A program made the translations under genes and the position numbers. From the IMG/VR virus record IMGVR_UViG_3300024581_003792, positions 191,006 to 213,830 of that record: 22,825 nucleotides of DNA, one strand, 5' to 3'. Below, piece by piece: positions 1-22,825 of the stretch. Below the pieces are notes generated by a model that saw only the letters and a list, made by a program, of their open reading frames with translations, was not told the origin of the DNA and made no database searches. Source of the DNA: a virus. Positions within the stretch are counted from its first letter, which is position 1; each line of letters starts with the position of its first letter.

Positions 1-474
1 CTAAATTATGCGAGGTCAAAAATATATGGCGCGCAGAATGCTGAAGATATTGTTCAAAATACAATACTAATACTTTGTCAAAAAATGAATCAATTCGATC
101 CAAATAAAAGCTTTCATGGTTGGGCGTTTAAAATCTGCAACAATCAGATGAAAAATTACTTCAGAAAAGTCAAAAGAAATAAGGAAGATTGTGTCGAATA
201 TATTAGCGATGTATGCAAAGAAAAATCAGATTCTTCAGTCGAAAAAATTATATCAAAAGAAAATCTTTACGATAAAACAAATAACATCCAATTATTTAAA
301 TCTAAATTATCACCTAAACAATCAAAAGTTTTTTGTTTCATAATGGATGGCATTTCAAGACGCGAAGCGAGAAAAATTCTAGGCATGACAGAAAACGCTT
401 TCAATACTACTTATAGTCGGGTAGTGGAAAATTGTAAAAAAATTTTAGAAAACGAAAGTGCGCAAGCTAAATAA
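1..474 (+). CDS. ECF-type sigma-70 family RNA polymerase sigma factor (5'-truncated by window edge)
   Basis: Frame is open from base 1 (LNYARSKIYGAQNAEDIVQNTILILCQKMNQFDPNKSFHGWAFKICNN). AEDIVQ and F..W...I..N match ECF region 2; LSPKQSKVF...GISRREARKILG matches the region 4 HTH. Confidence 0.85.
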   Translation, partial: LNYARSKIYGAQNAEDIVQNTILILCQKMNQFDPNKSFHGWAFKICNNQMKNYFRKVKRNKEDCVEYISDVCKEKSDSSVEKIISKENLYDKTNNIQLFKSKLSPKQSKVFCFIMDGISRREARKILGMTENAFNTTYSRVVENCKKILENESAQAK

Positions 475-1030
475 TACGGCTCGAAAAGATAAGATCTTAA
501 AACTTCGATTAGAAGGAAAAAGCTATCGAGAAATACAATCTATTATTGGTTGTTCAAAATCCACAATCTCTTATCATTGCGGAAATGGTAATGAAAAAAA
601 TAGGGTTAAAAGTGACATAAAAAAAAGAAAACCAATTTGCAAAAAAGTCTCTAGTTTTAAAACACGATGCTCTCGCGCAAATTATAAATTATTCCGAGCA
701 AAAGTAAAAACATTCAAAAGGCGCTCAAAATCAAAAGGCAACAAGACAAATACTATAGTTAATAGTATATCAAAAAATTATACTTGCCAGGATGTGATTA
801 AAAAATTTGGAAATAATCCAATTTGTTACTTAACAGGTAAACCCATAGATTTAGACAAGCCTGAGACTTATAATTTAGATCATATAATTCCTGCGTCAAG
901 AGGAGGCACAAATGATTTGGACAACTTAGGTCTCTGTCTTAAAGAAGCCAACCAAGCAAAAGGTGATTTATTGATTGAGGAACTTTATGATTTGTGCGAG
1001 CAAATATTACTTTGGAAATCTAAAAGTTAA
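458..1030 (+). CDS. HTH + HNH endonuclease
   Basis: N-terminal HTH (LRLEGKSYREIQSIIGCSKSTISYH); C-terminal CYLTG...LDHIIPASRGGTNDLDNL....AN..KG HNH motif. Confidence 0.85.
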   Translation: MRKLNNTARKDKILKLRLEGKSYREIQSIIGCSKSTISYHCGNGNEKNRVKSDIKKRKPICKKVSSFKTRCSRANYKLFRAKVKTFKRRSKSKGNKTNTIVNSISKNYTCQDVIKKFGNNPICYLTGKPIDLDKPETYNLDHIIPASRGGTNDLDNLGLCLKEANQAKGDLLIEELYDLCEQILLWKSKS

Positions 1031-1659
1031 AATATTATATACTGAATGTATTCTTGGTTTGGATAGTTCTCTAACAAAATAAATTCATTTGTTTGTGGCT
1101 CAAATATATACCACCCTCTTGTCGTCATAACTAGATTTACTGCATGTAGACCTCCTGTAGCAGGTATTCTTGCGAATTCATTTACTTGTCTGACTACGAC
1201 AATTCCTACCGCCATCTCTTTCTTTTGATTGCTTTTTAGGTTTGCGATACTCATGGTTGATTTGTATAGCATGGCATAGTTTTCACAATCCAAAGCTTCG
1301 CCATTGTCACCCAAAGACATCAATCCATTATCAAATAACAAATCCTGAAACCAATTATTAAATTTTCTAAAAAAATAATAATCAACCTTTTGATAACTAT
1401 TGTCCCATAATAATATTTTAATATCGGTTGGCACTTTCATTGGCACAGAGTTAAACGCTCTTTGTGTTGTGAAATGATACGCAAAATCTTTTTTATATAT
1501 CATATCCTTGTTCGCATCTGCATCCAAAGTTGGTATATCTTTGATATTTTCTAAATTTGTGTCAGTGCAAGCGACAAATAATAATGACATAACAGAGGCG
1601 AGCACAAGACTTAGCGCCCAAGATAATCTATAATTCTTTTTTATTATTTCCTTCATCAT
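1027..1659 (-). CDS. Putative lipoprotein with papain-like/transglutaminase-like cysteine protease domain (MOA lectin C-terminal-like)
   Basis: Hydrophobic N-terminus ending in lipobox LFVAC; motifs DCENYA, HAVN and FEPQ give a Cys-His-Glu triad. Confidence 0.7.
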   Translation of the reverse strand: MMKEIIKKNYRLSWALSLVLASVMSLLFVACTDTNLENIKDIPTLDADANKDMIYKKDFAYHFTTQRAFNSVPMKVPTDIKILLWDNSYQKVDYYFFRKFNNWFQDLLFDNGLMSLGDNGEALDCENYAMLYKSTMSIANLKSNQKKEMAVGIVVVRQVNEFARIPATGGLHAVNLVMTTRGWYIFEPQTNEFILLENYPNQEYIQYIIF

Positions 1660-1825
1660 TTCCCCCTAGTTTATTTAATATTTCTGTTTTTTCAGCCGCC
1701 GACATATCTAAATATTGTTTTTTAGCTAAAATATATGCGCTTCGCACCCTTAAATGAGGGTGAGCCGAGAAATCGACATCCTCCAAGTGCTTAACTATTA
1801 AGTAGTTAACTATTCTTTCATCCAT
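1628..1825 (-). CDS. Hypothetical protein (65 aa, MDERIV...)
   Basis: ATG at 1825 directly follows the GTGTA-N9 motif; overlaps the start of the downstream lipoprotein gene. Confidence 0.65.
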   Translation of the reverse strand: MDERIVNYLIVKHLEDVDFSAHPHLRVRSAYILAKKQYLDMSAAEKTEILNKLGGNDEGNNKKEL

Positions 1826-1840
1826 ATTTATGAGTACACA
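1826..1840 (-). promoter_or_regulatory. TGTGTA-N9-ATG motif, candidate second-class promoter
   Basis: - strand reads TGTGTACTCATAAAT then ATG; same geometry at 7951-7965. Confidence 0.5.
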
Positions 1841-1850
1841 CAAAAAATAG

Positions 1851-1879
1851 TTGACATCTCTTATGCTTTGTGGCAGACT
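1851..1879 (+). promoter_or_regulatory. sigma70-type promoter
   Basis: TTGACA-N17-CAGACT with extended TG, upstream of ORF 1918. Confidence 0.65.
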
Positions 1880-1917
1880 ACAATCTTAACTATTAATACA
1901 AACCCAAAAATAAAAAA

Positions 1918-2091
1918 ATGAATACTGAATATATTAAACTTACTGATCTATGGAACGATGGCGAATACGCTGAAATTGGACATATTATGAAAGAAGAATC
2001 ATGGAGCGCTAGTGAAATCGCCAAGTTTTGCGCTTATTTTGCCAAATATTGCGGAGTAAAGGATTTAAATCTTCTCTACAAGTTTCTATAA
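1918..2091 (+). CDS. Hypothetical protein (57 aa, not in ORF track)
   Basis: MNTEYIKLTDLWNDGEYAEIG...LLYKFL; fills the gap between a promoter and ORF 2093. Confidence 0.75.
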   Translation: MNTEYIKLTDLWNDGEYAEIGHIMKEESWSASEIAKFCAYFAKYCGVKDLNLLYKFL

Positions 2092-2092
2092 T

Positions 2093-2461
2093 ATGGACAA
2101 TCTTGAATTAGCTTGGCAAACTTACGAATTTCATACTGAAATGGCGGTTGAGTTTGAAGACAAGCATACAGATTTAATTGCGCGCTATCGCAACTTTGTC
2201 TCCAAGAATCTAAATCCTAGTCAATCGCAAAAAAAATGGTTACTAAATAGGTTAAATAAATCCTTCAACAGGCTATTAAGTACCTATGTAAAGCAAATGG
2301 ATGCGGTAAATGATTTGATCGACTTATATAATAGCGACATAGAAATCCCTGAAGAAAGAAAATTAGATAAGCAGTCTCTTTATAGCCTTTTAAATGTTAC
2401 CGCTACTCTATCCGAAGAAATGAAAATATATAGAAAAGAAATAAACGAAGTTTTGCGTTGA
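2093..2461 (+). CDS. Hypothetical protein
   Basis: ORF in tight operon; its TGA stop is part of the next TTGACA. Confidence 0.75.
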   Translation: MDNLELAWQTYEFHTEMAVEFEDKHTDLIARYRNFVSKNLNPSQSQKKWLLNRLNKSFNRLLSTYVKQMDAVNDLIDLYNSDIEIPEERKLDKQSLYSLLNVTATLSEEMKIYRKEINEVLR

Positions 2462-2486
2462 CATTAGTTTAACGATTTGATATACT
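2458..2486 (+). promoter_or_regulatory. sigma70-type promoter
   Basis: TTGACA-N17-TATACT with extended TG. Confidence 0.85.
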
Positions 2487-2522
2487 ATCATTTTTATATT
2501 AATAAATAAACACAAATATATT

Positions 2523-3722
2523 ATGGATTCACAAATTACAGGATTAGCTGAGAAGCAACAATTAAAGTGCAAAAAATACTTTGCTGAAAAAAATAAAGTA
2601 GATTTAAGTATTTCGCAAATATTAGAAGATGCTCCGTTATTTTATAGATCTGAAACAGGAGAAGTATTACGCTCTCACCCTTGGATGACAAGCTTTGGTC
2701 ATGGAATTCAGCAGGGTATTTTTTCCATCAATGGGACTGTGGCTTCTCATATTTTAGACCATTTCAATAATATTGAAAGTACTGATCCATCGAAAAGTAG
2801 ACGAAATCGAAAAAAAATGATTTCAAATATAAAAAGATATGCCAAGTCAATGAAAGAAGGCAATTGGAGGGTATCTGCGCCTATTTTATTTGAAGAAGGT
2901 ACAGGAGCTCTGCTTGATGGTCAAAATAGGTTGGAAGCTTTAGTTTTAGTTGCTAAAGATGTTTGCCCAAATAATTTGTCTGACTTCAGCCTTGCTTTTA
3001 ATGTTATATTTGGTGCAGAGCAAGCCATGCAGGACTATATCGACAAAGGTTCCTCTAGGACGATTATTCAAACCGCTAGAATTAAAGGTTTGATTGCTGA
3101 TCGTGATACAAACGGAATTGAAGCTTTAAAAATTCTAGAAGGAATCCTTCACAAAAAACAGGAAGGGAATGGCTTTGACAGATCGTTGGCTAACGAGGTA
3201 GATATTTTTGAAACTTGGAGCCAAGTAGAACCAAATACAGATCAAACTTATGAAGATATTTGTAGATGGGTAGCTCAAATGACTGGTTCGGATTCAGCCT
3301 ACGAACTTTTTGCAGGTCATAAAATTTGCCTTACTCAAGCTTATATTTTTAATAGAGAGAGGACAGAGTTATTTATAGAGTGCGTTACCGCTGAACTTGA
3401 AGCGCTTGAATCTTTAAGGGAAAGAGGTATTGATACAACTTTCTCTAGTGACGAATTCTCGTCTGTAAGGATTTGCAGGAACTATTTAAAAACTTTAGCT
3501 AAAAATAAAAAGCTAAACGGCTCCAATGGCGGTTCAGCTAAACCAATTCATTACGGAAATATGCTTTACTTTGTAACGCAATTTTTGAATAAACGAAAAA
3601 CTTCTAGCACTTGCTCTAGAGAATTAAGCTGTGAACCTAGAAAGCTGACCCAAGCTAGGTTTGTAAACCTCGGCAATTGCGTCGAAGAAGATTTTATCCA
3701 AAGTATTCTTAATATATCATAG
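2523..3722 (+). CDS. ParB/Srx-like (DGQHR-type) domain protein
   Basis: RNR...YAKSMKEGNW...PILF...LLDGQNRLEAL followed by ID.G..RT, typical of phage ParB-N-like proteins. Confidence 0.65.
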   Translation: MDSQITGLAEKQQLKCKKYFAEKNKVDLSISQILEDAPLFYRSETGEVLRSHPWMTSFGHGIQQGIFSINGTVASHILDHFNNIESTDPSKSRRNRKKMISNIKRYAKSMKEGNWRVSAPILFEEGTGALLDGQNRLEALVLVAKDVCPNNLSDFSLAFNVIFGAEQAMQDYIDKGSSRTIIQTARIKGLIADRDTNGIEALKILEGILHKKQEGNGFDRSLANEVDIFETWSQVEPNTDQTYEDICRWVAQMTGSDSAYELFAGHKICLTQAYIFNRERTELFIECVTAELEALESLRERGIDTTFSSDEFSSVRICRNYLKTLAKNKKLNGSNGGSAKPIHYGNMLYFVTQFLNKRKTSSTCSRELSCEPRKLTQARFVNLGNCVEEDFIQSILNIS

Positions 3723-3747
3723 ATGTAACCTAATTAATTATTCTCCC

Positions 3748-3788
3748 AAAAAGAGAGAGCGTTAATCAGCTCTCTCTTTTTTTTTTTT
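3748..3788 (+). terminator. Intrinsic terminator (possibly bidirectional)
   Basis: AAAAAGAGAGAGC-gttaatca-GCTCTCTCTTTTT stem with a 12-T run at 3777-3788. Confidence 0.9.
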
Positions 3789-3789
3789 G

Positions 3790-3818
3790 TTGACAAATAC
3801 TAAATCTTAAATTAAAGT
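3790..3818 (+). promoter_or_regulatory. sigma70-type promoter, near-leaderless
   Basis: TTGACA-N17-TAAAGT; ATG 8 nt downstream (3827). Confidence 0.75.
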
Positions 3819-3826
3819 GCGTTATT

Positions 3827-4165
3827 ATGCAGAATAAATCTAAAAATGTAATTCCGATCACTTACGAAGAATTGGGTGATTATATTGGCAAAAAAACTAT
3901 TGTGCTAGTCAGTCAAGATTGGCTTGAGTCAATTAAAATTGCGACACAAGTAACAAAGCAATGCTCAAAGTGCGAACAAGAGCTACCTCTCGATTCTTTT
4001 AATAACGATAAAAGAAGGCAGTTCGGTAAACGCTCTCAATGCAAATCTTGCTACAAAGAAGCTTCTATATCTCAAGGTGTGAAAGTTGCGCTTGACAATG
4101 CTACGAAAGAAGATTATAGTAGTGATATTGAATCTAAAATTGAATACAAAATAACACACTTCTAA
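3827..4165 (+). CDS. Small protein with C4 zinc ribbon
   Basis: KQCSKC...F....R..G.RSQCKSC resembles the zinc finger found N-terminal in phage HNH/endonuclease VII proteins; no nuclease domain follows. Confidence 0.7.
   Translation: MQNKSKNVIPITYEELGDYIGKKTIVLVSQDWLESIKIATQVTKQCSKCEQELPLDSFNNDKRRQFGKRSQCKSCYKEASISQGVKVALDNATKEDYSSDIESKIEYKITHF
4092..4120 (+). promoter_or_regulatory. sigma70-type promoter embedded in CDS, upstream of ruvB-like gene
   Basis: TTGACA-N17-TATAGT. Confidence 0.75.
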
Positions 4166-4167
4166 TT

Positions 4168-5094
4168 ATGAGTAACTACTTCTCCGACTTAATTGGTCAA
4201 AACGCAGTTAAAAAGAAGCTCGGCTTCTATCTTGATGCTTTCCATAAAACTTCTCAAGCCCCTTTCTTGTTAATGGCGGGGGCTAAGGGTCTCGGAAAAA
4301 CAGAGTTCGCAAAAGCTTTTGCTAGAAATTTGCACAATCAAGATGGGGACAAGCGCGCCTTTCTTGAATTAAATTGCTCCACAATTAAAAATAATGAGCA
4401 ATTCTTCGAGCAAATCTTTATTCCATTGATATGTGATAATGAAATAACAATATTGTTTGATGAATGCCACGAACTACCTCAAGACCTAACGATGGCTTTT
4501 TTAAGTATTTTTAATACCGAAGCAAATAGCAGAAAGACATTTGAATGGAATGGTATGAGTTTTGAGTTTAATTTCAGGCAACAAACTTTTATTTTTGCGA
4601 CAACTGAGACCGATAAAATATTCCCCCCATTAAAAGATCGTTTGACCAATGTTGACTTCGAGCCTTACAGCAAATCAGAACTTGGTAAAATCGTTGAGCT
4701 GTGCGCTCCCGAAATTATCTTTACTGAAGAATGTTTAAGCGAAGTTTCAGGAACGATTAGAAGTAATGCGCGTAGTGCGGTCAAAAGGGCTAAAGAAATT
4801 GCATTGTATTGCGGATCAAAAGATAACAATAATTTTGGAATTGACAACTTCAAAGAACTATGCGATACTATTGGAATATTACCATTCGGATTAACTAATA
4901 CTGAAAAACAAGTGCTTAAAATACTAAATGAATGTGGTTCTGTTACCCTGACAGGCTTATCAGCGAAACTCGGCTTGAGTTCAACTGCTGTCCGTCAAGA
5001 TCACGAACTCTATCTTTTAAATAAAAATCTTATCGAAATTGACGGCAAACGCAAGATTACCCACAATGGTCGTCAAGTATGCAAATTATTATGA
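4168..5094 (+). CDS. ruvB: RuvB-like Holliday junction branch migration AAA+ ATPase
   Basis: FSDLIGQ, Walker A GAKGLGKT, Walker B ILFDECH, sensor FATT, PLKDR and a C-terminal winged-helix region (GLT...E.YLL...RKIT). Confidence 0.85.
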   Translation: MSNYFSDLIGQNAVKKKLGFYLDAFHKTSQAPFLLMAGAKGLGKTEFAKAFARNLHNQDGDKRAFLELNCSTIKNNEQFFEQIFIPLICDNEITILFDECHELPQDLTMAFLSIFNTEANSRKTFEWNGMSFEFNFRQQTFIFATTETDKIFPPLKDRLTNVDFEPYSKSELGKIVELCAPEIIFTEECLSEVSGTIRSNARSAVKRAKEIALYCGSKDNNNFGIDNFKELCDTIGILPFGLTNTEKQVLKILNECGSVTLTGLSAKLGLSSTAVRQDHELYLLNKNLIEIDGKRKITHNGRQVCKLL

Positions 5095-5264
5095 ACAATT
5101 TAGAAATAGATAAACTACGACATGAGGTTTACACTCTTTGGTATCATGAAAATGATGGCGCTAAAAAAGAAACCTTGCAAAAAGTTCTTGATTTAATTGA
5201 TTTTACAAATGAAGCTATTAAAAAATTGCAATCAGTTGCTAATTTATTTGCCTCAATGCTATGA
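5091..5264 (+). CDS. Hypothetical protein
   Basis: ATGA overlap with the ruvB-like stop; MNNLEIDKLRHEVY... Confidence 0.7.
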   Translation: MNNLEIDKLRHEVYTLWYHENDGAKKETLQKVLDLIDFTNEAIKKLQSVANLFASML

Positions 5265-5428
5265 AAGAAACAGATAAGGTCTACCTAAAATGCGCGGAAG
5301 AATTAAACGAGCTTGCCACTAGATTATTACAACAAGTAAATAAAAGCAAAGATTATACTGAACAAATAAAGCAAGAACTAGAAGATGTAGAAAAACAAAT
5401 AAAATTACTTAAAAAATCTTTAGAGTAA
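5261..5428 (+). CDS. Minimal MazG-like (all-alpha NTP pyrophosphatase fold) protein, 55 aa, not in ORF track
   Basis: MKETDKVYLKCAEELNELATRLLQQVNKSKDYTEQIKQELEDVEKQIKLLKKSLE has EExxE...ExxD spacing; ATGA overlap with the upstream gene. Confidence 0.55.
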   Translation: MKETDKVYLKCAEELNELATRLLQQVNKSKDYTEQIKQELEDVEKQIKLLKKSLE

Positions 5429-5524
5429 AGCTATATCAAAGTCAGCATTAACTGATCCATTATTGCCAATTCACATTCGTATTTCTTTCGTGTGCAAATG
5501 GACTTGTATTTGGATATTTTTGAT

Positions 5525-5553
5525 TTGACATATTGCTAACTATATATTACACT
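5525..5553 (+). promoter_or_regulatory. sigma70-type promoter, leaderless
   Basis: TTGACA-N17-TACACT; ATG 6 nt downstream (5560). Confidence 0.8.
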
Positions 5554-5559
5554 TTTTTT

Positions 5560-6042
5560 ATGCAGGAAATTACCTTCAATGAATCAGAAATAGAATCCTT
5601 GAAAATATTAACTACTTGGCGGTGCAGAGGCAAGACGCACCTTAAAACAAAGTCTTTGATGTGTTCGGGTAGAAACAATGGTTCAGACTACGACAAGAGC
5701 TTTGAGGGTCACTACATGGGTATTGCAGGAGAATTTGCGGTTGCTAGGCACTTGAATGGGTATTTTGATGTAATGCCCAAGCCAAAAGGAGATAAACATA
5801 GCGCGGATATAATCATAGGGGTTGATGGAAAATTAAGAGTTTCTGTAAAAACCACAAAATATTCGCCCCCGATATTAAAACTCAATGGTTTGCATGAAAT
5901 AAAAGATGCTACTCACTTAGCTCTCTGCCATTATCAAGAACCCAAACTTACAATTCATTGGGTTAAATCCAAGAGTAATTTTCTAAATAATATGTATAAA
6001 AAAGATTTTGGTTACGGAGAAAGATTATGTCTAGGTATATAA
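5560..6042 (+). CDS. Putative PD-(D/E)xK-like nuclease
   Basis: GIAGEFAVA...ADII...VSVKTT pattern; start moved to ATG 5560 on promoter geometry. Confidence 0.5.
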   Translation: MQEITFNESEIESLKILTTWRCRGKTHLKTKSLMCSGRNNGSDYDKSFEGHYMGIAGEFAVARHLNGYFDVMPKPKGDKHSADIIIGVDGKLRVSVKTTKYSPPILKLNGLHEIKDATHLALCHYQEPKLTIHWVKSKSNFLNNMYKKDFGYGERLCLGI

Positions 6043-6059
6043 AAAAACAAAATTGGTGC

Positions 6060-6088
6060 TTGACATTACTTGTTTTATTAGTTATTAT
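6060..6088 (+). promoter_or_regulatory. sigma70-type promoter
   Basis: TTGACA-N17-TATTAT, with an overlapping TATAAT at 6086. Confidence 0.75.
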
Positions 6089-6107
6089 AATAATTTTATG
6101 GCGATAG

Positions 6108-6257
6108 ATGAGGCACACACTAGATATAACAAATGAAGAAATAATCAACTGCTATACCAACGAGTGGGTACTAGAATGGTGCAAGAAAAATCATCCTGAA
6201 ATTTTTGAAAAAGCTAAAGAAATAATAAAAGAATATGTAGAAGAAGATGAGAAATAA
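6108..6257 (+). CDS. Hypothetical protein (49 aa, not in ORF track)
   Basis: MRHTLDITNEEIINCYTNEWVLEWCKKNHPEIFEKAKEIIKEYVEEDEK; overlaps the next gene start. Confidence 0.65.
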   Translation: MRHTLDITNEEIINCYTNEWVLEWCKKNHPEIFEKAKEIIKEYVEEDEK

Positions 6258-6606
6258 ATGGTGGATAGGTGTTGTGTTTTTATTTGGTTGTCAATCAAAC
6301 AAGGTTCAAGAAGAGATTGACTTACCCCCGCCTCCGCCACTACCTCGGCACTTTTTGCCCCCAACCTCTCCTCCCAACTTTACGCCCGATATACTTGATG
6401 TTTACAAAATACAAATCAATCCTGTACCGCACCCCCTGAATCTAGGTCAACCTTATGTAATTTGGATCAATAAAGAAAAAGTTTCGATAGGAACACATAA
6501 GCTTAATGAGTTAATTGCTTTATTAAATTTACCAACTACTCCTCCTGAAGATACCGCTGAACTTCATAGTGGCGCAGGATGGCTAAAGCCCTTCTCAATA
6601 GAATAA
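6247..6606 (+). CDS. Putative proline-rich lipoprotein
   Basis: MRNKWWIGVVFLFGC lipobox followed by LPPPPPLP...PPTSPP. Confidence 0.65.
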   Translation: MRNKWWIGVVFLFGCQSNKVQEEIDLPPPPPLPRHFLPPTSPPNFTPDILDVYKIQINPVPHPLNLGQPYVIWINKEKVSIGTHKLNELIALLNLPTTPPEDTAELHSGAGWLKPFSIE

Positions 6607-6609
6607 ATT

Positions 6610-6867
6610 GTGTACGATAACGGAATAAATAATGAGTTTGAATACGCACACAATAGAGGCTTGCAAAGAGGTTTTGATCTCGGTTGGAGTTACAAAGGAA
6701 AATTTGATCGACAAATAATCCAAGACGAAATACTTAAATTAAAAGCTCAACATAAAAAAAGCAGACAAAAAAAATATTTAACAGAAATTTCGGCACTAGA
6801 ATCTATACTAGAAAAATTAAAAAACCATCCCTCAAATAAAGAAAATATTGATATTAATTTTTGGTGA
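6610..6867 (+). CDS. Hypothetical protein
   Basis: GTG start 3 nt after the upstream stop; tight packing. Confidence 0.65.
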   Translation: MYDNGINNEFEYAHNRGLQRGFDLGWSYKGKFDRQIIQDEILKLKAQHKKSRQKKYLTEISALESILEKLKNHPSNKENIDINFW

Positions 6868-7277
6868 TGAGTAAAAAAGATTTACCTGACAATTATGTGC
6901 CAAATGCTCATTCATTGCCTTACGCAAGTGATCTAGGCGCGCCTGTTATTCGTCCCGACCATAGCCTTGGTGGATGGAAAGTCGGGGCAGTACATACCGC
7001 AAATAAACACTACGAAGAGCGATTCAATAAATTAAAACAAGAGTTTGAGGAGTTAGCTGAAGATTACAAGTGGAATCAAATAATATTTAATGCAGAGATG
7101 CGCTTCAAACCTGTTATTGGTAAAGAATATTTTTTATATAAAAAGAGTGATGGAAGTTTTTACTTGACTTTATTTGCGCCACATGAGAAAATGGGTGGAT
7201 TTGAAGGATACGAAGGACAATTTAGACTTAACTATGATAATAGATGGGAGCAAATAAAATGTGGAACTACAGAATAA
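6867..7277 (+). CDS. DUF2452-like protein
   Basis: LPY...GAPVI.P, FKPVIGK.Y.LY, LTL..P.E and G.F.L.....W motifs. Confidence 0.7.
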   Translation: MSKKDLPDNYVPNAHSLPYASDLGAPVIRPDHSLGGWKVGAVHTANKHYEERFNKLKQEFEELAEDYKWNQIIFNAEMRFKPVIGKEYFLYKKSDGSFYLTLFAPHEKMGGFEGYEGQFRLNYDNRWEQIKCGTTE

Positions 7278-7540
7278 TACAAACCAAGCCCGAAGAATAT
7301 GGCTTATACGAAGTTATTTACAACGAAGATGGAGATATTTCTGCTTATACAGAAAACCCCGAAGTTATAGCGGAGAGTCCTGAAGATTTACTTTTAAGTC
7401 TTAGGCTCATGCTAGATGATGCGCAAAAATCTTACAATAATATCTTAAAATCAGATGAAATAGAATTTGCCCCTCTTTACGATGAAAGTGAAATGAGTGA
7501 AGCAATGACTATTGAAGAATTTAAAAACATAAACTCATAA
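7259..7540 (+). CDS. Hypothetical phage protein (WNYRI family)
   Basis: MWNYRII...YEVIY..DG.I...TE.P; acidic. Confidence 0.7.
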   Translation: MWNYRIIQTKPEEYGLYEVIYNEDGDISAYTENPEVIAESPEDLLLSLRLMLDDAQKSYNNILKSDEIEFAPLYDESEMSEAMTIEEFKNINS

Positions 7541-7634
7541 GTAAAAACATTGTGTCTACTATAATATCTCTTTCTAAAAAAAATAAAGATAAAGATACTA
7601 TAATATACAAACTTCTTTCAAAATCAGCGTCCAC
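7521..7634 (-). CDS. Small hydrophobic protein (37 aa, not in ORF track)
   Basis: GTG start overlaps the upstream TAG; MDADFERSLYIIVSLSLFFLERDIIVDTMFLLMSLCF. Confidence 0.45.
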   Translation of the reverse strand: MDADFERSLYIIVSLSLFFLERDIIVDTMFLLMSLCF

Positions 7635-7720
7635 TACTTATGAGGATAGCATATTACTGCAATCGCTGAAACAATAGATAGCCACAAAAACACATCCCAC
7701 AATTCCATTATCAAGCTCAT
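7634..7720 (-). CDS. Single-TM microprotein (28 aa, not in ORF track)
   Basis: ATGA overlap with the upstream gene; MSLIMELWDVFLWLSIVSAIAVICYPHK. Confidence 0.55.
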   Translation of the reverse strand: MSLIMELWDVFLWLSIVSAIAVICYPHK

Positions 7721-7950
7721 TTGTTTAATTTCTCGTAAATCTTGTGGATGTCTTGCCTTCTGTCTTCTAGTAATTTAGATGTTTGATCCCATCTTTCTGC
7801 ATCTCTAGCGCCATTTTTTGCTAAACTTACCTCTATTTCTCTTAATTTATTAGAAACTTTTTCGATTTTTATACTCTCTCGTTTCAAATAAAAAGCTATA
7901 ATTGATACCATAGCCCCTATCCCCAATAAAACTATTTTTTCTATCTCCAT
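7717..7950 (-). CDS. N-terminal TM + coiled-coil membrane protein (77 aa)
   Basis: MEIEKIVLLGIGAMVSIIAFYLKRE then a heptad-rich tail; ATG directly follows the GTGTA-N9 motif. Confidence 0.7.
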   Translation of the reverse strand: MEIEKIVLLGIGAMVSIIAFYLKRESIKIEKVSNKLREIEVSLAKNGARDAERWDQTSKLLEDRRQDIHKIYEKLNK

Positions 7951-7965
7951 ACTAATAAATACACA
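7951..7965 (-). promoter_or_regulatory. TGTGTA-N9-ATG motif, candidate second-class promoter
   Basis: - strand reads TGTGTATTTATTAGT then ATG. Confidence 0.5.
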
Positions 7966-7972
7966 TAAAGAC

Positions 7973-8001
7973 TTGACAAGAGTTTCTTTATAAGTTAAAG
8001 T
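7973..8001 (+). promoter_or_regulatory. sigma70-type promoter, leaderless
   Basis: TTGACA-N17-TAAAGT; ATG 6 nt downstream (8008). Confidence 0.8.
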
Positions 8002-8007
8002 GCAATC

Positions 8008-9018
8008 ATGACACAAATACTAGGACTAACTTGCATAAGTGAAATACTAAAAGAAAAGGATAAAACAAAATATTCTTTTCGCACAATGACTCGCAAAAGA
8101 TTTAATGACTTGTGTAACCAAGAAGGTAGAGATGAAGCAGTTAATCAATTATCTGAGAGAATTTTGCACAATGTTATTGTTACTCAATATATTGTCAATC
8201 ATTGTCATTCCTCAAATATTAGGCATTATCGTCTTAGTTCTGCTCTTTTCCCTCTCCTTACCGACCAAACTTTGGAAATTTCTCTTGAAGATTTGCCTCA
8301 CAAAGCTAGAATCGAACAAGAACTAAAGTTAGTAGGTTTAATTGCTGAAAAGTTTGATATATCAATCGGCTCTCATCCCGATCAATTTAATGTTCTCGCA
8401 TCTCCCGATAGAGACAAAGTTAATCGCACTATAAACGAACTTAATTTTCAAGCAAGTGTTCTTGACATGATTGGCTTGCCCCAAGATCATACTGCTCCAA
8501 TGAATATTCATATTAATTATTCACCAAAAGAAGACGAAACACTAGAAGTTGTTGCTACTAGATTTTTTCGCAATCTTTCTATGTGCGACAAAGGTGTTTA
8601 CAAGCGTCTTACTATCGAAAACGAAGACAAAGGTTTCTTTAATGTAGATAATTGCATTAAATTTAGCGACTATTTGTTTGAAACATTCGGTGCGAATATT
8701 CCTGTTTGCTATGACAATCTCCATGATTTTTGTAATCCATCAGAAGATCATAATGTTACATTCCAAGCAGAGCGTTGTGCTTATACATGGGTTAACCAAG
8801 GAGAAGGTGAGCATAACTTTCTTGCCCCTGTCTTCCATTGGTCAGAAGGTACGCCCGAAAAACCTCGTTCTCATGCGGATTATTTTGCTCTAGGTAATAC
8901 TCCACCTGTGATTGCGATTGAACCAAATAAACAAGTAAAGTGGGAATGTGAAGTTAAGCAAAAAGATAAAGCTATCCAAGTTTTGAGAAATAATCTAGCA
9001 GGGAAAATAAATGGGTAA
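8008..9018 (+). CDS. uvsE: UV DNA damage endonuclease UvsE/UvdE
   Basis: YRLSS.LFP, HPDQF.VL.S, NIH, RLTIENED, D.LH, HWSE, HADY and E.K.KD.A motifs. Confidence 0.92.
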   Translation: MTQILGLTCISEILKEKDKTKYSFRTMTRKRFNDLCNQEGRDEAVNQLSERILHNVIVTQYIVNHCHSSNIRHYRLSSALFPLLTDQTLEISLEDLPHKARIEQELKLVGLIAEKFDISIGSHPDQFNVLASPDRDKVNRTINELNFQASVLDMIGLPQDHTAPMNIHINYSPKEDETLEVVATRFFRNLSMCDKGVYKRLTIENEDKGFFNVDNCIKFSDYLFETFGANIPVCYDNLHDFCNPSEDHNVTFQAERCAYTWVNQGEGEHNFLAPVFHWSEGTPEKPRSHADYFALGNTPPVIAIEPNKQVKWECEVKQKDKAIQVLRNNLAGKING

Positions 9019-9496
9019 TATTCAAATAATAGATGGTAATCTTCTTGATTTCCCTAATGAAATAGATTTTATCGCTCACTCTTGCAATACTCATAATGTT
9101 ATGGGTGCAGGAATTGCTAGGGAAATAAAATATCGCTACCCTAATGCTTACTCTGCCGATTGTCATGCAATGATGGAAGGCGACAATGTTTTGGGTAATT
9201 TTAGTTTTGCGGTGACTGATGCTACCCAAAATAAAGGTATATTTAATATGTATACGCAAGATAAGATTGGGGGCGAAAGAGCAGTTAATTACGAAGCATT
9301 TTATACCGCACTAGAAAATGTCGCAAATTATATTGAATGGCAAAGTAAACATGAATGCGAGAAAAAAGTTCTAGGACTACCCTTTGGTATTTCTTGTGGA
9401 CTCGCAGGGGGTAGTTGGAATGTAATTTTTTCTATGATAAATGATATTTTGATTGACAGAAAATTTAAAACCTATATAGTTAGATACCATGAATAG
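9011..9496 (+). CDS. Macrodomain protein (TARG1/Poa1/DarG-like ADP-ribose hydrolase)
   Basis: IIDGNLL, IAHSCN...MGAGIA and P..I.CGLAGGSW motifs. Confidence 0.88.
   Translation: MGNIQIIDGNLLDFPNEIDFIAHSCNTHNVMGAGIAREIKYRYPNAYSADCHAMMEGDNVLGNFSFAVTDATQNKGIFNMYTQDKIGGERAVNYEAFYTALENVANYIEWQSKHECEKKVLGLPFGISCGLAGGSWNVIFSMINDILIDRKFKTYIVRYHE
9453..9480 (+). promoter_or_regulatory. sigma70-type promoter embedded in macrodomain 3' end
   Basis: TTGACA-N16-TATAGT; ATG 8 nt downstream (9489). Confidence 0.65.
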
Positions 9497-9722
9497 ATTT
9501 GATTTAGAAGATGCGATGAGTGACCTTCACCAAATAGGTGAAGATATAGAAACAATCATATATGCCATTGGGGATTCTCCTATTAAGCATACTGAAGACC
9601 AACTATTAAATATGTTGATTGGCATGAAGCAAATGCACGAAACTCGTTATCAAAAAATGTGGAATATTTTTGAGTGTTTAATTAAAAAAGGGATTATCTC
9701 AAATAAAGAGGAGGTTAAATAA
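9489..9722 (+). CDS. Hypothetical phage protein
   Basis: MNRFDLE...N.LIG......R...W..FE; overlapping operon. Confidence 0.75.
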   Translation: MNRFDLEDAMSDLHQIGEDIETIIYAIGDSPIKHTEDQLLNMLIGMKQMHETRYQKMWNIFECLIKKGIISNKEEVK

Positions 9723-10060
9723 TGTTACTAGAAATAGATAAAGAAGTAGAGTTAAAAATTATTGATCTTGCGCTAACTCATATCAAGAAAGTCGAGGCTA
9801 ATCCCGATGTGGTGACTGATGGAGATAATTTCGATTATTGGAATAGTTGTCCATTGAGTGATGGTACATTTATTGATTATAATATTCATGAGTCAAACTT
9901 AGGTACAGCTTCGGATGAAGAGGGTTATGTGAACGAATGGCATTGCTCTGCGTATCATGTTGATCCACCAAGCGAAGAAAGGGGTTACCATCAAATTAAT
10001 ACTGACATTGAGAAATATATTTTTACATACATAGATGGAGAAATAACATACATAGATTAA
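9722..10060 (+). CDS. Hypothetical acidic protein
   Basis: TAATG overlap with the upstream stop; GGAGG Shine-Dalgarno upstream. Confidence 0.75.
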   Translation: MLLEIDKEVELKIIDLALTHIKKVEANPDVVTDGDNFDYWNSCPLSDGTFIDYNIHESNLGTASDEEGYVNEWHCSAYHVDPPSEERGYHQINTDIEKYIFTYIDGEITYID

Positions 10061-10065
10061 TTTAG

Positions 10066-10326
10066 ATGAAATTTTTTATTAAATATTTATTGATTACAAC
10101 CTTGGTGATTTGGTTATTGGTTTTAATGAGTTGCGCGCAAAATAAACAAGCGTCCACATTACACAATTATCCATATTTTGAAGGAATGGATTGTCCGCAA
10201 GAGTTTTCTATTAAGAACGAAGAGAATTTGAGGGCGCAAGCTAAAGCGCTTAATATGAGATATGTTGATTACTTACATCAGGTTAATGCTAGAAAAATTG
10301 AAGCGACTTTTGTGTTGGACAAGTGA
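10066..10326 (+). CDS. Putative lipoprotein
   Basis: Hydrophobic N-terminus ending in LMSC. Confidence 0.6.
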   Translation: MKFFIKYLLITTLVIWLLVLMSCAQNKQASTLHNYPYFEGMDCPQEFSIKNEENLRAQAKALNMRYVDYLHQVNARKIEATFVLDK

Positions 10327-10394
10327 ACGATTGGTTGGCTTTTTTACTTATAATAATTATATTATTATTGAGCTTTTGGTTGTTTTTTTCTTGA
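10323..10394 (+). CDS. Single-TM microprotein (23 aa, not in ORF track)
   Basis: GTGA overlap; MNDWLAFLLIIIILLLSFWLFFS; its stop lies in the next -35 box. Confidence 0.5.
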   Translation: MNDWLAFLLIIIILLLSFWLFFS

Positions 10395-10419
10395 CTACCA
10401 TTATGGTGCTTGCTAATAT
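10391..10419 (+). promoter_or_regulatory. sigma70-type promoter, leaderless
   Basis: TTGACT-N17-TAATAT with extended TG; ATG 7 nt downstream. Confidence 0.75.
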
Positions 10420-10426
10420 ATAGATT

Positions 10427-11455
10427 ATGAATATATCTGAAGAATTACTAAACAACATTATACCTAACTTCTCTAATATCAAAACAAATATAGTTGATAC
10501 TATGCTCGATGGGAATGAGGTTAAGGTTTTCGGCAAACGAACAATTCCGTTAAATGCAACTGATTTAACTTCAAATCTATCAGAGCGTGATAGGCAAGAA
10601 TGTTATGCTTCGGGAGTGGACACTATTTCAAAATGGTTTCACGATCAACATGGGGCTGTGTATTCAATTCGCCCTAGCATTTTTAAAGCTCTTGAGTCAA
10701 TTGAGGTAAAAGATTATACTTTGAAGGATTCGTTTATGATGACTAATTCAATTTATTTTGACTTTGAACAAGGGGAATGTAAATCCGCTATGATTCAAAG
10801 GCTCAATCGTGCAGATGTTTTGAATTTCATTGATACTTTTCATTTTACTCCCGATTTCCATATTGATATGCAAGTCGCTCGACAAGAAATACAAAAAGAA
10901 TGTCCTGACTTTTTTCTGTATTCTATATTTAAAGACGGCAAAGTTTCAAGAGGTTTTTTACCTGCTTACGGCACTCTTTCTGATGCTTATCGCAAATTTG
11001 CAGATTTAAACTCCGATGATTATATTACTATTATGCCTTGGCAAAACGCACTTGGCATTGTTGAAACTTGTTTTAGAATATTAGCTTTTACGAGTGTTCC
11101 ATATCTCAAGCCTACCAAATTAAGTAATAAGGACAAAAAGAAAATTCGCTCAAAAATTTCCAAAGATTATTTAAAGCCAAATACTCAATCGTTTCGAGTT
11201 TGTTGCTTGCCTCTCTTGCGTGAATTGCGTGAACAACATAAAAATAGATCATCGAAAAATAAAATAGAATTAAAAAATGGAAGAATTGGTCATGTGCGAG
11301 TGCTACAACATGATTGTTTTACAAATAAACAAGGGCAAGCAATTATGGTAAAGCCTGTCTTGGATCAACATGGAAATTTGCCTAAGCGAGTTTTTAGGGT
11401 AGAATCTCCACCAAAAGGTAGCAAACCTTTAGATAAAATAATGCTTGACAATTAA
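10427..11455 (+). CDS. Hypothetical protein (342 aa, basic C-terminus with R.GH.R motif)
   Basis: Long ORF; C-terminal GRIGHVR resembles a recurring RxGHxR motif of uncharacterised phage proteins. Confidence 0.8.
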   Translation: MNISEELLNNIIPNFSNIKTNIVDTMLDGNEVKVFGKRTIPLNATDLTSNLSERDRQECYASGVDTISKWFHDQHGAVYSIRPSIFKALESIEVKDYTLKDSFMMTNSIYFDFEQGECKSAMIQRLNRADVLNFIDTFHFTPDFHIDMQVARQEIQKECPDFFLYSIFKDGKVSRGFLPAYGTLSDAYRKFADLNSDDYITIMPWQNALGIVETCFRILAFTSVPYLKPTKLSNKDKKKIRSKISKDYLKPNTQSFRVCCLPLLRELREQHKNRSSKNKIELKNGRIGHVRVLQHDCFTNKQGQAIMVKPVLDQHGNLPKRVFRVESPPKGSKPLDKIMLDN

Positions 11456-11479
11456 TTGATTTTAATATTGAATAGTCTT

Positions 11480-12055
11480 ATGAGCGGAGAAGGATTATTA
11501 GTAAGTTTTAGAAGAACGAAAGCGACTACAAAGTCTAATGGCGAACTCCTTGAAGAGTTCCAAAAGATTATTTATAATAGTCGAGTCATGAAGCACATGA
11601 AGTGGTACGGCAAAGCCCACAGCGTTGACATACTAGAGCATGGTGACGATAATCGACCAAAGTTTCAACAAGAATATGTCGCAATCAAAGATACTTTTCA
11701 ATTTGAAATTAGCGTCTATGAGTCTTGGTATGAAGATGCTGATCTTTATGAGTCGCATGAAGTAGAAGATAGTTTCGTCTCTCTTGCTAGAAAATTTGCA
11801 AACGAAAATGCTCTTATGTATTTCCCTAATGGTTTTCCTGCCGAATGGATAGAGCAAGAAATAATTGATGGAGAAAAACATTGGAATCATTATAATGTAA
11901 AACCCGATGATAAAAATATTGACAAAATATGCGATGTGTGGCATCATTATGGAATAATGAAACTACAAGCATTTGACGAAGAACTTGAATCTCAACTTTT
12001 GGACGAGGCTCAAGAAAAAATCAAACAATTAATGGAGCATGAATATGCAAGGTAA
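11480..12055 (+). CDS. Hypothetical protein (start 11480 or 11588)
   Basis: Both in-frame ATGs follow promoter-like sequences. Confidence 0.7.
   Translation: MSGEGLLVSFRRTKATTKSNGELLEEFQKIIYNSRVMKHMKWYGKAHSVDILEHGDDNRPKFQQEYVAIKDTFQFEISVYESWYEDADLYESHEVEDSFVSLARKFANENALMYFPNGFPAEWIEQEIIDGEKHWNHYNVKPDDKNIDKICDVWHHYGIMKLQAFDEELESQLLDEAQEKIKQLMEHEYAR
11550..11578 (+). promoter_or_regulatory. sigma70-type promoter
   Basis: TTGAAG-N17-TATAAT; in-frame ATG 9 nt downstream (11588). Confidence 0.55.
12016..12045 (+). repeat. Direct repeat copy 1 (30 nt)
   Basis: AAAAATCAAACAATTAATGGAGCATGAATA; 27/30 identical to 12656-12685. Confidence 0.85.
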
Positions 12056-12677
12056 TATAGCATCAAGCGAAGATGTGACAATACAAAAACTCGGAGAAAG
12101 TTTGGACAAGCTACAAGAGAGTCTAGGTTATGATAATATCTATTGCCTAATTGATAGATATGGCATAGGTTATGTTGGTGAAACTAGGAAAAATTCAGAT
12201 TATGCTGAACATTTTTTAAATAAAAAACGCTCTCTTGTAAGGTATGGATATACTTACGATAAAAGACTATCTACCATGATGAATGGATCAGAGTTTAAAA
12301 AAATTATTTTAAAGAAATCTTTAATTAAATCTTTTGAATTTGATGACATGAATAATTCATTGCGCATAGAAGGCTCAAACGATACTTATATAACTTATAA
12401 TGGGCATGAAGCGCTTGGAGATTTAGATTACTTTAGTAGCGATAAGGATTTGTGGTGTTGGAAATTTGAGCAAATTGGACTATCAACAGCCAATTATATT
12501 GGCATGACATTAAGAAACAAAAAGAATGCAACAAGTTCATATTCTCTAAACGAACTAAATGACCTCATATCTCTTCCATTTCTTTTTGAAATTACAAAAA
12601 AAAGCTATTACAAGAATAGAGAGCTTGAAATTAGCAGATTGCGACTTCTCGAAACAAAAATCAAACAATTAATGTAA
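12039..12677 (+). CDS. Hypothetical protein flanked by direct repeats
   Basis: 212-aa ORF whose start codon lies in repeat 1 and stop codon in repeat 2. Confidence 0.75.
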   Translation: MNMQGNIASSEDVTIQKLGESLDKLQESLGYDNIYCLIDRYGIGYVGETRKNSDYAEHFLNKKRSLVRYGYTYDKRLSTMMNGSEFKKIILKKSLIKSFEFDDMNNSLRIEGSNDTYITYNGHEALGDLDYFSSDKDLWCWKFEQIGLSTANYIGMTLRNKKNATSSYSLNELNDLISLPFLFEITKKSYYKNRELEISRLRLLETKIKQLM

Positions 12678-12685
12678 CATGAACA
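12656..12685 (+). repeat. Direct repeat copy 2 (30 nt)
   Basis: AAAAATCAAACAATTAATGTAACATGAACA. Confidence 0.85.
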
Positions 12686-12858
12686 CATTCAGTAATCAAA
12701 AATCACAAAAATATATTTTACTTGACAAAAACTTAAAGCCTAGTTATGCTAAAATTCAATCTGTTTTTTTAACAGAGGAAGAAGCGCAAACTAAAAATTT
12801 TGCATTTAAAATGAATCGGGCAAATAAACAATATGTATTAGAAAAGGATTGGAAATGA
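12679..12858 (+). CDS. Hypothetical protein (59 aa, not in ORF track), paralog of 15174..15350
   Basis: MNTFSNQKSQKYILLD...FLTEEEAQTKNFAFKMNRANKQYVLEKDWK; ATGA overlap with the next gene. Confidence 0.75.
   Translation: MNTFSNQKSQKYILLDKNLKPSYAKIQSVFLTEEEAQTKNFAFKMNRANKQYVLEKDWK
12722..12750 (+). promoter_or_regulatory. sigma70-type promoter embedded in CDS
   Basis: TTGACA-N17-TATGCT. Confidence 0.7.
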
Positions 12859-13127
12859 AGGTAGATAGTTGGTTAACAATTAGACAAGAAGATGATACAG
12901 ATGATTGGTCTGCACCAATTATGTGGTTAGATGATATGTCTGAAGATAATCTTTGGCAAGAAGATGATATGAATATTGATTGGGTAGAAGAGATGGACAA
13001 AGAAGGTGCTCCAATTTTAGAAGATGATCATCTTTGCAGAGATATTTGTATTGAAGTAACTTGTCCATCGAAAGGTTGGAACAAAAGAAGGGCGGTTGGC
13101 TACAACATAGATATGGAATGGAACTAA
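12855..13127 (+). CDS. Highly acidic hypothetical protein with internal repeat
   Basis: 25 Asp/Glu in 90 aa; QEDD...W...API occurs twice. Confidence 0.75.
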   Translation: MKVDSWLTIRQEDDTDDWSAPIMWLDDMSEDNLWQEDDMNIDWVEEMDKEGAPILEDDHLCRDICIEVTCPSKGWNKRRAVGYNIDMEWN

Positions 13128-13129
13128 TA

Positions 13130-13603
13130 ATGAAGAAAAAAAAATTAGATCAAAATTCTAAAAACCAAATATCTTTACTTAAAACCAAAAGACATAGCAT
13201 TGATTTAGAAATACAAAAAGTCAAGCTAAAATATAATAAAAAAATACAAAAACTAGCTACTAAAAAGTATGACATTAATAATCAGATTGAAAGTATCAAA
13301 AACTTCAAACCTTTGATTCCAATAGATGATAGAAATAATCTATCAGTTTGTGAAGTTGCAATGTATATGGGCAAAGGTCATATTAGTCCCCAAGGTCAAG
13401 CTAAATATGTAAAGCGTAAACTTAAAGGTGTTCGACCATTAGGTTTAGAAGGAAAAGATTACCGAAAAATAAAAGCCACTCAAAGCCATGTCAACGATCA
13501 AACTGCTGATTATGTAGGGCAAGAAATCTATACATTCATTCAATCAAGAACTCGGTTTTCATCAAGTTTGGTAAAAAAAGGATTGACAAGCGCAGGGCGG
13601 TAG
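13130..13603 (+). CDS. Basic coiled-coil hypothetical protein
   Basis: ATG 2 nt after the upstream stop is preferred over TTG 13061; Lys-rich. Confidence 0.7.
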   Translation: MKKKKLDQNSKNQISLLKTKRHSIDLEIQKVKLKYNKKIQKLATKKYDINNQIESIKNFKPLIPIDDRNNLSVCEVAMYMGKGHISPQGQAKYVKRKLKGVRPLGLEGKDYRKIKATQSHVNDQTADYVGQEIYTFIQSRTRFSSSLVKKGLTSAGR

Positions 13604-13611
13604 GTTATGAT
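13583..13611 (+). promoter_or_regulatory. sigma70-type promoter overlapping upstream gene end
   Basis: TTGACA-N17-TATGAT. Confidence 0.8.
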
Positions 13612-13634
13612 ATACACTTTTATTAAAACTAATT

Positions 13635-13976
13635 ATGAAAATATCAATCACAACAGACAATAAAGTATTTAGCGTTGAAGATGAATATGGATTCGACTGC
13701 TCGACCATTCATGATGCGGTGGAAATGTTCAAGGGTTTACTTGTATGCGCAGGATTTCACCCTAGTAATGTAGACGATGCTTTTAATACCGAATATACAT
13801 GGTTCACAGAAGAAGAAAGAAACGATAATATGCAAGGTCATCTAAATGGATCAAATAAAATCGTAAATAATTGGCACAAAGAATGCCAAGCGGGTGATGA
13901 AGATAAAAAGAAAGTACAAGAGTGGCAAAATAATTTATTCAAACAAGACGATGAAGATAATGACTATGTTTTTTAA
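13635..13976 (+). CDS. Hypothetical protein
   Basis: ORF downstream of a promoter; MFKGLL..AGFHP..V motif. Confidence 0.75.
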   Translation: MKISITTDNKVFSVEDEYGFDCSTIHDAVEMFKGLLVCAGFHPSNVDDAFNTEYTWFTEEERNDNMQGHLNGSNKIVNNWHKECQAGDEDKKKVQEWQNNLFKQDDEDNDYVF

Positions 13977-13978
13977 TT

Positions 13979-14242
13979 ATGAATTTATTTAAAATATTTT
14001 CTGATTTTATCGGTGTTGTTTTGTTGGCGCTTTTATTATTGGCGCTAATAATTTTCTTATGCTCTTGTAAGCCTCAAGCGTCTATGTATCATATTTATTT
14101 AGAGCATGATCCAAGAGAGCCATTGTATAGCACTTCCTCACTAAAGGATGCGCAAGAATACTATGAATACTACAAACCATTTCATTCAGATATGTACATA
14201 CAAACTACTGAACAAGAAAATAATTTAGTAATTTTAAAATGA
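13979..14242 (+). CDS. Putative lipoprotein/membrane protein
   Basis: Long hydrophobic N-terminus ending in LCSC. Confidence 0.65.
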   Translation: MNLFKIFSDFIGVVLLALLLLALIIFLCSCKPQASMYHIYLEHDPREPLYSTSSLKDAQEYYEYYKPFHSDMYIQTTEQENNLVILK

Positions 14243-14439
14243 TACAAATAGAAGACGCAAATAATGAGAGCTATCACATTAATCCAAAAAATGTGGTATA
14301 TGTTAAAGCTAGACATGATCCTGTTAAAGGCGAAAAATGGTGGAAGATCACTTTCGTTAATGGTGAGCAATTGCATACTCGCAACGAGGCAGGAGTTGCA
14401 TCTATTATTAACTCTATCAAAGTAAAAGTCAGAGTATAA
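14239..14439 (+). CDS. Hypothetical protein
   Basis: ATGA overlap; beta-rich with INP..V.YV. Confidence 0.7.
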   Translation: MIQIEDANNESYHINPKNVVYVKARHDPVKGEKWWKITFVNGEQLHTRNEAGVASIINSIKVKVRV

Positions 14440-14522
14440 TGGATTTTTTGCTTGCCATAGTTGTTGGTGTTGTGCTATTATGTATATCAATCAATAACCT
14501 GCTAAATAACGATAGAAAATGA
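14439..14522 (+). CDS. Single-TM microprotein (27 aa, not in ORF track)
   Basis: TAATG overlap upstream and ATGA overlap downstream; MDFLLAIVVGVVLLCISINNLLNNDRK. Confidence 0.6.
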   Translation: MDFLLAIVVGVVLLCISINNLLNNDRK

Positions 14523-14809
14523 GACAATACGAAATAGAATTACAAGAAACTGCTGAAGGTGAATTATTCTTTCGCATACCTGATGATGCCCTTACTCGAC
14601 TAGGTTGGCAAGAGGGCGATGATTTAAAGTTTGAGGAAAGGGATGGCGCAGTCTTGATTCGCAAGATTAAATACGAAAGCGTTGAATTAGAATTTGACGA
14701 TGAAGAGCTTCTTAAATACATGAAATTTGCGCATGATTCAGGAATTACATTTAATCAACTTTGCGAAGATGCAATTAAAGCGCAATTAGATGAAACTGAT
14801 TCTAAGTAA
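14519..14809 (+). CDS. AbrB/MazE/SpoVT-like DNA-binding protein with C-terminal extension
   Basis: GELFFRIPDDAL.RLGWQEGD.L.F matches the AbrB fold; the C-terminal AH..GITFNQ region is ribbon-helix-helix-like. Confidence 0.75.
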   Translation: MRQYEIELQETAEGELFFRIPDDALTRLGWQEGDDLKFEERDGAVLIRKIKYESVELEFDDEELLKYMKFAHDSGITFNQLCEDAIKAQLDETDSK

Positions 14810-15002
14810 AATATTATATATTATTGGCGACTGCATAAGTAAATTATTTTATTATAGATTCTTTAGATGTTTATCGGGATTTATTTATCCTGTTTATAGT
14901 TGGGTGATGATTTTGAGTTCTGATCTTGACAAATATGGAAAAATATGGAAGATAGTAAAGAAAAGAAAATTACATGAACGAACAAATGACAGAAGAGATT
15001 AA
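14790..15002 (+). CDS. Hypothetical hydrophobic protein
   Basis: Overlapping operon; aromatic and hydrophobic core. Confidence 0.6.
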   Translation: MKLILSKILYIIGDCISKLFYYRFFRCLSGFIYPVYSWVMILSSDLDKYGKIWKIVKKRKLHERTNDRRD

Positions 15003-15177
15003 TTATCGTAGAGGTTACGATAAAGGTTGGGCAGATGCACAAGAATATCTCGCCAAAAAATTTGAAAAAATATTATCAAAAAATTCACATCAATCTTATG
15101 ACAAGGGTTATGAAGATGGTGCAAATCAAAAAGATAATAAACCTTGCGTGTGTGGATTTTGGGAAGACAAAAAATGA
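14974..15177 (+). CDS. Hypothetical protein with Y..GY..G repeats
   Basis: YRRGYDKGW and YDKGYEDG. Confidence 0.7.
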   Translation: MNEQMTEEINYRRGYDKGWADAQEYLAKKFEKILSKNSHQSYDKGYEDGANQKDNKPCVCGFWEDKK

Positions 15178-15350
15178 CAGAAGAAAAAAGCGAATATATT
15201 ATTGTAAATTGGGACAGACCTCATGGTCACGAAAGAATACCAACAAATAAAAAAATTCTCTTGACAAAAGATGAGGCTTATGATTTAAATAAGTTGGTTA
15301 CATTAAATGGCGAAAATAAAAGATATGTTAAAAGTGAAACCAATACATAA
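15174..15350 (+). CDS. Hypothetical protein, paralog of 12679..12858
   Basis: ATGA overlap; LLTKDEAYDLN...LNGENKRYV. Confidence 0.7.
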   Translation: MTEEKSEYIIVNWDRPHGHERIPTNKKILLTKDEAYDLNKLVTLNGENKRYVKSETNT

Positions 15351-15615
15351 TACTAGAAACTGCCAATACAGAAAGTTCCTGCACACTAAATTAAAACACG
15401 GCAAAATAAGTGGTCGCTTTTATAAGTTTCTTTATAGGAATTTTCCCTATCGAGTTACTGCAAGAGAAGTGCAAGTTTGTGTTCAAAAAGTTCTTTATGG
15501 TGGAATGAACGAAGACAAAGCTATTGCAATATTAAAAAATCAAAGTAATGAACTTAGAAGGCAAAAAGAAATGGCAAAATCAAATTGGGAGTGCAGAAAG
15601 AAAATTGAAAAATAA
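15307..15615 (+). CDS. Basic hypothetical protein (start may be 15325)
   Basis: ORF track; Lys/Arg-rich. Confidence 0.65.
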   Translation: MAKIKDMLKVKPIHNTRNCQYRKFLHTKLKHGKISGRFYKFLYRNFPYRVTAREVQVCVQKVLYGGMNEDKAIAILKNQSNELRRQKEMAKSNWECRKKIEK

Positions 15616-15642
15616 AATAAAATTAATATACGAATTTTTTGG

Positions 15643-15671
15643 TTGCATTGTGGTTTTTTGTCTGATAATGT
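15643..15671 (+). promoter_or_regulatory. sigma70-type promoter
   Basis: TTGCAT-N17-TAATGT with extended TG, in an intergenic gap. Confidence 0.55.
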
Positions 15672-15712
15672 GTTTTCAATTAATTTACATTCTAACAGGA
15701 AGAGAATAAAAT

Positions 15713-15916
15713 ATGAAGGAAATAATATTAAAAGTATTAAGCGAAGTTGCTTGCGGAAATACAGGTACTTGCCAAATCAATTTACAATCAGAGTCTGCGC
15801 AAGAAATGATTGCAAATAAACTCGAACCTGAATTACAAAGGTATATGCAGGAATTAGTTGAGTGTGCAGTTATGGGCGGATCAGATCAATGTTGCGGAGG
15901 TGGATGCCATGACTAG
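15713..15916 (+). CDS. Hypothetical protein with CCGGGCH tail
   Basis: QINL.SE.AQ core and Cys-rich C-terminus. Confidence 0.7.
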   Translation: MKEIILKVLSEVACGNTGTCQINLQSESAQEMIANKLEPELQRYMQELVECAVMGGSDQCCGGGCHD

Positions 15917-16133
15917 GAATCAAAAAATTCAAAATTTAATAAGCGCAAATAAAATACTAATACAAGATGTTGTTAGCAATGAATCTTTTACGCAAGAAGA
16001 CAAAGAGCTAGTAAGAGATAAAATGCATTTGCTTACATTGCAGTTAGCGTTTTGGGTAGATGAAGAGAACGAAGAGCGATTTTTTTACGATTTAAAAGAT
16101 CATATTAATTGGATGTTGAAAAACTTTTCGTAA
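15909..16133 (+). CDS. Hypothetical protein
   Basis: ATG 15909 overlaps the upstream gene end. Confidence 0.7.
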   Translation: MTRNQKIQNLISANKILIQDVVSNESFTQEDKELVRDKMHLLTLQLAFWVDEENEERFFYDLKDHINWMLKNFS

Positions 16134-16140
16134 AAAAGGG

Positions 16141-16169
16141 TTGACAATGCCCCGAACTTTTAGTAGATT
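16141..16169 (+). promoter_or_regulatory. sigma70-type promoter, leaderless
   Basis: TTGACA-N17-TAGATT; ATG 6 nt downstream. Confidence 0.8.
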
Positions 16170-16175
16170 GAGGGC

Positions 16176-16460
16176 ATGAGCAAAATTACATTACAAGAAA
16201 TATTAACGCAGGAAGCGTTCCGAATTAAAGACTTAAAAGAATCTATTGCGGAATCCTACCCCGAAGCATTATTTGCTGATGGACATGATCATGCAATCTT
16301 GGGTTACTCTCAAGATGGTAGAGTAATCTATTCTTATAACAAAATAATAGAAGGGTTAATGGATGGCATGACTCATGAAGAGGCAGTAGAATATTTTGAT
16401 TTTAACATTGGTTGCGCTTATGTTGGCGAATACACTCCAATCTATATGTACGAGGAATAA
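16176..16460 (+). CDS. Conserved hypothetical phage protein
   Basis: ADG.D.AILG...VIYS...MT.EEA.EYF.FNI..AYVGE.TPI, a pattern common in uncultured phage proteins. Confidence 0.8.
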   Translation: MSKITLQEILTQEAFRIKDLKESIAESYPEALFADGHDHAILGYSQDGRVIYSYNKIIEGLMDGMTHEEAVEYFDFNIGCAYVGEYTPIYMYEE

Positions 16461-16463
16461 ATT

Positions 16464-16676
16464 ATGAAAAAAACATACGAAATAGAATTAATGGCAACAA
16501 CTTATAGAACCTATGAAGTTGAGGCAGAATCTCCCGAACAAGCCCAAGATATTGCCTTTAGTGAATTAGATGAAGATCACATGATTAGTACCGCATGGAA
16601 AGAAGAGGCGAAATTATCTTATTGCGAAGAAATAAAAGAAGATTCCGAGCTTGACAAATTAAACCAAGACTTATAA
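16464..16676 (+). CDS. Small acidic protein (Y.VEA...EA family)
   Basis: YEVEAESPEQA. Confidence 0.75.
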   Translation: MKKTYEIELMATTYRTYEVEAESPEQAQDIAFSELDEDHMISTAWKEEAKLSYCEEIKEDSELDKLNQDL

Positions 16677-16679
16677 GGT
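16651..16679 (+). promoter_or_regulatory. sigma70-type promoter in upstream 3' end, leaderless
   Basis: TTGACA-N17-TAAGGT; ATG 6 nt downstream. Confidence 0.8.
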
Positions 16680-16685
16680 AGAGAC

Positions 16686-16973
16686 ATGAACAGAAATGCA
16701 GAAATAATACAATTGCGAGAATTACATGATGTCGAGAGTTCTCTTAACACTAAAATAGGCGATATTTACGAATATCCTCCCGCTAGAAAAATTGCGGAAA
16801 AGTTATTCGATCTAAATGATGAGTTAAATGTCTTATTAAACAAAAGATCAGAAGCATTAAATATGAATCTAAGGTTTGGGTCTGTTGGCGCAGATACATC
16901 GCACTTGAACGATGATGACTTTGGCGCTTTTATTCGGGGCGAAATAAATGAACATGGAGATAAATTAAAATGA
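16686..16973 (+). CDS. Hypothetical protein
   Basis: ORF at a predicted transcription start. Confidence 0.75.
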   Translation: MNRNAEIIQLRELHDVESSLNTKIGDIYEYPPARKIAEKLFDLNDELNVLLNKRSEALNMNLRFGSVGADTSHLNDDDFGAFIRGEINEHGDKLK

Positions 16974-17164
16974 GCAAGAAAAAAGATAAATATTTTGTAT
17001 TCTCTGTACCTGCAACAATGGTATACGAGATTCAAGCTGAAACAGAAGATGAAGCGCGCGAAATATTAGTTGAAGAAGGTGGAATTAATATCTTTGGTGA
17101 TTTGTGCGACATGACAAGTGAAGATTATGCTAATGCAGATTTAGAGCAAACTTACGAAATGTAA
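16970..17164 (+). CDS. Small acidic protein (Y.VEA...EA family)
   Basis: YEIQAETEDEAREI. Confidence 0.75.
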   Translation: MSKKKDKYFVFSVPATMVYEIQAETEDEAREILVEEGGINIFGDLCDMTSEDYANADLEQTYEM

Positions 17165-17173
17165 AATAAACGC

Positions 17174-17202
17174 TTGACAATAATAAATAATTCATATAAG
17201 GT
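17174..17202 (+). promoter_or_regulatory. sigma70-type promoter, leaderless
   Basis: TTGACA-N17-TAAGGT; ATG 6 nt downstream at 17209. Confidence 0.8.
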
Positions 17203-17208
17203 ATGAGC

Positions 17209-17625
17209 ATGAAAGAAATTATAGGAGACGATTGTCCAACTTACGAAGAATCTGTAAACATGAGTTTAGCTGAACAAAAAAAAGATTCAGTTTATACTTA
17301 CATGACTGAAGTAGAGCATGAAATAAATAAACAAAATGTTGAAAGATTATTGAAAGAAAATTTTGAGCTTCGACATAGACTTGCTTGTATTGCTGACGAT
17401 ATAGTAATTATTTCCAATCATATAGAAGAGAATTGTAATAAAAAATTTAAAAGACCAAGTCTTAATCCCGATGGAAGCGTTTATGCAGATCAAGCATGGC
17501 ATAATGTTAGTAACATAGAAATTGCTTGCGACTTAACTGATAATGCTCCACTTGAATGGGGTAGCAAAGTAAAAGCAGAACTTACTCAAGATCAAATAAT
17601 GGAAATGGAACAACAGATACGATGA
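17209..17625 (+). CDS. Hypothetical protein
   Basis: Start 17209 preferred because ATG 17203 lies upstream of the predicted transcription start. Confidence 0.75.
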   Translation: MKEIIGDDCPTYEESVNMSLAEQKKDSVYTYMTEVEHEINKQNVERLLKENFELRHRLACIADDIVIISNHIEENCNKKFKRPSLNPDGSVYADQAWHNVSNIEIACDLTDNAPLEWGSKVKAELTQDQIMEMEQQIR

Positions 17626-17810
17626 ACATCGACTATACATTATTAGAAAAACAAAGAGATCATTTACTCGCAATCTTGTGGCATGATTTCAAGCCCCCAC
17701 AAGAAAGGGAAGATCAACCTGTTCCATTAGATAGAGAATTAGGTTGGGGTATTGTACATTTACTCGATGACCTATTAGATCAAAACTATTACAAGCAAAA
17801 AAATGGATAA
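17622..17810 (+). CDS. Hypothetical protein
   Basis: ATGA overlap; ID..LL..QR..L...G...LLD pattern. Confidence 0.72.
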   Translation: MNIDYTLLEKQRDHLLAILWHDFKPPQEREDQPVPLDRELGWGIVHLLDDLLDQNYYKQKNG

Positions 17811-18030
17811 TAAAAAAAGAGAATATTGTGTTGGCATTAAAATAATTAATTGCTTTTATGTCGAAGCGGAAAATAGAACTGAAGCAGAAGAAATTGTAAG
17901 GGGATATGATCCATACACAACTCTTGATGATTGTGATTTTCAAATTGAGTATGCTGATCCCACAAATGGGCAAATAGCATGGCAAATAAGAGCAGATGAG
18001 GTAGATTGGAATAAACTTAATAATGAATAG
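17803..18030 (+). CDS. Small acidic protein (Y.VEA...EA family)
   Basis: FYVEAENRTEAEEI. Confidence 0.72.
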   Translation: MDNKKREYCVGIKIINCFYVEAENRTEAEEIVRGYDPYTTLDDCDFQIEYADPTNGQIAWQIRADEVDWNKLNNE

Positions 18031-18232
18031 TAAAACCTTGGCATCCCTCAAAAGAGAAGAAGAAATAAACCAAGAGATTGCAGATTCTTGGAAGCATATC
18101 AAAGACCTTGAGGCAGAACTAGAATTTCTTTATGTACGAGAGCCACATGAAGTAGAATACATTGAGCGCTTAAAAAATATACTTGACAATTTATACGAAA
18201 AAGTAGATACTTTAAAACATGAAATTAACTAA
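18023..18232 (+). CDS. Hypothetical coiled-coil protein
   Basis: 8-nt overlap with the upstream gene; helical hairpin-like. Confidence 0.72.
   Translation: MNSKTLASLKREEEINQEIADSWKHIKDLEAELEFLYVREPHEVEYIERLKNILDNLYEKVDTLKHEIN
18183..18211 (+). promoter_or_regulatory. sigma70-type promoter in upstream 3' end, leaderless
   Basis: TTGACA-N17-GATACT; ATG 7 nt downstream. Confidence 0.7.
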
Positions 18233-18422
18233 ATATCAAAAAGCTAGATTACTTGAACACGAATGGGATGTTGTTGAAAATGACAATGGTCAAAACTGCT
18301 CATGGATTAGTGTAGAACCCGAAGATGGTGAAATTTTTCACATCGTAACTGAACTTTTTAACTTGACAGGAGAGGGTAAAGACATTAAGTTATTGGTAGT
18401 AGGGACAAGAGAGGAATTTTAA
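18219..18422 (+). CDS. Hypothetical protein
   Basis: ORF at a predicted transcription start. Confidence 0.72.
   Translation: MKLTKYQKARLLEHEWDVVENDNGQNCSWISVEPEDGEIFHIVTELFNLTGEGKDIKLLVVGTREEF
18363..18391 (+). promoter_or_regulatory. sigma70-type promoter embedded in CDS
   Basis: TTGACA-N17-TAAGTT. Confidence 0.6.
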
Positions 18423-18424
18423 TT

Positions 18425-18622
18425 ATGAGAACAACAAAAGAACAACAACGAGAAGATGAACCATCATTTGATGATATGCGATATGATCTAGCCGAAGCTG
18501 AAGCGATGAATATGCAAGTAAGCGACATTATTGATCTACTGATTGATGGATTCGAGGGTCTATCAATGCTACCTGACTCGGAAATAAAAGAAGAGTGGGA
18601 TCAAATTTTTAACTCAAAATAA
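18425..18622 (+). CDS. Small acidic protein
   Basis: TAATTATG junction; Asp/Glu-rich. Confidence 0.72.
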   Translation: MRTTKEQQREDEPSFDDMRYDLAEAEAMNMQVSDIIDLLIDGFEGLSMLPDSEIKEEWDQIFNSK

Positions 18623-18636
18623 TACAATATAAAAAT

Positions 18637-18840
18637 ATGAAAATTAAACCTGAATATCAACACATACCTGAAGAAATTAGAAACCTAGAGGCAGAAATTC
18701 AAGACTTAGAAATGGAAAATTCACAACTTATGTCTGAAGGTAATAATATGCAACTAATATCTGTTAATAATAATAATATTATTAAATTTAAAAATCGCAT
18801 ACAAAGTTTAGAACTTACCTTGAAAGAGGTTGCTGAATAA
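18637..18840 (+). CDS. Hypothetical coiled-coil protein
   Basis: Heptad pattern. Confidence 0.72.
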   Translation: MKIKPEYQHIPEEIRNLEAEIQDLEMENSQLMSEGNNMQLISVNNNNIIKFKNRIQSLELTLKEVAE

Positions 18841-18841
18841 C

Positions 18842-19033
18842 ATGAATTACGAACAAGCACTTGAATTAGTTGTTAGAGAAGCAGAATCATCTGCTCTTGG
18901 CGAAAATACCGAATATCATCGCAAAGTTCTTTTAGCGATTGAAGTTGTTGAAGCGCAATATGATGAGCATGGACATCATTTCGCAAATTTCACACTTGAC
19001 AATTCAGAAAGCTCTGTTATTGTCGATCAATAA
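18842..19033 (+). CDS. Hypothetical protein
   Basis: ATG 1 nt after the upstream stop. Confidence 0.7.
   Translation: MNYEQALELVVREAESSALGENTEYHRKVLLAIEVVEAQYDEHGHHFANFTLDNSESSVIVDQ
18996..19023 (+). promoter_or_regulatory. sigma70-type promoter in upstream 3' end
   Basis: TTGACA-N16-TATTGT with extended TG. Confidence 0.7.
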
Positions 19034-19055
19034 ACTATTAACACAAGGAATAAAA

Positions 19056-19673
19056 ATGAATTACTTCACAAACGCAAATGTCAAATGGAATACTTGGTCG
19101 CCCGAAAATGTTATCTTCAAAAGCAATCAATTAGTCAAGAAGGTTTTACCCTCGGAAAATATTATGTCATGGAAGAGTAAAGGTGATCGTGACCAAAAAA
19201 TGTGCGAGAAAACAGGCAATAAGACATTTCAAACAAATCAATTTGGTGGACAACCATATACATATTATACCAAAGAAAACTACAAAGGAATTATGGTTCA
19301 ATTAAAAGATATTAAAGACGATTTCCCATCTGCTAATATTGACTTTATTGATTGGACAGAAAGAAAGGATAGTGTTGGTAATCGGAAAGGTCACCTTGAT
19401 GTATTAGTTTACCTTCATTCTTTTCATTGTGATTGGCAATACATAAAATGCCCAAATACAGGTCAATGGATTAAGAAGAATACAGGTAAAACTGCACCAT
19501 TACGAGAAGGTTATCGTATGTGTTATGGTGGACAAGGTGATGCAAATAGCTTAGACTTTGACGAATTTCACGAATTGGTTCAAATAACAGAAATGATCAG
19601 AGATTTTCTTGTTGATGTTGTTGTTCCTGCAAAGAATGGCGAATTAGTTGAAGAAGATTTATTAGTAGCATAA
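19056..19673 (+). CDS. Hypothetical protein (205 aa)
   Basis: ATG 19056 with AAGGA upstream is preferred over TTG 18939. Confidence 0.8.
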   Translation: MNYFTNANVKWNTWSPENVIFKSNQLVKKVLPSENIMSWKSKGDRDQKMCEKTGNKTFQTNQFGGQPYTYYTKENYKGIMVQLKDIKDDFPSANIDFIDWTERKDSVGNRKGHLDVLVYLHSFHCDWQYIKCPNTGQWIKKNTGKTAPLREGYRMCYGGQGDANSLDFDEFHELVQITEMIRDFLVDVVVPAKNGELVEEDLLVA

Positions 19674-19834
19674 TGTCAATTTATTATAGAGATGATGTAT
19701 TATTATATGTTGGTAATCCAACAGGTTTTGAGGATTACATAAAACAAGCAGAATTAAAAGAAATGCAACAAGAAGCAAATACGCAACATAATGTAAGTAA
19801 ACAATTGATGCCGACAAATATTAAAGATGACTAA
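19673..19834 (+). CDS. Hypothetical protein (53 aa, not in ORF track)
   Basis: TAATG overlap; MSIYYRDDVLLYVGNPTGFEDY... Confidence 0.6.
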   Translation: MSIYYRDDVLLYVGNPTGFEDYIKQAELKEMQQEANTQHNVSKQLMPTNIKDD

Positions 19835-19922
19835 TTTACCACAAATAGTACAAACAACGAGTTTGCTCTTAGGTTTAGTTGCAGTAGTTGTTTTTCTTTT
19901 GATATTAGCGAGCCATGAATAA
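19827..19922 (+). CDS. Single-TM microprotein (31 aa, not in ORF track)
   Basis: MTNLPQIVQTTSLLLGLVAVVVFLLILASHE; 8-nt overlaps on both sides. Confidence 0.6.
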   Translation: MTNLPQIVQTTSLLLGLVAVVVFLLILASHE

Positions 19923-20091
19923 AATTGTAATGGATGATTATGACGCAGGGTTTATGGATGCGGTCAAATTATTGGAGAAAAAATTAGATTCGCTTATTGA
20001 GGATCAAGCTATTGCTTGTGAAGAAGATAAAGCCCAACAAAAAGATTTATTCTTCTTAGAATTTATCAAGCAAAAACTTTTTCAAGAATAG
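19915..20091 (+). CDS. Hypothetical protein (58 aa, not in ORF track)
   Basis: MNKIVMDDYDAGFMDAVKLLEKKL...QKLFQE. Confidence 0.65.
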   Translation: MNKIVMDDYDAGFMDAVKLLEKKLDSLIEDQAIACEEDKAQQKDLFFLEFIKQKLFQE

Positions 20092-20093
20092 TG

Positions 20094-20122
20094 TTGACAA
20101 AGCTCTGACTTTCCACTAATGT
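20094..20122 (+). promoter_or_regulatory. sigma70-type promoter, leaderless
   Basis: TTGACA-N17-TAATGT; ATG 7 nt downstream (20130). Confidence 0.8.
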
Positions 20123-20129
20123 GGTTGGT

Positions 20130-20603
20130 ATGGAACTTAAAAAAGCACAAGCGCTCACACACTATTTAATGTATGAACATAAATTGCCTAGCGATTGGAA
20201 ATTTCGTTGGCAAAACAAAAAGATTTCTTTAGGTACTTGTAGTTATCAGAAAAAAGAAATTCGTTTGTCTAAATGGTATGCCGAATTAAATGATGAAGCA
20301 GAAGTTAGGGATACTATACTGCATGAAATTGCTCATGCTCTATCTTATATAAGGCATGGTCGAAAAGGCATTGGTCATGGTAGACTATGGAAAAGTATTT
20401 GCAGAGAAATAGGCGCAATACCAAGAGCTTGTAGTAAAGGAAAATTAAATAAACCACAAAATCATTATAAGTATGTTGACACTTGTTGTGGAGTAACTTA
20501 TAGAATGCATAGATTAAGAAGAAATGCTAGATACTCTTGTCCAAAATGCCGTCAAAGATTATTCTTGACAACTAACGATAAATCACTTAGTCTTGTTTCA
20601 TGA
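20130..20603 (+). CDS. SprT-like zinc metalloprotease
   Basis: G.C.Y..K.I.LS, TILHEIAHA, GHG..W...C..IG and a C-terminal C..YSCPKC zinc ribbon. Confidence 0.88.
   Translation: MELKKAQALTHYLMYEHKLPSDWKFRWQNKKISLGTCSYQKKEIRLSKWYAELNDEAEVRDTILHEIAHALSYIRHGRKGIGHGRLWKSICREIGAIPRACSKGKLNKPQNHYKYVDTCCGVTYRMHRLRRNARYSCPKCRQRLFLTTNDKSLSLVS
20565..20593 (+). promoter_or_regulatory. sigma70-type promoter in upstream 3' end, leaderless
   Basis: TTGACA-N17-TAGTCT; ATG 6 nt downstream. Confidence 0.78.
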
Positions 20604-20917
20604 ATTACTCAATAATAGAAGGATGCATCAAGCAAAGCACAAACAATCCAATTATGAAAGACGAAATTTTAGTTGAACCAAAAATTCTAAAGAACAGAAA
20701 GAATCCTTTGTATGTGATTACTTCTACTCATGCAGAATCAATCAACTTATTGACTCGCAAGAAAAGCCTTGATGAAGTTGACCTTGACTCTTTAAAAAGT
20801 TTAGGCTTTGCGGTTGCCCAAAATAAACTTGACAAGGATGGTAACAAAGTCTACCTTAAACACAACACAAGAACATTTACCGAGAGCATGAATGCTCGCA
20901 AACAACAAAATAAATAA
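20600..20917 (+). CDS. Hypothetical protein
   Basis: ATGA overlap with the upstream stop. Confidence 0.72.
   Translation: MNYSIIEGCIKQSTNNPIMKDEILVEPKILKNRKNPLYVITSTHAESINLLTRKKSLDEVDLDSLKSLGFAVAQNKLDKDGNKVYLKHNTRTFTESMNARKQQNK
20829..20857 (+). promoter_or_regulatory. sigma70-type promoter embedded in CDS
   Basis: TTGACA-N17-TACCTT. Confidence 0.55.
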
Positions 20918-20929
20918 GGAGAAAATATT

Positions 20930-21358
20930 ATGGGATTAGATATGTATGCTTTTGCTCGTCCACCTCGCAAGAGGAATAGTGACGCTGATGTTGGAATTTG
21001 CGATTGGCGCAAACACAATCGCTTACAAGGATGGATGGAGAATTTATGGGAAAATAAAGGTAGACCAAATTGGAAACCATCTGAAGAAGAGAATGACTTT
21101 AGTGGTGACTTTAATTGCGTTGAATTGCCATTAACGAGGGCAGACCTTTATAACCTTGAAGATGCTCTTCGTAATTTTGAATTACCTGAATCAAATGGAT
21201 TCTTTTGGGGTAGCGATTCATATTTTTGGACAGATGAAGATGATAAACCATATCCCGAAAATGAATATTATTATAAAGAACAAGATTTAAATTTTGTTGC
21301 AGAAGCACATAAAATGCTTGACAAGGGTTATCGAGTTTTTTACACTTGTTGGTATTAA
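20930..21358 (+). CDS. Conserved hypothetical phage protein (MGLDMY...WRK.N family)
   Basis: MGLDMY, WRKHN.LQGW, FNC..L, GFF.G and Y..WY motifs; AAGGAG Shine-Dalgarno. Confidence 0.82.
   Translation: MGLDMYAFARPPRKRNSDADVGICDWRKHNRLQGWMENLWENKGRPNWKPSEEENDFSGDFNCVELPLTRADLYNLEDALRNFELPESNGFFWGSDSYFWTDEDDKPYPENEYYYKEQDLNFVAEAHKMLDKGYRVFYTCWY
21318..21346 (+). promoter_or_regulatory. sigma70-type promoter in upstream 3' end
   Basis: TTGACA-N17-TACACT. Confidence 0.75.
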
Positions 21359-21470
21359 TTTATGTAGATGGGTTCACCTCTTTTCCCTGCTTGATCAACA
21401 AAAAAAGACTAGCAAGTAATTCGATTACTACTATATCGGAGTTAGTCATGGATACTCTCCATGCAAATAT
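21359..21470 (+). ncRNA. Candidate structured RNA or 5' leader
   Basis: Non-coding gap after a promoter, with stems GACTAGC/GTTAGTC, AGTAAT/ATTACT and CATGGA/TCCATG. Confidence 0.35.
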
Positions 21471-21477
21471 TTAAACT

Positions 21478-21738
21478 ATGAAAATAAAATTAGGATTACG
21501 AGGAAGTTCAGATGCAGTAAATCATATTTTAATAAAAATAGATGATCTTACTTTAATGACTACTGAAAATTTATTTCTTGCAGGGGAAGAGTATAGAAAT
21601 AAAACAGGAAAAAATATTGTAGAATTATTTAATTGCTTATCAGAAGAGCATGAAATATTGATCAAAGAAAATATAGCAAAGGAAGCAGAAAGAGAACTAG
21701 GTTTAAAAAACGGAGAATTACAAAAATATTCAAAATAG
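21478..21738 (+). CDS. Hypothetical protein
   Basis: ORF track; co-oriented with neighbours. Confidence 0.68.
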   Translation: MKIKLGLRGSSDAVNHILIKIDDLTLMTTENLFLAGEEYRNKTGKNIVELFNCLSEEHEILIKENIAKEAERELGLKNGELQKYSK

Positions 21739-21740
21739 TG

Positions 21741-21769
21741 TTGACACAAAATCAAAACTAATCTAATGT
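21741..21769 (+). promoter_or_regulatory. sigma70-type promoter, leaderless
   Basis: TTGACA-N17-TAATGT; ATG 7 nt downstream. Confidence 0.8.
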
Positions 21770-21776
21770 ACAAACC

Positions 21777-22010
21777 ATGAATACCGCACAAGCATTCCTA
21801 GATAGTATCAACCAATCAATCGCTAACGCTGAAAAGATAGCAAACTCGATCCCCAAGAAGGGTCTTAATGTTTATCTTGACAAATCAACTATGGTTATGC
21901 AAACATTTAGTGATCCTAGCGCATTTGAATATGCCAAGAAAGTTACTGCAAGAGCAGGTCAATCAAGTTGTCTTCGCAATGTATTAGATGCAGGGGGTAG
22001 ATTACAATAA
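21777..22010 (+). CDS. Hypothetical protein
   Basis: ORF at a predicted transcription start. Confidence 0.72.
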   Translation: MNTAQAFLDSINQSIANAEKIANSIPKKGLNVYLDKSTMVMQTFSDPSAFEYAKKVTARAGQSSCLRNVLDAGGRLQ

Positions 22011-22153
22011 TCTTAATTGCGCATCATGGATAATGGATAAATCAAATTGTTAATCAAAATTTACAAAAATGATTCACAATGCATGATAAAAGATGCAAAA
22101 TAATTGCTTAACTATATAAATACTAATTTTTTATTGAAAATTTAACAAAATGC

Positions 22154-22182
22154 TTGACATATCATGCAAATTAACCTAGTTT
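22154..22182 (+). promoter_or_regulatory. sigma70-type promoter, leaderless
   Basis: TTGACA-N17-TAGTTT; ATG 7 nt downstream. Confidence 0.75.
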
Positions 22183-22189
22183 AGAAAAT

Positions 22190-22456
22190 ATGAAACAACC
22201 TATATACGATGGCACAAACGAAGATGAGTGCGAATATTATGATAATGTAATCATGGACTTACCAACATTTGAAGAGTGGACAAAAGACATGGACTTAGAA
22301 TCTCAAATAAAATTCTATTATGATGTTGACATTGATAATTATTTAGGTGATCCTTGGCAAATAGTAGCAGAGATTGCAAGGGAATGTCCTAATTGGTTGG
22401 CAGAGTTTAAAGTTAATTTTAAAGAATATTTACAAGAAAGGGAATACATACAATGA
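22190..22456 (+). CDS. Acidic hypothetical protein
   Basis: ORF at a predicted transcription start; Asp/Glu- and aromatic-rich. Confidence 0.75.
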   Translation: MKQPIYDGTNEDECEYYDNVIMDLPTFEEWTKDMDLESQIKFYYDVDIDNYLGDPWQIVAEIARECPNWLAEFKVNFKEYLQEREYIQ

Positions 22457-22737
22457 AATGGAAAGAATCTACTCAAGGCATGAGTAAAAAACTTAAAGAG
22501 AAATTGCGATTTTTTATCCAAGAACAAATAGAAGAAGTATATAGAAAAGATTCTTCTCGTTTTGAAACTTGCGATCATTATAATTGGGATAAAGATATTT
22601 GGAGATATAGACATTTTATTATTGACTTTTTGAAAGAAAGAGGACTTCGGGTCGATACTCAAATGAATTGGGGAGTATTAGATGTAACAATCACAAAAGA
22701 AAATCGGAACAACTTTGAGGGGCAAATAGAACTATGA
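22453..22737 (+). CDS. Hypothetical protein
   Basis: ATGA overlap with the upstream stop. Confidence 0.72.
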   Translation: MKWKESTQGMSKKLKEKLRFFIQEQIEEVYRKDSSRFETCDHYNWDKDIWRYRHFIIDFLKERGLRVDTQMNWGVLDVTITKENRNNFEGQIEL

Positions 22738-22825
22738 AAGTAACAAGCGTTAGATATTTTGAAACAAACAAAGGAGTTGGTTATCAATGCAAAACTAATA
22801 TTAAAGATGTAGAAATATGCAATGA
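22734..22825 (+). CDS. Hypothetical protein (3'-truncated by window edge)
   Basis: ATGA overlap; MKVTSVRYFETNKGVGYQCKTN... is open to the end of the window. Confidence 0.6.
   Translation, partial: MKVTSVRYFETNKGVGYQCKTNIKDVEICN

Follow-up and report, generated by a model that had tools for sequence, protein, structure and literature searches.

The window analysed here is a 22,825-nt stretch (positions 191,006 to 213,830 of IMG/VR record IMGVR_UViG_3300024581_003792) of the 214-kb genome of an uncultured marine phage. It contains two gene islands on the minus strand, island 1 and island 2, each of which diverges from a sigma70-type promoter on the plus strand. The features concerned, in window coordinates, are as follows.

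1..474, plus strand: 3' part of the gene for a 181-aa ECF-type sigma, s1 (genome 190934-191479), an accessory gene of the phage family
1027..1659, minus strand: second gene of island 1, a 210-aa probable lipoprotein with a signal peptide ending ...LLFVAC
1628..1825, minus strand: head gene of island 1, a 65-aa soluble protein with no Pfam or PHROG match
1835..1840, minus strand: TGTGTA element (core GTGTA 1835-1839), 9 nt before the island 1 head ATG (1825-1823)
1851..1879, plus strand: divergent sigma70-type promoter, TTGACA (1851-1856)-17 nt-CAGACT, with a weak -10
5460..5531, minus strand: 23-codon stub of a deleted 276-aa gene (phrog_8198 family), with the deletion junction near 5468
5525..5553, plus strand: sigma70-type promoter, TTGACA (5525-5530)-N17-TACACT, 6 nt before the ATG at 5560
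5548..5553, minus strand: AGTGTA, the third copy, 16 nt before the ATG at 5531-5529; the plus strand reads TACACT
7634..7720, minus strand: 28-codon hydrophobic ORF overlapping the preceding stop (ATGA)
7717..7950, minus strand: head gene of island 2, a 77-aa protein with an N-terminal membrane helix and a coiled coil; weak ZapG-like match below the Pfam cut-off
7960..7965, minus strand: TGTGTA element (core GTGTA 7960-7964), 9 nt before the island 2 ATG (7950-7948)
7973..8001, plus strand: divergent sigma70-type promoter, TTGACA (7973-7978)-N17-TAAAGT, 6 nt before the ATG (8008) of a UvdE-like gene

Both islands were confirmed to begin with TGTGTA, a 9-nt spacer and ATG, and neither divergent gap contained TTGACA on the minus strand. 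The distances to the divergent TTGACA boxes were also as first described: 11 nt at island 1, 8 nt at island 2, and an overlap at the third copy. From these three copies, the first-pass annotation had proposed a second promoter class for membrane and lipoprotein genes, heading every minus-strand island and wired as a switch against early promoters; this interpretation was partly supported overall. In the window by itself, two matches were found against 0.54 expected, and at least two occurred in 11 of 100 shuffles, which is not significant.

The island 1 element was retained in relatives (L051-L057) with a spacer of 9-10 nt, down to 45-49% protein identity, and the spacer and flanks diverged. 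In L056, just 26 nt separates the divergent ATGs. The facing TTGACA-N17-CAGACT, which is below the threshold of the consensus scan, was kept in L051, L052, and L054. A paralogue of the 65-aa head protein, at genome 7293-7487, is likewise headed by GTGTA. The lipoprotein matched no Pfam or PHROG family, and the Atlas search yielded viral hypothetical clusters only, plus a weak lectin/agglutinin lead. At island 2, relatives had the complementary word TACAC at a distance of 8-13 nt from the divergent ATG, and it was missing upstream of TTGAC in those lacking the divergent gene; in L007, the island begins with a homologue of the 28-codon hydrophobic peptide. No other conserved promoter was found on the minus strand at the divergent heads in relatives. 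A sigma70-type minus-strand site inside the UvdE gene (8198-8171) was considered as the true island promoter and rejected, as it tracks IVN codons and not the presence of the island.

The third copy, which had been described as pointing into an empty gap, proved to be real: it is the orphaned head of the 276-aa gene, which was lost through a 724-bp deletion. Alignment by blastn with L087 indicated that positions 1265-1988 of that relative are missing from the window. The same element heads the intact gene with a spacer of 16 nt in L082, L084, and L087 and of 10-13 nt in L083 and L089-L093. The plus-strand promoter at 5525..5553 overlaps the stub ATG with its -35 box, and its -10 box is the complement of the third GTGTA. 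A plain reverse complement of the plus-strand -10 is not the whole story, since relatives have the full GTGTA-headed 276-aa gene at that ATG.

The proposal would have failed if the motif were not enriched before start codons across the genome. Among 163 GTGTA occurrences genome-wide, 24 were located 9-13 nt upstream of a start codon, compared with approximately 0.52 expected, the gene starts being those of a crude in-house caller. GTGTA was the most enriched pentamer at this spacing (30-fold), and its single-base variants did not exceed 4.4-fold. Four complete relatives had 11, 22, 20, and 16 sites against 0.3-0.4 expected, although these sites are often orthologous and the counts do not represent independent events. 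In 742 distinct upstream regions of relatives, 33 GTGTA sites were found versus 1-11 for control pentamers. The spacers peaked at 9-10 nt in this genome and its relatives. A literature search for a GTGTA phage promoter returned nothing relevant, and neither megablast with 8.4 kb nor tblastn with the sigma, both run on 50,697 phage records, yielded useful close cultured relatives.

When 57 distinct sites were compared, the information was confined to GTGTA, T at -4/-3 upstream of it, and a G-poor A/T spacer. The extended pattern GTGTA-nTnWWWART, originally derived from the three copies, was not kept in relatives. No conserved -35 hexamer was detected in the 57 sites. A second promoter class lacking a -35 box was supported indirectly, by the enrichment, by conservation of the word despite divergence of its flanks, by its failure to occur where no divergent gene is present, and by a geometry parallel to that of the sigma70-type promoters, which likewise abut start codons. 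From this enrichment, conservation and geometry we infer, with a probability of roughly 0.7, that GTGTA positioned 9-13 nt upstream of a start codon acts as a single-element promoter recognised with a sigma factor of phage origin. GTGTA would be the core -10-type element, accompanied by T at -4/-3 and the A/T-rich, G-poor stretch downstream, and would be read by host core RNA polymerase carrying the phage-made sigma.

An unlikely alternative explanation is that GTGTA is an unusual -10 element read by host polymerase with its primary or an alternative sigma, without a phage sigma, the two classes differing only in strength or host regulation. The TA of GTGTA can be matched to T-12/A-11 in a -10 hexamer, some sites read GTGTATAAT, and GTGTA occupies the same position relative to the start codon as the sigma70-type class; an alternative sigma of the host could also be the reader. 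However, the sites differ from the sigma70 extended -10 element TGnTATAAT, in which TG occupies -15/-14 and both A-11 and T-7 are conserved: GTG is invariant, TG directly adjoins TA with no base between them, and just 25 of the 57 sites have T at the position equivalent to -7. Also against host-only reading are the distribution of the two classes in complementary regions of the genome and the conservation of two sigma genes in all five complete relatives examined.

If GTGTA is a promoter, transcription would start approximately 9 nt past its final A, so that a spacer of 9-13 nt would yield leaders of approximately 0-5 nt. The short-spacer sites carried no Shine-Dalgarno 4-mer (0/57), and sites with long spacers (18-23 nt) carried GGAGG or GAGGG. 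In 20 of 38 sigma70-type promoters, the -10 box ends 6-8 nt before the start codon; because of this placement, the leaderless design, with its predicted 5' ends, is taken as general in this phage. The fixed short distance to start codons and the low use of Shine-Dalgarno sequences among other genes (109/944) are also compatible with an RNA-level signal, namely a site of processing, or an element for initiating translation on messages lacking Shine-Dalgarno sequences, with transcription starting elsewhere. This appears quite improbable: the upstream promoter it needs would fall inside the neighbouring gene at divergent heads, where none is conserved, and the divergent ATGs of L056 are only 26 nt apart. 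Furthermore, the Shine-Dalgarno sequences of long-spacer sites lie between GTGTA and ATG, which fits a start after GTGTA, and the motif persists at the stub of the deleted gene, though it is shared there with the plus-strand promoter.

The genes headed by GTGTA were not restricted to membrane proteins and lipoproteins, as had been suggested, and included those for NrdA, a nucleotide-sugar epimerase, a tail protein, a GHKL ATPase, and small soluble proteins. A giant gene of 4,460 aa is also preceded by GTGTA, with longer spacers. PHROG and Pfam searches of structural-looking GTGTA genes mostly returned no match. Since 18 of the 24 short-spacer sites are on the plus strand and the genes headed are so varied (NrdA, the epimerase, the tail protein, the giant gene), GTGTA is a general post-early class and not a minus-strand or membrane-gene class. 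The claim that it heads every minus-strand island held in the window and the early region (4/4 heads) and failed genome-wide, where only about 5 of 10 minus heads have it. Near the UvdE gene in relatives, GTGTA headed 24 of 44 minus-strand genes versus 4 of 589 plus-strand genes. In sigma70-rich neighbourhoods, 13 GTGTA sites were opposite and eight co-oriented, compared with six opposite and 29 co-oriented elsewhere; given those eight co-oriented sites, the orientation preference is a tendency and not a strict rule. We propose that the GTGTA class would drive post-early genes across the genome and that early-region plus-strand genes would run from consensus TTGACA-N17-TAnnnT promoters. The inverted GTGTA units in the early region would then be kept out of early read-through.

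Three sigma-like genes were found in the genome. The window ECF sigma had been named as one candidate reader; it is a poor one because three relatives rated 100% complete (G001-G003) lack s1 and retain the GTGTA motif. ECF-type sigmas usually require a -35 box, and the combination of an AAC-type -35 with a short CGT-type -10 was not seen, the -35 signal being absent in the 57 sites. The reader is likely to be one of the two sigmas common to all five complete relatives. The operon of the 202-aa sigma (genome 96472-97080) has a TTGAC[AT]-N17-TAnnnT box in G002-G004, and weaker TTGACA and TTGAAT look-alikes were found in G000 and G001. The 260-aa sigma (genome 34051-34833) is downstream of GTGTA heads in four of five relatives. 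On these promoter assignments, the 202-aa sigma, with its host-type-promoter operon, would be the better fit as reader. No homologue of a phage RNA polymerase beta subunit was found, and the control of a T7-type polymerase search itself matched nowhere. A screen for a third well-defined promoter motif that could serve the remaining sigmas gave generic TATA-rich hexamers only. The sigma profile across relatives cut the candidate readers from three proteins to two.

One-element promoters of this kind have precedents. T4-type late promoters, with TATAAATA at -10, are recognised by gp55 together with gp33 and the sliding clamp. They likewise lack a -35 box and serve post-early genes through a sigma-like phage protein, which in our phage is predicted; the box sequence differs, and the class here includes nucleotide-metabolism genes. 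A gp55-type protein was not identified, phrog_234 ('late sigma') matching at no better than an E value of 0.004. In promoters of the phiEco32 gp36 type, transcripts start approximately 9 nt past the box and depend on the phage sigma. The middle and late promoters of coliphage phiEco32 consist of a single box, AATGTA, near -11.5, in which T-12 is the last paired base and G-11 the first melted one; they are read by gp36, a small two-domain phage sigma acting on host core polymerase with gp79 after an early sigma70 phase (PMC12276001). The TGTA core is common to AATGTA and GTGTA, and in both cases a short single box is used, with no conserved -35 here. However, the consensus differs, since the invariant word here is GTGTA (30-fold) and ATGTA was enriched only 1.9-fold, and the promoters here, unlike those of phiEco32, abut start codons. 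gp36 (structure 9M7Y) was absent from the PDB sequence-search matches for s1, s2, and s3 (profile), which listed ECF, FliA, and SigA chains.

If GTGTA is such a promoter, uncultured marine phages forming a large family (contigs of approximately 100-210 kb) would run their post-early programme from a five-base promoter abutting the start codon. Transcription units and temporal classes would then be readable from sequence in hundreds of metagenomic genomes, and the host would be expected to translate leaderless messages well.

The back-to-back pairing with TTGACA promoters was conserved: near the UvdE gene in relatives, 23 of 38 divergent junctions combined GTGTA with a sigma70-type promoter, and the gap between GTGTA and the divergent -35 box was 7-8 nt in 15 of 22 junctions. 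This adjacency would suit a regulator of phage origin that binds GTGTA as a repressor, or as an activator like T4 MotA, and works with the nearby sigma70-type promoter; we consider this the least probable of the alternatives. In 18 of 24 cases the site is at a co-directional junction without TTGACA nearby, and the same TTGAC promoters occur without TACAC in relatives that lack the divergent gene. Were GTGTA an activator box at -30, the start would moreover lie inside conserved coding sequence, and a 5-bp asymmetric word is atypical of dimeric regulators.

If GTGTA is instead a promoter, polymerase bound to it would cover the neighbouring -35 box, which spans approximately -22 to -27 relative to the start on the minus strand. 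The bases melted by the two promoters would coincide at 5548-5553, so only one is predicted to fire at once. The junctions may, rather doubtfully, be built-in early-to-late toggles, in which turning on the inverted unit turns off its early neighbour and inversion also shields the unit from read-through, within a cascade that begins with host sigma70, proceeds through the 202-aa phage sigma as an early product, and reaches the GTGTA genes, among them one for a second phage sigma. Genome compaction alone could also account for the short distance to the -35 box. On the promoter reading, the pairing of GTGTA with early promoters would be a compact natural two-sigma switch testable in vitro. In bacterial bidirectional promoters with overlapping -10 elements, the start distances of 18, 10, and 23 bp are common, and the two orientations compete (PMC12825309). 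The -10 TACACT and the minus-strand GTGTA at 5548-5553 similarly occupy the same base pairs, with predicted starts approximately 20 bp apart; here, however, two different sigmas would read the site rather than one symmetric -10 serving both directions, and the minus-strand gene has been deleted.

The virus contig, a single sequence of 213,830 bp with a G+C content of 35.7%, is classed as linear in IMG/VR and was rated 100% complete by CheckV; the window is its final 22.8 kb. No close relative of the contig was found among cultured phages. Our own codon-score caller predicted 273 genes in the whole genome, of which 244 are plus-strand and 29 minus-strand. Every gene-start statistic given here depends on this crude caller, which picks starts by coding score alone and is thus blind to motifs.

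The three GTGTA copies of the first-pass annotation were correctly placed: 1835–1840 at the head of minus-strand gene island 1 (ATG 1825–1823), 7960–7965 at the head of island 2 (ATG 7950–7948), and 5548–5553, all on the minus strand. For GTGTA-N9-ATG, the window has two occurrences where 0.54 are expected, a count reached by 11 of 100 shuffles, so the window by itself is little proof. The genome-wide enrichment proposed as a check was found: among 163 GTGTA on both strands, 24 lie 9–13 nt ahead of a called start codon (expected, 0.52). At the same distance, GTGTA occurs 33 times in 742 distinct upstream regions of IMG/VR relatives, and ten control pentamers 1–11 times each. When the genome and relatives were pooled, GTGTA ranked first of the pentamers (30-fold), and its single-base variants were barely enriched (CTGTA, 4.4-fold; GTATA, 3.2-fold; ATGTA, 1.9-fold). 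Alignment of 57 distinct sites indicated no −35 signal and, besides GTGTA, only T at −4/−3 and a G-poor A/T spacer; the extended pattern nTnWWWART suggested earlier was not conserved among relatives or aligned sites. The literature searched contained no GTGTA phage promoter. To this class the present analysis adds an orientation rule, a junction geometry, a relic head, and a narrower set of candidate sigma factors. Two GTGTA sites, at genome positions 28147 and 155237, share the upstream word GCCTTAAATTA, possibly as a repeated element or an extended variant of the promoter.

The spacing resembles that of sigma70-type promoters near genes, 20 of 38 of which end 6–8 nt ahead of the start codon genome-wide. 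Transcription usually starts about 7 nt past the −10 box, which therefore places the usual start on the A of ATG; judged by sequence, the early genes also look leaderless, and GTGTA spacers of 9–13 nt fit the same design. A Shine-Dalgarno 4-mer was present at none of the 57 short-spacer GTGTA sites versus 109 of 944 other genes, a difference partly forced by the little room in a short spacer. GTGTA also precedes a 4,460-aa gene (59987) and a 1,754-aa gene with spacers of 19–23 nt containing AAGGA or AAAGG. The phiEco32 box AATGTA is numbered T−12, G−11, T−10, and A−9 (PMC12276001); by this analogy, the predicted +1 at GTGTA sites would be 1–5 bases ahead of ATG.

The head of island 2 was compared using 50 relatives of the UvdE-like gene (8008–9018), retrieved together with their upstream DNA. 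Where the divergent gene was present, the order was always CAT, 8–13 nt, TACAC, 7–11 (once 16) nt, and TTGAC, despite almost wholly different spacers; where it was absent, TTGAC occurred without TACAC. TACAC is therefore an element of the leftward gene and not of the rightward promoter. In two relatives, L021 and L028, the spacers were 23 and 18 nt, with GGAGG or GAGGG directly ahead of ATG. The head of island 1 behaved in the same way in seven relatives (L051–L057) at protein identities as low as 45–49%, one of which (L056) has divergent ATGs merely 26 nt apart. A minus-strand sigma70-like site within the UvdE gene (8198–8171) was considered as an alternative island promoter. It tracks Ile-Val-Asn codons, was found in island-less relatives and was absent from many island-bearing ones; it was rejected because its occurrence does not match island presence.

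The genes downstream of GTGTA include those for the ribonucleotide reductase large subunit, a nucleotide-sugar epimerase, a 1,449-aa tail protein, and a GHKL-type ATPase. In the window, the 65-aa head product is soluble, those of 77 and 28 aa contain membrane helices, and the 210-aa island 1 protein is a probable lipoprotein. Because of this range, the class is not specific to membrane and lipoprotein genes, contrary to the first-pass annotation. Its link to minus-strand islands holds in the early region (four of four heads on the minus strand, plus the relic) and not genome-wide, where the plus strand carries 18 of the 24 sites. Sigma70-type promoters (TTGAC-N17–19-TAnnnT) concentrate at 0–20 kb and 190–214 kb in small-gene surroundings, and plus-strand GTGTA sites are confined to 10–190 kb. 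Near the UvdE gene in relatives, GTGTA lies 8–16 nt upstream of 24 of 44 minus-strand genes versus 4 of 589 plus-strand genes. Across five whole genomes, 13 sites were opposite and 8 co-oriented in sigma70-rich neighbourhoods, compared with 6 and 29 elsewhere; the inverted orientation is thus a tendency and not absolute.

The third copy, which points into a gap, overlaps the following features.

5525–5553, plus strand: good sigma70-type promoter (TTGACA 5525–5530, 17 nt, TACACT 5548–5553, 6 nt, ATG 5560)
5531–5460, minus strand: remnant of a 276-aa gene, with 23 codons left

AGTGTA is the reverse complement of the plus-strand TACACT, and coincidence was considered. This was dropped, as relatives (L080/L082, L081/L084, and L087) carry a 276-aa minus-strand gene (phrog_8198) beginning at exactly the ATG that overlaps TTGACAT. 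Compared with L087, the window has a clean 724-bp deletion with its junction near 5468 (blastn). In more distant relatives, the 276-aa gene is headed by GTGTA at 10–13 nt, with TGTCAA back-to-back 7–13 nt upstream. The third copy therefore does belong to the class, as a relic head that was probably retained since the same bases serve the plus-strand promoter. The predicted melted regions of the two promoters coincide, and the layout is similar to that of bacterial bidirectional promoters, in which both orientations compete (PMC12825309). Just upstream of the window (genome 189987–190011), 23 nt separate a GTGTA-headed minus-strand gene from the plus-strand operon of s1; here too an AGTGTA/TACACT hexamer lies 6 nt ahead of the plus-strand ATG, and TTGACA at 17 nt is absent.

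Three sigma-like genes were identified in the genome.

s1, in the window: 181 aa, ECF-type; best solved relative CnrH (E 5e-6)
s2, genome 34051–34833: 260 aa, Sigma70 region 2
s3, genome 96472–97080, minus strand: 202 aa; five-orthologue profile matches FliA (4e-6) and SigA region 2

The single s3 sequence had no Pfam match. Both s2 and s3 were present in all five relatives rated 100% complete. s1, one candidate reader in the first-pass annotation, was not found in three complete genomes (G001, G002, and G003) by protein search or Sigma70_r2 scan; these nevertheless have 11, 22, and 20 GTGTA sites at 9–13 nt versus 0.3–0.4 expected, so s1 is dispensable for the class. The s3 operon has TTGAC[AT]-N17-TAnnnT adjoining its first ATG in G002, G003, and G004, a perfect TTGACA with no TAnnnT box at 17 nt in G000, and only a weaker look-alike, TTGAAT, in G001; s2 follows GTGTA heads in four of the five genomes. 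The simplest cascade would run from host sigma70 to s3 and then to the GTGTA genes, s2 among them.

A GTGTA and sigma70-type promoter pair occupies 23 of 38 distinct divergent junctions, and the TACAC-to-TTGAC gap is 7–8 nt in 15 of 22 junctions and never less. If transcription starts near 7951 (minus strand) and 8008 (plus strand), as predicted, TTGACA spans roughly −22 to −27 relative to the putative GTGTA promoter, and GTGTA spans −44 to −48 relative to the early one; given this placement, polymerase bound at GTGTA would be expected to mask the early −35 box to a greater extent than vice versa. As to the divergent switch proposed earlier, the back-to-back geometry is conserved, yet genome compaction could explain the short gap.

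Several minor features were also observed. TTGACA occurs 39 times in the window (33 on the plus strand) versus 16.7 expected; consensus TTGACA-N17-TAnnnT lies at 2458–2486, 3790–3818, 5525–5553, 6060–6088, and 7973–8001, and is very frequent genome-wide too. A strong terminator-like hairpin (3748–3781; 13 pairs, then a T run) directly precedes the promoter at 3790. The plus-strand promoter facing island 1 has an unusual −10, CAGACT (1874–1879), 17 nt from TTGACA, which is conserved in L051, L052, and L054; the neighbouring TACAAT is not. At a divergent junction (genome 32296–32359), two GTGTA stand back-to-back (TACAC, 8 nt, GTGTA), one heading a minus-strand island and the other 33 nt ahead of a PhoH-like gene. 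Paralogous small proteins, encoded at 1628–1825 in the window (MDERIVNYLIV...) and genome 7293–7487 (MRDKIINYLV...), both on the minus strand, are each the first product of a GTGTA-headed inverted early-region unit. The probable lipoprotein gene (minus) and an HNH endonuclease gene with an N-terminal HTH (458–1030, plus) converge with a 4-nt overlap at 1027–1030; as there is no terminator space, their transcription units should collide or give antisense RNA.
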